Virus record (IMG/VR): IMGVR_UViG_3300044946_000220
Location: 1 to 64,000 of that record
From: a virus
Length of the DNA: 64,000 nucleotides
Strand: one strand, 5' to 3'
Positions 1-64,000 of the stretch are shown in pieces (within the stretch, counting starts at the first letter, position 1; every line of letters begins with the position of its first letter). Made by a program: the position numbers and the translations under genes. Under the pieces are notes generated by a model that saw nothing but the letters and a program-made list of their open reading frames with translations, ran no database searches and was not told where the DNA came from.

Positions 1-149
1 GTCGAGGAGTCGCCGCTGGACGCCGCCGTCGAGGAGTAGCCGCTGGACGCCGCCGTCGAGGAGTCGCCGCTGGACGCCGCCGTCGAGGAGTAGCCGCTGG
101 ACGCCGCCGTCGAGGAGTAGCCGCTGGACGCCGCCGTCGAGGAGTAGCC
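1..149. repeat. 27-bp coding tandem repeat, at least 5.5 copies
   Basis: gtcgaggagt(c/a)gccgctggacgccgcc at 1, 28, 55, 82, 109 and partial at 136; encodes G(Y/D)SSTAASS on the minus strand. Confidence 0.95.
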
Positions 150-638
150 CTCCTTTTTCTGCCAGGCATCGGCGCCCTCCATCGCCCGCGTCATGGCTTC
201 CGATCCGCACAACACGCGGATGGTGGCCTCGACGCGCGAGCCGGAAAACAGGACGTTGCCGCGCGGGAATTTCGACTTCTTCCCATCAATGTTCACGAGC
301 AGCGCCGTGTCGACCTCGACCACTTGCCAGACCGCGTCGTCTGCGGAGCTTAGAAGCGACCAGTCTCCGTTGCCCCACGGAAGGCCGTGAAGACCGTTGC
401 CGCAGACCGGCTTCGGGTCCCAGTCCGGACATTCCACCGGACCCTGACGCGGCCACTTCATGGAATACGTGCCGCCGCTTTCCGTTTTGCCCGTAGCCAC
501 CATGTCGGCTGGACAGGTGCGAAGGACGAGCGTTTTGTCCGTGGCGGCGACGGACGCTGGAGGCGCTGCTTTCTTCGCCACCACCGGCTTCTTCTTCATA
601 ACCTTCTTAGGCTTTGCCTTCAGCTTGCTCAACATCAT
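1..638 (-). CDS. Phage hypothetical protein with C-terminal Gly/Ser/Ala repeats (DUF7666-like), runs off the window edge
   Basis: Not in the ORF track because it is open at the edge. Manual translation from ATG 638: MMLSKLKAKPKK...LVLRTCPADM...WPRQGPVECPDWDPKPVCGNGLHGLPWGNGDWS...KSKFPRG, then (GYSSTAASS/GDSSTAASS)n. Confidence 0.7.
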   Translation of the reverse strand, partial: MMLSKLKAKPKKVMKKKPVVAKKAAPPASVAATDKTLVLRTCPADMVATGKTESGGTYSMKWPRQGPVECPDWDPKPVCGNGLHGLPWGNGDWSLLSSADDAVWQVVEVDTALLVNIDGKKSKFPRGNVLFSGSRVEATIRVLCGSEAMTRAMEGADAWQKKEGYSSTAASSGYSSTAASSGYSSTAASSGDSSTAASSGYSSTAASSGDSS

Positions 639-718
639 CCTTTCCAGCCCCCACCACGCCGAGCGGCCCTTCTTGCCGCCGTAGCTGGCGCGCCTTACGA
701 GTTGCGCTGCCGAGATCA

Positions 719-1009
719 TCACGCGTCCCAGTTGACCCCGAAGGCATTCTTTCGGTCAATCTTGCCGCCCACGTCCATCTGTCCGCCGCAGCCACCACAC
801 CTCTTTTGTTTGAGTACGGCAACCACCGCCTGTGGTCCTTCTCTCTTGGCAACTTGCATGACAAGCCCACGTCGGCACGTGGGGCGGTTCTTGCAAAACG
901 CCACCACACCCACGAACTTAGGACCCGGTCTGTACAGACCAAACGTAGCCACAGCCGCCGCGGCAGCGACAACTACGCCGGCATTTTGCAGGAACTCTCG
1001 CCTGTTCAC
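719..1009 (-). CDS. Small protein with twin-arginine (Tat)-like signal
   Basis: N-terminus MNRREFLQNAGVVVAAAAAVATFG: RRxFL followed by a hydrophobic stretch. Confidence 0.55.
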   Translation of the reverse strand: MNRREFLQNAGVVVAAAAAVATFGLYRPGPKFVGVVAFCKNRPTCRRGLVMQVAKREGPQAVVAVLKQKRCGGCGGQMDVGGKIDRKNAFGVNWDA

Positions 1010-1212
1010 GGCTTCAGCCTGCCAAGCGATTCGTACATGGCCCTGTCTCGCTCAGCCTTCAGCCCCTCGGCCTTCTCGTGCTCTGCCTCAACCGCCGATC
1101 TGGCAGCCACGCGAGTGATGAAGTAGTCGGCTCCTGAAATAAGCAGGATTGACGCAATTATGCCAACCGTCACGCGCTTGAGGATCAACAGCGTAAAGTC
1201 TCTTTCGTCCAT
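1006..1212 (-). CDS. Small membrane protein
   Basis: MDERDFTLLILKRVTVGIIASILLISGADYF; GAGGT RBS; stop overlaps the next start. Confidence 0.55.
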   Translation of the reverse strand: MDERDFTLLILKRVTVGIIASILLISGADYFITRVAARSAVEAEHEKAEGLKAERDRAMYESLGRLKP

Positions 1213-1259
1213 CTTTACCTCCCTTTCAATGTGGCCTGGCTCCCTGTACGAATCGACCA

Positions 1260-1799
1260 CTACCGCCCCCGCGGGTTCGCCGAGGCCGCTGTCAGTTCGT
1301 ACGTGGTGCCCCGCTTCTGCCCGAAGGTGCGCAGAACGCCGGTTTCCGTGCCGTGGGACAGCGCCTTCTTCAGGGCCGCCTTGGGCAGGTTCAGCTCCAG
1401 GTGCAGGTGCTCCGCGCGCATGGGCTCCTTGCGGGCGCTTAGCGTGGCCTGTACGCGCTCCAGATTTCGGTTGACAGCCTTGGGCGTCTTGCGCCCGGAA
1501 GTCGCTGTACGGCCCGCTTTCGTGCCACCGTTGGCCTTCTTGGCGTTGTTGGCCAGGGAACGGCGGTTGGCGGCGGTGATTCGGTTGTTGCGGTTGGTGT
1601 TATTTCCGATGCTGCCGTAATTGTTGGCGTTCAGCGTGTTCCCGATCGTCTCGTTGACCACATTCGTGATGTTTTCAGCCACTTGCTTTCCGACTTCTTC
1701 CAGCACGTTTCGCGTGAACGAGATCGCAAGGTCATTCAGCACGAACGAGAGCGTGTTGTTTTCGTTTGAATTGGCGTTGTTCTTGTTGTTGATCGTCAT
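1260..1799 (-). CDS. Asn-rich putative DNA-binding protein with C-terminal winged-helix-like domain
   Basis: GAGGAG RBS; MTINNKNN start; basic linker; C-terminal MRAEHLHLELNLPKAALKKAL...GQKRGTTY resembles myxobacterial nucleoid-type proteins. Confidence 0.6.
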   Translation of the reverse strand: MTINNKNNANSNENNTLSFVLNDLAISFTRNVLEEVGKQVAENITNVVNETIGNTLNANNYGSIGNNTNRNNRITAANRRSLANNAKKANGGTKAGRTATSGRKTPKAVNRNLERVQATLSARKEPMRAEHLHLELNLPKAALKKALSHGTETGVLRTFGQKRGTTYELTAASANPRGR

Positions 1800-1962
1800 G
1801 TCAATCTCCTCGTGATTTTGCGTTACGGTTACGGCGTGCCCACGGTTAGCATGTGCCAAGCGGACGTGCAAACCGCGACACACGCCCATACGGCCAGACA
1901 CGCGCAGCAGATTGCTAGCACTATCTTGCCAAACTTCTCCAGTTTTTCGTCTAGATCCATGG

Positions 1963-2385
1963 CTAAAACGGCAGCGGGTCTGAATCGTCCAGATCCGCGT
2001 GTTGCGGCTTCTGCGAAGTAGCCTCCGGCACCACGCTCTGCTGCCGGCTTTCGCCCTTGCTGCCGGTGAAAGACAGCTCGTTGACGCGCACGGTGTAGAA
2101 GCTCTTACTCGCGGCGCCCTCTCCCACCTTCTCCGCGCGAAGTCGGCCGCTGATAATGACGCCGGTGCCTTTCGTCATGAACTTCGCAAGAGCATCCGCC
2201 CGACGGCCAAAAAGTTCGGCTGCAAACCAATCTGTGCGCTCCTGCTTTGGTCCGTCTTTCTTGGCCCAAGTCTCGTTGACGGCGACACGCAGTTTGAGCA
2301 CGGTTTCTCCGTTGCCCATCACCTTCGTTTCGCCGTCCGCGCCGAGGCGTCCGGAAAGAACGATTACGTTGATGTCGCTGCTCAC
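1963..2385 (-). CDS. ssb: Single-stranded DNA-binding protein
   Basis: INVIVLSGRLGAD, ERTDWF, KGTGVIISGRL, acidic tail DDSDPLPF. Confidence 0.95.
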   Translation of the reverse strand: MSSDINVIVLSGRLGADGETKVMGNGETVLKLRVAVNETWAKKDGPKQERTDWFAAELFGRRADALAKFMTKGTGVIISGRLRAEKVGEGAASKSFYTVRVNELSFTGSKGESRQQSVVPEATSQKPQHADLDDSDPLPF

Positions 2386-2564
2386 GTGTTGTTCTTCCCG
2401 TGCGTGTTGCCGTAGCTAAGGGCGCACCACTCCACTATACGATTCTGAGCAACTGGCGTGAGCGTGTCCATCACCTTGGCGATCTTCTGCATGGCATTGG
2501 CGTCGGCCAGGTGCGCGGGAACCGTCTTCTTCGTGCGGGTCTTCTTGTTTTCGATAGTCGTCAT
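2382..2564 (-). CDS. Hypothetical protein
   Basis: 60-aa ORF coupled to ssb. Confidence 0.55.
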   Translation of the reverse strand: MTTIENKKTRTKKTVPAHLADANAMQKIAKVMDTLTPVAQNRIVEWCALSYGNTHGKNNT

Positions 2565-2571
2565 GTTGCCC

Positions 2572-3006
2572 TCAATCCTCGTAGGTTTCGTCTGTCAGGT
2601 AGTCATCTGTCGTTGGCGCCGGTTGCGCGTATTCGTCCGCTTCGGCCGCGGGAGGCTTCCATCCGGCCTTTATCTTGGCACTCCAGCCGCGGGCGCGGGC
2701 CGCGTCCTTCGCGCTTAGTGCGGCGTACTGCGATTTGCCTTCCTTTGGATGTTCCGCACTGTATTGCAACGCCTCTGCGTACATGTCCAGGAAGGCCGGC
2801 GGGCATTCGCTGAACTTCTTGTTCACGCAACTCACGCCGCGGTAGTTCTTGGGTGAAAAACGGACGATTGGGTTGCCTTTCGGTGAGGCCAGGTCCGCCT
2901 CGTCGGCTACCATCGGCACTGAGCTTACGGCTTTCGCCGCGATCAGCCCGTCCAGCTTCTTTTCCAGCCGCTGAATGCCGGCCAGGATGTCTTCGCCGAT
3001 GCCCAT
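2572..3006 (-). CDS. Phage hypothetical protein with acidic tail
   Basis: MGIGEDILAGIQRLEKK...FSECPPAFLDMYA...DAARARGW; lies in the recombination operon. Confidence 0.65.
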   Translation of the reverse strand: MGIGEDILAGIQRLEKKLDGLIAAKAVSSVPMVADEADLASPKGNPIVRFSPKNYRGVSCVNKKFSECPPAFLDMYAEALQYSAEHPKEGKSQYAALSAKDAARARGWSAKIKAGWKPPAAEADEYAQPAPTTDDYLTDETYED

Positions 3007-3727
3007 CAGCCCATTCCTCCCGTCGGCACCCAACGCAAGCTGTAGAACCGCTGCTGAAGCGAGGCTAGGGCGATGTCGCGGCGCTCTGCGGCATACCTTC
3101 TCCACGAACCGTCGTCGCCGCGCGGTTCACTTAGCAATGTAGCCTTTGTGCGCAACAGACCAACCAGGTAGTCGTCGTGCTTTTTGTTGATCGCTACCGT
3201 GTCGTCGTAAAATCGCCCGCACCTGTCCAGCTCCTCGTCCGAATGCTCGGCGACCGGCCTTAGGCACCAGCCGAGAAGGCAGGTGGACGCCGGTTTATGA
3301 TAACAGGCAACCGGCTGCACATGTTCCACGCGTCTGCAAAAACTCAGCGCGTACATGTTTTTTGGCCAACACTGCTGGAATTGCTTTAGTGATTCCTCCG
3401 CCTCGGAGCGGTTACCGTACTCCCTGCACTCAGCTCCGGTTACCACCAGATAGCACTGATCTCTGTAGCCAACATCGCCTGGCCGAGACATCGCAACGCC
3501 CCAGCACGTGCAGTCTCTGTCTTTGCGCTCATGCGTGCACGCCATCGCCCGCCTACCTTTCGTGACCAAGCATAACCGGCTTACCTTCCAAGACACTCCC
3601 ACTCCCGTAAAAGTACCCGCACTCCTTGCACGCAAAGCACTGCGCCTTGCAGTATTTGAATGAGTAGTACGGCTTCTTCTGGGCGCATGCAGAGCAAAGG
3701 CCAGACTTGCCGGACTTGAACGTGTGC

Positions 3728-4894
3728 TCACAGAACATCGGACGCTGCCTTCTTGCGTGGCTTTTTGAAGCCCTTCTGCGCCCCCTCCCGAACGGTGTCG
3801 ATCTGCACTGTCCGGTAACACGTCGCCAACTCGCCTGGCGTGATGCCCTTAGACTGCATAAGCGCGATTGCCTTGGCCTGCACGAAGGACTCTTTTGGAT
3901 ACGAGACGCGCCTAGCCTCCTTTCCGTTACCAAGCGGTAGCGCCTCCTCCATTGCCCGCATCTTGAGCGACTCCTCCACGCGGTCCAGGAGTGAGCGAAT
4001 CTGTCGCGCTTTAGCCCACGCTTTGCCCGCATCGTCAAGGCTCAGTGCGAAGATCCTGTCACGCAATTGCACGTCGGACAGGTTGGCCCCCAACGCGTCC
4101 ACTTCGGTTACCATGGCGCGCGCGAGGGCCACCTGCGAAGGGCACGAAGGCAGCGCACCGCAGTATTGACACCACTCGCCTGGGCTCACCGTTGGTACGC
4201 CTCCGGCAAGCCAAACGCGTCGTGCGGCCTGCACTTCGTCCATGGCCTGCTCCAGCTCCATAGCGAATGCGTCCAGCGTAAATCTGTCGTACACAGCCGA
4301 GTCAATGTGGACGGCGCCGCTTGGCGAAATGTACGCGATTCGCCCCTCCACTTCGTCGGCGCCAGACAGCCATAGTAATGCGCACCCGTAGGTTCGCAAT
4401 TGACTGTTCGTTTCGGCCGGCTCTACGCGCTGGAAACCAAACTTGGCGTCAAGCACTACCGGACGGCCCCCGTAACACTCGTCCACGCCATCAATATCTG
4501 AGCTTCCAGCGATCTCGTCCTTCGTGATATTGAAACGCGCGTAGTCCCTGCCGATGTTGGACCCCAGGAAACGCGCGCTCAGCTTGCGCGGGTTGATCGC
4601 GAAGGCCGACTCGCACCGGATGTTGGACAGGTCCGCCCCGAGTTTGCGGAAGTCGATGTTGCGCGCCGTTTCGCGGAACTCCTCTGGAAGGCGCTCCAGG
4701 GCCTGCTCGGCGGAGGTGCCGGTGAGGACGGAGCGGACGTATTCGTGCAGCGACGAGCCGCGATCAGAATCGTCGGTGCTGCGTTGGCTTTGAGGGAGCA
4801 CGACGTTGGCAGGGCACTGGACGAGGCGCGCGACTCCGGAGGCGCTGCCGTTGACAAGGCCTTCGTGGACTACCTCTGCGACTACCGCCTCCAC
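3728..4894 (-). CDS. PD-(D/E)XK (Cas4-like/DUF2800-type) exonuclease
   Basis: Early Cys (LVQCP), RGSSLHEY, GSSDIDG..VVLDAKFG, QLRTY, C-terminal PGEWCQYCGALPSCP Fe-S cysteines. Confidence 0.85.
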   Translation of the reverse strand: MEAVVAEVVHEGLVNGSASGVARLVQCPANVVLPQSQRSTDDSDRGSSLHEYVRSVLTGTSAEQALERLPEEFRETARNIDFRKLGADLSNIRCESAFAINPRKLSARFLGSNIGRDYARFNITKDEIAGSSDIDGVDECYGGRPVVLDAKFGFQRVEPAETNSQLRTYGCALLWLSGADEVEGRIAYISPSGAVHIDSAVYDRFTLDAFAMELEQAMDEVQAARRVWLAGGVPTVSPGEWCQYCGALPSCPSQVALARAMVTEVDALGANLSDVQLRDRIFALSLDDAGKAWAKARQIRSLLDRVEESLKMRAMEEALPLGNGKEARRVSYPKESFVQAKAIALMQSKGITPGELATCYRTVQIDTVREGAQKGFKKPRKKAASDVL

Positions 4895-5812
4895 TTACTG
4901 ACCCTGTCGCAAGTCGCTGCTACATTTCTTGTAGGCGGCCCGGATCGTATCGGCGTGCTCCTTGGGCGCCTCCTCGGCGAATCCAGTTATCATCGGAAGC
5001 AACGCCTTGAGCGCGTCCTGCGTTTGGCAGCCGGCGATGTTGTTGCAGATCAACGCGACTTCGCTGGCCCAGTCGCGGCTTTCCACGGCTTGGCTGGGCG
5101 GGCGTTGAGGCTGCGGCGCGATCTCTCCGCGAGCTTCGCGCTCCAGTCGATCCGCGCGGACATCTTCCATCTCTTCGGAGCTTGGCAGCCCCAACATCAG
5201 GTGCGGGGCCACGATGTCTGCCAACTGAGCGCTAGCGCGGGCCCTCAGCATGGCCGCTGGATGTTTCGCCCAGTTGGAGTTAGCCTTCGCTGCCTCGTCC
5301 TTGCCGCGGTTCAGAAGTTTTGCTTTGTCCGCCATGGCGATCGTGTATTTGAACTTGATCGCTGGGTCTCCAACACGTTTTGCCTCCCATTCGGATTCTT
5401 CGTCTGAAGTTGACAGGAGACGAAAATACTCCACCTCGTCGCGACGGCTCATGCACAGCGCCACCTTGGTCTTTGCCTTTAGTGACGGGCGCCCCTCAAT
5501 GACGTCGATCCCTTGCACGCTAGCGGTGGCCGGCATGCCTAGGCTGCGACCCGTTCTGATCCTAATCCAAGCGTCCTCTGGGGACTGGATCCCGCACATC
5601 CCGCTCTTGGCGAAACGTTGAGCCTCTTTCCATGCCTCTTCGTCCGTCGTGCTCTCCAGGGCATTACGCCAGATCTCCGTCTCCGTCATGATCGCTTCTA
5701 GAATGCCAGGATCGTGACGCGCCTCCTTCTTTGCGGGAGGCAACTCCCCACTCGCCGTCACCACCGTCTTCGTCTCCGCAATCGTCTGCCCCGGCACATT
5801 GCTCTGCGTCAT
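4895..5812 (-). CDS. RecT/Bet-like single-strand annealing protein
   Basis: GRSLGM..SVQGIDVIEGRPSL, YTIAMADKAKL, NWAKHPAAMLRARA, LMLGLPSSEEMED; adjacent to exonuclease and ssb. Confidence 0.8.
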   Translation of the reverse strand: MTQSNVPGQTIAETKTVVTASGELPPAKKEARHDPGILEAIMTETEIWRNALESTTDEEAWKEAQRFAKSGMCGIQSPEDAWIRIRTGRSLGMPATASVQGIDVIEGRPSLKAKTKVALCMSRRDEVEYFRLLSTSDEESEWEAKRVGDPAIKFKYTIAMADKAKLLNRGKDEAAKANSNWAKHPAAMLRARASAQLADIVAPHLMLGLPSSEEMEDVRADRLEREARGEIAPQPQRPPSQAVESRDWASEVALICNNIAGCQTQDALKALLPMITGFAEEAPKEHADTIRAAYKKCSSDLRQGQ

Positions 5813-5836
5813 GGACCCTCACCTTCTTTGTTGAGT

Positions 5837-5928
5837 CTCACCGCCCCGAGTCGCCACACCGATCGTCGCGCATTGCCGGAAGGGGGGTTACGGCAAAAAC
5901 GACCGATGTGGCGGCTCTGAGCGGCGAG
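5837..5928 (-). ncRNA. Long (~90 nt) hairpin in the leader of the recombination operon
   Basis: ctcgccgc..gagccgccacatcggtcgt..tgccg pairs with cggca..acgatcggtgtggcgactc..gcggtgag on the minus strand; begins just after the -10 box. Confidence 0.5.
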
Positions 5929-5934
5929 TCCCGA

Positions 5935-5963
5935 GTGATACTATTGTCGTGCGCTCAAGTCAA
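5935..5963 (-). promoter_or_regulatory. sigma70-type promoter
   Basis: cggTTGACT-17 nt-TATCAC on the minus strand. Confidence 0.6.
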
Positions 5964-5974
5964 CCGAAAAGCAC

Positions 5975-6235
5975 TCACAGTGCAACCCAAACGCACGCCT
6001 TCCTTCCGCTCCGAGTGGCCCTCTTCTCGTTGCTGACGATCTGGCCCATCTTTGCCATCTCATTGAAGCGCGCGCTCACCGTTTGGTGCGGCATATCGGT
6101 CACCACCTCGGCTTCGTCGCACGTGAGGCCGTTCGCGCCCGCCGCCTTGACGAGCTTGTGAAGCCTCTCCCGCATGCCTGGCGCCAGCTTCTCGATGGAG
6201 CGCTTGGCGGACATGGATGCATCCTTGGTAGTCAA
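5975..6235 (-). CDS. Small winged-helix DNA-binding protein
   Basis: GLTCDEAEVVTDMPHQTVSARFNEM..G.I...KRATRSGRKACVW. Confidence 0.75.
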   Translation of the reverse strand: MTTKDASMSAKRSIEKLAPGMRERLHKLVKAAGANGLTCDEAEVVTDMPHQTVSARFNEMAKMGQIVSNEKRATRSGRKACVWVAL

Positions 6236-6681
6236 AACGGGTACTGCATGGTGACCCGTTGGCCATTCATTTGTTCGGTGGTGACGAAATATCGAATCTT
6301 CTTGGCCACGCGCTTGGCCGTAGCGTTGATCCCTACTTCGGCATCTGGTATGAACAGATGTCGCGCCTCATCAACCGTTAGGGCAAACACAACCGTTGCG
6401 GCATATATAGATGGATCCGCGAATTCCGGACAGCTCCCGCCCACCAGCCCCACATAGCCGTAGTCGCCTTCGTTACACATACGCAGTCCTGCCTTGCGCA
6501 AGGACGGCAGCGTAGTCGCCCAACCAAGCGCGCATGCCACTGTCCCGCACGACAAGTCCTTCTTGCCTCCCCAGTCTCCGCCAACCCAGACGTCGTAGTT
6601 GAACCGCCCTCGCGGCAGCGACTCCAGCTTCTTGGCCAACAGAAGCAGCCTACGCATGCCAACTTTGCGTGTCGTTTTCAC
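6232..6681 (-). CDS. Phage hypothetical protein
   Basis: RRLLLLAKKLESLP..FNYDVW..CGTVACALGWA motif. Confidence 0.65.
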   Translation of the reverse strand: MKTTRKVGMRRLLLLAKKLESLPRGRFNYDVWVGGDWGGKKDLSCGTVACALGWATTLPSLRKAGLRMCNEGDYGYVGLVGGSCPEFADPSIYAATVVFALTVDEARHLFIPDAEVGINATAKRVAKKIRYFVTTEQMNGQRVTMQYPF

Positions 6682-7135
6682 TTCCCCTCCATGTTCTTGA
6701 GTTGCGTAGCCAGCGACTCCACCTCGGCGCGCACGTACGGCATTGTCCTGTAAGTCGCACCAATTTCGCGCCCAAGTGATGGCGAAATCGCCTCGTATCC
6801 TGGAGTGCGATCGCCCATATGCGCACAGTCGAACCCGAACCAAAATACGTCGTCAGGCATTCCGGGTTCCGGCACATGGCAAATGCTGCCACGACACTTC
6901 TCGGCGTACGTCAGGCCGCCGTGCACGGACACCTGCGGATCGTCGTAGTTCGCGCGTAGTGTGGATGCTTGCTGGGCACTCCCACGTACCCACACAGCGC
7001 ACCGCCGTGGTTGCGCACGATCATCCCGGCGTACCACGCCTTGGTCACCCAGTTGACCTTGTCAGGCTCGTCGTCCCAAGGCCCTTTCGGCCACCCGGTG
7101 CGATCGATCTTGTGTGCCTTCTCTTCTGTCGTCAT
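6678..7135 (-). pseudogene. Conserved phage protein split by a 1-nt frameshift near 6955
   Basis: N-half GPWDDEPD...ALCGYVGVPSKHPHY and C-half VHGGLTY...WFGFDCAH.GD...YVRAEVESLATQL are in different frames. Confidence 0.7.
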
Positions 7136-7346
7136 GGTCTCACCTTCCCTCCGCATCTCTCGCGAAACCGCCACAGCGCCTCAATGTCCCCCGTCATTAC
7201 CCAGCTCTGAAACAGGTACGCCGGCTTCATGAACGCGTCCACCAGGCTACCGCGCGCACACTTCATACAGTAGACGCGTGGGCACGCGTTTTCGTCGGTG
7301 CAAACCTTCACGCCTTCCACGGTTTCGGCGCAAACGCAGCACTTGG

Positions 7347-8045
7347 TCACGCGGCTCTCCTCGCCACCCAGCCCCTTGCCTCCATTACGGCCCTGTCCCA
7401 CTCCCTCGTCTCGGCGCGCCACCAACCGTGACCCTTTGCCTTTTTCATGCGCGTCATCTTGCCGCCACATGCCAGCATCATCTGTAATAGCGTCCTGTCT
7501 CCCATCCTGCGCGCTTTCGCCGCCGAATGAAGGTACTCTGACGCAAGCCACCGCTCCACGGCGTCGTCTACGTCGAACGATTCCACGATCATGCGCCTGC
7601 ACTTCGTCTGCCGCGTAGCGTGGTATGCCAGAATGATCTTGGCGTCCGCCCACGCTAGGATGTTGCGCAGCGAGGAGACAGCGTAGCCAGATCGCCTTGC
7701 CGCAGCCGTAATCGTTTCCCACCCCTCCGGTGCCCCCACCTTCAGGCCGATCTTCTCCGCCTTCCAGTGCACAGAAGCGCGCGATCTACGCAGGCGCGCG
7801 CAAAGCGTGTCCATCGGCTCCACACCCCAGTTGCTCCTCAGCCAGGAAGCTTCCTTGTCCGTCCAGTGCCTACGCTTCTTGAGGCCCATAGAGTAGGCCT
7901 TGCTGAGAATGGAGGACCTGCTGCGCCCGGGAAGCCGCTTGAGCATGGCCTTCATTCCCACCTTCAGGTAGGACGCGCGCATGACGCCCTTCTCCGTCTC
8001 AGTCCACGGTACGCTGTTGCAGAAAAGCTGACGCCCCATAGTCAT
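7347..8045 (-). CDS. Putative DNA-binding protein with two Myb-like repeats
   Basis: WTETE...LPGRSRSSILSKAYSMGL and WTDKE...LRRSRASVHWKAEKIGL. Confidence 0.65.
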   Translation of the reverse strand: MTMGRQLFCNSVPWTETEKGVMRASYLKVGMKAMLKRLPGRSRSSILSKAYSMGLKKRRHWTDKEASWLRSNWGVEPMDTLCARLRRSRASVHWKAEKIGLKVGAPEGWETITAAARRSGYAVSSLRNILAWADAKIILAYHATRQTKCRRMIVESFDVDDAVERWLASEYLHSAAKARRMGDRTLLQMMLACGGKMTRMKKAKGHGWWRAETREWDRAVMEARGWVARRAA

Positions 8046-8401
8046 CACACTCCCTTCAGGTACCTCTCGTTTCGTTGGGCTTCCTTCACTCGCCCGATGC
8101 CTGCAGAAACGGCGCGCAAAGACACGCCGGCCACGATCGCAATCTCTCCGTGGCTTGCACCTTCGCGAGCCAGGCGAAACCACTCCAAGTGCCTGTCGGA
8201 CGGCCTTTCAATACCCTTCGGCCCGCGGGTCACGTCAATCTCACGCACGCCGTGGCGCCACCAGCGCTTCTCCGACGACTCTCCGGTGTCCACCACCAGA
8301 ATGTCGCCACCCTTCTCTATGCGCACCACCCGGCCGATGACGCGCGTCTTTTTGTCAACTACACGCTCCCCAGGCTCCGGAATCCTTGTCGCGGCAGGCA
8401 T
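8045..8401 (-). CDS. HTH-containing hypothetical protein
   Basis: C-terminal GASHGEIAIVAGVSLRAVSAGI. Confidence 0.6.
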   Translation of the reverse strand: MPAATRIPEPGERVVDKKTRVIGRVVRIEKGGDILVVDTGESSEKRWWRHGVREIDVTRGPKGIERPSDRHLEWFRLAREGASHGEIAIVAGVSLRAVSAGIGRVKEAQRNERYLKGV

Positions 8402-8967
8402 CTTGTCCTCCTAAGCCGCGCACTAAAACACATGCCCGATGAGAACGCAAGTAAAGACTGTTCAGCGAGGCGAAAAGTTCCTCACCGCGGGCGGTTCTTC
8501 TCAACGAACTCCAGCAGTTCGTACAGCGCAGCCACGAGTGTGCCGTCCTCAATATAGAACGTTGGCACACCACCACGCATAGCTGCTGCGTTGTCAATGA
8601 GCTGCCCAAGTCGCTGTTCTGGAATTCTGCGCCACACCTGTAGCAATACGTCAACTACGTGCTGCTTCTCCTCGTTGGTGCTTGCCCGAACGATCCCACT
8701 GGCCCTGCGCATGATCACTCCTCCCAGATACTTACGCTAGGCGGCTGAATCCCGTCACCGGGCGTCAGATCAGACCATCCGTGATCGTACTCAGACTCGA
8801 CCAGCGCCCTCGTTCCGTCCAAGAAATCGATGACCGTTTCGCCGTCCCCGTCCTCAAATTGGACCACCGACTTGCCTTGGACCCACACGCACCACTCAGC
8901 CCATCCAATCGATTTCCAGGCCACTTTCGCCTCCTTCTAGCCTTCGCTAAGCCCTCCCTGTCGGAAG

Positions 8968-9390
8968 CTAGGGCCTCAATCTGGCCGCCTCTACCATGGT
9001 CTTGCATGCCCTGCACTGCCTCCCGCCGCTGCTTGGTATGATGTATGTGTTTTCAGCCGTAAATTCGTGGCCGCGCTTGCAGTGCGTCTGACGGCTAGAG
9101 AATTCTAGTGGCCTGCGGCCTTTCGCCCAGCTGTCCTCTAGGTTGTCTTTGTGCGTGCCCTCAAAGATGTGTCGCCAGTCCACGCATGGCGGGTTGTCGC
9201 ATTTGTGCAGGCCAAGAGGGAACGGCCAGCGACCGTGCTTCAGGAAGAATGCCACTCTATGCGCACCGCGGTGGTGGCCGTCAATCCAGAATAGGCCATA
9301 ACCACAATTATTTGTTGGTCCGGTCCAGATGAGGCACCCCGTTTTGTTGTCACGCCTCACCCGCGAAAAGAACCGCTCCTCTACCGTCAT
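8968..9390 (-). CDS. HNH homing endonuclease
   Basis: [40 protein letters not shown], plus [15 protein letters not shown]. Confidence 0.9.
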
Positions 9391-9577
9391 TCTGTTCACT
9401 CCGCCTTCCCTTTCTTGACGAACTCTTCGCACGCTGACGGCTCTACGCCGTGCACGTCGTCGCGGAATCGGCACCGCGCGCAGAATCGCATGGCGAACAC
9501 TGGGTCCTGTAGCCTTTTGCGTACCGCCAGGTCCAAGTCTTCGCAGAACTCGGCCTCGTCCTTCGCTGTCCACGGTC

Positions 9578-9883
9578 TCATCCGCACTCCCCATCAAACC
9601 CGCCGTCCTTGGCGCCAGCGGGGCGGACTTCGCGCGCGGCGACGGTCTTGCGGAGCGCGTCCAGTTCGTCCAGCAGCTCGGGCAGGGCGTTGATTGCCGA
9701 CATAATAAGCAGTGAGTCCGAGTGAGCCCGAGTCACGTCACCATGTCCGCAGAACGCAATACCGCCGCCGTTCTCGTCGCGCACTTCGCGCAACCAGTGT
9801 GCGTCACCGGATTTCGTCCGGGACCACGGCCCCGGCGTCGCTTCCGCCAACAACCTGCGCAGTTCCTTGGTGTCGACGGTCAT
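9578..9883 (-). CDS. Ead/Ea22-like phage protein
   Basis: [14 protein letters not shown]...[15 protein letters not shown]. Confidence 0.7.
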
Positions 9884-10995
9884 GGTCTACTCCCAATCTG
9901 AAGACACAGATTACAAGCACAATCGCACCATGACGGCTGGTCGTTCGCGCGGCACGCGTTCATCGTCCGACCGCAATGGGTCGACGGCCGTAGAGGTTCG
10001 GCTACCGCGACCTTCTCTCGCAGCTGCGCAATGACCGCCTCGGCGTTGCTCAGCTGGATTCGCAACGACTTGGCTGTAGCGTTCGCGGCGTCCTGGGCAC
10101 CCAAGGCGCCGTCGCGCTGGCGGGTTAGGTCGGCAATGGTGGCGTCCTTGCCCTTGGCGCCGTCGACCGCGCGTTGGAGGCGTAGGCGCATCTCGTTGCA
10201 CTCGGTGTACGCCGAGTCTCGCTCGCGCATGGCCTCCATCGCCACGCGGGCCGGCTCCAGCATTGCGGCGTTGTACTCGGCCGCCTTGTCCTCTGCGCGG
10301 GTTGCCACCTCGCGGGCGTCTCGCAGCTGGTCCTCCGCCGTCTCTGCCCTCCTGCGAAGGTCTATCTTGTCGTTCTCCAGCGTGGCCAGCTCCAGGCGCA
10401 TCCGATCGTTCGCCGCCTGCATGAGAGTGACGGTGTTCGCGTTGCCTGCCTTCCACTGTCCTAGCAGCTTCTCCGCCGCCTCCGCACGGCGCAGGGCTGC
10501 GTCTAGCCCGTCTACGGCGCGCCCGTACTCGTTCAGCGCGTGCACAATGACGCCCGCCGTCGTCTCGTCGTCGACCATGCCCACGCACTCGCCGTCTCGG
10601 TAGAGCGTCCTGCCCAACTTGCGGCCGACTCGCCATCGGGGCTCCTCCGCGCGCTCTGTCGCGGCGGGAGCGGCATGCGGCCATGTGCAAGGGCAGCACT
10701 CGAAGGCATTGCCCCAGTCGCAGAAGTCGGCGCGCTGGTGCACGTGTCCGCACGCGCAGCACCCCACCGACCCACTCGGCCCGTGCCCTGGCCGGCCTAC
10801 AGGCGCATCAACGGTAAAACCCGGTGGCACCGGAATCACCACCTGCGCGTTGGCCACACACGCCGCGAGCTTGGCGTCGATGATGGCCTCGTTGGCTTGA
10901 TTGAACGCGACCATGGCAACATCGCTGCCGCGCGTGTTCCAGAGCGCAGCCAGTGCCGCGCACATCTTCGCCTTCGCATCGTCTATGGCGGTCAT
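9880..10995 (-). CDS. Coiled-coil hypothetical protein
   Basis: WRVGRKLGRTLY motif, long heptad-rich region, Cys clusters. Confidence 0.65.
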   Translation of the reverse strand: MTAIDDAKAKMCAALAALWNTRGSDVAMVAFNQANEAIIDAKLAACVANAQVVIPVPPGFTVDAPVGRPGHGPSGSVGCCACGHVHQRADFCDWGNAFECCPCTWPHAAPAATERAEEPRWRVGRKLGRTLYRDGECVGMVDDETTAGVIVHALNEYGRAVDGLDAALRRAEAAEKLLGQWKAGNANTVTLMQAANDRMRLELATLENDKIDLRRRAETAEDQLRDAREVATRAEDKAAEYNAAMLEPARVAMEAMRERDSAYTECNEMRLRLQRAVDGAKGKDATIADLTRQRDGALGAQDAANATAKSLRIQLSNAEAVIAQLREKVAVAEPLRPSTHCGRTMNACRANDQPSWCDCACNLCLQIGSRP

Positions 10996-11064
10996 GTCAT
11001 CGTCTCCAGGTTGCTCGCGCGCAGGGTCGGACGCCCGCGTTGACGTCCGACCGAGCACCACCCT

Positions 11065-14000
11065 CTACTTCGCCCTCGGTCGCACCACGTAGAACCCGGT
11101 CGCCTCGTCGTGAACGGCCTCGTTCGGCATGGCCTCGTTGCCCGGGTCTCCGGTGATTGCGGTGGGGCATCCGAGGCTCCGCCACACGGCCGAGGCGCCC
11201 TTGCTGTACGCCTCCTGTGTCTCACGATCGATCGCCGCTCGCAGCTGGTCGCTGATCGGCGGCAGGTTCTTCACCATCTCGTCTTCGGTCATATTCTTCG
11301 TCTCCTTTCCAGCGTCGTTGCCGTCCTCGCGCGCACGAGTCAGTGCGGCTTCTGATTGTTGAACGCGTCCCAGTCGGCATATCCGACCACACGCGGGTCC
11401 TCGTCGGGGTCTCCCGCACAACTACGTGCCCGCGCATCACCTTGCAGGTCCACATGCGGTGTACGGTGTGCGTTCCTGTCCTGACCGAGCCACGCGGGTG
11501 CATCCGCCCTGCGAGCCTCGGCCATGAAGGCGTTGGCGTCGTAGGGAGCGATGCTGTACCGCGTGCAGAGGGCCTCGGCACCCTGCTCCAAGGCACCCGT
11601 GTTCGCCCACATGATGGCGCCGTCGTCTGGGTCGATGATGGCGGGGACCACGGATGCGTCGCCGTCCATCATCTTGAAGTCGCTCTCCGGGTCCGCCTTC
11701 TCGCACGTGCGGATGTAGTCCTCCGCACGCCGGTAGTCGGCGAAGTAGGCCACGAAGTGAACTTCGTCACCCTCGCCCCCGGTGAAGACGGCCCACCCCG
11801 TGTGCTGTAGCTCGGTCTCTATCACCGTACCGTTCGGGGATTCCCCGTCCTTCTCGTGCATGACCTCTCCTTTCTTCCGTTTCTCGTGTGCTCGCGCGCA
11901 GGGCGCTCACGTAATCGCTCCGGTACAGAATGGGCAAGTCGGGTCGTACGACACATGGCCGCCGTGCTTCGCGCGCAGCTCCCTGACTTCCTCAAACGTG
12001 CTCTCGCATAGGTAATCCGGCTCCTGAGGCACCTTCTTCATCTCGGCCGTGCACCGAGTTGCCTCGTTTTGCAAGCCTGCGCCGCCGAGCTTACGGATCT
12101 CTTCTGCAAGCAAGAGATCCTGTTTCGATAACCCGATGTTCCACGTGTCGACCATGGCTGCCGCCTCGTTCATGGCGTCAGTCCGCACGCTCGCCAGGAG
12201 CGCCGAGAGTGCGTCCACATCGGCCGGGAGCGGCATGTCAGCGCTCGGGTCGCAGTCCACGTGACAGCCGTGGTGATTGTGCATGATGAGCCACGACGTG
12301 GCGCGTTCTCTCGTATCCACCTGGGTCTCCTCCGTCCTGTCCGTTCTCGCGCGCACAACTCAGACCGTTTTCTCATCCTCCGAGCGCACCGGCTCGCACG
12401 GTTCCGCGCGACCACCGCGCGTGAAGTACATGCAGGCTTTTACGGGTGCCGGGACGACGCCGCACACCTCGCAGTACGGCCCCGCGCAACCCTGCTCGTG
12501 GTCGCACGCCCAGTCCTCGGCGCCACACACCATGCAGTAGATAGGCTCCTCACTCATGCTCGTTTGGGGCAACTGTTACCGTTTTCACGCGACGCGTGAG
12601 GAGTGATACCTCAGATGTACCGTCCTCGTAAAATACCTGCACTACCGGCATGTTCTCGTCCTCGTCGTGATCCCACACCGTGACCTCCAGGTGCGGCGGC
12701 TGCTTCTGTAGCGCCCTGATCAGCATATAGACCGTCATCGGTCATCCACGTCCATGTCCCCAACGAACACCTTGTCGGGAGACTCGCATTCGATGTCTAG
12801 ACGCAGTCGACCCATGTCCATCATGGCCGACGAGGTGAAGTCCGACATGCCTGTGTCCTTCACCCACCCGAAGAATGCGTCACGCATCTCTTCGCTGTCG
12901 AAACATACGACCACGTCGCAGTGCTTCCGTACTCTGCGGCGAGTCTGCTCTGTTATCCGCTTATCTACGCTCTTCGACCGCTTCGCCATCGTCTCTCCTT
13001 TGCTCGCGCGCAGGTCACTGCGCCGTTTCGTTCTCCGGCAGCGTACCGTCGAACAGGCTCCCATCGATCGCCTCACGTTTGATGGCGAACGGATGAACGG
13101 GGGCACGAAGTAGCGCCAGGAGTGCCCTTTCCGGCGTGTGCATGTCGTCCCCGTACATGTCCCAAAAGTAGCCTTGCCGTGGCCCATGGGAGTACCGCAG
13201 GAATGACTTGCCCAGCTTGACCACGCACGTGGGTCTAGTGTCCTGACGAGGGAACGGCGGCATGTAGTTCGGGATGATCTTGGCATGCTTCCGCCACGTA
13301 TCCAGGTTCCCGCTCATGTCGTCGAGCATGACGGCGAGAAGGCGCTCCACGGTGAACAGGCCCGGGTCAATCACGGGCGCGATCCTTCGCAGACGTGCCC
13401 AGGTCGCATCACGTGGTCGCACTTCGGGCACGCCGGCACCCCGAGCAGTTGGGCCGCGAGACGGACGGCGTCCGGGTTCTTCGCAGCGACGCGAGCGAGC
13501 TGCATGGCGATCAGCGCGTTCGGATCACCTGACCCGTCCTCGTAAACGCCGTGCCTCCACGATGAGCAACCCGAGCACACGTCGGGTCCTCCGCAGTCAT
13601 GTTGGCTATATTCGCTCATCGACGTTCCTTTCCGTCGCGCTGATAGAGGTCGCGCGCATTACCCCTTCGGCAAAGCGCAGACTTCGTTGAGCGCGGCGAC
13701 CACCGCGCGGTCCCACTCCACCTCGTCGGCGGTGGGGTCGCCGCACCGGAAGTCGGCCAGCGCGACTCCGCGGACGTCGAGAATGCACCCCTCCTTGCTC
13801 AGTGTGTAGGGGCCATGTTCCTTGAGTATGTCCAGCTCGTCAGTCGTCATGGTGTTTCCTTTCGCGCGCCGTCGCGCGCACTTTCCTCAACCCGAAGCCG
13901 ACACTGTCGCGTCCTCGCGAGCGACCTCTTTCCGTAAGACGGCCATCCCCTCCTCGGTAAACTCAACCCCCTGGTCGCCGTCCGCGTCCTTCTCTCCGAT

Positions 14001-15370
14001 CCACCTGGCGAAGCCCTTGGCGATCAAGTCATGCACGTCCGGCTTCACGAACGGGTTGCCTGCGATCTCTTTCCAGTTCCGGTTCACTCGCATAAGCGGG
14101 CGCATGGTCTCGGCAATCTGCTTCCACGTGACAGGCTTCCACGTGTCTTCGTGGTGGACGCACGTCGTTACGATGAAGGCCGCGGCCAACTCGCGCTCAA
14201 CGCGACCGAAGGTTGCCGTGAGCGGCACCCATGAGCGAGCAAACAACTTCACGTCGGACGGCTTCATTTCTCCTCGTTTCACGGCGCGCGCATTATCCTG
14301 TGCGCGTTCCGCGCAGTTTCCGCTCCAGTAACGGCAGCCACTGGGACGCTACGGGATGGTCGGCGTGACGAATCGCGCCGACGGCGTCGCTCAGCGCGCC
14401 TTCCAATTCTCGGATGCGAGCCTTCAACTCCTCCGGTGTCGTTTCCCAACCGCCACTCTGTTCATCTTCACTCATCGGTCTCTCCTTTTTCGGTGCGCGC
14501 ACTTCCGTGCGTCAGTTGCCGCCCATTACGCGGTCGAGTTCCCCACACTCTTCGCGGTTCAAAAGCCGCTGCGTCCACTCGGAAGGGATCACGGTGTCGG
14601 CCGGGATGGGCCCGACGCCCTTCACTTCACCACCCGGGTTGAGGCCCATCATCCTGGCGACCAAGGTGGCTCCGAGGAAGCCTCGTGCCTGCACCAAACA
14701 AGCTCCGAGGAACTGTTGGCCGGTCGGCAGTGACCCATCCGCAAAGGACAGCCACCACCACGCGACGGGCTTCGTCGACTCCTCCGTCAGCACATCGACC
14801 GTCCGCTTCTCGAATTCGTCCTTCGTCAGCATGATCGCCCTCCGTTTTTCCAGGCGCGCATGGCACTGAGTCTACTTGACCCACTTGTCATAGACGCGGT
14901 GGTACCCGCACTTCGTACATGTGGCCGAAACGCGCACTGTATCACCGCCCCAAAAGACGTAAGCATACTCCGCCTCTTCCGTCGTCCAGGCGTGGGTGCA
15001 GAACGCCTCTCGGAAATACTGAACTAGCCACTTCATCGCCAATCTCCCAGTGCGCGCAGAGCCGTGAGCCTCACTCTTCCACATTCAGCGCTACCAGTAC
15101 CGGCACCTCAACTACCACATCGATTGGCCTCACGTTGCACGGACGGTTCACGAGGATGAAGCCGGAGGCCATTGTGACTGCGAAAAACGTGACGATTGCG
15201 CGGGTCATTGGACTGTCTCCTCTTCATCCTCTGCGTTCACTGCCACTGTCCCCGTACCCAGGCATGCGAAACAGGCCCAGTCAGAACGAAACGACGTTTC
15301 CCCAGTGCGATCGTCAACCGTCTGGCCGTGGCCCGTACCGTCGCACGACTCGCAGGGCTTGCGATCGGGC
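11065..15370 (-). other. Cluster of short, coupled leftward hypothetical ORFs (e.g. 11340-11861, 13015-13431, 13887-14282, 14512-14832)
   Basis: Overlapping stop/start junctions and purine-rich RBSs; several CxxC motifs; no function recognised. Confidence 0.6.
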
Positions 15371-15371
15371 G

Positions 15372-15995
15372 TCACGTCAACTCCGTTCGCTCAAACCTCT
15401 CGACTCGGAAACGCCCGAAGGTGGGTCTGAAGTCGCCAACGCCGACCAAACGGCCAGCGTTCGTTACCACATCCGACAACGAGTCCATGTCAATGTATTC
15501 CGGCGTTAGCACCTGTAGCTGAACCGTGGCCGTCCATCCAGACCGCATTGCGGGACGGTGGCGAGTAATGGCATTGCGTTGGATAACAACTCGACGCCTG
15601 TCGATGTAGTCCCAGTCCTTGACCCCAAATGAGGCGTGCTCGGTGAGAGACACGACGCCGGCCTTGAACAAATCCATCGCCGACTTTCGAGGAGATCTGG
15701 GATCCTGTCGGAACTTGGCCGCATGAATGATCGCCTGCCGCAAGTATTCTCCTGGTAAGCACAACTCTCCCGCATCGTCGCGATAAACGTAGGACTCAAC
15801 GTTGTCAGACTTCTTGGCCTTGCTGCCCTTCGCGGACTTCGCCTTCTCCTCTACCGCGTCACACGACCAACGGTGAAAAAGAAATGGGGCTGACCCAACG
15901 ATTGTGGCCTCTACCTGATAGGGTTCCCCCATCTGAATGTCGCACACTGCATCGCCGCTAACTTCGCCGATCGCCTCAATCTTTGTTTTTGTCAC
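15372..15995 (-). CDS. Stand-alone RAMP/Cas7-like RNA-binding protein
   Basis: GTG start with GGAGG RBS; VEATIVGSAPFLFH first strand, LCLPGEYLRQAI helix, RPAMRSGWTATVQL, Gly-rich loop AGRLVGVGDFRPTFGRF; no cas1/cas2 or CRISPR array in the window. Confidence 0.75.
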   Translation of the reverse strand: MTKTKIEAIGEVSGDAVCDIQMGEPYQVEATIVGSAPFLFHRWSCDAVEEKAKSAKGSKAKKSDNVESYVYRDDAGELCLPGEYLRQAIIHAAKFRQDPRSPRKSAMDLFKAGVVSLTEHASFGVKDWDYIDRRRVVIQRNAITRHRPAMRSGWTATVQLQVLTPEYIDMDSLSDVVTNAGRLVGVGDFRPTFGRFRVERFERTELT

Positions 15996-16009
15996 GCTGC
16001 CTCCGTCCT

Positions 16010-16172
16010 GCCCAAGGGGGCCCATACCTCGCCAGGCCGCGCCCGACCCGACCAATCCATGCCACAGACGACCACACCCGGCCTCTCCGAGGCACGCCAC
16101 GCCATTCCCAAATCTGCCTTACTAGCCGGACTCCGTATAGCCGGAGCATTCCACGCCAATTCCCGGCCAGCC
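16010..16172 (-). repeat. Pentamer-periodic (GGN-NN)n array with delimiting hairpins; candidate guide-like ncRNA
   Basis: 16118->16024 reads as 19 in-phase pentamers, 16 starting GG and 13 GGY; hairpins at 16010-16021 and 16130-16147; shorter tract at 16148-16172. Confidence 0.85.
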
Positions 16173-16178
16173 AAGTTT

Positions 16179-16382
16179 CTAAACCGCGCCCAAAACTCTC
16201 GCACAATCTTCGCCAGATCGCGTGAGCACAAAGGTGCCGCGATGCGCAGCCGCCGTCAGCATGCACCTGGCCTCCAACTCTCTCGCTGCCACCACCTCTG
16301 CCGCGTTACGCGGGATAACGAAACCGCCACAATCCAGGCCTCGGCTCAGAACTGATCTAATCCCCGCGCTCACCAGCATCAT
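16179..16382 (-). CDS. Small hypothetical protein, probably leaderless
   Basis: ATG 6 nt after the -10 box; first ORF of the leftward operon. Confidence 0.5.
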   Translation of the reverse strand: MMLVSAGIRSVLSRGLDCGGFVIPRNAAEVVAARELEARCMLTAAAHRGTFVLTRSGEDCARVLGAV

Positions 16383-16388
16383 GAGGGA

Positions 16389-16417
16389 AGACTAGGCGCG
16401 CGCGTTTGATCTGTCAA
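16389..16417 (-). promoter_or_regulatory. Leftward sigma70-type promoter
   Basis: TTGACA-17 nt-TAGTCT. Confidence 0.75.
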
Positions 16418-16431
16418 GTCAGTTTTTGAAG

Positions 16432-16460
16432 TTGACGTGCGAAACGTCCGGCGCTACCCT
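16432..16460 (+). promoter_or_regulatory. Rightward sigma70-type promoter (divergent pair)
   Basis: TTGACG-17 nt-TACCCT, 9 nt before ATG 16470. Confidence 0.6.
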
Positions 16461-16469
16461 ACTCGAAGC

Positions 16470-16673
16470 ATGACAGAACGCAACAGTCCGCTAGACGCCC
16501 ATCTTGCGCTGCGCATTTCCAGCCAGCTTTACCGGGACATCGAGGCGCTGCAGGGCGATGCTCACGCAAGCCTTGGGTACAGGGTTCCGCTTGCAGACAT
16601 CGTCCGCGCGCTTCTTGAGGAGGCTGTGATGCATCGCCGTCTCTCTGCTGAGAGAGCGGCTAAAAGCCTCTGA
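16470..16673 (+). CDS. Ribbon-helix-helix-like regulator
   Basis: HLALRISSQLYRDIEAL...LADIVRALLEEAV; first gene at the divergent switch. Confidence 0.65.
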   Translation: MTERNSPLDAHLALRISSQLYRDIEALQGDAHASLGYRVPLADIVRALLEEAVMHRRLSAERAAKSL

Positions 16674-16692
16674 CTCAATCGATCGCCCTCCC

Positions 16693-17123
16693 GTGGACCC
16701 CAAGCTTCTCCCGCACGTTCTGCAGGCCCTACGCTTCACCAGGGCGCGTCTTGCGAACCCAAGCCATTGGACCAAGGGCTCTTCCGCTAGAGACGCGCTC
16801 GGCTATAAGCTGCCAGCTGGACATCCTGCAGCGGCCAGTCATTGCCTTATGGGCAGCTTGCCGCCGATGCCTGAAGCACTTCAGAACGAATATGGGCTGA
16901 ACTTGCAATTACGCTCAACGGCCAAGGCCCCGTGGAGTTCAACGACGCCGACGAGACGACGCATGCGGACGTCCTCCGCGCCATTGACGAGACGATTAGC
17001 CGGCTGTCTTCACCCCAAGCCAAGACATCGCAGTGTCAAGACTCACCTTCCCCAGAAACTCCCGCGCAGTGCGAACCTTCCCCGCCCTTATTGCAAACAG
17101 GGCCGACGAGCACAGAGTCGTAA
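16693..17123 (+). pseudogene. Phage hypothetical (DUF6197-like) protein split by a frameshift near 16880
   Basis: N-half WTKGSSARD..HCLMG and C-half VEFNDADETTHADVLRAIDETI are in different frames. Confidence 0.6.
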
Positions 17124-18105
17124 GGGCGGCGTGAGCGAAGTCCCTTTGGACTGGAATGTCCCTGAGGCGGTGGAAGTCTAGCTCAACTTCGTCGCACCAG
17201 TCGTCTATCTTGGCGCGGTAGACGTCCAGCTGCTCCTTTAGTTCGGGGAACGCTTGCTCCACCTCAGAGTTCTCACCGGCACGCGCAATCTCAAACAGGC
17301 TGCGCGGGTTGCAGCCGTCTTTCGCCCTATGTAGCAGTACGTAGGCAGCCGCTTTCGATTTTTGGCGATTGAAGTGTCCGTCTACCGTAACGAACCCCTC
17401 CTGTACCAACGGGTTCATCGTCTCTAGCGCCGCCGCGATCTCAGCAAACGAGCTGAGTGCAAACTCGCGTACCGGCGTTGCCGTAGGCAAGTACAGCGAG
17501 GCCACGTCACGCGCTGACAACTCAATCTGCGTGCGCAGATCGCGCCCACCCAGAAGCGTCAGGCTCGCCTTCTCGTGTCGTACAACGATCCTGTTGTAAG
17601 GGCTGCCGAGTTCAAAGAAGAACGAGCACCCAACGCCCTCCACGGGAAGCTCTAGGCCAACTTCATCCACCGTCTTCCAGAACAGCTCCTTGAAAGTAAA
17701 CCCAAAGCCGTTGCATTCTCCCCCGGCGTCCGGTGTCCCGCTGGTTGCAACGCGCCATTGGCCTGCGTACCAGTACACTTGGCAAAGCGAGCCGTCAACC
17801 TTCTCCTGAACGCAGGCCGAGGACCAGTCAATCGTCGCACACTCCGACATTCCTTCGTTGAAGAATCGGTCCAGCGATCGGCACACCACGCGGTAATTGT
17901 CAGCGGTGTCAAGAATGATTCCGCGGCACTGGACCACGAGCGGATGTGCGCGGCACTTGTCGGAGTCAATCTGATCGTACTTGTACAAGTGCAACTGCGG
18001 GAACTCGGCGCTGGCGCGCACCTGGATGCCATATTCCTCGGTGAGCTTGGCTTCCGTGCCGCCCTCGTCGAAGAACTGCTGGAGTAGAATGCGCTCATTG
18101 CCCAT
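16996..18105 (-). CDS. T4 Rnl1-like RNA ligase
   Basis: QCRGIILD, DRFFN, motif I EKVDGS, FFELGSPYNRIV, EGFV, KSKAAAY. Confidence 0.9.
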   Translation of the reverse strand: MGNERILLQQFFDEGGTEAKLTEEYGIQVRASAEFPQLHLYKYDQIDSDKCRAHPLVVQCRGIILDTADNYRVVCRSLDRFFNEGMSECATIDWSSACVQEKVDGSLCQVYWYAGQWRVATSGTPDAGGECNGFGFTFKELFWKTVDEVGLELPVEGVGCSFFFELGSPYNRIVVRHEKASLTLLGGRDLRTQIELSARDVASLYLPTATPVREFALSSFAEIAAALETMNPLVQEGFVTVDGHFNRQKSKAAAYVLLHRAKDGCNPRSLFEIARAGENSEVEQAFPELKEQLDVYRAKIDDWCDEVELDFHRLRDIPVQRDFAHAALTTLCSSALFAIRAGKVRTAREFLGKVSLDTAMSWLGVKTAG

Positions 18106-18171
18106 ACCCTCCCCACCGATCGACGCGCGGTGCGGGCCAATCGAAGGCATGGTTAGAGGATTCAATCAGCC

Positions 18172-18696
18172 ATGACCGAAACTCTCACAATCTCGCAGGC
18201 GCTCCGCGCCATCAAAAAGGCCAAAGGAAAGCTGTCCGAACTCTCAGAGCGCGCCAAGTCGTGCGCCACCTTTGCCGAGGGCGAGTACCCGGCATTCGAG
18301 TGGTCTTCCACCATGGAGGCGATCCGCGACACTCGATCCAACCTGCTGAACTTGCAGGAAGCCGTGGCTCACGCCAACGCAACGACCAAGATTGAAGTGG
18401 ACGGGAAGAAGGTGTCGTTGGCCTACGCGGTGCGATTGCTCGGCGAGATCAAGAGCGAGATTGCTTTTCTGAAGACGGTGCCTGGGCGCACGCAGGAGCG
18501 CACTCAGGAGCTTGCCTGGGGCGTCAACCAGGCTGGTGAGCGCACGCAGATCTCTCGTAGCGTGATCAGCCACCTTCCCGAGGCGCGAAAGGCCGCCGCG
18601 ATTGAGGCTGCGCAGAATCGTTTTGATCTGCTAAACTCGATCGCAGAAAACGCCAACCATACAACCCCCGCTCCCGTCGCATCCGCGCGGAGCTAA
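18172..18696 (+). CDS. DIP1984-like long coiled-coil protein
   Basis: TISQALRAIKKAKGKL, AEGEYPA, AVAHANATT, SLAYAV, terminal ENANHTT match the family pattern. Confidence 0.75.
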   Translation: MTETLTISQALRAIKKAKGKLSELSERAKSCATFAEGEYPAFEWSSTMEAIRDTRSNLLNLQEAVAHANATTKIEVDGKKVSLAYAVRLLGEIKSEIAFLKTVPGRTQERTQELAWGVNQAGERTQISRSVISHLPEARKAAAIEAAQNRFDLLNSIAENANHTTPAPVASARS

Positions 18697-18700
18697 GACT

Positions 18701-18972
18701 GAGGTGACGGGCAAAGGCGGTGCTTGAACGGGCTGGGGAGTGGACTCCCAGAGCAGTAGAAGCGTGTCCAGCCAATTACTCTACGCAAAGAGACCAGCGC
18801 CTAGCGCTGCCAACCGTGACGACACCGAGCCGTACGAAGGGGGAACAAACACCCTCTCTCGATTTATGCGGCAGCCGTCAGCCTTCCTCTCTTCAGCGGT
18901 GAGCGATGAGCACACAGCCCACAGCAACCAGCACTTGTCAATCCCGTCAGGCGGCGCCTAGCCCGTCACCTC
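18701..18972 (+). ncRNA. Putative ~270-nt structured RNA with long closing stem and 7-nt-period AGC repeats
   Basis: gaggtgacgggc (18701-12) is the exact reverse complement of gcccgtcacctc (18961-72); pairing extends to ~30 bp; AGC at 18895, 18902, 18909, 18916, 18923, 18930, also 18796/18803 and 18873/18880. Confidence 0.75.
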
Positions 18973-19517
18973 GCTGTATCCGAAGGACTTTCGCATGCGT
19001 AACGCCATCGTCAGGTTCTGGACCTTTACCGTCCCGCTCGCTTGGATCATCTTCGTGAACGCCCTCCTCGGCGAGGCTCCCGAACCTGAACCGGTGCCCG
19101 CATGAGGCGCGCGTGGCCTCGGCTGCCGGGACTGCTCAAGTACCTGAAACAACCAGAGGAATTCCAACTCACCTTCGTGGACTGGGTGAACGTGGTGGGC
19201 GTTATCTTCCTGCCGATCGCAGCATGGTTGGCCTACGTGGCGAACTCAAGTCCTTAGCGATCTCGCCAGTTTACGCACGTTCGCCTCACAGGGGCGTTTT
19301 TGTTGTTGACCTAGCGAACGGGACGAAGTATCAAGCCCAGTCTTCCAGGACTCGTTCAGTGTGCAGGTCCGCGCGGACGCAGTCCTGGAAGGTTGATGGT
19401 GGCTGGTAACGCAGTGCGGCCGGCGGGGTGGTGATAAGTCAGCGTGTGTGCGTGTCGCGGAAGCGGACACGGCGGTGAGTTGCGCGCGTCGATCGAAACT
19501 GGTGGCAAGGAGCCTAC

Positions 19518-20705
19518 ATGTCAGAGGAGAGTGCTGTACGCGTTGTCCGTCTCGGCGCCATTGAGAAGCACCCCAATGCGGACACGCTGAGCATCACGCA
19601 AGTTGACGGCGGGTATCCGGTCATCTGCAAGACCGGCGACTTCCGCACCGGAGACTTGGCAGTTTACGTGCCAGTGGACAGCTTGGTGCCGACTGAGCGA
19701 CAAGAGTTCTCCTTTCTGCTGAAAGAAGCCAAAGCAGACGGAAAAGCGCGTATCAAGGCTAAGCGCCTGCGAGGTGTCTTCTCTATGGGCATGCTGGTTC
19801 CCATGCCGGCGATTGCTCCGGAGTCCAACGCATATGCTTGGCGCGAAGGTGCGGACGTATCCGTGGCGCTGGGCGTCACGAAGTACATTCCGCGTGGCGA
19901 GGACGATGGGCCCAGCAACGCAACGCGTAAGCCGCGCCGCAGCGAGACGTACGAGTACGAGTTGCGCGCGTGGCTGTTCGCTGGTGCGGCCGTGTGCTTC
20001 CTGTTTGCGATATGGCCGCCGCTTGGCCTGCTGTTCCCGATACCGCTGCTGGTGGCGCGATACCTCATCCGCGCCGAACGCCTTCTGAACAAGAAGCCGA
20101 AGGTACCGTTCTACGACATAGAGGGTCTACGCAAGTACAAGACAGAATTCGTTGACGGGGAACCGGTAGACATCACCGAGAAGCTCCATGGATGCTGCTC
20201 CACATTCGTGCACACCGGCAAGCGTTTCTTCGTCCGCTCGCGTCAAGTGTGGCGAGACAAGGGTGACAGCTCCGATGACTTCTGGAAGATGGCGCGCAAG
20301 CACGATCTAGAGCGCAAGCTTGCCGCCTATCCAGGCTACGCCCTCTTTGGCGAAATCTACGGCTCCGTCCAGGACTTGAAGTACGGCGTTCCTCCAGAGG
20401 AAGGCATTCGCTTCGCTGCCTTCGACATGCTGAACACGAAGACGGGGACATATTGGACTCCGCCGCAGTTGCGCGTGTGGTGCGCCACCAACGACGTTCC
20501 CGTGGTGCCTGTGTTGTATGAGGGCCCGTGGCGCGAGGGCCTGGCGAAGCTGGCCGAAGGAAAAACCACCATGCCCGGCGCCGATCACGTTCGCGAGGGG
20601 ATCGTAATCAAGCCGCAGACGGAGCGTCTTAGCGCACGACTTTGCGGCAGGCTTGTGTTGAAGATCGCAGGCGAAGGCTATCTAACCAGAAAAGAGGCCA
20701 CATGA
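19518..20705 (+). CDS. RNA ligase, DRB0094/Rnl2-like family
   Basis: N-terminal IEKHPNADTL..GDLAVYVPVDS..RLRGVFSMG; motifs EKLHG, FGEIYG, FAAFD, REGIVI, LKI. Confidence 0.9.
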   Translation: MSEESAVRVVRLGAIEKHPNADTLSITQVDGGYPVICKTGDFRTGDLAVYVPVDSLVPTERQEFSFLLKEAKADGKARIKAKRLRGVFSMGMLVPMPAIAPESNAYAWREGADVSVALGVTKYIPRGEDDGPSNATRKPRRSETYEYELRAWLFAGAAVCFLFAIWPPLGLLFPIPLLVARYLIRAERLLNKKPKVPFYDIEGLRKYKTEFVDGEPVDITEKLHGCCSTFVHTGKRFFVRSRQVWRDKGDSSDDFWKMARKHDLERKLAAYPGYALFGEIYGSVQDLKYGVPPEEGIRFAAFDMLNTKTGTYWTPPQLRVWCATNDVPVVPVLYEGPWREGLAKLAEGKTTMPGADHVREGIVIKPQTERLSARLCGRLVLKIAGEGYLTRKEAT

Positions 20706-20829
20706 TTCGCGCCATGAAGTACGCCTCCCTGGCGCTTGCCAACGCCTCGAAGCGGCTTCTGCACGCCGTTGTTTTGCTGGAGCACGCGCTTTCTACTTTC
20801 GTTCTCTGCGACAACCTAACGGAGGAGGA

Positions 20830-21240
20830 ATGAGCCAAAAAGACGTCCACCTGGACGCGCTGTGGAGTCACTGTGAGAAGCTGGAGCCGGACGCTGTGCG
20901 CGTACTGTCCCGTATCGCCGAAAGACTCGTGCACGGGCAGCGCAAGTACGGCCCCATTCGCATTGCCGGCGACACTCGTAGCTGGGCCGAAGAGGGTCTC
21001 CAGGAGAGCCTTGATTTGGCCGCGTACGTAAGTATCGGGTTACTCAAGATTGCTGACGCCGAAAAGGCGCAAGAGGAGAAGTCATGCGAACAGTTGAAAA
21101 ATCACGCATTGCTTGCAAGAAACTTGTCTCTCTGGCCGGAGGAGACCCTTTACGCCACTACGACTCCTCGCTCAGCGACGAGGACGCCCTTCGTAACGAC
21201 ATCTTCAGCGAACTTGAAGGAGAGTACGGCGAGCGTGTAG
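20830..21240 (+). CDS. Putative all-alpha NTP pyrophosphohydrolase-like protein
   Basis: ERLVHGQRKYG...WAEEGLQESLDLAAY; 3' end uncertain. Confidence 0.5.
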   Translation: MSQKDVHLDALWSHCEKLEPDAVRVLSRIAERLVHGQRKYGPIRIAGDTRSWAEEGLQESLDLAAYVSIGLLKIADAEKAQEEKSCEQLKNHALLARNLSLWPEETLYATTTPRSATRTPFVTTSSANLKESTASV

Positions 21241-21282
21241 AGCGGCTTTCAGTGCGCGATCTCCAGACGGACGTCGACTACC

Positions 21283-21564
21283 TTGGCTGAAAGGCCACCG
21301 ATTCGCAACCTGATCAACGCGCTCCACGACCGCGGCCTGCTTGACATTGCGAAGGCCATTTGCAGCCAGCACCACGTCACCATTGACGAGATGCTCAGCA
21401 CAAACAGGGCGCAACAGTTCGTCAAGGCTCGGCGCGCCATCATCTCCCTTCTGGTAAACGACAAGGGCATGAGCCATCCGTTCGTTGGAAGGCTCCTGGG
21501 CCTTGACCAGTCTACCGTACAATACTCGGCCAAGGTGTCGCGGGTCAATCGACCTTCTGAGTAG
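21283..21564 (+). CDS. DnaA C-terminal-type HTH protein
   Basis: HVTIDEMLSTNRAQQFVKARR...GMSHPFVGRLLGLDQSTVQY. Confidence 0.8.
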   Translation: MAERPPIRNLINALHDRGLLDIAKAICSQHHVTIDEMLSTNRAQQFVKARRAIISLLVNDKGMSHPFVGRLLGLDQSTVQYSAKVSRVNRPSE

Positions 21565-21575
21565 GAGGGGCGGAC

Positions 21576-22007
21576 ATGCCGTGGCTGGGCTTGCACGAAG
21601 GCGTCCTGGAGATATTCGCTGAGCACGCGGAGAGGGCCCACTGCAACGAGTGGGAAGCGTGGGCACGACACGAAAACAGGGCGCGCAAGGCGATTGAAAG
21701 CGAGACGCTTGGCCTTGACGTTGCCTTCGCGGGCCTGAAAGAGCAGTACCTTGCGCCGCACGCCATTCGAGGCTTGAGCGTGCAAGAGGTGCTGGATCGT
21801 AAACGAGAGTACGAGCAAGCCATCGCTGACAAGGAATCCGAAATTCGCCGACTCCGCGCGAAGAAGATTTCCACCAGCGCCCGGGCCAGTCGGAATCACT
21901 ACACGCGCACGGTGAGCGATCCCGTGCTTCATGAGAAACGCCTTGCAAGTAAACGCGAGTCGCGGTATGCGAGGCGGCACCACGGACAGTTGGAAATTGA
22001 GTCCTGA
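21576..22007 (+). CDS. Hypothetical protein
   Basis: 143-aa ORF with GGAGG RBS. Confidence 0.55.
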   Translation: MPWLGLHEGVLEIFAEHAERAHCNEWEAWARHENRARKAIESETLGLDVAFAGLKEQYLAPHAIRGLSVQEVLDRKREYEQAIADKESEIRRLRAKKISTSARASRNHYTRTVSDPVLHEKRLASKRESRYARRHHGQLEIES

Positions 22008-22017
22008 GGAGGATAAA

Positions 22018-23145
22018 TTGAAAATTCAAGTCAACCGAAACGCGCTCATTGCGGCACTGGCGACAGTGTCTGGCGTACCCGAAAAGAAGGCCATCACGCC
22101 TTCGCTTTCCTGTGTGCTTTTGCGCGCGGTGGAGGACGTGCTGTACATTGGCGCCACGGACTTGACGGTATGCGTTGAGTCTTCGTGCGCACTTCTTGAG
22201 AACGCGAAACCCGGCGAGTGGGCCATTCCCGCCAAGGAACTGATCGATCGCGTGAAGTCCATGCCGGACGGCCCGCTCACGCTGTCCTTTGACGACAAGA
22301 CAAGCCGCGTCACCCTCACTGCAAAGGGCTCGCCGCGCAAGCACACGCTCAGCTACCTGGACGGCCAGGACTTCCCGAAGCTCCAGCAGCGTGACTACGA
22401 CTGGACGGGCGCCTCCACCATCAACTCCGGCCAGCTGCGCAAGCTCATCACGTCTACGCAGCACGCCATGCTTGCGGACGCCTCACGCCCGTACCTGTCC
22501 AGCGCGCTGCTCCAGTGGGACGACACGGTGGTGCGCATGTACGCCACAAGCGGTCATGCCTTGGCCAAGTGCGAGCTAATTGGCGTGCCCACGCTGGTGG
22601 CTCGCGAGTGCTTCATCCCGGGCAAGGGCATTGCGGAGATCCGCCGTGCGCTGGAAGCCGTGGGAGAGACGGAGACCATTGTCGAGCTTTCCGGCACGAA
22701 CAACGACATTTACTTGCGAGCCAACGGTTGGACCATGGCGTGTCGTTTGACGCAAGCCACGCCGCCGCCGTACGAGAAGGTGATCCCGAAGCACGAGACT
22801 GAGGTTGTCATCCCGCGCCTGCAACTCATTGACGCGGCTAGAAGCGTGCGCTTGGCCGCCAGCGAGTCCTCCGGCGCGCTGCTGTTCCGACTGTCCGAAG
22901 GCAAGCTCAAGGTGGAGGCAGAGTCCAGCGATCATGGCGAAAGCGTGGACGAGCTGGACGTAGACTACACCGGCGAGCACATTAGCGTGGGATTCAACGC
23001 CGGCTTCCTGCTGGAATCGCTGTCTACGCTGGACACCGAAGAGGTGGTGATGAAGCTTGGCGGAGGGTTGGATCCGGTGGTTGTTGTGCCGAATGTGGGG
23101 AAACCAAATGTTACATTGATCATTATGCCGGTTCGGTTGGCGTGA
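22018..23145 (+). CDS. dnaN: DNA polymerase III beta sliding clamp
   Basis: TTG start after GAGGAGG; ATDL, DFP, ATSGHAL, PPYEKVIP, GFNAGFLLE, terminal IIMPVRL. Confidence 0.92.
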   Translation: MKIQVNRNALIAALATVSGVPEKKAITPSLSCVLLRAVEDVLYIGATDLTVCVESSCALLENAKPGEWAIPAKELIDRVKSMPDGPLTLSFDDKTSRVTLTAKGSPRKHTLSYLDGQDFPKLQQRDYDWTGASTINSGQLRKLITSTQHAMLADASRPYLSSALLQWDDTVVRMYATSGHALAKCELIGVPTLVARECFIPGKGIAEIRRALEAVGETETIVELSGTNNDIYLRANGWTMACRLTQATPPPYEKVIPKHETEVVIPRLQLIDAARSVRLAASESSGALLFRLSEGKLKVEAESSDHGESVDELDVDYTGEHISVGFNAGFLLESLSTLDTEEVVMKLGGGLDPVVVVPNVGKPNVTLIIMPVRLA

Positions 23146-23804
23146 GAGTTCTTGTCATTGGCGGAGGTAGCGGCATTGGTCTCGCTGTCGCCGCGCGCAT
23201 GCGGCACAGAGGACATGCCGTTTTCGTCGCGGGGCGCCGCGCCGCCAAGATGAGTGAAGCGGGTGCCAGGATCGGCGCCGGATATGTCGTCGGAGACGTT
23301 CTCAATGCTAGGCTTTTGATCCGTCACACCTGCAAATGCCTGGATGGGTTGGATGTTGTCATCAACTGCGCCGCCATTTTCAACGGTCAACCCGATGAAG
23401 TCTTGAGTACTAATGTGCAGGGCGCATACATGTCTGCGGTTGGCGCAATAGAGGCGGGCGCCTCTATTGTCATTCTGTTTAGCGGAGCAGGGGTTGGTGG
23501 CCCAAGTCCTGGTCTAAATGCCCCCATTGTGTACACTTCCGCCAAGGCTGCGGTGGTGCAGATGGCGGAGTGCTTTGCGAGAGAATACCCGAAGTTACGC
23601 ATCAACGCCGTGGCTCCTGGTCCTGTGTCCACGCAGCTGACCAACTGGAGTGGAGGCTCTCCGGACCGCGCAGTTGATCTTGTGGAGTGGCTTTGCAGCG
23701 ACGCCGCCTCCCATGTTTCCGGACGCCTTATAAGCGTGAGGGACGACTACAAAGCCGCGCGCATGTCTGACGATTTCGGTAGACTAAGGAGGGTTGACGC
23801 GTGA
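23142..23804 (+). CDS. Short-chain dehydrogenase/reductase
   Basis: GGGSGIG, VINCAA, YTSAK, NAVAPG. Confidence 0.9.
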   Translation: MRVLVIGGGSGIGLAVAARMRHRGHAVFVAGRRAAKMSEAGARIGAGYVVGDVLNARLLIRHTCKCLDGLDVVINCAAIFNGQPDEVLSTNVQGAYMSAVGAIEAGASIVILFSGAGVGGPSPGLNAPIVYTSAKAAVVQMAECFAREYPKLRINAVAPGPVSTQLTNWSGGSPDRAVDLVEWLCSDAASHVSGRLISVRDDYKAARMSDDFGRLRRVDA

Positions 23805-23823
23805 TCGTAAAGCTAGGCGTCAC

Positions 23824-24291
23824 ATGAGCCTCACCGGCGCAAGCCTAAACCGAGGCGCCTCACGCCAGGACTACGGCACCCCGCCAGATTTGCTGCGGGC
23901 TGTTGAGACGCGCTTCGGCCTGCTTACCGCGGACTTGGCGTGTACGCCGGACAATCAGGTGGCCACCACATTCGAGCACTTCTATCACGGATCTGATGAA
24001 ATACCGTGGCCTCGCGAAGGTCGGCTTTGGCTGAACCCTCCGTTCTCCAACATCGACACGTGGGCGGAGAAGTGCGCCGCGTGGCAGCCGCTGTATGGTG
24101 CCAAGCTTCTATTTCTGACTCCGGCTTCCGTTGGCTCCAACTGGTTTGCCAAACACGTGCATGGGCGCGCCATGGTGCTTGCGCTTTCACCGCGCATTAC
24201 CTTCGTTGGGTGCAAGGATCCGTATCCTAAGGACTGCATTCTTAGCGTGTTCGGCGAGTCACCCGGTTTCAATCTGTGGAGGTGGAAGTGA
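23824..24291 (+). CDS. Phage DNA N6-adenine methyltransferase (Dam-like)
   Basis: QDYGTP, DLAC, WLNPPF, RITF. Confidence 0.85.
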   Translation: MSLTGASLNRGASRQDYGTPPDLLRAVETRFGLLTADLACTPDNQVATTFEHFYHGSDEIPWPREGRLWLNPPFSNIDTWAEKCAAWQPLYGAKLLFLTPASVGSNWFAKHVHGRAMVLALSPRITFVGCKDPYPKDCILSVFGESPGFNLWRWK

Positions 24292-24481
24292 GCCTCGTCC
24301 TCGAAACGATCGTAAAGACGTACGTTGGCACTCATGCCAAGATCGCGCCCACGCTCAAGGTGCAATGCGCTAACTGCGCGCGCGTTTACCAGACTACGCA
24401 ATGGCCTCTCGTTGTGCGCCGGTTGACTCAGTGTGCCTCATGTCGGACCAACGGATTCAAACCTGGAAATTGGATGGGCAA

Positions 24482-25750
24482 ATGAAAATCGCAACCATCG
24501 GTTCTGGCCACCTCTGGCTCGTCTTCTCCGCTTGCTTGGCGGATCTCCTGCACGACGTGGTGGCGTACACACACGATCCGCATGTCTTCACGGATATTGT
24601 CTCGCACGGCGTCCTGCCTGTTGCGGAACGCGATCTGAGGGAGACGATTGACATCTCTCTCAAGGAGAACCTCATTTTCTCGCACGATCTGCCAGGGGCT
24701 GTCAGCGCGGCCGACATCACCTGGATCTGCTGGGACACCCCCACGGACGAGGAGGACAATGCGGACGTTGGCTTCGTGCTGCGGAACGCGGCGGCGTGCT
24801 TCCCATACCTGAAGGACGGCGCGCTTGTCGTTGTTTCTTCGCAGCTGCCCGTTGGCTCCGTTGCAAAGCTGGAGGCGGCGTACAGGGCTCTGGAGCGCAA
24901 GGAGCGCGTCACATTCGCCAGCGTGCCGGAGAACCTCCGCATGGGCACGGCGATTGAGAACTTCTGGAACGAGAAGTGGATCATTGGCGCGCGCCGCGTT
25001 GAGGACCATGAGCGCATTGCGGAGACCTTCACGAACGGCGGCTCGCACGAGTTTACCTTCGTCACGCCGGAAGAGGCTGAGCTTGTAAAATCGGGCCGAA
25101 ATTCTTGGTTGTATATGAACGTGGCTTTTGGCAATGAACTGGCCTCCATCTGCAGCGCCGTGGGGGCTGACGCGCGTAACGTCGCTGAGGGTATGCGCGA
25201 GGACAAGCGCATGTCTCGTGCGCCGATTTTGCCCGGCTCTCATGCGGACGGCGGCCACCTTTCGCGCGACGTCGGCTACCTCGGCAGTCTTGCCAACCAA
25301 TACGGCCTACCCGCCTACCTTCTCCGCGGCATGGACGCCAGCAACGAGCACCACAGCCTCTGGGTGTACCGCAAGCTGCACGACTGGTTCGACGGCTTGC
25401 GTGGGATTACGGTTGCGATTCTCGGCGTGGCATTCAAGGCTGGCACTGCGGACACGCGCCACTCGCCCGCGTTGAAACTGGAGCAGTGGGTTCTGTCTGA
25501 CGGAGGGACACCTCGTAAGTGGGATCCACTGGTGTCGGTTAGCAAGGAAGGTGTGCGTCACCTTCATCGTGACGCTACTGAGGCCTGCGAGAACGCCGAC
25601 GTTATCGTTGTTCTCCAGGACCCGGGACTAGAGACCAAAATCAAGATAGCGCGCAAGTTTCAAGACACGCCGGTTGTGGACCCAAACGGGTACTTCAAAG
25701 ACCACGGGCTCACCTGGCACCACTACGTCGGCCAACCTGAGGTAGCATGA
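24482..25750 (+). CDS. UDP-glucose/GDP-mannose dehydrogenase family protein (divergent)
   Basis: IATIGSGHL, WICWDTP, SSQLPVG, PENLRMG, AELVK..N, ILGVAFKAGTADTRHSP; usual catalytic GGSC replaced by GGHL. Confidence 0.85.
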   Translation: MKIATIGSGHLWLVFSACLADLLHDVVAYTHDPHVFTDIVSHGVLPVAERDLRETIDISLKENLIFSHDLPGAVSAADITWICWDTPTDEEDNADVGFVLRNAAACFPYLKDGALVVVSSQLPVGSVAKLEAAYRALERKERVTFASVPENLRMGTAIENFWNEKWIIGARRVEDHERIAETFTNGGSHEFTFVTPEEAELVKSGRNSWLYMNVAFGNELASICSAVGADARNVAEGMREDKRMSRAPILPGSHADGGHLSRDVGYLGSLANQYGLPAYLLRGMDASNEHHSLWVYRKLHDWFDGLRGITVAILGVAFKAGTADTRHSPALKLEQWVLSDGGTPRKWDPLVSVSKEGVRHLHRDATEACENADVIVVLQDPGLETKIKIARKFQDTPVVDPNGYFKDHGLTWHHYVGQPEVA

Positions 25751-26013
25751 ACGAGCCCCTCTTCCGCTGGTGCTTCCGCGCCAACAACAGTGCGGTTGTG
25801 ATTCACGCCGACTCATTCTTCCTGGCTCGTGAGTATGCCACGCGTGTGCTTGGGTGCGGGCTGGACGAGTTGTCGTTTAGTGAATCGCCCAACCGGGACG
25901 CCGACGTAGAGGTGCGCATGGAGGGCCATGACGCTGGGCGCGTGCCGCAAAGGCATCGGGAGGTGCGGACGCGGGGTGAGGACGGGGAGTGGACAGACTG
26001 GCGTAGCGAGTAG
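25747..26013 (+). CDS. Hypothetical protein
   Basis: 88-aa ORF coupled to the upstream gene. Confidence 0.55.
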   Translation: MNEPLFRWCFRANNSAVVIHADSFFLAREYATRVLGCGLDELSFSESPNRDADVEVRMEGHDAGRVPQRHREVRTRGEDGEWTDWRSE

Positions 26014-26015
26014 TC

Positions 26016-26381
26016 ATGCTGCCTGACGTGTGGAAGAAGCCGACGAAGGCCGAGGCACCGAGTGGATACGTCCTCCAACACCTAGACGGTGGAGACATTC
26101 CCGGCGAGCCTCCGTGCAGCACCATAGACGAGGCCCTGAGGCGCGCTGCGAGGCGTTCGCGGCTGGAGCCCACTGAGCCAGTCATGGTGCGAGACGCCGC
26201 GCCACCGAGGCGTATACGGGCGGTAGCGCAAGTCGGTCTGTCTTGGTGGGTGGCCACATGCAAGCCGTGCGGTGGAGGCGGCCAAGTGTCGTCGGCTGGG
26301 CTCTATGGCTCAAGTTGGCACGAGTGTGCACGATGCGGCGGCACGGGATGGGTCACTGATAGCGTGGCTGCGCGAGGTTGA
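26016..26381 (+). CDS. Hypothetical protein with DnaJ-type CxxCxGxG zinc finger
   Basis: CKPCGGGG...CARCGGTG. Confidence 0.6.
   Translation: MLPDVWKKPTKAEAPSGYVLQHLDGGDIPGEPPCSTIDEALRRAARRSRLEPTEPVMVRDAAPPRRIRAVAQVGLSWWVATCKPCGGGGQVSSAGLYGSSWHECARCGGTGWVTDSVAARG
26365..26381 (+). repeat. 17-bp direct repeat, left copy
   Basis: tggctgcgcgaggttga, identical to 28167-28183. Confidence 0.85.
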
Positions 26382-26382
26382 A

Positions 26383-26436
26383 ATGCTCACCATCGGCTCG
26401 CTATTCAGTGGTATCGGCGGAGGCGACCATGCCTAG
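26383..26436 (+). pseudogene. Orphan N-terminus of the cytosine MTase (motif I remnant)
   Basis: Translates [17 protein letters not shown]; the same peptide is re-encoded with different codons at 26851. Confidence 0.85.
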
Positions 26437-26857
26437 GGGTGCTCTCCCGAAGACGTACGACGCCTCTCTCGTCGAGAGTGTCCGCGGACTCTACGCGTCT
26501 GGGTACACCCAGGCCGAGATCGCGCACTCTCTGAGTATCACGCAGAAGGTAGTGTGGCGCCTGATGCGTCGACACGGCATCAATGCGCGCGTCGCCGCAA
26601 AGAGAGACCGACGAGGCGCAAAGAACTCTCTCTGGAAGGGTGACCTCGCGGGCTACGCAGCCATGCACCTGCGCGTGGCGTCGGTTCGCGGGACGCCATC
26701 GATTTGCGAGGACTGCGGGACGACCACAGCGAAGCGTTATGAGTGGGCCAACCTCACGGGCCACTACGAGGACGTGAACGACTACAGGCGCCTCTGCGTG
26801 TCCTGCCACAAGCGCTTCGACGGCATCGTCCGGAACCTGCGAGGTGCCGCGTGCTGA
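26429..26857 (+). CDS. HTH + HNH-type homing endonuclease
   Basis: [21 protein letters not shown]; NSLWKGD..GYAAMH; [23 protein letters not shown]. Confidence 0.85.
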
Positions 26858-27501
26858 CGATCGGAAGTCTATTTTCCGGAATAGGCGGCCTCGACTTAGG
26901 CCTCCAATGGGCAGGCCTTGGCCCCGTTGCGTGGCAGTGCGAGATCGATCCGTTCTGTAGAGACGTACTTGCGAAGCACTGGCCTGACGCAGAAATAGTT
27001 GAGGACGTAAGGAGTATTTCTGTCATGTCTGGAAAGCTAAGGAAGCTAACGGAAGAGCAGGTTATGGCCTCTGTTCGACGGTACTCTGCCGGCGAAAGTC
27101 TTGGCAAGATCGGAGATTCGTACGGTGTGTCAAGACAGTCTATGTGGGACTTACTTCGCAGACGCATGACGCTCCGTCCGCAGGCTAGACACGGCGCTGA
27201 AAATCACTTCAGCCGTGGCGGTGGTGTTGCCGACGAAGAGGCGCACGATATGGTTGAAAGCGCCATTCGTTCTGGCAATCTGGTCCCTAAGTGTTCTTGC
27301 GAGAAGTGTGGTTCTTCGGGCACATTCAAGGATGGCCGTCGCTCTGTGCAGGCGCACCACGATGACTACAACAAGCCTCTGCTTGTGCGCTGGTTGTGCC
27401 AGCCATGCCACCACGATTGGCATAAGCACAACAGGGCCATTAGGAAGGAGGTGCCCGAGGAACTCCCCGCAGTCGATCTGATTTGCGGAGGGTTCCCGTA
27501 A
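26851..27501 (+). CDS. C5 cytosine MTase N-terminal part with in-frame HTH-HNH insertion
   Basis: [23 protein letters not shown], inserted domain ending [24 protein letters not shown], then VDLICGGFP*. Confidence 0.85.
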
Positions 27502-28109
27502 TGCGTGCCAAGATGTCTCCTCTGCAGGCAAGCGGGCAGGTCTTTCTGGATCTAGGTCCGGTCTATGGTATGAGTTTGAACGAATCGTTTCAGAATCAAG
27601 ACCACAGTTCGTCGTCGTTGAAAACGTTGCCAGTGGCAAACGACTCTGGTTGCCCACGGTGCGGCGATCTCTGCACATGCTTGGATACCGAACCCGCGCC
27701 CTGGGGATTGCCGCCAGAGACGTGGGAGCCCCACACATCCGTAAGCGAGTCTTCGTTATTGGCTACCCTTACGGCTACGGGGAACATGTTGTGTCCAAGC
27801 ATGCAGAAGCATCGTGGGTGCAGAAACTTCCTGCCGACGCTGACAGCGAGCACATTCGACAGCAACGTTGGTGGGGCGGCGGGGAGGGTGGGACCGAAGC
27901 GTTACAGCCTGTACGGGATGGCGAGAGTCGGGATGCTTCCCACGCTGACGAGGCGCGACGAGAAGGGTCCTGGCCCGACGCACACGAAGGCTGGCCAGGA
28001 CCTTCCGCAGAGCCTTGGCGGCCACCTGTCGGCGGATTGGTGCCGGTGGTTCATGGGCTTTCCGGTGGGTTGGCTGGACGTCAACGGCGCCAACGGATCC
28101 GAGCACTAG
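27501..28109 (+). CDS. Overlapping alternative-frame MTase beta-type subunit
   Basis: Three L(P/A)TLT repeats and terminal HLSADWCRWFMGFPVGW (motif IX-like), as in M.EcoHK31I-type two-chain enzymes; start uncertain. Confidence 0.7.
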   Translation: MRAKMSPLQASGQVFLDLGPVYGMSLNESFQNQDHSSSSLKTLPVANDSGCPRCGDLCTCLDTEPAPWGLPPETWEPHTSVSESSLLATLTATGNMLCPSMQKHRGCRNFLPTLTASTFDSNVGGAAGRVGPKRYSLYGMARVGMLPTLTRRDEKGPGPTHTKAGQDLPQSLGGHLSADWCRWFMGFPVGWLDVNGANGSEH

Positions 28110-28183
28110 GGAACGCGGTTGTGCCACAGTGTGCCGAGATAGTTGGCTAGGTGATACGGCAGATGTTGGCTGCGCGAGGTTGA
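27506..28183 (+). pseudogene. C5 cytosine MTase C-terminal part (+1 frame, no start codon of its own at the junction)
   Basis: CQDVSSAGKRAGLSGSRSGLW..VVVENV..GAPHIRKRVF..RIRALGNAVVPQCAEIVG, TAG at 28148-50, then VIRQMLAARG*. Confidence 0.8.
28167..28183 (+). repeat. 17-bp direct repeat, right copy
   Basis: tggctgcgcgaggttga. Confidence 0.85.
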
Positions 28184-28240
28184 GGCTAGCCAGCTGGACG
28201 GTGGCGCGGTATGGGAGCGGGTTGAGAGGAGAGTCGGTCG

Positions 28241-29044
28241 ATGCTGTTCGCGAAGATAGACGTCTGCTTCTGGCGCCACCCGAAGTTCATTGAGGCAGGT
28301 CTGGAAGCGTGTGGATATTGGGCAGGTTGCCTTACATGGCTGAGGGAAAACGACTCACCTGACGGGATCGTTCCGGACAGCTTGCTGGGTCATATTTTGG
28401 ACGTTGGGAGCAAAAAAGCTTCCCAGATTTGCACCAAGTTGGTCGTCGTGGGCCTATTTGAGAGGGAGGCAAACGGGTACCATCTTCTCCGCTACGAGGA
28501 CAAGAACGAGACTAAGGAAGAGATTGAAGCTCGCAAGGAAAGGTCCCGAGAACGTTCGTCAAAGTGGCGCGCCGCCAAGGCGATTTCAGTTCCGCCACCA
28601 GCGGACGGTGACGCGTCACTCACACGTTCGTCACAAGTCAGTGGTGACGCGTACGTACCTGACTCTGGTTCTGGTTCTGGTTCTGATAGAGAGATCCAGA
28701 AAGAGGTAGGTGTGGCAGAAGGTACGCTCTTTTCCTTTGACGAATCTCGTCTCCCCCTCACCGAGGAGCGAAAGGCCATCGGGACGGCCAACACAACCGT
28801 GCAGGAAATTGACGCGACGTGGCAAAAGTTTACGCTCATGGCAGTTGAGAAAAACTGGCGTTTCGATTCCCGGGGCTGGGATGCCCGCTGGCAGCGTTTC
28901 TGTCTGGACGAGGCAAAGTACCAGCGGGTCGCTCGGGAACGCGCTGCTGGGTGGCAAGGCGGCTCTGGAAACGGGTCCTTGGAGGCTGCCCGAAGTCCAA
29001 GCCGGAAGAAGCTGGCTCCGCTACAGCGTCCGGCGCAGGAATAG
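28241..29044 (+). CDS. Phage replication initiator protein
   Basis: FAKIDVCFWRHPKF..DGIVP..LVVVGLFE wHTH-like N-terminus, DSGSGSGSD linker, directly upstream of DnaB. Confidence 0.7.
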   Translation: MLFAKIDVCFWRHPKFIEAGLEACGYWAGCLTWLRENDSPDGIVPDSLLGHILDVGSKKASQICTKLVVVGLFEREANGYHLLRYEDKNETKEEIEARKERSRERSSKWRAAKAISVPPPADGDASLTRSSQVSGDAYVPDSGSGSGSDREIQKEVGVAEGTLFSFDESRLPLTEERKAIGTANTTVQEIDATWQKFTLMAVEKNWRFDSRGWDARWQRFCLDEAKYQRVARERAAGWQGGSGNGSLEAARSPSRKKLAPLQRPAQE

Positions 29045-29047
29045 ACA

Positions 29048-30400
29048 ATGTCTGACAATGTGTATGAATGTAGGGTGCCGCCTCACGACCTTGAGGCGGA
29101 GGGCGCCATACTTAGCGCGGTGATGATCGACCCAGACGCCTTCCCAAAGGTGTCACCGATTCTCAAGCCGGAGCATTTCTACTCCGAAGCGCATCGCCGG
29201 ATATACGAAGCTTGCGAGTCCCTGTCGGAGGGCGGCAAGCCTATCGATGTGGTTCAGGTGGCCACGTGGCTGAAGGGGCATGACAGGATCGGGCAAATCG
29301 GAGGCATGGCCTATCTGACTGAGGTGCTGAACACGGCACCTGCTGTGGCTAACGTGGTTTCCTATGCCGAGATAGTGGCCAGTAAGGCTCGCGTACGCAA
29401 GCTTGTGCAGATTTGCCAGCGCATTACGTCAGAAGGCTACCAGCCTATGGAGGACGAGGACGCCTTTATTGACAGAGCCGAGACGGCCGTGCATCAGGTG
29501 TCGGCTGACAAGCGCAGACTCAGCGTTGAGACTATGCGCAGTGCGCTGCAGAAGGTTTTCAAACAGATTCAGGAGTCTGACCAGCGTCGCGAGCAAAAGT
29601 ATTCTGGCACACCAACCGGGCTCACCGTATTGGACGATCATATAGGCGGCCTTCACGCTGGCGAACAAACTGTCATTGCCGCGCGACCTGGCATAGGCAA
29701 GAGCGCGCTCATGATGAGCATTGCCTCCAAGGTGGCGGATCAGGATCTCGGTGTAATTGTATTTTCGCTGGAAATGCCAAGCGAGCAGTTGGCGATTCGC
29801 GCACTATGCTCCGCCGCCAACGTAGACGTACGCAAGGCTCGCGTGGGGGCGTTCGACGCCGGAGACCTCCGCGCAATCACCGATGCCATTGGGCCAGCAA
29901 TACGGCCAGAACACTACTACCTAGTGGAAACGCCATGCACGCTCATGGACGTCCGAGGCATTGTGCGTGCGCGCCAAGCGGACATGGCCCGCACTGGAAC
30001 GAAGCTGGGCCTGGTGGCCGTTGACTACGCACAGCTCATGGACGCCCGCGAAGGCGTCAAAAACCGCGAAGAGGCGGTTGCCATCAACGCTCGCGGGCTC
30101 AAGATGCTTGCCAAGGAGGTCGGGGCTGCCGTAGTATTGCTGAGCCAGTTGAACCGAGGCGTAGAATCTCGCGCGGATAAGAGACCAATGCTGTCTGACT
30201 TGCGCGAGTCTGGGGCCATTGAGGAGGCGGCGGATTGCGTCATCGGAATGTATCGCGACGACTACTACTACGAGGACAGCAAGACGCCTGGCATCGTGGA
30301 ACTTATCCTGCTGAAGCATCGCCACGGCCCAACGGGCACCATTGAGGTTGGATTCCGCGCACAGTCAACAAGTTTTTACAACATCGAATCTACATACTAA
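29048..30400 (+). CDS. dnaB: Replicative DNA helicase
   Basis: PPHDLEAE, AARPGIGKS, FSLEM, VDYAQL, LSQLNR, RPMLSDLRESGAIEEAAD, KHRHGP. Confidence 0.97.
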   Translation: MSDNVYECRVPPHDLEAEGAILSAVMIDPDAFPKVSPILKPEHFYSEAHRRIYEACESLSEGGKPIDVVQVATWLKGHDRIGQIGGMAYLTEVLNTAPAVANVVSYAEIVASKARVRKLVQICQRITSEGYQPMEDEDAFIDRAETAVHQVSADKRRLSVETMRSALQKVFKQIQESDQRREQKYSGTPTGLTVLDDHIGGLHAGEQTVIAARPGIGKSALMMSIASKVADQDLGVIVFSLEMPSEQLAIRALCSAANVDVRKARVGAFDAGDLRAITDAIGPAIRPEHYYLVETPCTLMDVRGIVRARQADMARTGTKLGLVAVDYAQLMDAREGVKNREEAVAINARGLKMLAKEVGAAVVLLSQLNRGVESRADKRPMLSDLRESGAIEEAADCVIGMYRDDYYYEDSKTPGIVELILLKHRHGPTGTIEVGFRAQSTSFYNIESTY

Positions 30401-30413
30401 CTAGGAGAGTCTA

Positions 30414-30683
30414 ATGTCGGAACGCGAGCACATCTGGTTGCTGTGGGAGGACTTCCTGACCCTGTCGGCCGAGTCTCCGGCGACCGCAAAAGACTCAATC
30501 GACGGTATCTATGGATGGGGCTTAGCGTCCGCGGTGATCCCGTGCAAAGGAAAGAACTGGCGCGTGAACTTCCAGACACATAGGCAGTATGGTTGGAAGC
30601 CGTTGACCGGCAACGGGAAGGTCAAGGGATTTGAGGTCCACAAAGTATCGCGCACCGTGGAAGTTTGGGAGGAAGTGGGATGA
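30414..30683 (+). CDS. Hypothetical protein
   Basis: 89-aa ORF with AGGAG RBS. Confidence 0.55.
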   Translation: MSEREHIWLLWEDFLTLSAESPATAKDSIDGIYGWGLASAVIPCKGKNWRVNFQTHRQYGWKPLTGNGKVKGFEVHKVSRTVEVWEEVG

Positions 30684-31579
30684 GCGATTGGATAGGCGGT
30701 GGCATGTCGGTCGAGGTTATGTCTCTGCGGCGCGAAGTAGTCGCCGCTAATGAGCGCGCGGTGCGGCTTGACCATGCGCTGGCGGAACGCGAGCGTCAGG
30801 TGAGCGCGCTGAACGCGAAGGTTGTGGACATGCACACTCAGCTGGAGAAGCTGAACCGACTCAAGTCTGCCTGGTGTGAGAAGGAGATCAACGAGCGCAA
30901 GATATGCGCGGAAATGGTGTTGGCATACAACCGCGCTAACGAAGATCTGGCGTTCCAGATGAAGCGCGCCGAGACCGCCGAAGCTATCAACGAGTCCGTG
31001 CGCAAGTTTTGGACTTCGGTCTGCGACGTCGACTTTGACAAGGCGCAGCACTTCCTGCGTACCGGCGAGGGGCCGGACCCGTTCAACGTGGAGCGGGACG
31101 CGGCGGTTGCGCGGGCGCAGAAGGCGGAGGCGGCGCTGGACGAGATGGTGCGGCAGCGAGGCGAGGCGGGCAGGATTCTCAACGCGCGGGAAGTGGACAA
31201 GCTCAGGCGAGACAATGAGGAGCTTGCGTCTATGCTTGAGACGGAGCAAAAACGTCCGCTGTATGAGCGCGATCGTGCCGAGAAGGCCGAGGCCGAGGTG
31301 GCGCAGTTGCGTGACATTCTCAAGATGGACAAGCCAATGTTCTACGTCCCGCATCCTGAGGTTGTGCATCCGGCCTACGCCTGCGAGTACAGCGAGGAGG
31401 AGATCGCCAACAGGGCCCTCGACCTGGCCGTGACGGACCTGGAGTCGCTGCGCAACAAGATCGGCGCTGTCTCCGACTTCCTGCTTTCCCCGTACGATGG
31501 CGTCTCAGACGGTCCGCTGGAATGGCGGACACTGGAGGCCGGCCGCATGTTGGGCAAACTTCTGAAAGGTGGAGATTGA
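30680..31579 (+). CDS. Coiled-coil hypothetical protein
   Basis: Repeated RAE(K/T)AEA heptads. Confidence 0.65.
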   Translation: MSDWIGGGMSVEVMSLRREVVAANERAVRLDHALAERERQVSALNAKVVDMHTQLEKLNRLKSAWCEKEINERKICAEMVLAYNRANEDLAFQMKRAETAEAINESVRKFWTSVCDVDFDKAQHFLRTGEGPDPFNVERDAAVARAQKAEAALDEMVRQRGEAGRILNAREVDKLRRDNEELASMLETEQKRPLYERDRAEKAEAEVAQLRDILKMDKPMFYVPHPEVVHPAYACEYSEEEIANRALDLAVTDLESLRNKIGAVSDFLLSPYDGVSDGPLEWRTLEAGRMLGKLLKGGD

Positions 31580-32595
31580 CAATGACCGAATCAATCGACG
31601 TAACGAAGTGGTTTGGCAAGACGATCAAGGCGATCGTGTTGGACAAGCCGTTTGCGAAGCATGAGGTGGAAGTTGGCGATCCAAATAACGCTCTTCGCAT
31701 TGAGTCGTCAGATTCGCACGATTGGAAGCTATTGCGAACATGTCGGACTTGATCTTGCCCACGTGTATTGCGAACTTGCAAGCCGATACTCACTGTTGCA
31801 AAAGCGGCGTGGAGTACTGAAGCTTTATGATGGAATAAAGCAGCAACACGCGGATGTGATCGTCGTAGAGGCCGAGGATAGGATTGGCGAAGGCGAACTA
31901 TTCAGATTCGTGGACAGCGTGCGCCCACTGAGTGTTGCTTTCGCGTATGACCACGATCTGCCAGAACGTATTCGAGAGGCGGCAACGCCATGCACGCTTG
32001 TCGGGCCACCGGCCTGGCGGCGTCGCCAACGCAAGGCAATAGGTCTTGGGGTCTCGTCGCGAAACAGCGCGTTTTGCTGACCTTCGACAACGCGGGTTAG
32101 CGAAGGCTAGGGAGTCAGGGACGATGACCAATCAAGACAAGTCCATAGCGTTTCTGCGATCGCTTCACGCTGGCGACGTAGGCGTTACCATCTACCAAGA
32201 CGTCATAACCGACGTTCTGTGTAGGCTGAATCAGCTGCAGGACGTCGTGAGGCAGGCCGACAAAATGGCCGAGGCGGTGCTCATCGGTGCCGGCGCTAGG
32301 GAGAACATGCACGCTGCGCGTGAAGCCTATGAGAGTTCTCGCAACGCAATAGACGGGAGTATGAGCGCATGAACAAGTCCGAGTTGCGCGCTCGGCTGGA
32401 CGAGCTGGATGCGGAGCGAAGAGAGGTGAGTGAGCGTCTGGCTTTGCTCAACGAGATGGAAGATAATGCCGCATTCATGACTTCCAAGATACGCACGGCG
32501 AGTTGTACATGGTTTAGCCCGTACGAGTGGGGAAATCAAAATATGTGCCGTTACTGTGGCGACGGAATATCGGTGCACAAACTGAGAGGTGTTGT

Positions 32596-32880
32596 ATGAC
32601 AGCCAAGAAGACGAAGAAGCCGGCAGAGTACGAGCCGGACTTGAGCAATCCGGACGAGGCCTTCTACGAGGGCTACTGTCTGGCGCGCCAACAGATTGCT
32701 GACGCCACGGCACAGTGGGCTGCTTCGTGGGGCGTGGTGCGTAGCATGGAGGCTACCACCGTGGCACGCGTGCTGAGCGAATTGGCCGCCTCTATTCGAT
32801 ATGGCGTGTCGCCGGAGTGCCCAGGAAAAACGCCAGTGAAGGCCCCTCCCGCCAAACGCAAAAAGGCCGTTCGCAAGTAG
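32596..32880 (+). CDS. Hypothetical protein, last gene of the rightward operon
   Basis: GAGGT RBS, basic termini. Confidence 0.55.
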   Translation: MTAKKTKKPAEYEPDLSNPDEAFYEGYCLARQQIADATAQWAASWGVVRSMEATTVARVLSELAASIRYGVSPECPGKTPVKAPPAKRKKAVRK

Positions 32881-33101
32881 GGCCCAGAGATTTTGACATT
32901 CCCCACGGCGCAACGTCGTTTGAAAGGGCGCGTTTTCCGGAGCACTATTTCCTACGACTTTTCTGGCGGCGGGCCGAGTGATTTCCGGAATTCGCTCCCA
33001 AGGTGAGCATTTTCCAGTAACCCAATTTTGCTACAGGCGTACGATCGCGGGCCTCTACCACTGGCGTGGGCGGCGCCGTTATTTTTACGCGGTGCGCCGT
33101 T

Positions 33102-33148
33102 TGCACGTTACGTGCCAGGCGAATATATGCAGTTTATGTGCCAGGCGA
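33102..33148 (-). promoter_or_regulatory. Tandem sigma54-like -24/-12 boxes (26-bp-spaced direct repeat)
   Basis: Minus strand TGGCAC-ataaa-cTGCA (33143-33128) and TGGCAC-gtaac-gTGCA (33117-33102), both GG-N10-GC. Confidence 0.45.
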
Positions 33149-33340
33149 GTAATATCGAGATCTCGATTCACCTAGCTGCCTAGAGACTATTCGCTTCCGT
33201 CCAAGGCTCGAAACCCCAGCTGACCAGGCGCCAGTATTCCACGTGCTCACGTCGAGAGCGGCCGAGTAGGGAGAGTAAGGGCCCGAGCTGGATGAAGGCT
33301 CTAGGCGCCCCGCTGAGCGGCTTTGGGGGAGGCATAGGGG

Positions 33341-36300
33341 TTAGCCTTCCCTGCCCACGATGAGCGCGCAGAAGGCGTGCCTGCACGGCACGGGACAGCC
33401 GCCAGCCGGGGGCGCAAGACTGTCCTTCCGGTACTCCAGCGCTAGGCAATACTCCGCCAGCGTCATGGATCCGCTGTACTCGAAGCCATGCTCGTGTGCG
33501 ATAGACTGTAGGCGGCGCTCGATTCGGTTCATGGTGTGGGCTTGTCCTCTATCGCTTGCGCGATGCTTGCGATCATGTCTCTCGCCTCGATCGTGGAACA
33601 CTCGCAATCGCGCAAGTGCCGACCGATCTTGTACCATTGCCAATCGGGCCCTAGCGAACCGTTACCAACGGGCCAAGCGCCAGCAATGCGCGCGGCATCG
33701 ATAAACACCTGAGCCTGCCCCTCGTCGTCTAGCTCGCAAAAGGCCTCCGCTACCTCGGCTGGCGTCAGCTTGCGATCTACTGTTAGGAGCATGTGACGTT
33801 GTCCTCCAATGCAATGGCTGTCCTGCACGCTTCACACGAGGGCACACCGTCCGCACGGCGCGGCACGCCTTCGTCATAGTCGGACTGGGGGATTAGCGCG
33901 TCGCAATGGTAGCACTGCGCTACGCATGGGCACTGCTGGCCCGTGTAACCGAAGCCGACGATCTTGCCCGTGCCAAGGCAGGAGTAGCAGTCGGCGTAGG
34001 CGAAGGGTGATAGCTCGCGAGTCATGAGCCGACAAGCTTCGCAACGGTTGCCTTATTCTTTGCCGCAGAGGCGCGGCACCACTCTACTGCGCCTTCCGGA
34101 TGATCATTAGGGTCGCCAGTATCGTAAAAGCGTCCACTGGAAAGCTGCACGCTTACATCAGGATTAGGCGACACGCGAGCCCACGCAATAGCACCGGAGC
34201 GCACGATCGCATAGCGATCTTCGCGGTCGCTGGACGGCGCGGGCTCGGCCCATTCAATGAAGCCAGAGATCTTGGCGCTCATAGCGTCCCAGTCAGCCCA
34301 ACGTGTTTGGGTATTCATCTCGTTTACCTCGGCACGCGTCACCAGTAGGCGCGCATGCCGCGGGAAGCGAAAGGACTAGCGCACGCCTAGCTTGAGCATC
34401 AATTCTTTCGCTGACGTATGTGGGGAGCGAAACAGGGCCGAGCTAATATCGCCTCGCGCGTACTCGGCTGCAGTGCTTCCGATTGCGTTGACTGGACGGT
34501 CCAAGCGATCCGCCAGCAATGCCGCGTCGCGCCTGCACGCTTCGGCGTAGCGCCGCGCTTGCGCCCGAATGCGCTCAGGGTACTTTGCGCCGTTGAACGA
34601 TTCGAGCGGCTGAGCGGCCCCATACTGTACGCAGGCCTCGACGGTGGCCAGCTCGTGGCAGTCGGCCGGAAGATCGTTCAGATCCATGCCTACACACTTG
34701 CGTGCCGATTCGATCTGCTCTTTCGACATATCGGACAAGTCGACACGTTGCACTTCGCAATTGAAAGGACAATCGGAAGCCTCATCGCCACACGCATCTA
34801 CCATGTTCGTCCATCGGACGATATACCAAGACCCATCCTTAGCCTTGCGACCCCACATGCCGTGGTGGTCAATCCAATTGACGTCAGAGCAAAGCTCGGT
34901 CCATCCACGCATGCTTGACTTGCTCATGACTGCGCCTCATCCCCTTCGCCTTCCGAATTGCCATCCGCGTCTACATCGTACATCTCTCGCACACTGAGCA
35001 ATGCGGCTTCCCGCGTTTCGTGCGGCCCGTCCCATTCGGTGCAGTCCATGTAACCTGGGGCGGAGAGGCGAGCGAAGTAGCCTGTAACTTTCTCGACAGA
35101 GTCAATCTTCGTACCCTCGCAATACTGTTCCAGCTCGCTCAGGTTCGCGCAAGATTCTGCGATGCTGCCATCGTCCTCTACGTCAAGCTCCCCAATGAGC
35201 GCGGTAGGCACGATCTCCGAGCCGCAATTAGTCTCTACGCGGTACGCAGAAAACTGCTGGACGTCTAGCTTCATGAATGCCATAGCTACACCCCTTCCCT
35301 TCGGACATTGCCATTCTCGTCGCAGTATCGGTACTCCCGCTCGCAACCCAACGCCTCCCCGTACTCCTTCGCGAACGCCAATTGCTCTGGCGTGTAGGAG
35401 GCGAAGTACTCGTCGTCCGTATCGCCGGGCTGCATGGCGACGAGCGACATTACCAGCTCTTTCGCGTCAATGCCGTCCGTAGAGGTGCCAGCAGGGACAG
35501 CGCAGTAGGTGGCGCCGCGGGGAAAGATGACCTTGCCACCCATGCGCACTTCGACGTCGATGCGGGAGTGCGTGCAAGAAAAGTTGGGCCCGTCGAAGGC
35601 GTGGATGATGATGGTCGGGCGGTCGGTGCGGACGCGCACGCGCAGTGTGAACAGGTGCGAGAGATCGTGGCCGCAGTAGTCGGGGGAGCCGGGTTTAGAG
35701 CGCATGTTACTTGCCTCCCTTCGAAGCGAGCGAAGCCAGGCCGTCGACGATGACGCGCCCGACGTTTGCGGCATCGAGATCGGCCCCGAGATCAACGAAA
35801 TAGAGGGAGATCCGGTTTGGGTACTCTTGCCCTCCGCTAGCCCACACGATCGGGCTTTCCAGCTGTACTGCGGCTCCGTTCTCTTCGGCGGCGTGAATGG
35901 AGTGCAAGTCGTTCGCTGGCGTGAACTTGGCGCGCTCGTATCGGAACCCTCCCTGGAATTCGACGCGCTTGGCGCTGTATGTGCCGATACCGCGATGATT
36001 CCACATTGGGCCCATCACAACGGTAACGCGCACCACACCAATGCCCTCTACCCGCGCGTTCCACTCAAGAGAGAGTGTCGGGCCCTGAAAGCCTTCAATA
36101 TGGGCGAGAACGGGAGAACACGGGACCTCCTCATTCCATCGCGCCTTACGTCCCTCCGGCAGGCTTTCCACGTGCTCAGTCGTGCGGAAGGACAGACACC
36201 CGTCTCGCACCATGGTCAAGCCCACGGGCGGGAGAGCGCGCACAAGCCGCTTAGCGTCATCCCACGTGCACGGCTTGCCTCCGAATGTGTCGCCATACTT

Positions 36301-38156
36301 CACGCTGGCCACGGTTCCGTAAAGCGAATGGACGTGGATGCGGCCACCATCCGGAATGATGCTAGCGATCTTGTCCTCCGCTTCCGACTCTGCCAGCTTG
36401 CGATCGTAATCTGCCTTGATCTGCTCTGCCTTGCTTGCCATGGCGTCCTCTCCAGTATCTGCGACGGTCCCGCCGTTGCCCGGTGTCTCGCAAGTCAAAC
36501 AATAGAGCGTAAGGTTCCCTCTGTCAACCGGTGCACGTCACTTTTTCTTCGTGTCGTCCAACAAGGCAGCGACGCGACACCAGAAATGCCTCACGTGCTC
36601 GTGGTCGGAGCGGAAGTACGCTGCCCTACGCAGGGCCACTAGGCGGGCCGCTGAGCGGCTTCCGTGTTCCTTGGTAAGGCAGGCTGCCCAGTCGCGGGCG
36701 GAGCGTCTAGGCTGGCCTGGCGGGTCTGCAAGGCGTAGTTCGTCGCGGAGGGAGGTCATGCTACCTGAATCCCGCGCTTGGCTGCCTCGGCGCGTGCTGC
36801 GAATAGCTCCTCAGTGTTTGGCACGTTCCATGCGCGTTGTGCGAAGGCCCGCAAGTCTCCATCGTCAAGGCGAGCGCAGTAACTGGCGTTTGACTCGTTT
36901 AGTCCGCGGTAGCGGTTGTTTGCATTCATAGCCTTACTCCCTCTCTTCGGTGCAGCGTACCCAAGGCCCCGCACCGTCCGTCCCACGTGTCTCGAAACCG
37001 ACGTCACATGCGGGCGCTTCGATGTAGGCGCCTGCGTTGACCGTGTGTGCGCTTCCGTAGAGGTGCAGGGGGAACAGGAGCACCAGCAGGAAAGCGGCGG
37101 CAAGGGCCAGGCAGGTGGTGCGGCTCATGGGAGCACGCTAACGCGGTACACGTACCCGCCGACGTCCAGCCACGCTTTCGCGTTCGCTAGCGCCGCATGT
37201 GTGTAAACGTCAAAGGCGCGCATGCCGAACGTAGGCTCGTAGTAACTCACCTTCCATCCGTCTATAGACAAGCGCTGGCGCGGCTTGCTCGGCGGCGCGG
37301 GTGTGAAGCGGCTCATGGCTGGCACCCCTTGTCTTTCGTGTAGTCGGGATATTCGCGCACCTCATAGCTAGAGCCTGCCCCTAGCTTATCCTTTGCCCAA
37401 GCGTGCGCATCGGCTTCGGTAGGGAAGGCGCCACGCGAGATAGGCGAGAAAGCCTTCTCGCTAGGGTGCCATTCGGTGCGGCCCTTGGTAACGAACGGGA
37501 TGATAACGCTGTAGTAGCTCATGGCTGCACCTTGCCGTCCAGCGTGTCTAGGCATTGGAGTGCGCTGCGCCCAAAGTCAATGCGTTCCCTCACGAGGCAG
37601 GAGAAGCACGTTTCGCGCTTTGGCCCGCAATTGCAGCCGGTACGGTGCAGCACTCGGCCATGGTCAAGCGCGGCGTCCAGCAGGTTTAGTGCGTCTGCCA
37701 GCTGTAACCGTAGGGCCGTGACGGTCTCGCGTGTCGCTCGCGTCTTGTTGCTCTCTGAGCGGGTCATGACGGTGCCTTTCGGGGTGGGGTGTTACTTCGC
37801 GTTGCGTGCGTAGCGGATTCGTATCTCTGAAGCCATGGCACGTACCGTAGCGCGCGGCCAAGAGTAGGACCGCGCGTCAAGCTCTAGGTTCCCAAGCGCC
37901 TCGTCAAGGGTAAGACCCTGCAGCGTGGCCATGAAATTGGCGATCTGCGATTCGAGACGGCGCGTGTTGACTGGCGTGCTCACTTTACACCAACTTGCTT
38001 TGCAGCAGCTGTTGCGGCCTTCGCCGTCGTAAACCAGAGGGTCCGATCGCCAATGCGCGCGCCGTACTTGTGCGCCGCGTCATGTTTCGGCATCGCGCCA
38101 CCGAGAACTAGGCCGAACACCAGAAACCCCGTCGTCTTGTCTGCTGCGTTGCTCAT
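33341..38156 (-). other. Leftward cluster of small, probably early ORFs (e.g. 34376-34927, 34924-35283, 35286-35705, 35707-36441, 37980-38156)
   Basis: Coupled ORFs downstream of two consensus promoters; no families recognised. Confidence 0.6.
36499..36527 (-). promoter_or_regulatory. sigma70-type promoter
   Basis: gcaccggTTGACA-17 nt-TATTGT. Confidence 0.75.
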
Positions 38157-38163
38157 GTCCAGC

Positions 38164-38191
38164 AAGATAGCAACGCCACGAAGTCTGTCAA
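38164..38191 (-). promoter_or_regulatory. sigma70-type promoter, leaderless start
   Basis: gcaccggTTGACA-16 nt-TATCTT, ATG 7 nt downstream. Confidence 0.7.
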
Positions 38192-38629
38192 CCGGTGCCA
38201 AGAAAGAAAGTGCAGGCCTGAGCAAAAAGGGCGGGTTGACCTGGCGGTCAAGGGCCCGGGTTAGGCGGGGTCAAACGGATGCTGAATCAACCGATCGGGC
38301 AAGCGCTCCGGATGGTTGAGGCGCACGCGATGCTTGCTCGGTAGCTCGCGCTTTGAATTCCACCAAGCCCAGCCCCATTCAGGCTCGTTTATGATGATGT
38401 CGAAGATCGTAGGGTAGCGGGCCAGTGTAGGCATGTGGGCTAGGGTACCTCCTGCAGGCGGTAGTGGTGCTTGCACAAGCGCGAGCCAGTTGGGTGGGCC
38501 CAATGCGCCGTACGGTGGCAAAAGTCGCACGTCAGTCGGACGATGCGATACCAGCCCACGGGAGGCGTGCACGGCGGTTCGGTAGAGATAGGCATGGTGC
38601 CCCAATGTAACGCGTAGCGTTGTGTGCGT

Positions 38630-39030
38630 CAATTGTGGGGAGGGGGAAACCTTAAGGAAGGGGGTGGGGCGTAAGTGTGTAGGTTGGTAGTCGGTTGCGT
38701 TAGTGTCAGAGTGTTACGGTTTCTGTAACGTTCTGCAGTCGCTGCAACCGATGGGAGTGCGTCAGTGTGGGTGTAGTTGCTGGGGTTGCGCTGTTCACGT
38801 GGGGTGTGTAGAAGGCGATTGTGGCGCAGTGCTTTGGTGTAGGTTTGAGTGAGTCTGTTGTCTAGAAAGCGGGTGTTGCACGTTGTGCGCAACAGTGGGG
38901 TTTTAGGCAACAGTGCGGGTGTGGGTGTTTGGAGCTTTTGGTTTGAGGGCGGTTGACGGTGGGCGCGGCCCCTAGCGGGTGTCTCAAACCCCGGACACTG
39001 AGCGTTCTGAAGTTTCAAAAGAAAGTGAAA
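38630..39030. other. G/T-skewed, likely noncoding tract
   Basis: Plus strand dominated by GT/GGT/GTT runs, unlike the flanking coding DNA. Confidence 0.55.
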
Positions 39031-39152
39031 CATGCTTATTTGTACGCTCCGTTCGTCTCGAGCTATGCTCCGGCCGCGTACTTGGTGCACACTCGAGCGC
39101 CGGCGTCAAGCGCTAGTTGTTTCTAGCTTACGACAAGGCCCGTTGTCGAAGG

Positions 39153-42106
39153 TCAGGGCACGTTTGACGCCTCACAAGCGATGCAAAGCGGCGAGTCAGT
39201 CCAAACCCGAGTACTGCAACGTATGCAGCGGTCGATGGCGCACACCTCCGCCCTGACCGCCAGCTCGTCTTGCGGAAGCGCATAGCCCATGTCTTGGGCG
39301 TTCTGGAGTCGTCCCGTGCCGCGCCCCTGCTCCCATCCCTCGCGGTGTATGCGGTCAAAGGCCCTTGCGAGGGCAGCCAAGGCGTGCGGCCTATCCTCGG
39401 CCACCATGTACACGTACCGATGCAGAAACGCCTTAGCGCGCCGTGTAGCGCCGGGAGAGGGTTGCTTGGCCATACCCGCCCGTTCGATTGAGGCGGGGCG
39501 ATCGAAGGCTGGGGCAGGATGCTAGTTGACGTTCTCTTCGACGGTCCGCCCAGCGCCGAGGGCCCGCGGTTCGTCGAGGTCGAGTCGCCGCCAGGCCGCT
39601 CCATCCGAGCTGGCCAATGGGTCGACAGGGGCGGAGGGTACTGGGCGCTACGGCGGACGTGGCAGACTGTAAGCACGCCGCGTACAACGTAGCGGACCTT
39701 CCGCCCACGTGCGCGCAATGTGGTGCGACATTGTACGCGACGGTAGTCAAAACCTAGGCAGGCAAGGCGCGAGCCGACAACCGCGGGCGAGACTCAGGGA
39801 CGGGAATGCCGATTCCGGCGCCGTGGCGGGGTCGCCAGGCGACTTTCGAGCTCCGGACGTACTCGCGGTCGTTTTCGGAAAACGGACGCGTCCTAGGGCC
39901 TACTGGTACGGCAGAGCTTGTCCAGCCCTCAAAGTAGCACCATGTAAACGGGTGTGCGTTCTCGTAGGCTGCCTTCCAAACGGCGGTCAACGTACTGTAG
40001 TCGGCCGTCCCTGTAGCTCGCCGAAACTGCACCTCGCCTTCCGCTAGGTCAAGCCGTGCGCACGCGTCTAGCCCATCGTCTATGGCTTCGGCTAGACACT
40101 CGTCGCACGTGCCATCCGCTACGATAGCCTCGCTACACCGGTCGCAACGGTGCGCGCGCGCTACCATGCCGCACCGTCAAGATACCGCCGCCATCGTGCA
40201 CAATCGCCCTGCAATGCATCCGCCGACGGACAGCTACACTTGGCCAGGTGAGGCAACACGCTATCCGCACGGGACGGCAGAGGCCTGCCATTGGCCAACC
40301 TAAACGCATCGGCGCCGTGACGAACGATTCGCACGACGCTTACCGCCCGACCGTGTCCCACACCGCCGCGCCGCATGGCCGTAGCCTCGTCATCGGCAAG
40401 TGTGTTGCAGATAAAGCCGCCAGACTCCACGTCAAACACGGCGTAAGCGCCTACCATGACGGGCCCGAGTAGTGGCGCGTCCCGACCGGAAACCCGCCAG
40501 GGTACGTGCTGCTGAAGTGGCACATGTTCGCGCTCAGCATTGGGTGCAGATCGTTGTCCAGCAACCGCATCGCATACTCCCGCGAGAGAACACCAGCGCT
40601 TACCAGCTGGCCTAGCTGCTCTAGCTTATGCGTCGGTTCGGGCGCATGTTCCGTCCCGCAGTAGCTGCACCGTTCCAGGCTGGCCACCGTCCCACTAGGC
40701 GCATGGCCACGGGGAGCGCCGCACCATCGGCAGGTGACGCGATCGTGCTGCCTCACCAGCAGGGCCCCGGCCGATGCTCACGACGGCAATACTCGCAAAA
40801 ACGCTCCGGCTTCTCTAGGGCCCACATTATCAGCGGGATGGACCACCATAGCGGCCAAGTCACCAAAAACCCTAGTACGGCTAGTTGCACGTACCACGGT
40901 CCAGCAGTCAGCGGTTTGCTCATTCCGGTTCGCCTCCCCTGGCATTGTCTAGGGCCGACATGACGGCGCCCCAATCGTACAGGCCGCCATACTGAAGGCA
41001 GCGCCTTAGCGCCCTGTACAGCTCGGGCGCCGCTGCAGCCAGCGTGATTGCCGCAGGCGCGCCGCACAGGTCGTGATTGCCTTCCGACGTCGGCTCGCCA
41101 TACAGCACCAGTTGGCCGGCCTCGTTCTCTACACGCACCGAGCCGTAGTCGTCCCGCGCGATCCACGTCTCCTCCCACGGCCTGCGCCCGCTCACGACCT
41201 ACCCCGACACACCGCCACGTCATGGCACGACCCATTAGGCAGGCCTGGCCAGCCGGTGCCAGACTGCGGCATGCGGACAGAAAGGTCCCCATTCCCGAGC
41301 CAGAGCGTCAACCCGCAGGCCTCTAGCTCTGCTTCCAGCGCATCGTAGCGCGGCCGACACATGGTAACCTCATGAATCGTAAGCCCTTCGTCACGAAGCC
41401 TGCACACGGTTGACGCCAGCCGTTCGCGCTCGCTCACCATCGCATCACCGGCCCGCTAAGGTGGCTTCCGTGTCCTCCAAACGTCACCTGAACCGGCGAG
41501 GTATTGGCCGACGGATCGTGTGCCGCGTCAAGCTTGGCCTGCTCTGACTTCCCGCCCATGCTGGGATCAATCTCGTGCAGGAACACCATGGCCAGGTGGC
41601 GCTGCAGGCACTCCACCTGCTCGCGCGTCATGCCCTTGGCATTGCCCTCGTTACCGGCCTGAAACAGCTCTAGGTAGCCCTGTAGCCACCAGCAAAAGCC
41701 TTGGGAGGTCACCGCCCCCACCGCGGCTTGCTGTCCGTCATGGCCGCAAGCAGCGCCACGCCGATGAGCAGACCGACGATGCCCAGTCCAATCCAGGCAG
41801 GCGCTAGGACCCAAACCCAAGACCAATCAATGACATGGCCAAGCTTTAGGCCGACGAATAGGAGCAGCAGACCGCTGCTCAGGCCGATACCGCCAGAGCC
41901 GGACGACGAGCTAGAGTCGCTCATGGCCGCTCCATGCGCGCTCGACAGTATGCGTAGATGTCCTCTTCCGCCTCAACAGACCGCATAAGCTTGTCGCCAA
42001 GTGCGCTATCATGCTTGCCAATGTCGGCCGCCCATTCGGCCCGCTCTTTCGGGCAGTAGCCCAGCCCCATGCTTTTCACGAACCCTCGAAACTCTTCTTT
42101 CGTCAT
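39153..42106 (-). other. Second leftward cluster of small hypothetical ORFs, including membrane protein 41709-41924
   Basis: Coupled short ORFs; 41709-41924 has LKLGHVIDWSWVWVLAPAWI. Confidence 0.55.
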
Positions 42107-42140
42107 ACCCTGCCCTTCGATTGGCCCACCTTGCGCGGGA

Positions 42141-42169
42141 ACCTTGGCATGCTAGCGCTGTCCTGTCAA
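42141..42169 (-). promoter_or_regulatory. sigma70-type promoter at the second divergence point
   Basis: cggTTGACA-17 nt-CAAGGT (weak -10). Confidence 0.45.
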
Positions 42170-42359
42170 CCGATGGAGGTAGGACGATGAAGCGAGAGCA
42201 GGCGGCAAAGGCAGCGTGGGACAAGGCGGCGATAACCGTGGCGCAAGACAAGGAATATGAACGGCTTACGCGGCCGTCCATGGTGCACCCTCGGCCCGCG
42301 TGGATGGACGACAGGAGCGCGCTACCGAAGCGACCGCCGAGCCGGCCGAGGGCAGACGG

Positions 42360-42860
42360 GTGACCGCCAGCAACGTTGTGCCGATCCAGCAACCCACATG
42401 GGTTCGCATCGCTCTGCCTCGCTACGTCCGTCCGCACCGCATGATAGGTTGGCTGGGCAAGGCCGGCCTGCGGCTTCTGGCCCTTGTTATCACGCGTGAA
42501 AGCGGCGCGTGGACGTACGCCGTGTGCGCTGAGGGAGTGGACGCCTTGACCCCGCTTGTATCCGAGTGGATCGGGCTTCCGGTTTCGCCAGACGGTTTCG
42601 TCCGCCACTCCCATTGGCTCACGCATCGAACCGTCGCCGCACGTAACGACGACAGGTCGCAGCCTAAGGTATTCACGCGGTGCACACTCGCGTGCGGCTC
42701 AACCGACATAGACACACACATGCCGAACGTTGGCGTGCTGGTCATAGAGCAGGCGACGCGCACGTATAAGCCGTTGACATCTCTAGACGAAGTGGTCAAA
42801 CAGAGCCCCAACGCAAGGCGGGAGCTTTGCAAGGCGTGCTTTATCGGCGGCGCGCCGTGA
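42360..42860 (+). CDS. Hypothetical protein
   Basis: GTG start overlapping the upstream stop; terminal CKAC. Confidence 0.55.
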   Translation: MTASNVVPIQQPTWVRIALPRYVRPHRMIGWLGKAGLRLLALVITRESGAWTYAVCAEGVDALTPLVSEWIGLPVSPDGFVRHSHWLTHRTVAARNDDRSQPKVFTRCTLACGSTDIDTHMPNVGVLVIEQATRTYKPLTSLDEVVKQSPNARRELCKACFIGGAP

Positions 42861-43852
42861 CCTCCGCCCTCGCCCGCCTTCCGCCGAATCAACCGCTTGC
42901 AATCGTTGACCTCATCCCACGCGCCGAGGCCTACGCGCTGGACAGCAAAGCGTCCAACACGAGGCGAGCCTACCGCGCGGCGTGGCTGCGCTTCTCAGCC
43001 TGGTGCGCCTCGGCTGGACTGGACGCCCTGCCTGCGAATCCAGCCACATTGGCGGTATATTTGGCGGGACTGGCCGAATCCGGCCTGAAGGTAGCGACCA
43101 TCGAGCTAGCCGTGGCTGCTATCGCACATGCGCATCACCGCGCCGACGTCCCTTCGCCCCACAGGTGAGCCCGTGTAACCGAGACCATGGCTGGCATACG
43201 CCGGGCCCTCGGGTGCGCGCCAACCGTCAAGGCGCCGCTCATGGCCAGCTCGTTACGGCTCATGTGCGCTACGCAATCCGGCGCAAAGACTCATGGATCG
43301 CACGAATGTAAAAACCTACTGTATGTTCGTGACAGGGCGCTGCTTTTGCTCGGCTGGGCTGGAGCCTTCCGTCGCAGCGAGCTTGTAGCGCTAGACGTGC
43401 GTGACCTGGCGTTCACAGACGAAGGCCTCGAAGTGACCATACGTAAGAGCAAGACGGACCAGCAGCGCGTTGGGCGGAAGATAGGCATCCCGCTCAGCGC
43501 CTCTCCCAGCGTCTGCCCCGTCCAGGCTGTACGCGCATGGCTTGACCTCGCTGGAATCGCGTCAGGGCCCGTCCTACGCGCAGTAAACAGGCACGGCCAG
43601 GTGTCCTCCACGCGCCTGACGGGTCACTCGGTGGCCCTGATAGTGAAGGCTCACGCCAAACGACTCGGCTTGGACCCTACACTGTATGCCGGGCACTCCC
43701 TTCGGGCAGGCTTTGCCACCAGCGCCGCCAAGGCTGGCAAGAGCGAGGCGTCAATCGCCCTCCAAACGGGACACAAGTCCATGACAATGCTTCGCAAGTA
43801 CGTTCGCAATGCCAGCCTGTTTGAGAACAATGCCGGGCGCGGCCTGTTGTGA
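42857..43852 (+). pseudogene. Cre-like tyrosine recombinase interrupted by in-frame TGA (43166-43168)
   Basis: SAM-like N-domain NTRRAYRAAW..F..WC; same frame continues RDRALLLLG..FRRSEL, KSKTDQ, GHSLRAG, TGHKS, RKY. Confidence 0.9.
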
Positions 43853-44190
43853 CGCAATCCAGCCTCACCGCCGCCCTCATCCGCGAGTGCTCCGCCTGCC
43901 CACACGTCGCCGTGGCCTGGGTTTCGCCCTTGTCTACCGCCTGCACCATCGAAGCTGCCCGCACCCAGCGCTGGCGCACGCACAAGATGTGGCGGACCTT
44001 GGAGGTAATCTACGCAGATTCCATGCAATGGCGCGACTGCTCGGCCGTAGCGGCCAGCATTCGCAAGGCGTTTCCGGCGGTTGACGTAAGCGTGGTGTCC
44101 TACTCGTTTCACCCTGGCGGCGGGTGGAAAGACGTCTACCGCAAAGACGCGGTCAAGGCGCCGGTTGACACCAAGCGGTCGAGGCGCTAG
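43849..44190 (+). CDS. Hypothetical protein
   Basis: 113-aa ORF coupled to the recombinase. Confidence 0.45.
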   Translation: MTQSSLTAALIRECSACPHVAVAWVSPLSTACTIEAARTQRWRTHKMWRTLEVIYADSMQWRDCSAVAASIRKAFPAVDVSVVSYSFHPGGGWKDVYRKDAVKAPVDTKRSRR

Positions 44191-44193
44191 GCT
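44165..44193 (+). promoter_or_regulatory. sigma70-type promoter
   Basis: ccggTTGACA-17 nt-TAGGCT. Confidence 0.65.
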
Positions 44194-44196
44194 CAT

Positions 44197-44475
44197 GTGG
44201 TGGTACTTGACAAGACAGGGCGTAAGCGCGGGACGGCGGCGTGGATGGGTTATACGCCATACGGGTACAAGGTGGGGCTAGTGCCGGATCACGTAGAGAT
44301 GGAAACCATGGCGCGCGCGCACGAACTGAAAGAACAAGGCCTTTCATTGCGAGACATTGCCTCTCAGCTCGCCGTTGAGGGGCGGCTCTCGCGCAAGGGC
44401 AAGCCGTTTCTGCCACAGCAGGTGAAGGTCATCCTTGGCGAAGGCACGCTCATTTCGATAAGGACGAAGAAATGA
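44197..44475 (+). CDS. Isolated serine-recombinase-type DNA-binding domain
   Basis: GYTPYGY..LVPDHVE..GLSLRDIASQLAVEG..SRKGKPF..QQVKVIL; no catalytic domain. Confidence 0.75.
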   Translation: MVVLDKTGRKRGTAAWMGYTPYGYKVGLVPDHVEMETMARAHELKEQGLSLRDIASQLAVEGRLSRKGKPFLPQQVKVILGEGTLISIRTKK

Positions 44476-44914
44476 ACAACATCATGCGGTTCCCAAACAG
44501 CGGCCTAGCCGTTGACCTCGACGACACGTTGGCGGACCCGCCGCGCCTGACGGAGGCCCAGCTGCGCACGCTGACGGTTTACCTGAAGCGGAGGTACGGC
44601 TTTCCGCTGACGCGGTGGGAGCTTGTAACCGAGGCGTGGGGGCGGTTTGCGGCGCGAGTAAGGCTGGCGTTTCGGAAGGCGTTTACTCGTGGATGGTGAG
44701 GATTTCGCGACGCATTGGGTGTGGGTTACGCCTGTCGGCTCGTTCGGCGACGCCTTGCTGTGTGAGCCCAGCAGTGGGCGTCTGAACCTTGTCGTCTTCA
44801 AAGAGGCTTCTGGCCAGTGGGCTCTATGGGATAACGCGAGCCAAAGAACCGTTGCAAGCGGCCCGTTACGGAGCGCAGTCGAGGCGGCCTATAGGCTCCT
44901 CAGTGGAGGGTGCA

Positions 44915-45445
44915 ATGTCCAGTGAAGACATAGACTTCGCCGCGTACAACGGATTCCGCAGGCCCGGCGGTCGCGAGGTCGTGCCAACGCGGGACGTGTT
45001 TGGGTACAGGCAGGACCAGCCGGCGTTGGCGCACCACCGGCCTGGGCGCAGCTACCTAGAGTACAGGCGAGCGCTTGAGGACGCTCAAGAACTTGAGGAC
45101 GCTCAAGAAAAGGTGATGCGTCGGGCGGCGGAAGTCATCAGGGCTGCTGGGCATGAGCACAAGTGGCGTGGTGCCTATGTCTTCAATGGGGATGAAACGT
45201 CGTTTTGCGAGTGCGGAGACGTGCGTACACAGCCGGCTGCTCCCACACCTGTGACGGAAGATTCGATAGGCGATACGTGTGAAATCAATGGGCGATTGTG
45301 GGGATGGAGTCCAGGTCATGTATGCGACTGGGTGCCGCTAGCTGGTTCCGATGGCGTGGATGAGTGCAGAGGGTGCGAGTGCACTAGATTCAAGGCCGAA
45401 CTTGTGTGCACGGCGCCGAGCTATGTGGGCAAGATTACGTGGTAG
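44915..45445 (+). CDS. Cys-rich hypothetical protein
   Basis: GGAGG RBS; HEHKW..CECG, CRGCEC. Confidence 0.55.
   Translation: MSSEDIDFAAYNGFRRPGGREVVPTRDVFGYRQDQPALAHHRPGRSYLEYRRALEDAQELEDAQEKVMRRAAEVIRAAGHEHKWRGAYVFNGDETSFCECGDVRTQPAAPTPVTEDSIGDTCEINGRLWGWSPGHVCDWVPLAGSDGVDECRGCECTRFKAELVCTAPSYVGKITW
45074..45109. repeat. 18-bp tandem duplication of a palindromic unit
   Basis: cttgag-gacg-ctcaag-aa, two copies. Confidence 0.9.
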
Positions 45446-45532
45446 TGTCAAAAATCGCGGGACAGCGCTGCAATGCAGCGCTTCGTTTCCTTGGTGAAGC
45501 TGCTGGGTTGAGTCAATCGAACGCCATGATGA

Positions 45533-46252
45533 ATGGCGAAAAAGAAGGATGACGGCAGCATTGTCGGCGGGTTTATCCGCGAAGGACACGGGAGCGATCG
45601 CGGGAAGCCGCACATCGAGGTGGTGGCGGACGAGCTTCCATGGCCTGTACCGGCCCAGGTGGCGGCTCCAGCCCGTCCGATCGAGCGGCTGCCAGATGGC
45701 AAGCTAGCCAGTAGCGAGGCCGCCAAGGAACTCGGTAGGCTGGGCGGCGAGGCCAAGGCCCGCAGGGTGCGCATGGTGGACGCCCTTGGGCTGTCTAAGC
45801 TCGCCGAGAGCGCCGCATTCCTACCTTATCGCACAGCGGCCGAGGAGTTCTCAAGGCACCATCTGGAAGAGTTGGCCGAGATGTCCGGTGGTGTGGTTGG
45901 GGCTGGGCCAAGCTCCATGGTTGCCAGCGCGGCGATCCAATTGGGAGCCTCGCGCTTCCTCTTCGACAAGGGCAGCGAGGACGGCGACCCAGACCTGTTC
46001 GCTAGTGCCTCGCGCCTGGCCGACTCGTCTAGGCAGAATCTGCTGGCCGCGTATGCCCTCGCCGTACGTGCCGCCGAGTTGCGAAACAAGAGCAAGTCGA
46101 AGACGGTTGACTTCGACGCCCTCACCCGTCAAGCGGTGGCTGAAACTGAGGCTCGCCGGGAGTCTGAAAAGAAGGCGCGCCAGAAGGCGATAGACGCTGC
46201 CGATTCGGAAGACGAGTCTACGCGCCTTCGCGTAAGCGCAGGTGCGACATGA
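45533..46252 (+). CDS. Probable terminase small subunit
   Basis: Coupled upstream of TerL; RLPDGKL..AKELGRLGG, helical. Confidence 0.55.
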   Translation: MAKKKDDGSIVGGFIREGHGSDRGKPHIEVVADELPWPVPAQVAAPARPIERLPDGKLASSEAAKELGRLGGEAKARRVRMVDALGLSKLAESAAFLPYRTAAEEFSRHHLEELAEMSGGVVGAGPSSMVASAAIQLGASRFLFDKGSEDGDPDLFASASRLADSSRQNLLAAYALAVRAAELRNKSKSKTVDFDALTRQAVAETEARRESEKKARQKAIDAADSEDESTRLRVSAGAT

Positions 46253-47805
46253 CCGCACTGTCGTTCCGTTCGTTTCTGGAATCCAAGCACTACTGCAACC
46301 TTGAGTTGTCTCCGCTCATCGGGGCCATTGCGGACGCAGCCGACTCGATAACGCCGACAAGCATCGATGACCTCACCTGCCAGAGGCACTTTGGGTGTCC
46401 ACTTTCCGGCCTGCCCGTCACGCGTAAGCGCACAATCGCAGTGCGGGCCGGCGGTCGCGGCGGAAAGACATCACGACTCCTGGCTCCGAAGGCCATTCAC
46501 TCTGCATGGACGGTTCCTCTGCCTACCCTCAATAAGGGTGAGGTGGCCTCCTCTATTCTAGTGGCTCCAGATCTCAAGCTGGCCAAGCAGACGCTGTCGT
46601 TCGTCATCGGGTACATAGAAGACTCTCCGATCCTTCGGCCGGCGCTGGTCAAAGACCCGACTCAGGACGCCTGCACGCTCCGGCGCCCAGACGGAAAGCT
46701 GGTTCGCATAGAGATTCTGGCTGCGTCTAAGGGCGGAAAGGCCTTGCGCGCCCGCACGCTTGTATTCGCTGGGATGGACGAGGCATGCTTCTTTTTTGAC
46801 GAGCACTCCGGCGCGATAAATGACGCGGACATTTTCCGAGCCGTGGCCATGCGCGTCGTGCCAGGCGGACAGGTGTGGGTTGTAAGCACTCCGTGGCTTG
46901 CGAACACTGGAATCCTAGAGACATTCGTAGACAAGGATCTTGGCATCCACAAGCACGCGCTTGTATGTACTGCCGGGACTCGTGCGCTGAATCCTACTTG
47001 GGATCCTACTGGCGAGATCGAGTCCGTCATGCGCGAGCAGGATCCGGACGCCGCGCGAAGGGAGATAGACGGAGAACCGCTCGCTGGCGCTCTAACTACG
47101 TTTTTCGATTGGAAGAGCGTTGACGACGCCGTAGATCGGACTATGTCTTTGCCTCGCACCGCGTTGCCTGGGGAAGAGATTACGGCGGGCGGTGACTTCG
47201 CTTTCACGTCTGACTCCTCGGCCATGGTGGTGGTGCATCGCGACCATGAGAAGTACCGTGTGGCGGACATACTGGAGCTTCGGCCTCAGTCCGACAAGCC
47301 GCTGAAGCCGTCGGAAGTTGTGAGTACGTACGCCGAGCGAATGATGCGTCACGGCGGGTTGACGCGCATCACGGCCGACGGCCATTACAAGGAGACGATT
47401 CAGGAGCACCTGAACAACGCGGACATGTCGTTGAAGCTTGCTCCGCCGGGTAGCGAGGGTGTGGCCGAAACGTATCAAAAGGCCAGATCACTTTTCAGGG
47501 AGGGCAAGGTTGTATTGCCAGACAATGCTAGGCTGATAGCCCAGATCAAGTCCATCAACTGGAAGGCTAATCCAGGCGGTAGCATTTCAATAAAGAAGCC
47601 GCACGACAGGAATGGAGGCCACTGTGACATCTGCGACGCTATGGTACTAGCGTTGTGGGAGGCATGCGGGCTTGCCGTGCCGTTGCCCAGGCCAAAGGTA
47701 GGCACAGCGGAATACTTCAAGCTGGAGGAGGAGCGGATGATTGAGTCGCTCGAAGCCAAGCTTAGCGCCAGCAAGGGCGGCGAGTGGTGGGAGCAGTACA
47801 AGTGA
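46249..47805 (+). CDS. terL: Terminase large subunit
   Basis: Walker A VRAGGRGGKT, Walker B FAGMDEA, VSTP, nuclease GGDFAFTSD, HCDICDA. Confidence 0.9.
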   Translation: MTALSFRSFLESKHYCNLELSPLIGAIADAADSITPTSIDDLTCQRHFGCPLSGLPVTRKRTIAVRAGGRGGKTSRLLAPKAIHSAWTVPLPTLNKGEVASSILVAPDLKLAKQTLSFVIGYIEDSPILRPALVKDPTQDACTLRRPDGKLVRIEILAASKGGKALRARTLVFAGMDEACFFFDEHSGAINDADIFRAVAMRVVPGGQVWVVSTPWLANTGILETFVDKDLGIHKHALVCTAGTRALNPTWDPTGEIESVMREQDPDAARREIDGEPLAGALTTFFDWKSVDDAVDRTMSLPRTALPGEEITAGGDFAFTSDSSAMVVVHRDHEKYRVADILELRPQSDKPLKPSEVVSTYAERMMRHGGLTRITADGHYKETIQEHLNNADMSLKLAPPGSEGVAETYQKARSLFREGKVVLPDNARLIAQIKSINWKANPGGSISIKKPHDRNGGHCDICDAMVLALWEACGLAVPLPRPKVGTAEYFKLEEERMIESLEAKLSASKGGEWWEQYK

Positions 47806-48449
47806 AACTCGTCCTTATATCCGACACCCACGAGCAGCACCGCAAGCTCAAGACCCTTCCGTCCGCAGACGTCATCATCCACGCCGGAGACTTCACGTAC
47901 CGTGGCGAACTGAAAAAGGTAGCCGACTTCGCCGACTGGCTCTCGCACCAACCGGCCGCCGTGAAGATCGTCATCGCTGGCAACCATGACCTGAGCTTCG
48001 AGGACGTGCGCTACGAAGCCGCCCGTCACGAACTGCAGTCCCGCGGCATCGACTACCTCGAAGGCGGCTCACTCGAAACGGGTGGCCTCAAGTTTTACGG
48101 AGCGCCTTGGCAGCCTGAGTTCTGCCAGTGGGCGTTCAACGTTCCGCGCGACTCCGAAGCCATCGCAGCGAAGTGGGCCGCCATTCCAGACGACGTTGAC
48201 GTGTTGATCACTCACGGGCCGCCCAGCGGCATCCTCGACTTGTGCAGCAACGGACATGTCGGGTGCTTGCGACTCCGCGAGCGCGTTGGCGAGTTGAAAC
48301 AGCTGAAGCTTCACGTGTTCGGACACGTGCATGAGGGGGCTGGAATACGCATGCCAGCCAACGGACGCAGGTTTCCAATGTTCGTAAACGCTTCCCAGTT
48401 GGACGGACAGTACCGGCACGTCCATGAACCAATCGAAGTAGATCTGTAG
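47802..48449 (+). CDS. Calcineurin-like metallophosphoesterase
   Basis: SDTH, HAGD, AGNHD, THGPP, FGHVHE. Confidence 0.95.
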   Translation: MKLVLISDTHEQHRKLKTLPSADVIIHAGDFTYRGELKKVADFADWLSHQPAAVKIVIAGNHDLSFEDVRYEAARHELQSRGIDYLEGGSLETGGLKFYGAPWQPEFCQWAFNVPRDSEAIAAKWAAIPDDVDVLITHGPPSGILDLCSNGHVGCLRLRERVGELKQLKLHVFGHVHEGAGIRMPANGRRFPMFVNASQLDGQYRHVHEPIEVDL

Positions 48450-48453
48450 GACC

Positions 48454-49296
48454 ATGAGCGGATCAGACAAGACAGCGTTAGGCGACCGCATGAAGGCATA
48501 CGAAGACGCCTACCGCGTCTACCTGCCGAGGCGTGTGCCCATCCTTCTGCGCGTAGACGGCAAGGCTTTCCACACCCTCACGAAACATTGCGAGCGCCCG
48601 TGGTACGATCGCCTGTGTGCAGCCATGGACGCGGTGGCCCTTGCGTTGTGCGAAGAGATCCAAGGCGCACAGCTTGCCTACGTTCAGAGTGACGAGGTTT
48701 CCGTACTCATCCACGGCTACAGAACAATCACAAGCGAGCCTTGGCTGAACAATGGCCTTCAGAAGATTGTCAGCGTGTCGGCCAGCGTGGCTACGGCGGC
48801 GTTCAACGATGCGTACAGGTCGTCCGCCGTCAGGTGGCTTGTCCCTGCCGGCACAGATCTGGATGTGATGGACGGCAACATTGGTATCATTCGGTACGTG
48901 GGGCCGAACTGCGTGCCAGAGTTGGCGCCAACGAAGTCCGCACACTTCGACTCGCGCGCATTCATGATGCCGGAAGACGAGGTTGCCAACTACTTCCTAT
49001 GGCGCCAGCGCGACGCTGAGCGCAACTCGATACAGATGCTGGCGCGGGCGCACTTTAGCCACACCGAATGCCACAAGAAGTCGTGCGTCGATCTGCAAGA
49101 TATGCTGCACACGAAGGGTGTCAACTGGAACGACTGTCCCACTGTGCACAAGCGCGGCAGGTGCGCCGTGCGCGCCGATTTTGAACGAGACGGCACCGTG
49201 CGCAGCGGATGGGTGATAGACAAGGAGATCCCGATGTTCGGGCAGGATCGCGCGTACGTCGAACGCCACGTGAACGTTCACAAGGAGGCTGCGTGA
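48454..49296 (+). CDS. tRNA(His) guanylyltransferase Thg1-like protein
   Basis: GDRMKAYE, RVDGKAFH, YVQSDE, FDSR, YFLWRQRDAERNS. Confidence 0.95.
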   Translation: MSGSDKTALGDRMKAYEDAYRVYLPRRVPILLRVDGKAFHTLTKHCERPWYDRLCAAMDAVALALCEEIQGAQLAYVQSDEVSVLIHGYRTITSEPWLNNGLQKIVSVSASVATAAFNDAYRSSAVRWLVPAGTDLDVMDGNIGIIRYVGPNCVPELAPTKSAHFDSRAFMMPEDEVANYFLWRQRDAERNSIQMLARAHFSHTECHKKSCVDLQDMLHTKGVNWNDCPTVHKRGRCAVRADFERDGTVRSGWVIDKEIPMFGQDRAYVERHVNVHKEAA

Positions 49297-49542
49297 GCCT
49301 CGACATTGAGCCCGGCACACTTTCCGAGGACGAGTTCCAGACGCTCATCCGGCACCTAGACGCCTTCCCTGCCGCAGAAACGTGCCCCGTATGCTCTTTC
49401 ACCGAATGGGACGTCCCCGCGATGAAGGAGCACCCCGTGTACGTGGAGGCTCGCGAAAAGCGTATGACTGGTACGCTGCTCGTGTCGCTAGTGTGCTCCA
49501 CGTGTGCGTACGTTAGGCAGTTTGCGTGGAGGGGGGTTTGCC

Positions 49543-49914
49543 GTGAGTGACGTCGTCTTTGTGTCCGTACCAATTCGCACGGTGTCCGAGGCCAACATTC
49601 GCGTTCACTGGGCTGTGCGGGCCAAACGCGTCAAGGCGCAGCGGCAGGCCGTAGCCATGACGCTGAGTGCGCGCCGCAAACATGTCCGCCAGCCTCCGTA
49701 TACCGTGACGCTGTGCCGTGTTGCCCCCAGCAAGGGGCTTGACGGGGACAACCTATGCAGCTCACTCAAGGCGTCCAGGGATGCGGTAGCCGAAGTGCTG
49801 GGCATCGACGACGGGGACTCGCGCATCACATGGCGGTACCTGCAACGCCGAGGCAAACCGAAAGAGTACGCCGTGGAGATAACCGTCGAGAGCCAATCGA
49901 ACCCTAGTACATGA
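49543..49914 (+). CDS. RusA-like endonuclease/resolvase
   Basis: SEAN..HWA.R, LDGDNL..SLK..RDAVA..LGIDD. Confidence 0.7.
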   Translation: MSDVVFVSVPIRTVSEANIRVHWAVRAKRVKAQRQAVAMTLSARRKHVRQPPYTVTLCRVAPSKGLDGDNLCSSLKASRDAVAEVLGIDDGDSRITWRYLQRRGKPKEYAVEITVESQSNPST

Positions 49915-50402
49915 GCCTTGACCAACTCATTCCGTGGCGAGTCAGTCCGCAGGTGCTTGCCGACTGGTGCGCCTACCAGATTCAGCACAACGGCAAGGCG
50001 GCGTCCTACTGCTCGGCGATACTCCGCATGATCGCGCACAAGAAGTGGCCGGTCGCCACGAAGGACGCGTACGGAACGGCGTGCGACTTGGGCAGCGAGT
50101 TGGGCGAAACGCTTGGGGAGACGGTGGGTGTTCCGATCGTATGGGACGAGAACTGATCGATGCGCTGGACAAGCTTCTCAAGCTGTACGACGACGCTTAC
50201 GCGCGAGGTATCGACATTGCCATTGCAGAGGCGTGCGACGACGCAACGGGCTGGAAGATCCGGCAACTGTTTCGCGAGGAAGACGCGCGCTACGGCAAGT
50301 GCTGGCCGGAGATGCTTGGTAGTCCGGCGTGGCAGGTGGAGCTTTCGGCCGGACGGCTTGCGGTAATTCTACGACTGCGGAGACTGAAGAAGCGACTATC
50401 CA

Positions 50403-50777
50403 ATGAGCAACGTAAACAAGCGAAAACGAGCAACACTCCCTGTGCTGACGGCGAAGCAAGCGGAGGAGCTGCTGCTGTACTTTGACGGCAACCAGCCTTC
50501 GGAGCCAGGGGCCGAGTCAACGCACGGCGCTGTGGTGAAGTGGCTAGCGCGCGGGCAGTTGGAGGCTCCGGACATGCTGTCTTCGTCAGAAGACGAGATG
50601 CTTGAGTACCTGGATGCCAAGCGAGAGTGGGACATGGTGGAGGCGAAGGTAGAGAAATGCTCAGACGCAACCCTAGGCGTTCTTGCAGCGTGGTTCGCGG
50701 CAAAAGAGGTGGATCGTCACCGAGTCGCAGACGACGAGGTCTTGGCGGCGGCGTGCAAGGAGTACGCAGCAACATGA
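50403..50777 (+). CDS. Hypothetical protein
   Basis: 124-aa ORF coupled to the kinase. Confidence 0.55.
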   Translation: MSNVNKRKRATLPVLTAKQAEELLLYFDGNQPSEPGAESTHGAVVKWLARGQLEAPDMLSSSEDEMLEYLDAKREWDMVEAKVEKCSDATLGVLAAWFAAKEVDRHRVADDEVLAAACKEYAAT

Positions 50778-51229
50778 ACGTCATCGTCTTGAGTGGGTGC
50801 AGCGGGAGTGGGAAGTCCACATACGCCAAGAAGCTGCTGGAAGACGCCAACGGCCGCGCCACGTGCGTTAGTGCAGACCACTATTTTGAGCGTGGCGGGT
50901 ACTATGATTTCAAGTCCGATGAGTTGCCACAGGCCCACGGCTACTGCTTCCGCCGGTTCATCAACGCCCTTCGCGACGGCAACGCCGGTGTGCTGGACAC
51001 GATCATCATTGACAACACAAACCAGTCTGCGGCGAACATTTCGCCGTACTTCCTCGGCGCGCAAGCCTTCGGCTGGACGTCGGAGTTGGTGACGGTGCTG
51101 TGCGACGTTGAGGTGGCCGCCGCGCGCAACAAGCACGGGGTTCCGCCGGAGAAGGTGAGACAGCAGGCCGCGCGAATTGCAAAGCGGCAGGTCCCGAAGA
51201 CGTGGAAGCAAAGGACGGTGGAACTGTGA
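50774..51229 (+). CDS. P-loop polynucleotide-kinase-like protein
   Basis: GCSGSGKST, SADHYF, AHGYC, IIDNTN, RNKHGVP. Confidence 0.9.
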   Translation: MNVIVLSGCSGSGKSTYAKKLLEDANGRATCVSADHYFERGGYYDFKSDELPQAHGYCFRRFINALRDGNAGVLDTIIIDNTNQSAANISPYFLGAQAFGWTSELVTVLCDVEVAAARNKHGVPPEKVRQQAARIAKRQVPKTWKQRTVEL

Positions 51230-52323
51230 CATTGGACATGAGTGTGTTTGGTCGAGAGCTTGGCCGTATTCTGAACGTGCCGAAGATGGCGGCCGAGGGG
51301 CATCCGCTGCTTGAGCGCGTGATGCGGAATGAACAGTTTTACGGTAACACCCATGTGTCGCCATGCACCGACGGTCTGCCGTTGGGCAGAAGCGTCACAT
51401 ACACGAGCGTCCACGCGCACAAGCAGCCTCAGATCAACTGGCTGACGCATCGCCTGAAGGACTACGAGCGCGTGGTGCTGGACTCATATCCGGAGCGCGC
51501 AATTGCGGACTGCAAGTTCGCCGTGAGATGCCTTGGCGATCGGCTGTCGCGGGCCCTGTACACGACCACCAAGTCCAAGGGTTTTGACGGAACGTTCACG
51601 ACTGACAACGTGGTGGATCCGCTGAGCGACTGGGTGCCTCCGTATGCGCCGGGGAAAGGCGACTGTTGGCGCGGTGTAGATCGTACGACAGATCCCGCGC
51701 GTCTCGCTGGGCAACGACTGAACGCATCCGGCGCTGTGGCGTCAGAGGCCCTCATCCTAGCCGACCAGCTTGGCGTGCGCGAAGGGTCCGATGAAGACGA
51801 ACCGTTGTACGTGAACCCGATCACGCACTGTCGCATCCCCAAGTCGGACCGACGCGCCTCCATGGTGCTGGACTATTCGTGCCCAGAGGACACGATCTGG
51901 CGGCTGCCGGACGGATGTCTGGAGATTCTGAGCGCTTGGCACGCGCCGCAACTGCTGGACTGGGATAGTAGGCCCATTGTGCGGCGAGATGACGGCAAGA
52001 TGGAGGTGCGACTGGGGTTCTACGGAAACACCGTTATGAAGAATGTGGGTAAGGTGGTACGCATTATGGGTTTGAGCCTACCGGAGGTGAAGCCCAGTGC
52101 GACGTGGGTCATCGGCAGCGGCAGACCGTTCAGCGAGTTGCCCACGCTGAAGGAGCCGGCGTCCGACGTGTGCGAATCCACAATTCTGTCCTACGGGAAG
52201 ATGCCTGCGCCAGTGGTGACGCCGCCCGCAATCGCCGAGAAGGCGTGCCCCAATCCTACGTGCGGGAAGATGAATGACGTGGGCACGACTAAGTGCTGGT
52301 TCTGTACTGGGAGCTTGACGTGA
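51226..52323 (+). CDS. Degenerate major-capsid-like protein with C-terminal zinc ribbon
   Basis: HPLL..EQFYG, GRSVTY, GVDRTTDPARLAG.R, REG, EVRLGFYGN recall a phage MCP family; ends CPNPTC..KCWFC. Confidence 0.55.
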   Translation: MTLDMSVFGRELGRILNVPKMAAEGHPLLERVMRNEQFYGNTHVSPCTDGLPLGRSVTYTSVHAHKQPQINWLTHRLKDYERVVLDSYPERAIADCKFAVRCLGDRLSRALYTTTKSKGFDGTFTTDNVVDPLSDWVPPYAPGKGDCWRGVDRTTDPARLAGQRLNASGAVASEALILADQLGVREGSDEDEPLYVNPITHCRIPKSDRRASMVLDYSCPEDTIWRLPDGCLEILSAWHAPQLLDWDSRPIVRRDDGKMEVRLGFYGNTVMKNVGKVVRIMGLSLPEVKPSATWVIGSGRPFSELPTLKEPASDVCESTILSYGKMPAPVVTPPAIAEKACPNPTCGKMNDVGTTKCWFCTGSLT

Positions 52324-52479
52324 AGCAACCCAAGAAACTGCGCCGCAAGGCATTGGCTCGCGCACGCCGCAAGCTGGCCGCACTCCAGTCGCGTAACGCG
52401 AGGCCGCGCACGATCAAGCGACAGAAGGATCGTTGGGCGAAGCGAACGGCGGCACAATTCATGTACGACAGGCTGCAAG

Positions 52480-53112
52480 ATGGCTGATCTGCCCAAAGCG
52501 ATCATCTGCGACCTCGACGGCAGTCTCGCCTTGATTGGGCCGAGAAACCCTTACGACGCCGCCAAGTGCGAGGTAGATACGCTGAACTGGCCTGTAGCCG
52601 CTACCGTGCACGCCCTTCGCAACGCAGGCTACCGTGTCATATTCATGTCTGGCCGCAAGGAGTGCGATCGAAAGCCAACCGTTGACTGGATCCGCAAGAA
52701 CATGCTCAGCGGCGTGTGCGGTTGGGTTGAATGCGTAGACTACGAGCTTTTCATGCGCGAAACGGACGATAACCGTCCTGACAATGTGGTGAAAGTCGAG
52801 CTTTTTGAGAAGTACGTGAAGCCTAGGTACGACGTGCTTCTGACGTTAGACGATCGCAAAAAAGTGGTCCGCGCGTGGAGGGACGCACTGGGGCTCGTAT
52901 GCCTGCAGGTCAACGACGGTCCGCTAGAGAAAACGGACTGCATTCATTGCGGAGGAAGCGGCACCAGTAAGGCCCTTGTAGGCGATGAGCAAGAAGCCGC
53001 GTTGGCGCTATGCGATCTGGTGGGTAAGCCGTCCTGGGAGCCGCACCTGCGTGAAGCCGAGTATGCAATCAAGTCGATTATCAAGGCTGTGAGCAAAGGG
53101 AGAGCGAGATGA
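52480..53112 (+). CDS. HAD phosphatase, T4 PNK 3'-phosphatase-like
   Basis: CDLDGSL, MSGR, LFMRETDDNRPD..VK, DDR..VV..WR..GL.CLQV. Confidence 0.9.
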   Translation: MADLPKAIICDLDGSLALIGPRNPYDAAKCEVDTLNWPVAATVHALRNAGYRVIFMSGRKECDRKPTVDWIRKNMLSGVCGWVECVDYELFMRETDDNRPDNVVKVELFEKYVKPRYDVLLTLDDRKKVVRAWRDALGLVCLQVNDGPLEKTDCIHCGGSGTSKALVGDEQEAALALCDLVGKPSWEPHLREAEYAIKSIIKAVSKGRAR

Positions 53113-53828
53113 TTTATGCACTGTGTTTGTGTCTTACGGCGGCCCTGATCGTCAGTCGAGTGCTTGCGCGACTCGGGCGCCTTAGACTAGCGGATGAAAA
53201 CGAACTGCAGGCAAGCCGGTTACAGGTGGCCAACAATGTTATCAACGCCGAGCGAATGCTACACAAAGAGTTGCGCGCCGAGCGAGACGGTTTGCGCGCC
53301 GAGCTTGCCGCAAAGGCCAATACGGTTGCGGTCGCCCCAAAGTGGGAGACGTGGCACAAGAGCGGCAATTGGCCGTCGTTTCGCGAGCGAGAAGAAGCTG
53401 GAGATCCGTGGGTGTCCACCCTAAATCAGTTGCGAAAAGAGCTGAGCGCCCTACAAAACCACGAGCGAACTATCTCCGATTTGCGAACGAAACAAAACGC
53501 TCTCGTGACGGAGATGCACTACGTGTCTGGTGCCATGTTGAAGTCAGAGAAGGTGGCCGAGGAGTTGCGCTTCAGGTTGAAGCGCAGGGATGTGCGAATC
53601 AGGGTGCTGGAGGCCGAGGCTGTGCTTTACGGGCGCAAGCCGCCTGTGGCAAGGTTCGCCACACCCAAGGGCTGGGATGCGTGGGACGACAAGAAGCAAA
53701 ATAAGTGGCTGCTTGACAACATGAAGCCGCTACTTGCGGCTCATCCGCCCTATCCGCTCGGCCGCCCACCGGAAGACGACAAGTCTCAATCGAAACCCAG
53801 TACAAGGAAGGCAAAGGCCAAGAAATGA
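53109..53828 (+). CDS. Membrane-anchored coiled-coil protein
   Basis: Hydrophobic N-terminus followed by heptads. Confidence 0.55.
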   Translation: MIYALCLCLTAALIVSRVLARLGRLRLADENELQASRLQVANNVINAERMLHKELRAERDGLRAELAAKANTVAVAPKWETWHKSGNWPSFREREEAGDPWVSTLNQLRKELSALQNHERTISDLRTKQNALVTEMHYVSGAMLKSEKVAEELRFRLKRRDVRIRVLEAEAVLYGRKPPVARFATPKGWDAWDDKKQNKWLLDNMKPLLAAHPPYPLGRPPEDDKSQSKPSTRKAKAKK

Positions 53829-54133
53829 CGATCAATAACAACAGCAACACCAATCGCAACGTCGACGTGAACAACGACACCCTCGCTTCGGCGATGCGGA
53901 CGATTATCAACGATCGGCTGACGATTGATACGCATACGCCGACCAACAACAACGTGAATGCCACCCAGAACGACGACTTCGAGCCCACGCACGTCATTGT
54001 CAGCGGCTTCGGCGTCACGATCAGCGAGTTTCTGGATCCGGACGAGTACACCAATAACGCGATCTACGGCGAGACGCTGGTGCGCATGGTGGCTGCGTAC
54101 AACTCGGCGGACAAGGTGCTGACGGGAACGTGA
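53825..54133 (+). CDS. Asn-rich small protein
   Basis: MTINNNSNTNRNVDVNND... Confidence 0.6.
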   Translation: MTINNNSNTNRNVDVNNDTLASAMRTIINDRLTIDTHTPTNNNVNATQNDDFEPTHVIVSGFGVTISEFLDPDEYTNNAIYGETLVRMVAAYNSADKVLTGT

Positions 54134-54768
54134 TCGGGGACGGCGCCATCTTCGCCGAGGAGCTTGGTAGGCACTTGAAAATGTCTACCAAGCGCGCGCG
54201 AAGGCTGATGTGGGAAGTGTTTGCCAGATACGGCGAGACGGTTGTTTCCGCCGTGCCTGGCAAGCGCGGGTTCAGGCCTTGGACCACCTGGGCGGCGTGG
54301 GAAAGCAGGTTGCCTTCCCTTAGGTCTGGCGGAAAGGACATTTTTGACAGAGTTTCTACACTGGAGACTGAGATCGCTAGGCTAAAGGCCCACTTAGGGC
54401 CACAAGGTGGAGGAATCTAACCTTATAGGTAGGAGCATGTCGCAACAGGAACTGACTGGATCTCGCGCTTCTGCGCCTCCCAGCCTGTGCACGAAATGTG
54501 CGCCGCCCCAAACGGGACATCGGCGCGTCTTGCTCAGCTTTTCGACTAGTGCCAGCCGCGTTACGCTTGAGCCGGGCATCGACCCTCGCTCTGACGCTTT
54601 GTCCAACGCGGCGCGCACTAACCGGCCCGGGAATGGGGGAACACCCCAGATGGGCCATTTTGCGGTCGCTACCCGTCTCGCTAGGTGCACGCGCTGGTCG
54701 CGTCCACTGGTACCCTGCGTGCGGTCGGCCGTTGCCGGTTATGTTCGGGTAGCTCCCGACTCCGGCGT

Positions 54769-54830
54769 GCAGTCGGCGGCGGTAAAGGGCCGCGCGACGT
54801 CCCCCAGTTCGACTCTGGGCGTCTGCACCG
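54769..54830 (+). ncRNA. tRNA-like element lacking an anticodon arm
   Basis: Acceptor gcagtcg/cgtctgc (1 mismatch), hairpin gcggc-ggtaaagg-gccgc, canonical T arm cccag-TTCGACT-ctggg, then A-CCG. Confidence 0.5.
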
Positions 54831-54891
54831 GGCGGCCACGGCCAGGACGATGGGCGCTTGCCTGTGGCGGGCAGCGCAGCGGTTGCGGGCG

Positions 54892-55146
54892 ATGAGGCGG
54901 CACTACGTCTTTTCGGCGATTGTGGCCGTCCTGGCCATCGCCTTCACTGTTTTCTCGTGTGGCGGCATCCTTGCGACACCATACTGCCTTGCGGGGCACC
55001 ACTACTGCGGCGGAATCGCCGAAGGCGCCGCTGTTTGCTGCCCCAACACTGCGGTGTGCGGGACCGATGTAAATCGGTGTCCACGGGGCGAATGTTGTCC
55101 CCTGGCCGACGCCCCTCCCGGCACCAAGCCGGACGGCGACTTTTGA
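54892..55146 (+). CDS. Cys-rich putative lipoprotein
   Basis: MRRH + hydrophobic + VFS-C lipobox-like site; YC..YC..CCP..C..CP..CCP. Confidence 0.65.
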   Translation: MRRHYVFSAIVAVLAIAFTVFSCGGILATPYCLAGHHYCGGIAEGAAVCCPNTAVCGTDVNRCPRGECCPLADAPPGTKPDGDF

Positions 55147-55202
55147 TCACGCAGGCCGTTCCCGTGACCCTCCTCCACGCGTGGGACGGCCGAACTCTTC
55201 GA

Positions 55203-55275
55203 TGCGAGGTAGCACAATTGGCAGTGCTTTCGTCTGTTACACGAAATTATACAGGTCCGAATCCTGTCTTCGCAG
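55203..55275 (+). tRNA. tRNA-Asn(GTT)
   Basis: Acceptor tgcgagg/cttcgca, D arm gcac/gtgc, anticodon arm ttcgt-ctGTTac-acgaa, T arm acagg-tccgaat-cctgt, discriminator G; no encoded CCA. Confidence 0.85.
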
Positions 55276-55302
55276 CCGACATCGCCAATCGATACAAGTA
55301 GT

Positions 55303-55758
55303 ATGCCTACCCGCAATCAGCCGATCTACCAGCAACTCGTTGACGCCGTCATTGAGCGAGACGCGTCCTGCGGCGTGCAGTCGCTGCCTAGCGCGCGCGA
55401 TCTGGCGATCAAAAGCTGCCTTGCGTCTACGGACTTCTCGCTGTACTTTGCCTCTTCGGCTGCGGCCAAGTTTGGGGGCGACTACCGAGCTTCGTGCGAC
55501 GGCCTCAACGTAACTGGCCTTCCTGGCCTTCCTGTTTCGCGCCACGGCCTTGAGCTGACCGCCCTTGTGCTGGCCGACGTGCGCGCACGCGAGGGCAACG
55601 GCTCGCCCGACGGTGGCCACCCTACGTTCAACATCGACGACTACCTGACTGATCAACCGCACCTGGTGCCTGATCGTTCTAACTGGCGCAACCCAGACCC
55701 AGGCGGCGGCGCTGGCGCGGCACGCCCAGTTGAGTACGAGTACCGGAAGGCGGCATAG
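55303..55758 (+). CDS. Hypothetical protein
   Basis: 151-aa ORF coupled to the methyltransferase. Confidence 0.55.
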   Translation: MPTRNQPIYQQLVDAVIERDASCGVQSLPSARDLAIKSCLASTDFSLYFASSAAAKFGGDYRASCDGLNVTGLPGLPVSRHGLELTALVLADVRAREGNGSPDGGHPTFNIDDYLTDQPHLVPDRSNWRNPDPGGGAGAARPVEYEYRKAA

Positions 55759-56393
55759 TGGTTACGGCCGCCAAGCTACCGCATGGGTTCCGGTGCCACA
55801 GTTCCCTCGTGCACGGCCTAGAGCTTGTCTTCGGCGGCCTATACGAAGTGGACATGGAGCCGCACCCCGGCACCGTGCTGGACATCGGCGGCAACGCTGG
55901 CGCATTCACGATGTGGGCCCTTGGCCGCTGGCCGGGCGCGAGGATCACAACGTATGAGCCATCGGCAGCCACGCTGAGGAACCTGTACGAAAACGTAAAA
56001 CCGGAGACGCGCAACGGCTTAGTCACAATCGTTGGCAAGGCCGTCACATCATTGCCGGGGCCGTACGCGTTTCTTCACGACGGACGCCAGAACACCGGTG
56101 AACGGTCTCTGTATGACATGGGCGACCAGCTTGTCACTGGCGAAAGTGTTGCCGTGGAGCACCCCGAGGACTTGCCGCAAGCGGACTTCCTCAAGCTGGA
56201 TTGCGAAGGCGCTGAGCTGGACATACTGACCCACTACCCGCTGCTGGACAAGTGCCGCGCCGTCGCGTTGGAGTGGCACATCCCCGAGCAGTTGCCGGAC
56301 ATCATCACGACGCTCGCGAAGGCTGGACTGCGCATCTGCGCGCAAGACCGCCAAGAGCGTATGTTGAAATTCAAGCACCACACCGAACTGTGA
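55758..56393 (+). CDS. FkbM-family methyltransferase
   Basis: VLDIGGNAGAF, YEP, FLKLDCEGAE, LEWH. Confidence 0.9.
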   Translation: MVTAAKLPHGFRCHSSLVHGLELVFGGLYEVDMEPHPGTVLDIGGNAGAFTMWALGRWPGARITTYEPSAATLRNLYENVKPETRNGLVTIVGKAVTSLPGPYAFLHDGRQNTGERSLYDMGDQLVTGESVAVEHPEDLPQADFLKLDCEGAELDILTHYPLLDKCRAVALEWHIPEQLPDIITTLAKAGLRICAQDRQERMLKFKHHTEL

Positions 56394-56644
56394 TTGTGAC
56401 AAAGCTTATCTCCGTCACGAACGCGCAGTGGACGCTGTTGCAGCGTATTGTTCGCGGGATCCGGCTTCCGCTGAAACGGTATAGCCACGTGACGAGCGCG
56501 CAGGTCCGCGCCCTTTCGCGCAAGCACTGCATTGCCCATGTCGGCCATGCCCACTGGGTTATCACCCGCTTCGGCCGCGAGCTAATCGCTGGCAAGGGCA
56601 AGGCCCTGTATTCGGATGCGGAGCACGGCGGCAAGTTCTTCTAG

Positions 56645-57055
56645 ATGGCGATCACTTCGACAATTGCGGTTACGGTGGACGTAAACGGTGATGGACAGGT
56701 CAGTGGGCCTGAATCCATTGGTACCGTTGCGAATCCGGCCAGTCCCGCATCACTGCAGCAATATCAGCTTGTGCTCGGCAACATCGCCCTGGTGCTTCCA
56801 CTTGGCTTTGCGGTGAACTACCTGATGATCGACGCGAACACCACGACGTCCGGACAGACCCTTACAATCAAGGGCAACTCAGGAGATGTTGGCGTGACGC
56901 TGTCCAGCTCGATGCCGAGCCTGATCCCGGTGTCCAATGTAAACCCGTTCGTGACGTTTTTCAACCCAGACTTCGACTTCCCAGAGCCAACGCCGGTTGG
57001 CCAGGTTTGGCTTGAGGCGACCGGGCCCGGGCTTCTTGGCGTTGGCTGGTTCTGA
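56645..57055 (+). CDS. Beta-rich putative virion protein
   Basis: TIKGNSGDVGVTL..P motif shared with the next ORF. Confidence 0.55.
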   Translation: MAITSTIAVTVDVNGDGQVSGPESIGTVANPASPASLQQYQLVLGNIALVLPLGFAVNYLMIDANTTTSGQTLTIKGNSGDVGVTLSSSMPSLIPVSNVNPFVTFFNPDFDFPEPTPVGQVWLEATGPGLLGVGWF

Positions 57056-57459
57056 TGTCTCGTTACGCGAATTTGCAAATCAACATCCAGTGCGTTGGCG
57101 GCACTGGGCGCCGCGACACGATTTGCCGCACGCCGCTGGCGTTGGTTTCGCAGACGCTCACCACGAACCCGTCAGCGCTCAGCAGCAACACGCCAAGTGA
57201 GCTTTCGTACATTCAATTTCAGGCCGGCTACAACACCGTCGCGCTGCCGAACTCGTTCACGCAGAACTTCCCCATCCTCTACGTCGTCATTGCGCCGCCC
57301 ACTACGTCCACCAACGGCAAACTGCTGATGGGCAACGCCGCTGACGTGGGCGTTAGCCTTGTGCCCAATCTTCCGATGGTGCTGGCCGTTGGGCCACAGG
57401 TGACGAGCTTTGGTATTCAAAGCCAATTCAGCGAGAATTGTGACTGGTGGGTGATCTAA
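57055..57459 (+). CDS. Beta-rich putative virion protein (paralogue of previous)
   Basis: LLMGNAADVGVSL..P. Confidence 0.55.
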   Translation: MSRYANLQINIQCVGGTGRRDTICRTPLALVSQTLTTNPSALSSNTPSELSYIQFQAGYNTVALPNSFTQNFPILYVVIAPPTTSTNGKLLMGNAADVGVSLVPNLPMVLAVGPQVTSFGIQSQFSENCDWWVI

Positions 57460-57682
57460 TGGAAGCCGATGCGCCGTGCCTTAGCTGCATGTCTCTGACT
57501 GAGAAGATCAAGAGGCTGGAGCACAACCTGAAGCGCACGCAGGCCGACTTGGCGCACCAGAAGCACCTCAACAGCGGGCTTCGCGAAGAGCTTACCGAGA
57601 ATCTGCCCGAGCCGGACACGGTTGCCGAGCCTGTGGATCCCACGCGCCGCTTCGTTCCGCGTCCGCCACTTTTCTAGACACT

Positions 57683-58108
57683 TTGACTCAACTCGACACA
57701 CTTGAAGGCGTGCTGAAGATCCGCCCCGGGCAACCTGGCGATCGAAGCTATGTGCTTAGGAGCTGGATCTCCAGCTTCAACAAGAGCCCACTGGCCAGAG
57801 CCCTGGGCGAGAACTACTACAAGGTGTACTCGCCCGTTGTTGAGCGCCAGTACGCGCGCAGCCAGATCCGCATTGCTTGCATGTCGGACGAGCCTGGGGC
57901 AATCGTTGGCTTCGCCGTGCTGGAGCCAGAGCGTTCCACGGTACATTTCGTGTGCGTTCGCGAGAAGTGGAGACGCAAAGGCGTTGCCTCACTTCTGCTT
58001 GCTAACGAGCTAAAGCAAACCGGCATTCAGTACACGCACTCCGCGCCACCGTACATTCGCGCGCCTCAGGTGTGGTCGTACATGCCACTATCAGGAGCAT
58101 TCAGTTGA
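57683..58108 (+). CDS. GNAT-family acetyltransferase
   Basis: IVGFAV..VHFVCVREKWRRKGVASLLL. Confidence 0.8.
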   Translation: MTQLDTLEGVLKIRPGQPGDRSYVLRSWISSFNKSPLARALGENYYKVYSPVVERQYARSQIRIACMSDEPGAIVGFAVLEPERSTVHFVCVREKWRRKGVASLLLANELKQTGIQYTHSAPPYIRAPQVWSYMPLSGAFS

Positions 58109-58121
58109 CAGGAGCAACAGT

Positions 58122-60602
58122 TTGAACTGCAGCGAAGTCTACCCGAACCTTTGGATCGGCGCCCATCCGCAAACGCTTGGAGGCAGCGTCAGCGAGATCA
58201 AGGAGGCCGGCTTTACGCTGCACCTCGATTGTCGCGGAGAATGTCCGCCAGTAGCCACGGCGCGCACTGAGATTCAGACGGCGTATCTGCCGCTTTGGGA
58301 CGACGGCTCAACGCCGCTTACGCAGGACGTGATTGCGCGCGTCCGCCAGGCTGGGAAAAACATAGCCGCATGCGTGCGGGCTGGGCGCAAGACGCTGATC
58401 ACCTGCATGGGCGGCTTCAACCGAAGTGCGCTTGTGGCGGCGTTCGCCTTGCACGAGCTTACCGGGAAGTCTGGCGCTGAGGTGACGGAGATCATCCGCG
58501 AAGCGCGCGGGCTCCCTACGCCGGAACTTGTCAAGGCCGCTGGCATCACCCACGATCCGCCGCGCCGTGCACTGAACAATCCACAATTCGTGGCCGCAAT
58601 CTTGGCGCTAGAGACGAAGACTTACGACGCCGACTGCCTCATCTACGACGCGGTTGGTGGGGCGTACACCGCGGCTGACGCCGACGGAAGCTTCGCGCTG
58701 GGCGGTAGCGAGCTTGAGGTGACGCAGATTGCGCGTGCCCTCGCCGCTAAGGGGCACAAGGTTACGGTTGCCACCGGCGCCACTGAGGCGAAGGAAATCG
58801 AAGGCGTCCGGTACGTCCCGCTCAAGCAAGCCGTGGGACAGCGCGTCAAGACTCTGTACGTCCAGCGCCACAGCCCCATGCCACAAGTGGATGCGGATCA
58901 CACGATCATCCGCTCCACGGACATGAATGAGGCCGGCTATCGCACCCATGACGCGATTCTGGCAAGCGGCAACGCCGAGCTTCTGTGTGTGAGCAAGTGG
59001 CAGGCCGGCCAATTCCAGCATGCCATCCGCCGTGCCATCGTACCGTCCCCGCTTGGCGCCATGCCGAAGGTCGACAAGGTGCCCGGGCGCTTCGTATTCG
59101 CGTCCTCGGCGGCCAAGGGTCTGGAGCCCACGCTGGGCGTCTGGATGCACATGAAGGCCGCCTACGGCCAGGAGCTGGCGTCCGCAAAGCTGCTTGTCAC
59201 GGCCCCCAGCTACAAGTTTGGCAGAGCCCCCACGCTAACGCAGTCCATGAAGGATGCGGGCGTTGAGTACGTGCCGGCCAAGTCGATGGCGCACTACCGC
59301 GAACTGATCGCCAGCGCCCGGGGTGTTTTCTACGCCTGCTGCTACCAGGAAACGGCGTGCATGATTGCCGCCATGTGCGAGCGAAGTCACACACGCTTCC
59401 ACTTCTGGCCCATGACGGGCCTCGGCGGTGTGCCGGAGATGCTGACGAACAGTCGCCTCACCGCCGACAGTCAGGACAAGTTTGAGTCCGACTTTATGGC
59501 CGCCTGGCGTGAGCCGGACAGAGCCGAGTGGTATGCCGCCGGCAAGCTGAAGGATCTCAGCGTGGACGCCGTGCTTCCGATCTGGGAGCACGCCCTCCAT
59601 TTGGCGGATCACTCCGCGCACGAAGATAAACTGCCGCTTTACATTGCCGCAGACTCTATGGCGTCACGCCCCGGGATGCCACAACCGTTTATCGCCACGC
59701 CGGCCTACGGCGGCATGCTGACGATGCCGTACACGACTTCGCTTGTGTCGCTCATGTGCGGCATGCAGAAGCTGGGGCTAGATCCAACCCTCCACCTTCT
59801 CGGCAACGAGTCGCTGATCACGCGCGCCCGCAACAACTGCGTGGCAGACTTCCTCGCCTCCAGGTGCACGCACCTGTTTTTCATTGACTCTGACATTGGC
59901 TTCACGGCACAGCACGCCGTTGACATGATGACGTCCGGATTGGACGTTGTCTTCGGTGCGTACCCCAAGAAGTCCATCGAGTGGAACAACGTGCTTCGCG
60001 CGGCGCAGGAAGGCATCGCGAAGACGCCCGAAGACTTGGCACAGTACATGGCCGGGTTCGCGCTGAACTTCACCGAGGACTCCGTCAAGACCGGCGAGTT
60101 CAAGGTGTTGGAGCGTGGCGGCCTGGCGTTCATGCCCGTCAAGGAAGCCTCCACCGGCTTCTGCTGCATTTCGCGCGCGGCGATTGAGCGCATGATTGAG
60201 GCGTATGGCAGCGAGCTTGAGTACGTCAGCGATTCCAACCTGGGATACGGCGAGAAGCGCTACGCCCTGTTTGATTGCCCCATCTGCCCAGAAGGCGACA
60301 GCGACGCGCCACTGATTGCGTTGCGCAAGGCAGCAAAGGCATACGCGATCAGTAGAGATGACGTCACCTCCAACGCCGTGCTGGATGCGGCAAGTGCGTT
60401 TGCGACGGCGACAGCTGCTGGCGCATCTCGCTACTTATCAGAGGATTACGGATTCTCGCGTCGGTGGGCTAGCCTTGGCGGCGAAGTGTATGTCTACGTT
60501 GGGGCGGCGCTAACGCACACCGGTACGCACACCTTCTACGGCGACTTCCGAAAGATGTTCACCGCAAGTGTGGATGACGCCTCAACTTACACAGCTCCTT
60601 AG
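58122..60602 (+). CDS. Fusion: dual-specificity phosphatase + GT-B-like + GT-A-like glycosyltransferase
   Basis: CMGGFNRS (CX5R); GGSE..GHKV, VSKWQ, FASSAAKGL, YQETAC; IATPAYGG, NESLITRARN, FFIDSDI, YLSEDYGF. Confidence 0.85.
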   Translation: MNCSEVYPNLWIGAHPQTLGGSVSEIKEAGFTLHLDCRGECPPVATARTEIQTAYLPLWDDGSTPLTQDVIARVRQAGKNIAACVRAGRKTLITCMGGFNRSALVAAFALHELTGKSGAEVTEIIREARGLPTPELVKAAGITHDPPRRALNNPQFVAAILALETKTYDADCLIYDAVGGAYTAADADGSFALGGSELEVTQIARALAAKGHKVTVATGATEAKEIEGVRYVPLKQAVGQRVKTLYVQRHSPMPQVDADHTIIRSTDMNEAGYRTHDAILASGNAELLCVSKWQAGQFQHAIRRAIVPSPLGAMPKVDKVPGRFVFASSAAKGLEPTLGVWMHMKAAYGQELASAKLLVTAPSYKFGRAPTLTQSMKDAGVEYVPAKSMAHYRELIASARGVFYACCYQETACMIAAMCERSHTRFHFWPMTGLGGVPEMLTNSRLTADSQDKFESDFMAAWREPDRAEWYAAGKLKDLSVDAVLPIWEHALHLADHSAHEDKLPLYIAADSMASRPGMPQPFIATPAYGGMLTMPYTTSLVSLMCGMQKLGLDPTLHLLGNESLITRARNNCVADFLASRCTHLFFIDSDIGFTAQHAVDMMTSGLDVVFGAYPKKSIEWNNVLRAAQEGIAKTPEDLAQYMAGFALNFTEDSVKTGEFKVLERGGLAFMPVKEASTGFCCISRAAIERMIEAYGSELEYVSDSNLGYGEKRYALFDCPICPEGDSDAPLIALRKAAKAYAISRDDVTSNAVLDAASAFATATAAGASRYLSEDYGFSRRWASLGGEVYVYVGAALTHTGTHTFYGDFRKMFTASVDDASTYTAP

Positions 60603-60610
60603 GATTCAAT

Positions 60611-60859
60611 ATGCCCGCAGTCAAACCCAAAAAAGACGTTGACTATACCGACACAGGCCTCCCGCCGCAGACTGACGATAAGGGCAAGCGCAAGCTGAGC
60701 CCCAGCGTGCAGAAACAGGTGAAGGCGGCCACCGGTGAACTGCCGAATTCGGTCGGTCAGCCCAAGGTTACTGGCGACGTCGAAGATGAGGCGTTCAAGA
60801 AGGCATACGAGCGCATTGAGCAGCTGAAGAAAGACAAGTCTGGCGAGCAGTATTTCTGA
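60611..60859 (+). CDS. Small Lys-rich hypothetical protein
   Basis: AGGA RBS; ends SGEQYF. Confidence 0.55.
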   Translation: MPAVKPKKDVDYTDTGLPPQTDDKGKRKLSPSVQKQVKAATGELPNSVGQPKVTGDVEDEAFKKAYERIEQLKKDKSGEQYF

Positions 60860-60904
60860 TCAGACTAACGCGTCCAGTTGGGCGTAAAGAAAGCGATTGA
60901 TAAC

Positions 60905-61135
60905 ATGGGAGCACCCAGCGTTGCGAAGCCGTCCGGTCAGCCGGACTTCAAAGAACCCAAGGTCAAGGTTGGACCGCAGTCCCCTGGCACGAAGGTGCCC
61001 AAGAGTGGCACTAATGATTTTGAGGCTGGCGGTGGCAAGAAGCAAGTCGGCTCGGCTGGCGGAGACGCCAGTGACGCGACTGATGCGTACAAGCACGAGC
61101 GTCAGGCGCAGGAAACAGGGGACTCATATTTCTGA
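60905..61135 (+). CDS. Small low-complexity hypothetical protein
   Basis: Ends TGDSYF; TGATG coupling to the next gene. Confidence 0.5.
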   Translation: MGAPSVAKPSGQPDFKEPKVKVGPQSPGTKVPKSGTNDFEAGGGKKQVGSAGGDASDATDAYKHERQAQETGDSYF

Positions 61136-61296
61136 TGCCGCTCAAGAATGGCTCTGATCCGGATACGGTCAGAAAGAACATCAAAGAGATGCGGTCTGCC
61201 GGCCACCCTCTTGACCAAAGCATTGCGGCGGCGCTGCGACAGGCGCGCGAAGATCACAACAAAGACAAGAAGAAAAAGAAGAAGGACGACAAGTGA
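61135..61296 (+). CDS. Small basic phage protein (MPLKKG...NI.E..G.P..QA.A.AL type)
   Basis: Below the ORF-track cutoff: MPLKNGSDPDTVRKNIKEMRSAGHPLDQSIAAALRQARE..KKKKKK. Confidence 0.75.
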   Translation: MPLKNGSDPDTVRKNIKEMRSAGHPLDQSIAAALRQAREDHNKDKKKKKKDDK

Positions 61297-61625
61297 CCAC
61301 AGGCGAACGGCACGTTTTCGACGACATTCAGGCCATCAGCGACGTTACCATCGCAGAGATGCTTGACCCCGAAAAGAACACCAAGGGCGGGCTCATTCTG
61401 CCAGACACGGTGGCGAAGTCTCCGATCTGGTGGAAGGTGATCAGCGTTGGACCCAAGGTAACAGACGTGAAGGTGGGGCAGCGAATCCTGTTCTCCGCCA
61501 ACGTGCCTCGCATTGAGCACGAAGGGCGCACCATCATCTCGCTCAAGCCGGATCACATCATCGGCACGCTTCCTCCGCCCAAAGAGGCGGTTGTAGAGCG
61601 CGTGTTCGATCCTACTCGATACTAA
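61293..61625 (+). CDS. groES: GroES-like co-chaperonin
   Basis: TKGGLILPD, KVISVGP, VKVGQRILF, IIGTL. Confidence 0.85.
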   Translation: MTTGERHVFDDIQAISDVTIAEMLDPEKNTKGGLILPDTVAKSPIWWKVISVGPKVTDVKVGQRILFSANVPRIEHEGRTIISLKPDHIIGTLPPPKEAVVERVFDPTRY

Positions 61626-61676
61626 TACAGGCGAACGAATCCAGGCCAGGCGCCGCTTTGCACAGGTGATTGATAA

Positions 61677-62066
61677 GTGTCAGACCACAAAGAATCTCGA
61701 CTTACCCGCATCAGCTTCCCGGCTCAAGACGCGGTTTCCCTTTTCTTCCAGCCGACGTCTTCGGCAGCCACGGGATGGGATCCGGTTTACGAGGCGGACG
61801 CGTGTGGATCTCCAGGCAAGAAGGCATGGGAGATGTGGCTCTTTGAGAGCAGTCCCGGCGTGGGATACGTAAAGGTATATCACAAGGATAGGCCCACTGG
61901 TGCCGTCAAGGTGCCGCTGTCGTCGATCAAGTCCTATGAGGAACGTTGGGCTGAAGAGCCATACAAGTCCCTTTTGCTTCGCGAGGCCGCTGCCGCCAAG
62001 GCCGGCAAAGAGGCCAGGGAAGCGGCGGCGCTGACTGAGGCGGACAAGGCTACTGCCAAGAAGTAA
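61677..62066 (+). CDS. Hypothetical protein
   Basis: 129-aa ORF, Ala/Lys tail. Confidence 0.5.
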   Translation: MSDHKESRLTRISFPAQDAVSLFFQPTSSAATGWDPVYEADACGSPGKKAWEMWLFESSPGVGYVKVYHKDRPTGAVKVPLSSIKSYEERWAEEPYKSLLLREAAAAKAGKEAREAAALTEADKATAKK

Positions 62067-62075
62067 CGGTGTGAC

Positions 62076-62690
62076 GTGGGGCATCTTGTCGAAATAAGGC
62101 ACGGTCATACGGCTTTGAACGCCGGTGGTGAGAGTGCCGAAAAAATACGTGGGTGGGCAGATGTGCCACTTGACGTAGAAGGCCGTAACGAAGCGACCAG
62201 ACTTGCTCACCGTTTTGCCAAAGACAAGGTCGTAGAGATCTACTGCAGTCCTCTTGATCGTGCACAAGAAACCGCACGCGCAATCGCCAAGTCAACCGGC
62301 GCTCCGCTGCACATAAACTTCGCGCTTATGCCGTGGCATCTGGGCTACATGACTGGCGAGCCCGTAAAGAGCGTCTTACCGATCATGAACTACCACGTGG
62401 AGCATGAGGATGAACCCGTGCGCGGAGGAGAGCCGTTCTCCGTGTACCGAAAGCGCTTCCTCGGCTTCTTGAAGCGCAAAGCGGAAGAGTCGAGTCAACT
62501 GTACGACGGCAACTTCATCCTGCTTGTCACGCATTCTCGAGGGCTTCAGATCACTAAGTCGTGGCTGAAGGCCGGATCGCCGGATGACCTGTCAATATCG
62601 GTCCCCAGGATGCTCGATTACAAAGACGAGACCAAAACTGGCGGCGAGCTGAGTCTATACGTCAAGTCTGGCAGGGCTGAGTCGGCATGA
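62076..62690 (+). CDS. Histidine phosphatase superfamily protein
   Basis: RHG, RGWADVPL, SPLDRAQETA, GGE, LVTH. Confidence 0.92.
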   Translation: MGHLVEIRHGHTALNAGGESAEKIRGWADVPLDVEGRNEATRLAHRFAKDKVVEIYCSPLDRAQETARAIAKSTGAPLHINFALMPWHLGYMTGEPVKSVLPIMNYHVEHEDEPVRGGEPFSVYRKRFLGFLKRKAEESSQLYDGNFILLVTHSRGLQITKSWLKAGSPDDLSISVPRMLDYKDETKTGGELSLYVKSGRAESA

Positions 62691-62965
62691 ATGTGAACGA
62701 CTTGGTAGCGTTAGCAGATCTCTCCGGGGTCATGCGAAGCAACGGCATTCGCCGCGCTTGCTTTGCGACAGATGGCAGCGTTTCTGAGTGTGAGCTGGAT
62801 CCGAAGTATGAGCCGCCGCCAGAGCCCGAGCGGGCGTTGACCCCTGAAGAGCAGGCGGTCGCCAAGGTGGAGCGAATGAAAGCCGCCGAGCGACAGAAAC
62901 GAATTGACGACGCCCTGATGTTTGCTGCCGCAGAGGGGTTCCCAAGGGAGCTTATTGAGTCATAA
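62687..62965 (+). CDS. Hypothetical protein
   Basis: 92-aa ORF immediately before the portal. Confidence 0.55.
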   Translation: MNVNDLVALADLSGVMRSNGIRRACFATDGSVSECELDPKYEPPPEPERALTPEEQAVAKVERMKAAERQKRIDDALMFAAAEGFPRELIES

Positions 62966-62978
62966 TATGAGCCATAGA

Positions 62979-64000
62979 GTGGCCCGCAAAACTGCACACC
63001 CGGCATAGCGTCAGTAGTCGAATACACTCCTTCTAACGACTCCAGGGATCTTCGCTGGTGGGGCCGCGATGTCAAGGACGCCGAACGGTACACTAAGCTG
63101 ATCGGGGCCGTCTCGCGGATCCGACAGAATCAGGTCGGCCGCAAGGAGATGGATCTGCGCAACATGCGCCTGTACGGCAACGCGCCGACTATGGGCCTTG
63201 GGCTGATGAACTACTCGCGCTCCAGCGTGTTCGGCGAGTCTAAGGTTGGCCTCAACGTAGTCAAGAATTGCAGCGACGCCTTCGTTGCCAAGATTACGAA
63301 AGACAAGCCCAAGGTAACGTTCGTCACTAGTGGCGGAGACTGGGACCTACAGAACCGCGCGCGCGAGCTGGAGAAGTTCGTTGACGGCCAGTTCTACGAG
63401 CTTGACATCTACACCCAGTTCACGCGCTCCGTACTGGATTCGTGCATATGGGGTACCGGATTCCTCAAGTTCTACATTGCCGGTGAAGGCAAGGAAACGC
63501 GGCTCAAGTGCAACCGAGTCTTCCCGTGGGAGATGACGGTTGACGATCAGGAGGGCCTCTACGGAGAGCCGCGCAACCTGTATCAGTCCCGCTGGATTGA
63601 CAGGCTGGTTGTGCTGGCCACGTACGGGGCGGATGACGAGGAGTTGGCCAAGAAGATTCGTGCGGCCAAGCGCGACACGGACGAAACGGACGGCATCGGC
63701 TACAACGCCACGGCCGATCAGCTTCTCGTGCGCGAGGCGTGGCACTTACCTAGCAAGTCCGGCGACACGGACGCGGCCACCACGGACGGCAGACACACGA
63801 TCGCCATTGAGAACGCAACGCTCTTCGATGAGCCGTATCTCTGCGACCATTACCCATTCGTCATCTACCGGCGCCTATACCCGCCCACTGGCTTCTGGGG
63901 CGTGGGGCTAGCCGAGGAGCTTACGGGACTTCAGATTGAGCTGAACGTCCTCATGCAGAAGGTGCAGCGGTCGTTCCACCTGCTCGGCTTTGGCCACTGG
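62979..64000 (+). CDS. Probable portal protein (partial; start uncertain, possible frameshift near 63000)
   Basis: Frame open from 62978 to the window end: RWW..RLYGN..LNVVKNCSD..KPKVTFVTSGGD..DSCIWGTG..RVFPWE..EAWHLP..GFWGVGLAEELTGLQIELN. Confidence 0.75.

What the first reader, a model, noticed from the sequence alone, without database searches (positions are those of the whole stretch)
15372..16417. Stand-alone RAMP/Cas7-like gene co-transcribed with a (GGY-NN)n pentamer-repeat RNA: candidate non-CRISPR RNA-guided system
Seen: one leftward promoter (16389-16417) drives a 67-aa ORF, then a noncoding tract, then a 207-aa protein ending in a Gly-rich loop (GVGDFRPTFGRF). The tract reads ggcag atttg ggaat ggcgt ggcgt gcctc ggaga ggccg ggtgt ggtcg tctgt ggcat ggatt ggtcg ggtcg ggcgc ggcct ggcga ggtat: 19 in-phase pentamers with a near-constant GGN and a freely varying dinucleotide. 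A hairpin closes it (16010-21), and a second hairpin (16130-47) separates it from a shorter upstream tract. Established: Cas7-family RAMPs oligomerise along guide RNA with a fixed nucleotide period. Inference: each subunit binds one GGY and presents NN, so the dinucleotides AG,TG,AT,GT,GT,TC,GA,CG,GT,CG,GT,AT,TT,CG,CG,GC,CT,GA,AT form a discontinuous guide against a rival phage or host locus. Read as the first two bases of codons they give a protein-like string (..VVS[D/E]RVRV[I/M][F/L]RRAL[D/E]..), which would fit targeting that skips wobble positions; this part is speculative. There is no cas1/cas2, partner nuclease or classical array. I recall recent reports of viral RAMP + GGY/NN systems (VIPR) but cannot verify them here, so novelty needs checking.
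Basis: partly seen in the sequence, partly recalled or inferred. Interest (0 to 1): 0.95.

Follow-up and report, generated by a model that had tools for sequence, protein, structure and literature searches.

The report
Phage VIPR locus: Vipr plus guide RNA

Summary
ORF 15372-15995(-) is a sequence homologue of the solved SUSP1 Vipr protein (PDB 36pp, E 5e-9). The residues that hold the two Gs and the pyrimidine are conserved. It models confidently (pLDDT 95) as a Cas7/Csm3-type RAMP. The tract 16118-16024(-) has 19 in-phase GGYNN units and is the only such tract in the 102-kb soil-phage genome. It ends in a small hairpin (16021-16010) that abuts the vipr ribosome-binding site. In 172 related loci, such tracts flank vipr on its own strand (425 on that strand, 4 on the other). 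In those tracts GGY is fixed and NN has near-maximal entropy. That is the definition of VIPR (Vipr + vrRNA; bioRxiv 10.64898/2026.04.26.720920, .720927, 2026.10.15.759431).

Particulars here:
- The locus has a single upstream guide.
- No accessory (vap) gene is conserved in this clade.
- The tail is a hairpin, not a pseudoknot.
- No target was found for the guide in its own genome, in the IMG/VR windows tried, or in 802 bacterial genomes.
- Expression is untested.

This scan has already noted VIPR on other DNA: 627 notes in at least 412 genomes.

The parts
16389..16417 (-). Promoter-like site TTGACA-N17-TAGTCT. It is the presumed start of the transcript that carries the guide and vipr.
   Evidence: Read directly from the sequence. 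The motif TTGAC[AT]-N16-18-TAnnnT occurs 8 times in the 102-kb genome, against 0-3 (mean about 1) in 20 Markov shuffles, and 5 of the 8 have a TAGnnT -10. The tool's consensus scan does not call it. Function is inferred.
16179..16382 (-). 67-aa ORF between the promoter and the guide. It is uncertain whether this is a real gene or an untranslated leader.
   Evidence: It has no Pfam, PHROG, PADLOC or NCBIfam match. It is not found next to vipr in any of 172 related loci. Its codon-position GC is 0.63/0.54/0.63, against about 0.60/0.44/0.70 in the phage's clear genes. Its ATG lies only 6 nt after the -10, so it would be leaderless.
16131..16146 (-). Small hairpin CTCCG-GCTATA-CGGAG that follows a weak, degenerate pentamer stretch (about 16172-16113, 4 of 12 GGY in phase). 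It may be a relic of an older upstream guide or part of the leader.
   Evidence: The stem is not part of the MFE fold as such. Its role is unknown.
16024..16118 (-). vrRNA repeat region of 19 in-phase GGYNN units. The guide dinucleotides are AG TG AT GT GT TC GA CG GT CG GT AT TT CG CG GC CT GA AT. Units 2, 6 and 11 lack GG, and units 3, 7 and 13 have A at position 3.
   Evidence: The same kind of tract flanks vipr on its own strand in 86 of the first 92 related loci, and there are 425 such tracts on that strand against 4 on the other across 172 loci. The RNA ends are not known.
16010..16021 (-). 3' tail of the vrRNA: a 4-bp GC hairpin (GCCC-CCUU-GGGC) in register with the repeats.
   Evidence: It is present in the MFE fold. 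The same GGGCC-loop-GGGC element closes the vipr-proximal guide in the five closest loci (70-78% Vipr identity), with varying loops (UUCG, GCAA, CUAA). RNAalifold predicts 4 pairs, 2 of them with a both-sides change.
15993..16004 (-). Shine-Dalgarno GGAGG (16004-16000), a 4-nt spacer, and the GTG start codon of vipr (15995-15993), 5 nt after the tail hairpin.
   Evidence: Sequence read directly. Homologue lengths of 207-214 aa and alignments that start at residues 1-9 fix this start rather than GTG 16100.
15372..15995 (-). vipr: a 207-aa Vipr protein, a minimal Cas7-like RAMP with G-loop GVGDFRPTFGRF.
   Evidence: It matches PDB 36pp 'SUSP1 Vipr protein' at E 5.1e-9 over residues 32-201. It matches PHROG 4652 at E 1e-21. 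The AF2 model has pLDDT 95.2 and pTM 0.87. The Foldseek top hits are Csm3/Cas7 of type III-A, type VII and Cas7-11, at E about 1e-7 and TM about 0.54. There are 7029 homologues and 1497 clusters at 50% identity.
15205..15375 (-). 56-aa double CxxCxGxG zinc-finger ORF whose GTG overlaps the vipr stop (GTGA). It is only a candidate partner gene.
   Evidence: It matches Pfam DnaJ_CXXCXGXG at E 2.7e-5, below the cut-off, and PHROG Q-like at 2e-4. It is not conserved next to vipr in related loci, so it cannot be called a vap.

Best explanation
This is a VIPR (Viral Interference Programmable Repeat) locus of an uncultured 102-kb soil phage. It consists of vipr (15372-15995, minus strand) and one vrRNA gene directly upstream.

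The vrRNA is the 19-unit GGYNN tract (16118-16024) closed by a short GC hairpin tail (16021-16010).

By homology with the characterised SUSP1 and P. fulva systems, the expected mechanism is as follows. Vipr protomers bind the RNA one per pentamer. They flip out and hold G1, G2 and Y3, and present N4N5. The resulting helical filament reads double-stranded DNA by the one-base-skip rule (target NNxNNx...). It forms an R-loop triplex and blocks transcription of the bound gene. That gene is most likely in a competing phage, satellite or prophage.

Shown here:
- homology and fold of the protein;
- conservation of the GGY-contact residues;
- the repeat tract and its uniqueness in the genome;
- the family-wide, strand-specific linkage of such tracts to vipr;
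- the hypervariability of NN;
- the conserved tail hairpin.

Inferred:
- transcription from the 16417-16389 promoter;
- processing of a discrete RNA;
- RNP formation;
- DNA silencing;
- the nature of the target, which was not found.
For: Protein:
- phmmer against PDB returns one hit only, the SUSP1 Vipr protein (36pp_D), at E 5.1e-9 over query 32-201 and chain 8-190 of 202.
- In that alignment, the residues that the cryo-EM paper names as GGY and DNA contacts map as follows: H17->H41, K33->K56, E71->E83, K82->K94, K88->R100, R138->R147, D177->D188, W178->F189 and R179->R190.
- The AF2 model has pLDDT 95.2. Its Foldseek hits are Csm3/Cas7 RAMPs at E about 1e-7 and probability 1.00.

RNA:
- 10 of 12 units have GGY in phase, against a null maximum of 4-6.
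- It is the only tract in the genome.

Family:
- In 172 loci encoding 49-78% identical Viprs, 425 tracts of at least 8 in-phase GG lie on the vipr strand against 4 on the other. They sit just upstream and/or downstream of vipr.
- Unit composition is G 0.96, G 0.90, Y 0.87, and N4/N5 entropy is 1.98/2.00 bits.

Tail: the hairpin is shared with the closest loci and shows compensatory change.

Skip rule in this clade: 337 ten-unit windows reach at least 18/20 under a 1-nt skip, against 26 (0-nt skip), 16 (2-nt skip) and 23 (shuffled units). This signal is driven by one guide.

Context:
- The genome is a phage (terminase, DnaB, clamp, RNA ligases) and an IMG/VR record with terminal repeats.
- It has no Cas1 and no CRISPR-like repeats.
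- It shows no self-targeting, with a best own-genome match of 61%, as the papers report for natural systems.
Against: - No RNA data exist, so the transcript, its ends and its association with Vipr are unproven.
- No target at or near the papers' 80% NN-match threshold was found anywhere I could search.
- Three of 19 units lack GG and three have A for Y, so part of the tract may be decayed or not bound.
- The SUSP1-type pseudoknot tail and a vap gene are absent.
- Identity to the experimentally studied Vipr is low. The match is at E 5e-9, and tblastn against SUSP1-like E. coli phages gives about 30% over 62% of the protein.
- R39 and M72 of SUSP1 are not conserved (A60 and Y84).
- The skip-rule support in this clade rests essentially on a single guide family (L108).
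Confidence: 0.92

Rival explanations
1. The locus is a VIPR locus whose single guide is decayed or orphaned. The tract is a remnant, with 6 of 19 units off-consensus and no detectable target. Vipr is then kept for guides supplied in trans by other elements, or is itself on the way out.
For: Units ATTTG, GCCTC and TCTGT lack GG, and GGAAT, GGAGA and GGATT have A at position 3. No target was found in any search. Most relatives carry several guides, while this phage carries one. Trans use of Vipr by foreign solo vrRNAs is documented.
Against: The papers describe internal degeneracy of vrRNAs as frequent, and single-vrRNA systems as real and expressed. The 3' eight units and the tail hairpin are intact. 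vipr is intact, with all key contact residues. The searchable databases sample soil phages very thinly, so a missing target is weak evidence.
Confidence: 0.15
2. The tract is coding. The gene would start at GTG 16100 and the pentamer tract would encode a Gly/Trp/Arg-rich N-terminal extension of a 242-aa protein.
For: An open frame runs from 16100 to 15372. A few database homologues are called at 233-275 aa.
Against: The great majority of close homologues are 200-216 aa, and tblastn matches begin at query residues 1-9. An SD (GGAGG) sits 4 nt before GTG 15995. The extension has GC1/2/3 of 0.77/0.66/0.69, unlike any clear gene of the phage. In relatives the upstream sequence keeps the 5-nt, not a 3-nt, periodicity, with positions 4-5 at maximal entropy. 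The SUSP1 Vipr chain of 202 aa aligns from its residue 8 to query residue 32.
Confidence: 0.02
3. The protein is a degenerate fragment of a class 1 CRISPR-Cas system (a lone Cas7/Csm3), and the G-rich tract is an unrelated leader or G-quadruplex element.
For: The best structural matches in the fold library are Csm3/Cas7 subunits.
Against: The only sequence match in PDB is Vipr, not any Cas7. No PADLOC or NCBIfam Cas model matches. The genome has no Cas1 and no CRISPR-type repeats. The pentamer tracts co-occur with this protein family strand-specifically in 172 loci. The fold library predates the release of the Vipr structures.
Confidence: 0.01

Closest known systems
VIPR systems (Vipr + vrRNA). 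The reference is the type II system of Escherichia phage SUSP1 and of a P. fulva prophage (bioRxiv 10.64898/2026.04.26.720920; structures in 10.64898/2026.04.26.720927; PDB 36pp).
   Same: - The Vipr protein is homologous (E 5e-9), with conserved G1/G2/Y3 contact residues and G-loop.
- The fold is a minimal single-RRM RAMP.
- A GGYNN tandem-repeat RNA gene lies on the same strand immediately upstream of vipr.
- A structured 3' tail follows the repeats.
- The genome is a phage without cas1/cas2 or a CRISPR array.
- There is no self-target.
   Different: - Sequence identity is only about 25-30%, so this is a separate and very large, mostly soil/metagenomic clade.
- There is one guide instead of four.
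- The guide has 19 units, against 9-16 in the reference.
- The tail is a 4-bp tetraloop hairpin abutting the vipr SD, not a pseudoknot.
- No vap1-like gene is present, and no conserved neighbour exists in 172 related loci.
- The target is unknown.
- The paper's type (I-VII) cannot be assigned, because its tree and tables are not held.
Single-vrRNA and stand-alone-vipr VIPR systems mentioned in the same paper (Results 'Diverse VIPR systems'; Methods 'discovery pipeline')
   Same: The locus has one vrRNA, and vipr occurs as a stand-alone gene rather than a two-gene operon.
   Different: The main text names no representative, so identity with a particular type could not be tested.
Cas7/Csm3 backbone subunits of class 1 CRISPR effectors (for example 9ash_F, 6ifl_F, 8z4l_F)
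   Same: It shares the RRM core, G-loop and thumb. Both oligomerise along a guide RNA with periodic base flipping.
   Different: - There is no sequence-level match.
- The period is 5 nt with three bases sequestered, against 6 nt with one flipped.
- The guide is built of repeats rather than a spacer.
- There is no Cas5, Cas6, Cas10, Cas1 or Cas2.
- It is viral rather than cellular.
Phage DSL-LC04 (OR003939.1, WJZ48083.1)
   Same: This is the closest named phage record. Its Vipr is 59% identical, it has an upstream pentamer tract of about 320 nt, and a hairpin lies just before the SD.
   Different: The gene is annotated there as a 'helix-turn-helix transcriptional regulator'. It has more than one upstream guide. 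The downstream overlapping gene is different, a 147-aa lysine-rich protein.

Membership tests
VIPR system | A Vipr protein that is homologous to an experimentally characterised Vipr | tested here: met
   phmmer against all PDB chains gives a single hit, the SUSP1 Vipr protein 36pp_D, at E 5.1e-9 over query 32-201 and chain 8-190 of 202.
VIPR system | A minimal RAMP fold with a single RRM core, a glycine-rich loop and a thumb | tested here: met
   The AF2 model has pLDDT 95.2. Foldseek matches Csm3/Cas7 subunits at E about 1e-7, probability 1.00 and TM about 0.54. The G-loop GVGDFRPTFGRF lies at 185-196. A beta-hairpin at 130-150 carries R147 (=SUSP1 thumb R138). I assigned the thumb by alignment, not by superposition on 36pp.
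VIPR system | Residues that recognise G1, G2 and Y3 of the repeat (SUSP1 H17, D177, R138, W178, R179, E71) | tested here: met
   The alignment, read, gives H41, D188, R147, F189 (aromatic for W), R190 and E83. M72 maps to Y84 and R39 maps to A60, so these two are not conserved.
VIPR system | A vrRNA gene: at least 4 (typically 9-16) tandem YNNGG/GGYNN units next to vipr on the same strand | tested here: met
   There are 19 units at 16118-16024(-), 16 with GG and 16 with Y. 10 of 12 are in phase, against a null maximum of 4-6. It is unique in the genome.
VIPR system | GGY conserved and NN hypervariable across the family | tested here: met
   Across 5992 units from 314 unique tracts of 172 related loci, composition is G 0.96, G 0.90, Y 0.87, and N4/N5 entropy is 1.98/2.00 bits. 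G1 and G2 are partly fixed by how tracts were called; Y3, N4 and N5 are not. Variation of this particular guide between strains could not be tested, because only identical copies were found.
VIPR system | A conserved structured 3' tail after the repeats | tested here: met
   The GCCC-CCUU-GGGC hairpin lies at 16021-16010. The same element is found in the 5 closest loci, with 2 of 4 pairs showing a both-sides change. It is a hairpin, not the SUSP1-clade pseudoknot. The sample is small (6 sequences).
VIPR system | The guide recognises DNA by the 1-nt skip rule and has a natural target with at least 80% NN match | tested here: inconclusive
   The rule is visible in this clade: 337 windows under a 1-nt skip against 16-26 under other skips or shuffled units, driven by one guide. 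For the window's own guide no target was found. The best matches were 61% in its own genome and 66% in held loci. Seven IMG/VR pattern scans gave only seeded chance hits. None was found in 802+5 bacterial genomes.
VIPR system | An accessory vap gene next to vipr (typical, not universal) | tested here: not met
   No neighbour of the window's vipr recurs in 172 related loci. Clustering all ORFs of those loci finds no gene shared beyond small near-identical groups. The overlapping 56-aa zinc-finger ORF is not conserved. The paper itself reports stand-alone vipr genes, so this does not exclude membership.
VIPR system | A viral or proviral setting without CRISPR array or adaptation genes | tested here: met
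   Phage hallmark genes are present. The genome is a virus record with terminal repeats and no Cas1. The only sequences repeated 3 or more times are at the termini.
VIPR system | The vrRNA is expressed as a discrete RNA of about 100 nt and co-purifies with Vipr | not testable with these tools
   No RNA run holds this DNA.
Class 1 CRISPR-Cas (Cas7/Csm3 subunit) | Association with a CRISPR array and other cas genes, and a match to Cas7 family models | tested here: not met
   There is no PADLOC or NCBIfam Cas model hit, no Cas1 and no array. The similarity is at fold level only.

The most novel reading that the evidence does not exclude
In this vap-less soil clade the vipr-proximal guide would be more than a neighbour of vipr: it would be part of the vipr 5' leader. 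Its tail hairpin ends 5 nt before the Shine-Dalgarno sequence, an arrangement shared with the closest relatives and with phage DSL-LC04. Vipr binding to, or processing of, its own guide could therefore set vipr translation. That would be a built-in protein:guide dosage control not described for SUSP1. Separately, the guide's target may be a class not yet sampled, for example a host gene or an unknown soil satellite, because nothing in IMG/VR or 800 genomes matches.
Probability: 0.12. Interest if true: 0.45.

Novelty: new member of a known kind. Interest (0 to 1): 0.25.

Why it matters
This adds a clean, minimal example to a system described only months ago: one protein gene plus one guide in about 750 bp. 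It comes from an uncultured soil phage far from the enterobacterial and Pseudomonas models. It belongs to what looks like a very large clade (7029 homologues, 1497 clusters at 50% identity) that has no accessory gene. Such a two-part unit is a convenient test case for three questions: whether Vipr alone suffices for silencing, how a simple hairpin tail replaces the pseudoknot, and how far the GGY contacts tolerate W->F and off-consensus units. It does not open a new question by itself. The mechanism, the code and the ecological idea are already published, and this scan has met VIPR in hundreds of genomes.

Tried and rejected
**Target searches for the 19-unit guide under the 1-nt skip rule. All were negative.**
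- Own 102-kb genome: best 23/38. The 100% hit under a 3-nt skip is the tract itself.
- 172 held vipr loci: best 25/38, within the range of unit-shuffled guides.
- Five exact 9-unit windows against IMG/VR gave two hits, L173 and L174. Their non-seeded units match at chance.
- All five of those windows contained an off-consensus unit, so I ran two more scans.
  - Units 12-19 gave 12 hits. The best extension was 11/22, in three contigs of one sample, and is not significant after multiplicity.
  - Units 7-10 and 12-16, with unit 11 as a wildcard, gave L187 and L188.
- L187 falls in frame in an 84-aa ORF reading ...RWGVSQDRVREILRRAGDA. Its non-seeded positions match 8/20, and the protein has only one other homologue, which fits the guide worse. 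I rejected it as chance.
- 13-unit core with up to 3 mismatches: no hit in 401 genomes of the phylum of L081's genome (record title: Acidobacteriota), in 401 of the phylum of L083's genome (Myxococcales), or in 5 genomes carrying related proviruses.

**Other lines that led nowhere.**
- Hammerhead or other ribozymes between guides: Rfam finds nothing in the window or in 11 related loci.
- vap candidates (zinc-finger ORF 15205-15375, ORF67, divergent 78-aa ORF 16437-16673): none is conserved near vipr, and none has a family match above cut-off.
- Folding of 16150-15990 is no more stable than shuffles (z 0.11). This fits a protein-bound repeat and gives no further structure.
- No RNA holder is listed for this DNA. 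The contigs laid from four soil runs are identical to the window, so they say nothing about NN variability.
- 'relatives' is not available for a virus record.
- VIPR type assignment was not possible, because the paper's supplementary tables are not held.
- A guide of L081 matches the window's RNA-ligase-like gene at 17142-17174 in 20/22 positions over 11 units, but only 26/46 overall. The shuffled control gives windows of the same quality, so I treated it as chance.
Full report
**What is there**

All elements lie on the minus strand, in this order:
- a promoter-like TTGACA-N17-TAGTCT at 16417-16389;
- a 67-aa ORF at 16382-16179;
- a short hairpin at 16146-16131;
- a 4-bp GC hairpin at 16021-16010;
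- GGAGG at 16004-16000 and a GTG at 15995 that opens a 207-aa ORF ending at 15372;
- a 56-aa double CxxCxGxG ORF whose GTG overlaps that stop codon.

**Is the tract more than chance?**

Yes. In the best 12-unit window, 10 units have GGY in phase. The next best site on either strand of the 64 kb has 5. In 30 first-order Markov simulations the maximum was 4-6. The window is the first 64 kb of a 102,034-bp virus record, and the tract is the only one in the whole record. Contigs from two further soil metagenomes carry 15930-16135 and 15956-16106 without a single difference, so it is not an assembly artefact.

**What the protein is**

Pfam, NCBIfam and PADLOC give nothing for it. PHROGs gives an unnamed family (phrog_4652, E 1e-21).

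A sequence search of all PDB chains returns one hit, 'SUSP1 Vipr protein' (36pp_D), at E 5.1e-9. It aligns query 32-201 with chain 8-190 of 202, including GVGDFRPTFGRF against GVGDWRPRFGRF.

I read that alignment against the residues the cryo-EM paper names:
- The G1 contacts H17 and D177 correspond to H41 and D188.
- The G2 contacts R138 and W178 correspond to R147 and F189.
- The Y3 pocket residues R179 and E71 correspond to R190 and E83.
- The DNA-backbone contacts K33, K82 and K88 correspond to K56, K94 and R100.
- R39 and M72 are not conserved (A60 and Y84).

An AlphaFold2 model built on 57 diverse homologues is confident (pLDDT 95.2, pTM 0.87). Foldseek against solved structures returns Csm3/Cas7 subunits of type III-A, type VII and Cas7-11 complexes, at E about 1e-7, probability 1.00 and TM about 0.54. 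That library stops on 8 April 2026, so it does not yet contain the Vipr structures.

The family is large: 7029 proteins at E<=1e-3 in the 90%-clustered collection, and 1497 clusters at 50% identity. Close homologues are 200-216 aa. This fixes GTG 15995 as the start.

**Is the tract translated?**

The alternative start at 16100 would make the tract coding. Four observations contradict it:
- homologue lengths;
- the SD before GTG 15995;
- the codon-position GC of the 35-codon extension, 0.77/0.66/0.69 against about 0.60/0.44/0.70 in clear genes;
- the 5-nt rather than 3-nt periodicity of the same region in relatives.

**Do relatives have the repeats?**

I fetched 172 loci that encode Viprs 49-78% identical to this one. 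They come from IMG/VR, species-representative genomes and JGI metagenomes.
- Tracts of at least 8 in-phase GG occur 425 times on the vipr strand and 4 times on the opposite strand, in 831 kb.
- They sit immediately upstream (-80 to -340) and/or immediately downstream of vipr.
- Over 5992 units the composition is G 0.96, G 0.90 and Y 0.87. Positions 4 and 5 have 1.98 and 2.00 bits of entropy.
- The median tract has 16 units.

This is the pattern that defines vrRNAs.

**What it is called**

VIPR (Viral Interference Programmable Repeat) systems were described in April 2026. They consist of a Vipr protein, an early-branching RAMP, and vrRNAs of 9-16 YNNGG repeats followed by a conserved structured tail. 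They are mostly in phages and proviruses. They recognise dsDNA by a code in which only NN pairs and one target base is skipped per unit, usually the wobble base. They silence transcription of competing elements.

The companion paper shows one protomer per repeat, GGY sequestered, NN presented, and an R-loop triplex.

A third paper shows anti-satellite function, decoy guides and solo guides aimed at rivals' vipr genes.

**Particulars of this locus**

1. There is a single guide, upstream of vipr. The paper mentions single-vrRNA systems.

2. The tail is a 4-bp hairpin in register with the repeats (GGTAT GGGCC CCCTT GGGCA).
 - The five closest loci (L094-L097 and L107, 70-78% identity) end their vipr-proximal guide in the same way: GGCAA GGGCC-loop-GGGC, with UUCG, GCAA or CUAA loops. 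Their SD follows directly.
 - L107 has GCGC/GCGC in place of GCCC/GGGC. RNAalifold finds 4 pairs, two of them with a both-sides change.
 - More distant relatives use other endings, for example GGCAAGGATTTTT, or CCCCA-CGT-TGGGG plus a T-run in phage DSL-LC04.

3. There is no accessory gene.
 - None of twelve window ORFs around vipr is found in any related locus.
 - An all-against-all clustering of 6174 ORFs from those loci finds nothing shared beyond vipr, except frames overlapping vipr or the arrays, and small near-identical groups.
 - Small zinc-ribbon ORFs are scattered near vipr in some loci, without a fixed position.

4. Three units lack GG and three carry A at position 3.

5. The promoter is plausible but unproven. 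The tool's scan rejects it. However, TTGAC[AT]-N16-18-TAnnnT occurs 8 times in the genome against about 1 expected, mostly with TAGnCT.

**The code in this clade, and the target**

I tested the skip rule with 251 distinct guides from the held loci against 1.9 Mb of held sequence. The test used ten-unit windows and counted those with at least 18/20 matches outside the tracts.

| Condition | Windows with at least 18/20 |
|---|---|
| 0-nt skip | 26 |
| 1-nt skip | 337 (24 of them perfect) |
| 2-nt skip | 16 |
| 1-nt skip, shuffled unit order | 23 |

. The 3-nt skip gave 316 windows, which I attribute to repeat tracts that escaped the mask; I did not verify this.

Nearly all the 1-nt-skip signal comes from one 13-unit guide, downstream of vipr in L108. 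Read antisense, it spells GGx GAx TTx CGx CCx ACx TAx GGx CGx TTx. These are the codons of the G-loop GDFRPTYGRF of other phages' vipr genes. It matches 19-24 of 26 positions in all but one of the held loci. Its own vipr and the window's vipr (+ strand, 15409-15447) sit at the low end, with 20/26. This supports the rule here, but it rests on essentially one guide.

For the window's own guide I found no target:
- 61% at best in its own genome;
- nothing above shuffled-guide level in the held loci;
- only seeded chance hits in seven IMG/VR pattern scans;
- none within 3 mismatches of the 13-unit core in 802 genomes of two soil phyla and 5 provirus-bearing genomes.

The absence of a self-target agrees with the papers. 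The absence of any target is weak evidence, because IMG/VR could only be searched by exact pattern and soil phages are thinly sampled.

**Context**

The record is a phage. It encodes a terminase large subunit, a DnaB-type helicase, a sliding clamp, RNA ligases and an exonuclease. It has terminal repeats by IMG/VR's classing and a tRNA-Asn. It has no Cas1 and no CRISPR-like repeats. It is present in soil metagenomes of at least four studies. The host is unknown.

**Verdict**

This is a genuine VIPR locus: a new member of a known kind, in a large vap-less, mostly environmental clade. The mechanism is taken from the characterised homologues, not shown here. Expression, RNP formation and the target remain open. 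Its reading of raw sequence was nevertheless remarkably accurate.

Noticed in passing
L108:1400-1464 (+), downstream of its vipr; matching site in the window at 15409-15447 (+ strand, inside vipr): A 13-unit vrRNA in a related metagenomic locus spells, antisense and with the skipped base at wobble positions, the codons of the Vipr G-loop (GDFRPTYGRF). It matches 19-24 of 26 positions in all but one of the 173 held loci. Its own vipr and the window's vipr are at the low end (20/26, 77%). This looks like an anti-VIPR guide aimed at the most constrained motif of rivals' vipr. The class is in print for SUSP1-like phages (10.64898/2026.10.15.759431).
   Followed up: partly
whole record G000; window sites 16417-16389(-), 36527-36499(-), 38191-38164(-), 44165-44193(+), 49124-49097(-), 63264-63237(-): The promoter-like motif TTGAC[AT]-N16-18-TAnnnT occurs 8 times in the 102-kb genome, against 0-3 in shuffles. 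Five of the 8 have a TAGnnT -10. It is probably the phage's early or middle promoter class.
   Followed up: partly
window 1-132 and record 101874-102017: Both ends of the record consist of the same roughly 27-nt tandem repeat (GTCGAGGAGT[C/A]GCCGCTGGACGCCGCC). These are the only sequences repeated 3 or more times in the genome. IMG/VR classes the record as having direct terminal repeats, so the 'terminal repeat' may be a tandem-repeat region inside a gene where the assembly broke.
   Followed up: no
L189 (OR003939.1, Phage DSL-LC04) 2001-2618: The closest named phage record annotates its vipr homologue (59% identical) as a 'helix-turn-helix transcriptional regulator'. The 320-nt 'intergenic' region upstream is a pentamer guide array.
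   Followed up: partly
L090:3607-4383; L033:965-2903; L062:2659-2953: Some relatives carry very long uninterrupted in-phase tracts. L090, a contig titled Microlunatus sp., has 119 units (595 nt). L033 has 73 units. These are far beyond the 9-16 units of the reference vrRNAs. They may be staggered or overlapping arrays.
   Followed up: no
window 17142-17174 (+), inside the RNA-ligase-like gene 16996-18165(-): The upstream guide of an Acidobacteriota provirus (L081:2830-2944) matches 20 of 22 positions over 11 consecutive units under the 1-nt skip rule, but only 26/46 overall. Shuffled controls give windows of equal quality, so it is probably chance.
   Followed up: partly
window 16437-16673 (+): A 78-aa ORF is transcribed divergently from the VIPR promoter region. 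It has no family match and is not conserved near vipr elsewhere. Its sequence (…LALRISSQLYRDIEAL…PLADIVRALLEEAV…) looks to me like a ribbon-helix-helix regulator, by eye only.
   Followed up: no

What the first reader, a model, noticed from the sequence alone, without database searches (positions are those of the whole stretch)
18172..18972. DIP1984-like coiled-coil protein followed by a ~270-nt closed RNA with 7-nt AGC repeats, nested between two RNA ligases
Seen: 4 nt after the stop, gaggtgacgggc pairs perfectly with gcccgtcacctc 260 nt away. Pairing continues (aggcggtgcttgaacggg with cccgtcaggcggcgcct) to about 30 bp. Inside are a small hairpin (ctggggag-tgga-ctcccag) and AGC triplets at an exact 7-nt period: six in a row (18895-18932) plus two pairs (18796/18803 and 18873/18880). 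A period of 7 cannot come from codon structure. Rnl1 is divergently adjacent and a DRB0094-type ligase follows. Inference: a protein-RNA pair in which the coiled-coil oligomer binds one heptamer per subunit (RNP scaffold, sponge or antitoxin-like RNA), possibly linked to RNA repair. The juxtaposed ends would also suit ligase-mediated circularisation.
Basis: partly seen in the sequence, partly recalled or inferred. Interest (0 to 1): 0.85.

Follow-up and report, generated by a model that had tools for sequence, protein, structure and literature searches.

The report
Heptad-repeat RNA partnered with DIP1984-fold gene
Right behind a small gene of unknown function, this 102-kb soil phage encodes a real, conserved, folded RNA of about 270 bases. 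It carries a row of AGC units spaced exactly 7 bases apart, the gene-plus-RNA pair recurs in every relative examined, and it matches no catalogued RNA family, so it is probably an undescribed protein-RNA particle.

Summary
A closing stem of about 27 bp (18701-18731 with 18944-18972) encloses about 270 nt. Six AGC units sit at an exact 7-nt period (18895-18936). This is the only such run in the 64-kb window and was never reached in 5000 shuffles.

The element is not chance. In 32 of 36 non-redundant homologous loci, a run of at least 4 AG heptads lies within 400 nt 3' of the gene, against 5 of 723 control windows. The other four loci carry displaced or interrupted tracts. The closing stem recurs with different sequences and compensatory changes.

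The protein model (pLDDT 97) matches only 3KDQ, the DIP1984/DUF6847 fold, whose function is unknown. A self-association model passes its controls. Rfam gives no match and I found no literature. A soil metatranscriptome library holds a 154-nt contig lying inside the RNA.

My best reading, partly inferred, is that the protein oligomer reads the single-stranded AGCNNUN heptads, as HutP and TRAP read their triplets, and forms a particle of unknown function.

The link to RNA repair is weak. This window has two ligases, one relative has RtcB and one has Ro60. Circularisation has no support.

This scan has already noted the same module on at least eight other genomes.

The parts
18172..18696 (+). Gene for a 174-aa DIP1984/DUF6847-fold protein, the partner of the RNA
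   Evidence: PF20935 scores 27.6 bits against a cut-off of 27. NF038048 scores 30.1 bits, below its cut-off of 70. The model has pLDDT 97.2. The only fold match is 3KDQ: Foldseek E 4.5e-4 with TM 0.72/0.82, and VIA Z 13.7 over 150 residues. There are 275 representative homologues.
18700..18973 (+). Heptad-repeat non-coding RNA (whole element, from the closing stem's 5' arm to its 3' arm)
   Evidence: Fold. Homologous elements lie behind the gene in all related loci. No Rfam match. G-U pairs in the stem fix the strand as +.
18701..18731 (+). 5' side of the composite closing stem (12 + 5 + 7 + 3 bp)
   Evidence: The equivalent stems in relatives differ in sequence but keep pairing.
18944..18972 (+). 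3' side of the composite closing stem
18733..18751 (+). Small hairpin ctggggag-tgg-actcccag; this part of the RNA is variable in relatives
18816..18828 (+). Conserved GAYGACACCGA-type motif upstream of the heptads
   Evidence: Aligned across loci. It is part of the core HMM consensus.
18873..18886 (+). First heptad tract (AGCCGUC AGCCUUC), homologous to AGCGGUC AGCGUUC AGAC in relatives
18895..18936 (+). Main heptad tract: six AGCNNNN units at an exact 7-nt period
   Evidence: Consensus over 31 loci is A G C(81%) N N U(73%) N, with 4-7 units.
18935..18948 (+). Conserved UUGUCRNCCCGUC-type 3' motif leading into the closing stem
18995..19257 (+). Two overlapping small ORFs (36 and 51 aa, hydrophobic). 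They are not conserved next to the module elsewhere
   Evidence: No Pfam match. Downstream genes differ between loci.
19282..19306 (+). Terminator-like hairpin plus T run; probable end of the transcription unit
16996..18165 (-). T4 Rnl1-like RNA ligase, divergent neighbour (context only)
   Evidence: PF09511 E 1.9e-10. PDB 2C5U/5TT6 E about 1e-7.
19518..20705 (+). Rnl5-type RNA ligase with an N-terminal OB domain and a nucleotidyltransferase domain (context only)
   Evidence: PF21189 plus PF09414. The best solved relative is Naegleria RNA ligase 5COT, E 5e-13.

Best explanation
The 274 nt behind the gene (18700-18973, + strand) are a structured non-coding RNA, transcribed together with the 174-aa DIP1984-fold protein gene. 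A long closing stem brings its two ends together. This presents a largely unpaired core: a conserved GAYGACACCGA motif, two AGC heptads, a spacer, six AGCNNUN heptads and a UUGUCR motif.

Shown: the RNA is conserved and its stem covaries. It always sits directly 3' of this gene family on the same strand.

Inferred: the protein self-associates, and its copies bind the heptads as single-stranded words about one unit apart. HutP and TRAP read NAG triplets in the same way. The result would be a stable protein-RNA particle. The conserved polar residues at one tip of the helical bundle (T6, Q9, R12, N69, N155, E159, N162, H163) are the likely base-reading site.

What the particle does is not known. 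My leading guess is a role in RNA or tRNA maintenance, or in countering host nucleases during infection, because the module sits between two RNA ligases here, next to RtcB in one relative and next to Ro60 in another.
For: 1. Periodicity beyond chance: it is the only such run in the window, and 0 of 5000 shuffles reach 5 units.
2. Conservation with the gene: at least 4 AG heptads lie within 400 nt 3' of the gene in 32 of 36 non-redundant loci, against 5 of 723 control windows. The other four loci have displaced or interrupted tracts.
3. Core profile: it hits once in the whole 102-kb genome, at 18871-18947. It also hits loci that were not used to build it, always 3' of the gene on its strand.
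4. Closing stem: 22 of 41 loci beat all 205 shuffles. A locus's own 3' arm is the best partner in 11 of 29 (Mann-Whitney p 1.9e-7). Compensatory double changes occur at 8 of 9 and 10 of 10 stem pairs in two subgroups.
5. Not coding: only 4 of 30 RNAs have any frame open across them.
6. Heptads stay in register with no conserved pairing partner. The repeated word differs in more distant protein lineages: UCAAGAC, AGG, UUAG in other PF20935 loci and AAAG behind T5.085.
7. Self-association model with four copies: score 0.57, best of 3 controls 0.00. That mark was reached by 20 of 30 proteins solved as pairs of one chain and by 1 of 23 solved as single chains. The runs share at least 71% of contacts and the partner pLDDT is at least 83. 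Because 3KDQ was solved with several chains, this pass may come from memory of that entry.
8. A soil metatranscriptome library holds a 154-nt contig at 18779-18932 with one differing letter. This is a weak hint only, because DNA can be present in such libraries.
Against: - No protein-RNA contact was tested, and the tools here cannot model RNA.
- The predicted interface is symmetric and dimer-like. That does not by itself give one subunit per heptad.
- In this phage the RNA lies inside an operon, with two ORFs and the terminator downstream, so it would need processing. No ends were observed.
- The co-variation of repeat word with protein lineage rests on few lineages.
- RNA-repair neighbours occur in only about 3 of 36 loci. 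The commonest conserved neighbour is a TrmB-like regulator, found in 8 loci.
Confidence: 0.6

Rival explanations
1. The RNA is a decoy or sponge for a host factor, such as an RNA-binding protein or a nuclease that recognises AG-containing words. The neighbouring protein only stabilises or processes it.
For: The RNA has repeated short single-stranded words inside a closed, protected fold, as in the CsrB/RsmZ sponges (established knowledge). It occurs in phages beside RNA ligases, RtcB or Ro60.
Against: The module also occurs in small cellular genomes, where a host decoy makes less sense.
Confidence: 0.12
2. The element acts in cis as a 3' untranslated region. It would stabilise or terminate the mRNA of the DIP1984-like gene, or let the protein regulate its own message.
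For: It starts 3-40 nt after the stop codon with no promoter-like site. In 13 of 30 loci the closing stem is followed by a T-rich run, like a terminator.
Against: About 270 nt with a conserved core, conserved motifs and 8-10 phased repeats is far more than a terminator or stabiliser needs. In this window no T run follows the stem, and transcription probably continues to 19306.
Confidence: 0.12
3. The RNA is a substrate of the flanking ligases, so that its paired ends are joined into a circle. Alternatively it is a cofactor of an RNA-repair pathway.
For: The 5' and 3' ends are brought together by the stem. An Rnl1-like and an Rnl5-like ligase flank it. RtcB lies two genes upstream in L002 and Ro60 lies downstream in L021.
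Against: Most loci (about 33 of 36) have no ligase within 3 kb. The RNA-library contig shows no back-joined form. The divergent arrangement at 18.17 kb coincides with a general strand switch of the genome.
Confidence: 0.06
4. It is a type III toxin-antitoxin-like pair, in which the repeated RNA neutralises a toxic protein.
For: A repeat-bearing RNA is encoded next to a small protein gene, on mobile elements.
Against: The units are 7 nt long, not about 36 nt. The RNA lies after the gene, not before it. The fold is DIP1984-like, not that of a ToxN/AbiQ-type endoribonuclease. There is no PADLOC family match.
Confidence: 0.04
5. It is a DNA-level feature (iterons or an origin) at the point where the two gene modules diverge.
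For: It lies near the strand switch and the change of GC-skew sign at about 18 kb.
Against: The stem keeps pairing through G-U pairs, which work only on the + strand RNA. The element travels with the gene in unrelated genomic contexts.
Confidence: 0.02

Closest known systems
DIP1984 family / Pfam DUF6847 (PF20935, NCBIfam NF038048; crystal structure 3KDQ of Corynebacterium diphtheriae; often labelled 'septicolysin')
   Same: Same fold and size. It is the only real structural match (Z 13.7 over 150 residues; TM 0.72/0.82). The Pfam hit just clears the cut-off. The Atlas neighbours are DIP1984 clusters.
   Different: The relationship is distant: 14-15% identity to 3KDQ, and below the NCBIfam cut-off. 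The family has no known function, and no partner RNA has been described for it in the literature I could search.
HutP with the hut leader RNA, and TRAP with the trp leader (Bacillus subtilis)
   Same: By established knowledge, an oligomeric protein reads NAG triplets at fixed spacing on single-stranded RNA. HutP sites are UAG with 4-nt spacers, which is a 7-nt period. Here AG is invariant at a 7-nt period.
   Different: There is no sequence similarity, and HutP and TRAP do not appear among the fold matches. Those RNAs are 5' leaders that control termination of downstream genes. This RNA is a closed 270-nt molecule 3' of the protein's own gene.
Ro60 (Rsr) with Y RNA, in the rsr-yrlBA-rtcBA RNA-repair operon
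   Same: A non-coding RNA whose 5' and 3' ends form a long stem, encoded beside RNA-repair genes. Ro60 itself lies next to the module in L021 and RtcB in L002.
   Different: There is no Y RNA or YrlA match in Rfam. The window has no Ro60. Y RNAs have no heptad tracts.
RAGATH-27 RNA motif (Rfam RF03100)
   Same: Earlier notes of this scan report that it covers the 5' part of some members of this RNA class.
   Different: There is no match here even at E up to 10, and none in phage T5.
Type III toxin-antitoxin systems (ToxIN) and CsrB/RsmZ sponge RNAs
   Same: An RNA made of repeated protein-binding units that works with a small protein.
   Different: Unit length, gene order, protein fold and repeat word all differ.

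Membership tests
DIP1984 / DUF6847 protein family | Pfam PF20935 match at or above the gathering score | tested here: met
   27.6 bits against a cut-off of 27, E 3.3e-6, covering residues 17-111 only. This is marginal.
DIP1984 / DUF6847 protein family | NCBIfam NF038048 match at or above its cut-off | tested here: not met
   30.1 bits against a cut-off of 70. This is a distant subfamily.
DIP1984 / DUF6847 protein family | Fold of the solved member 3KDQ | tested here: met
   Model pLDDT 97.2. Foldseek E 4.5e-4 with TM 0.72/0.82. VIA Z 13.7, rmsd 3.4 over 150 residues, well above the next rows at Z 8.8.
Heptad-repeat RNA behind DUF6847 genes (undescribed class, noted earlier by this scan) | Lies directly 3' of the gene on the same strand | tested here: met
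   The RNA starts 4 nt after the stop codon. The same arrangement holds in all related loci.
Heptad-repeat RNA behind DUF6847 genes (undescribed class, noted earlier by this scan) | Closing stem formed by the two ends, kept through compensatory changes | tested here: met
Heptad-repeat RNA behind DUF6847 genes (undescribed class, noted earlier by this scan) | Row of at least 4 units with invariant AG at a 7-nt period | tested here: met
   Six units here. 32 of 36 loci meet this, against 5 of 723 control windows.
RAGATH-27 (RF03100) | Covariance-model match | tested here: not met
   No match at E up to 10 in 18600-19550 and none at gathering score in the window.
HutP / TRAP type RNA-binding attenuation proteins | Protein homology or shared fold | tested here: inconclusive
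   No Pfam match to HutP or TRAP, and neither is among the listed fold matches. Absence from those lists does not exclude a relationship.
HutP / TRAP type RNA-binding attenuation proteins | Target RNA is a 5' leader that controls a downstream terminator | tested here: not met
   The RNA lies 3' of the protein's own gene, and the downstream genes are not conserved.
Y RNA / Ro60 particle | Rfam Y RNA or YrlA match, and a Ro60 gene alongside | tested here: not met
   No Rfam match. No TROVE-domain gene among the ORFs scanned beside the module in this window. It is present only in L021.
Type III toxin-antitoxin | Tandem repeats of about 34-40 nt upstream of a ToxN/AbiQ-fold endoribonuclease gene | tested here: not met
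   The units are 7 nt and lie downstream of the gene. The fold is 3KDQ-like. No PADLOC match.
Rnl5 (DraRnl/NgrRnl) RNA ligases: the neighbour at 19518-20705 | N-terminal OB module followed by a nucleotidyltransferase domain | tested here: met
   PF21189 covers residues 9-96 and PF09414 covers 216-382. The best solved relative is NgrRnl 5COT, E 5e-13. I did not compare it directly with DRB0094.
Rnl1 (T4 RNA ligase 1): the neighbour at 16996-18165 | PF09511 domain and similarity to T4 Rnl1 | tested here: met
   PF09511 E 1.9e-10. 2C5U and 5TT6, E 8e-8 to 5e-7.

The most novel reading that the evidence does not exclude
A widespread, undescribed ribonucleoprotein of large phages and small-genome bacteria. 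In it, copies of a DIP1984-fold protein line up on an AG-heptad RNA. In this phage the particle would work with the two flanking RNA ligases, either to repair or shield tRNA or other RNA, or to bait host nucleases during infection.
Probability: 0.2. Interest if true: 0.9.

Novelty: categorically new. Interest (0 to 1): 0.8.

Why it matters
DUF6847/DIP1984 is a widespread family. It has a crystal structure dating from 2009 and no known function, and many of its genes carry the misleading label 'septicolysin'. Showing that its members always travel with a structured RNA carrying phased AG heptads gives the family its first testable role, as an RNA-binding partner. It also adds a large RNA class that is absent from Rfam. 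The module occurs in large phages, probably including the model phage T5, so genetics and biochemistry are within reach. If it is tied to RNA repair or to counter-defence, it would be a new player in phage-host conflict over RNA.

Tried and rejected
- Rfam: no match at gathering score over the window, at E up to 10 over 18600-19550, or at E up to 0.1 over four related loci.
- GenBank phages: blastn with the locus and tblastn with the protein both gave no match.
- IMG/VR scan with the single protein: no confirmed relative. Small alignments found only three loci.
- RNAalifold on a global MAFFT alignment of 30 RNAs gave 0 pairs. This is an alignment artefact caused by variable inserts. Subgroup alignments recover the stem.
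- Phage T5: PF20935 and RF03100 give no match. The family profile hits T5.085 only weakly (E 1.4e-3; hhalign probability 55%), and the core HMM does not detect the T5 RNA. I call T5 a probable distant member only because of the shared layout seen.
- A short helix between the GAYGAC motif and the region after the heptads, or a pseudoknot with late heptads, is suggested in some loci. I could not establish it.
- PADLOC: no meaningful match.
- PDB sequence search with the family profile: nothing.
- Literature: nothing on DUF6847/DIP1984 function, RAGATH-27, T5.085 or heptad-repeat phage RNAs.
- Read laying: the RNA-library run X9 covers none of the flanking coding sequence in the 1701-nt stretch, and no back-joined form was seen. 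Contigs cannot show absence, ends or strand, so this supports neither processing nor a lack of circles.
- Polynucleotide kinase/phosphatase next to the ligases: PNK3P was not found, and an AAA_33 kinase-like ORF lies 32 kb away.

Full report
**Setting.** The window is the first 64 kb of a 102-kb virus record with direct terminal repeats. Pieces at 99% identity or more occur in several soil metagenomes. Genes left of about 18.17 kb run on the minus strand and genes right of it on the plus strand, and the GC skew changes sign there.

**Observation.**
- The stop codon is at 18694-18696. The 12-nt arms are at 18701-18712 and 18961-18972.
- Pairing continues to about 27 bp.
- The 284-nt stretch folds at -115.7 kcal/mol, z = -3.45.
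- Six AGC units stand at an exact 7-nt period at 18895-18930. This is the only run of 5 or more of any trinucleotide at periods 5, 7, 8, 10 or 11 on either strand of the window, and 5000 dinucleotide shuffles never exceed 4.
- The 18873/18880 pair is a conserved first tract. The 18796/18803 pair sits in a palindromic hairpin and is probably coincidence.

**The protein.** ORF 18172-18696 encodes 174 aa.
- It just passes Pfam DUF6847 (27.6 bits against 27) and lies below the NCBIfam DIP1984 cut-off.
- A full-library search gives 275 representative homologues, nearly all 163-190 aa long.
- With 90 of them as an alignment, AlphaFold gives a model of pLDDT 97.2, with four long helices and small sheets.
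- The only convincing structural match is 3KDQ, the C. diphtheriae protein of unknown function: Foldseek E 4.5e-4, TM 0.72/0.82; VIA Z 13.7 over 150 residues, with the next rows at Z 8.8 or less.
- Atlas neighbours are DIP1984 clusters.
- A four-copy model supports self-association: score 0.57, best of 3 controls 0.00. That mark was reached by 20 of 30 proteins solved as pairs of one chain and by 1 of 23 solved as single chains. The runs share at least 71% of contacts, and the partner pLDDT is at least 83. The job differs from the calibration in using four copies and my own alignment. Because 3KDQ was solved with several chains, the pass may be from memory.
- The interface is symmetric (helices 44-71 and 83-102, and loops 31-38 and 129-135).
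- The most conserved polar residues (T6, Q9, R12, N69, N155, E159, N162, H163) lie outside it. From the helix topology I infer that they sit at the opposite tip.

**The RNA is conserved with the gene.** I collected 3 viral, 39 metagenomic and 2 genome loci that encode relatives of 26-55% identity.
- A row of AG(C) units at a 7-nt period lies 120-260 nt after the stop in nearly all of them.
- Counted formally, 32 of 36 non-redundant loci have at least 4 consecutive units within 400 nt, against 5 of 723 control windows from the same loci. The four exceptions have a displaced tract (L018, at +407) or interrupted tracts, or use UAG.
- MAFFT aligns the tracts in register across 30 RNAs, with the A and G columns invariant.
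- The unit consensus is A G C(81%) N N U(73%) N, with 4-7 units in the main tract and 2-3 in the first.
- A 114-position sequence profile of the core hits the 102-kb genome once, at 18871-18947. The profile spans the GAYGACACCGA motif, tract 1, tract 2 and UUGUCRNCCCG. It also hits loci that were not in its training set, always 3' of the gene on its strand.

**The closing stem is real.**
- A perfect stem of 10-24 bp joins the first about 40 nt after the stop to a site 170-300 nt downstream in most loci, with quite different sequences.
- 22 of 41 loci beat all 205 shuffles.
- With windows chosen without regard to pairing, a locus's own 3' arm is the best partner of its 5' arm in 11 of 29 cases (Mann-Whitney p 1.9e-7).
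- In subgroup alignments, 8 of 9 and 10 of 10 stem pairs show compensatory double changes with almost no broken pairs. Frequent G-U pairs fix the strand as that of the gene.
- Only 4 of 30 RNAs have any frame open across them.
- The RNA starts 3-40 nt after the stop codon. In 13 of 30 loci a T-rich run follows the stem.
- In this window there is none. Two small hydrophobic ORFs follow, then a terminator-like site at 19282-19306, so the RNA would have to be cut out of a longer transcript.

**Expression.** A soil metatranscriptome library from another study holds a 154-nt contig at 18779-18932 with one differing letter. This shows presence in an RNA library, not proven transcription.

**Wider family.** Five further PF20935-positive loci from small (about 1 Mb) genomes also carry phased units behind the gene, with other words: UCAAGAC, AGG, UUAG, AAGC.

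In phage T5 the family profile weakly hits T5.085. The unannotated 360 nt behind that gene show the same layout, with a GAUAUUACCGACAC motif, A-rich AAAG heptads and UUCAAACCC. I call this a probable distant member.

That the repeated word differs between distant protein lineages, while AG and the 7-nt spacing persist, is the best indirect argument that the co-encoded protein reads the units. It rests on few lineages.

**Context and the ligase idea.**
- The left neighbour is T4 Rnl1-like.
- The right one, 540 nt beyond the RNA, is an OB-plus-nucleotidyltransferase ligase whose closest solved relative is Naegleria RNA ligase. By established knowledge that enzyme is in the same Rnl5 family as Deinococcus DRB0094.
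- Among 135 neighbour proteins of the other loci, I found one RtcB (L002), one Ro60/TROVE (L021), and the C-terminal part of a CCA-adding-type enzyme (L028). The only recurrent neighbour is a TrmB-like regulator, in 8 cellular-type loci.
- A link with RNA repair or quality control is therefore suggestive, but it is not a property of the module. I found nothing that supports circularisation.

**Comparison with what is known.**
- No Rfam family matches, including RAGATH-27, which earlier notes of this scan linked to some members.
- No paper in the library deals with the function of this protein family or with such an RNA.
- Functionally, the nearest analogues are HutP and TRAP, which read NAG triplets at fixed spacing. 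Membership fails on gene order and RNA role, and no homology is seen.
- Y RNA with Ro60 is the nearest analogue for a closed-stem RNA beside repair genes.

**Earlier notes of this scan.** The same gene-plus-RNA module was noted on at least eight other genomes. Those notes supplied the T5 and RAGATH-27 leads, which I tested here. My evidence on this window and on 40-odd loci is independent of them.

**Verdict.** This is a genuine, conserved, structured RNA bound by inheritance to a DIP1984-fold gene. It is most likely a protein-RNA particle in which the heptads are the protein's binding units. Its function is unknown, the tie to RNA repair is possible but weak, and it is not described in the catalogues or literature I could search.

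Noticed in passing
L021:845-1501 and L021:1502-3202: In one metagenome relative, a Ro60/TROVE gene with its vWA domain lies 650 nt downstream of the heptad RNA. The unannotated gap between them contains several hairpins and might hold Y-like RNAs. Rfam finds nothing there.
   Followed up: partly
L055:1643-2005 (phage T5, AY543070 43142-43504, minus strand): The unannotated 360-nt gap after T5.085 has a GAUAUUACCGACAC motif, about nine A-rich units at a 7-nt period, and UUCAAACCC. T5.085 is a weak profile match to the family. The T5 record also annotates a separate 'RNAX stable RNA with unknown functions' at 40848-41566.
   Followed up: partly
window 19338-19395: An 11-bp perfect inverted repeat (cttccaggact / agtcctggaag) encloses a GC-rich palindrome. 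It lies between the terminator-like site and the start of the second ligase gene.
   Followed up: no
window 18150-18172: The divergent Rnl1-like gene and the DIP1984-like gene start only about 6-21 nt apart. This is at the point where gene orientation and GC skew switch, and no sigma-70-like promoter was found in 17900-19700.
   Followed up: partly
window 50627-51229: An AAA_33 kinase-like ORF (E 8.9e-15) could be a polynucleotide kinase. It is 32 kb from the ligases, and no PNK3P phosphatase domain was found in the genome.
   Followed up: partly
window 55203-55275: A single tRNA gene (Rfam tRNA, 59.4 bits).
   Followed up: no
L018:3507-4000: In this relative, the 19-nt word resembling the stem's 5' arm (GTGGGTGACGGCGCGCTGG) occurs twice as a direct repeat about 190 nt apart. 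The heptad tract starts only 407 nt after the stop, so the RNA seems longer or duplicated at its 5' side.
   Followed up: no
L018, L022, L024, L028, L031, L038, L042, L048 (about 0.7-1.4 kb upstream of the gene): A TrmB-like helix-turn-helix protein of about 250 aa is a conserved upstream neighbour in eight cellular-type loci. It is separated from the DIP1984-like gene by a gap with no long ORF.
   Followed up: partly
G001, G002 and their phylum/class samples: The cellular genomes that carry this subfamily, and all sampled relatives of their groups, are only about 0.7-1.4 Mb. The module was found in 3 of 301 and 6 of 401 sampled genomes.
   Followed up: partly
L019:3620-3730, L020:3620-3730: The word GAUCCC upstream of tract 1 can pair either with an adjacent GGGAUC (a local hairpin) or with a GGGAUC inside the fifth heptad of the main tract. 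This may be a pseudoknot or alternative fold.
   Followed up: no
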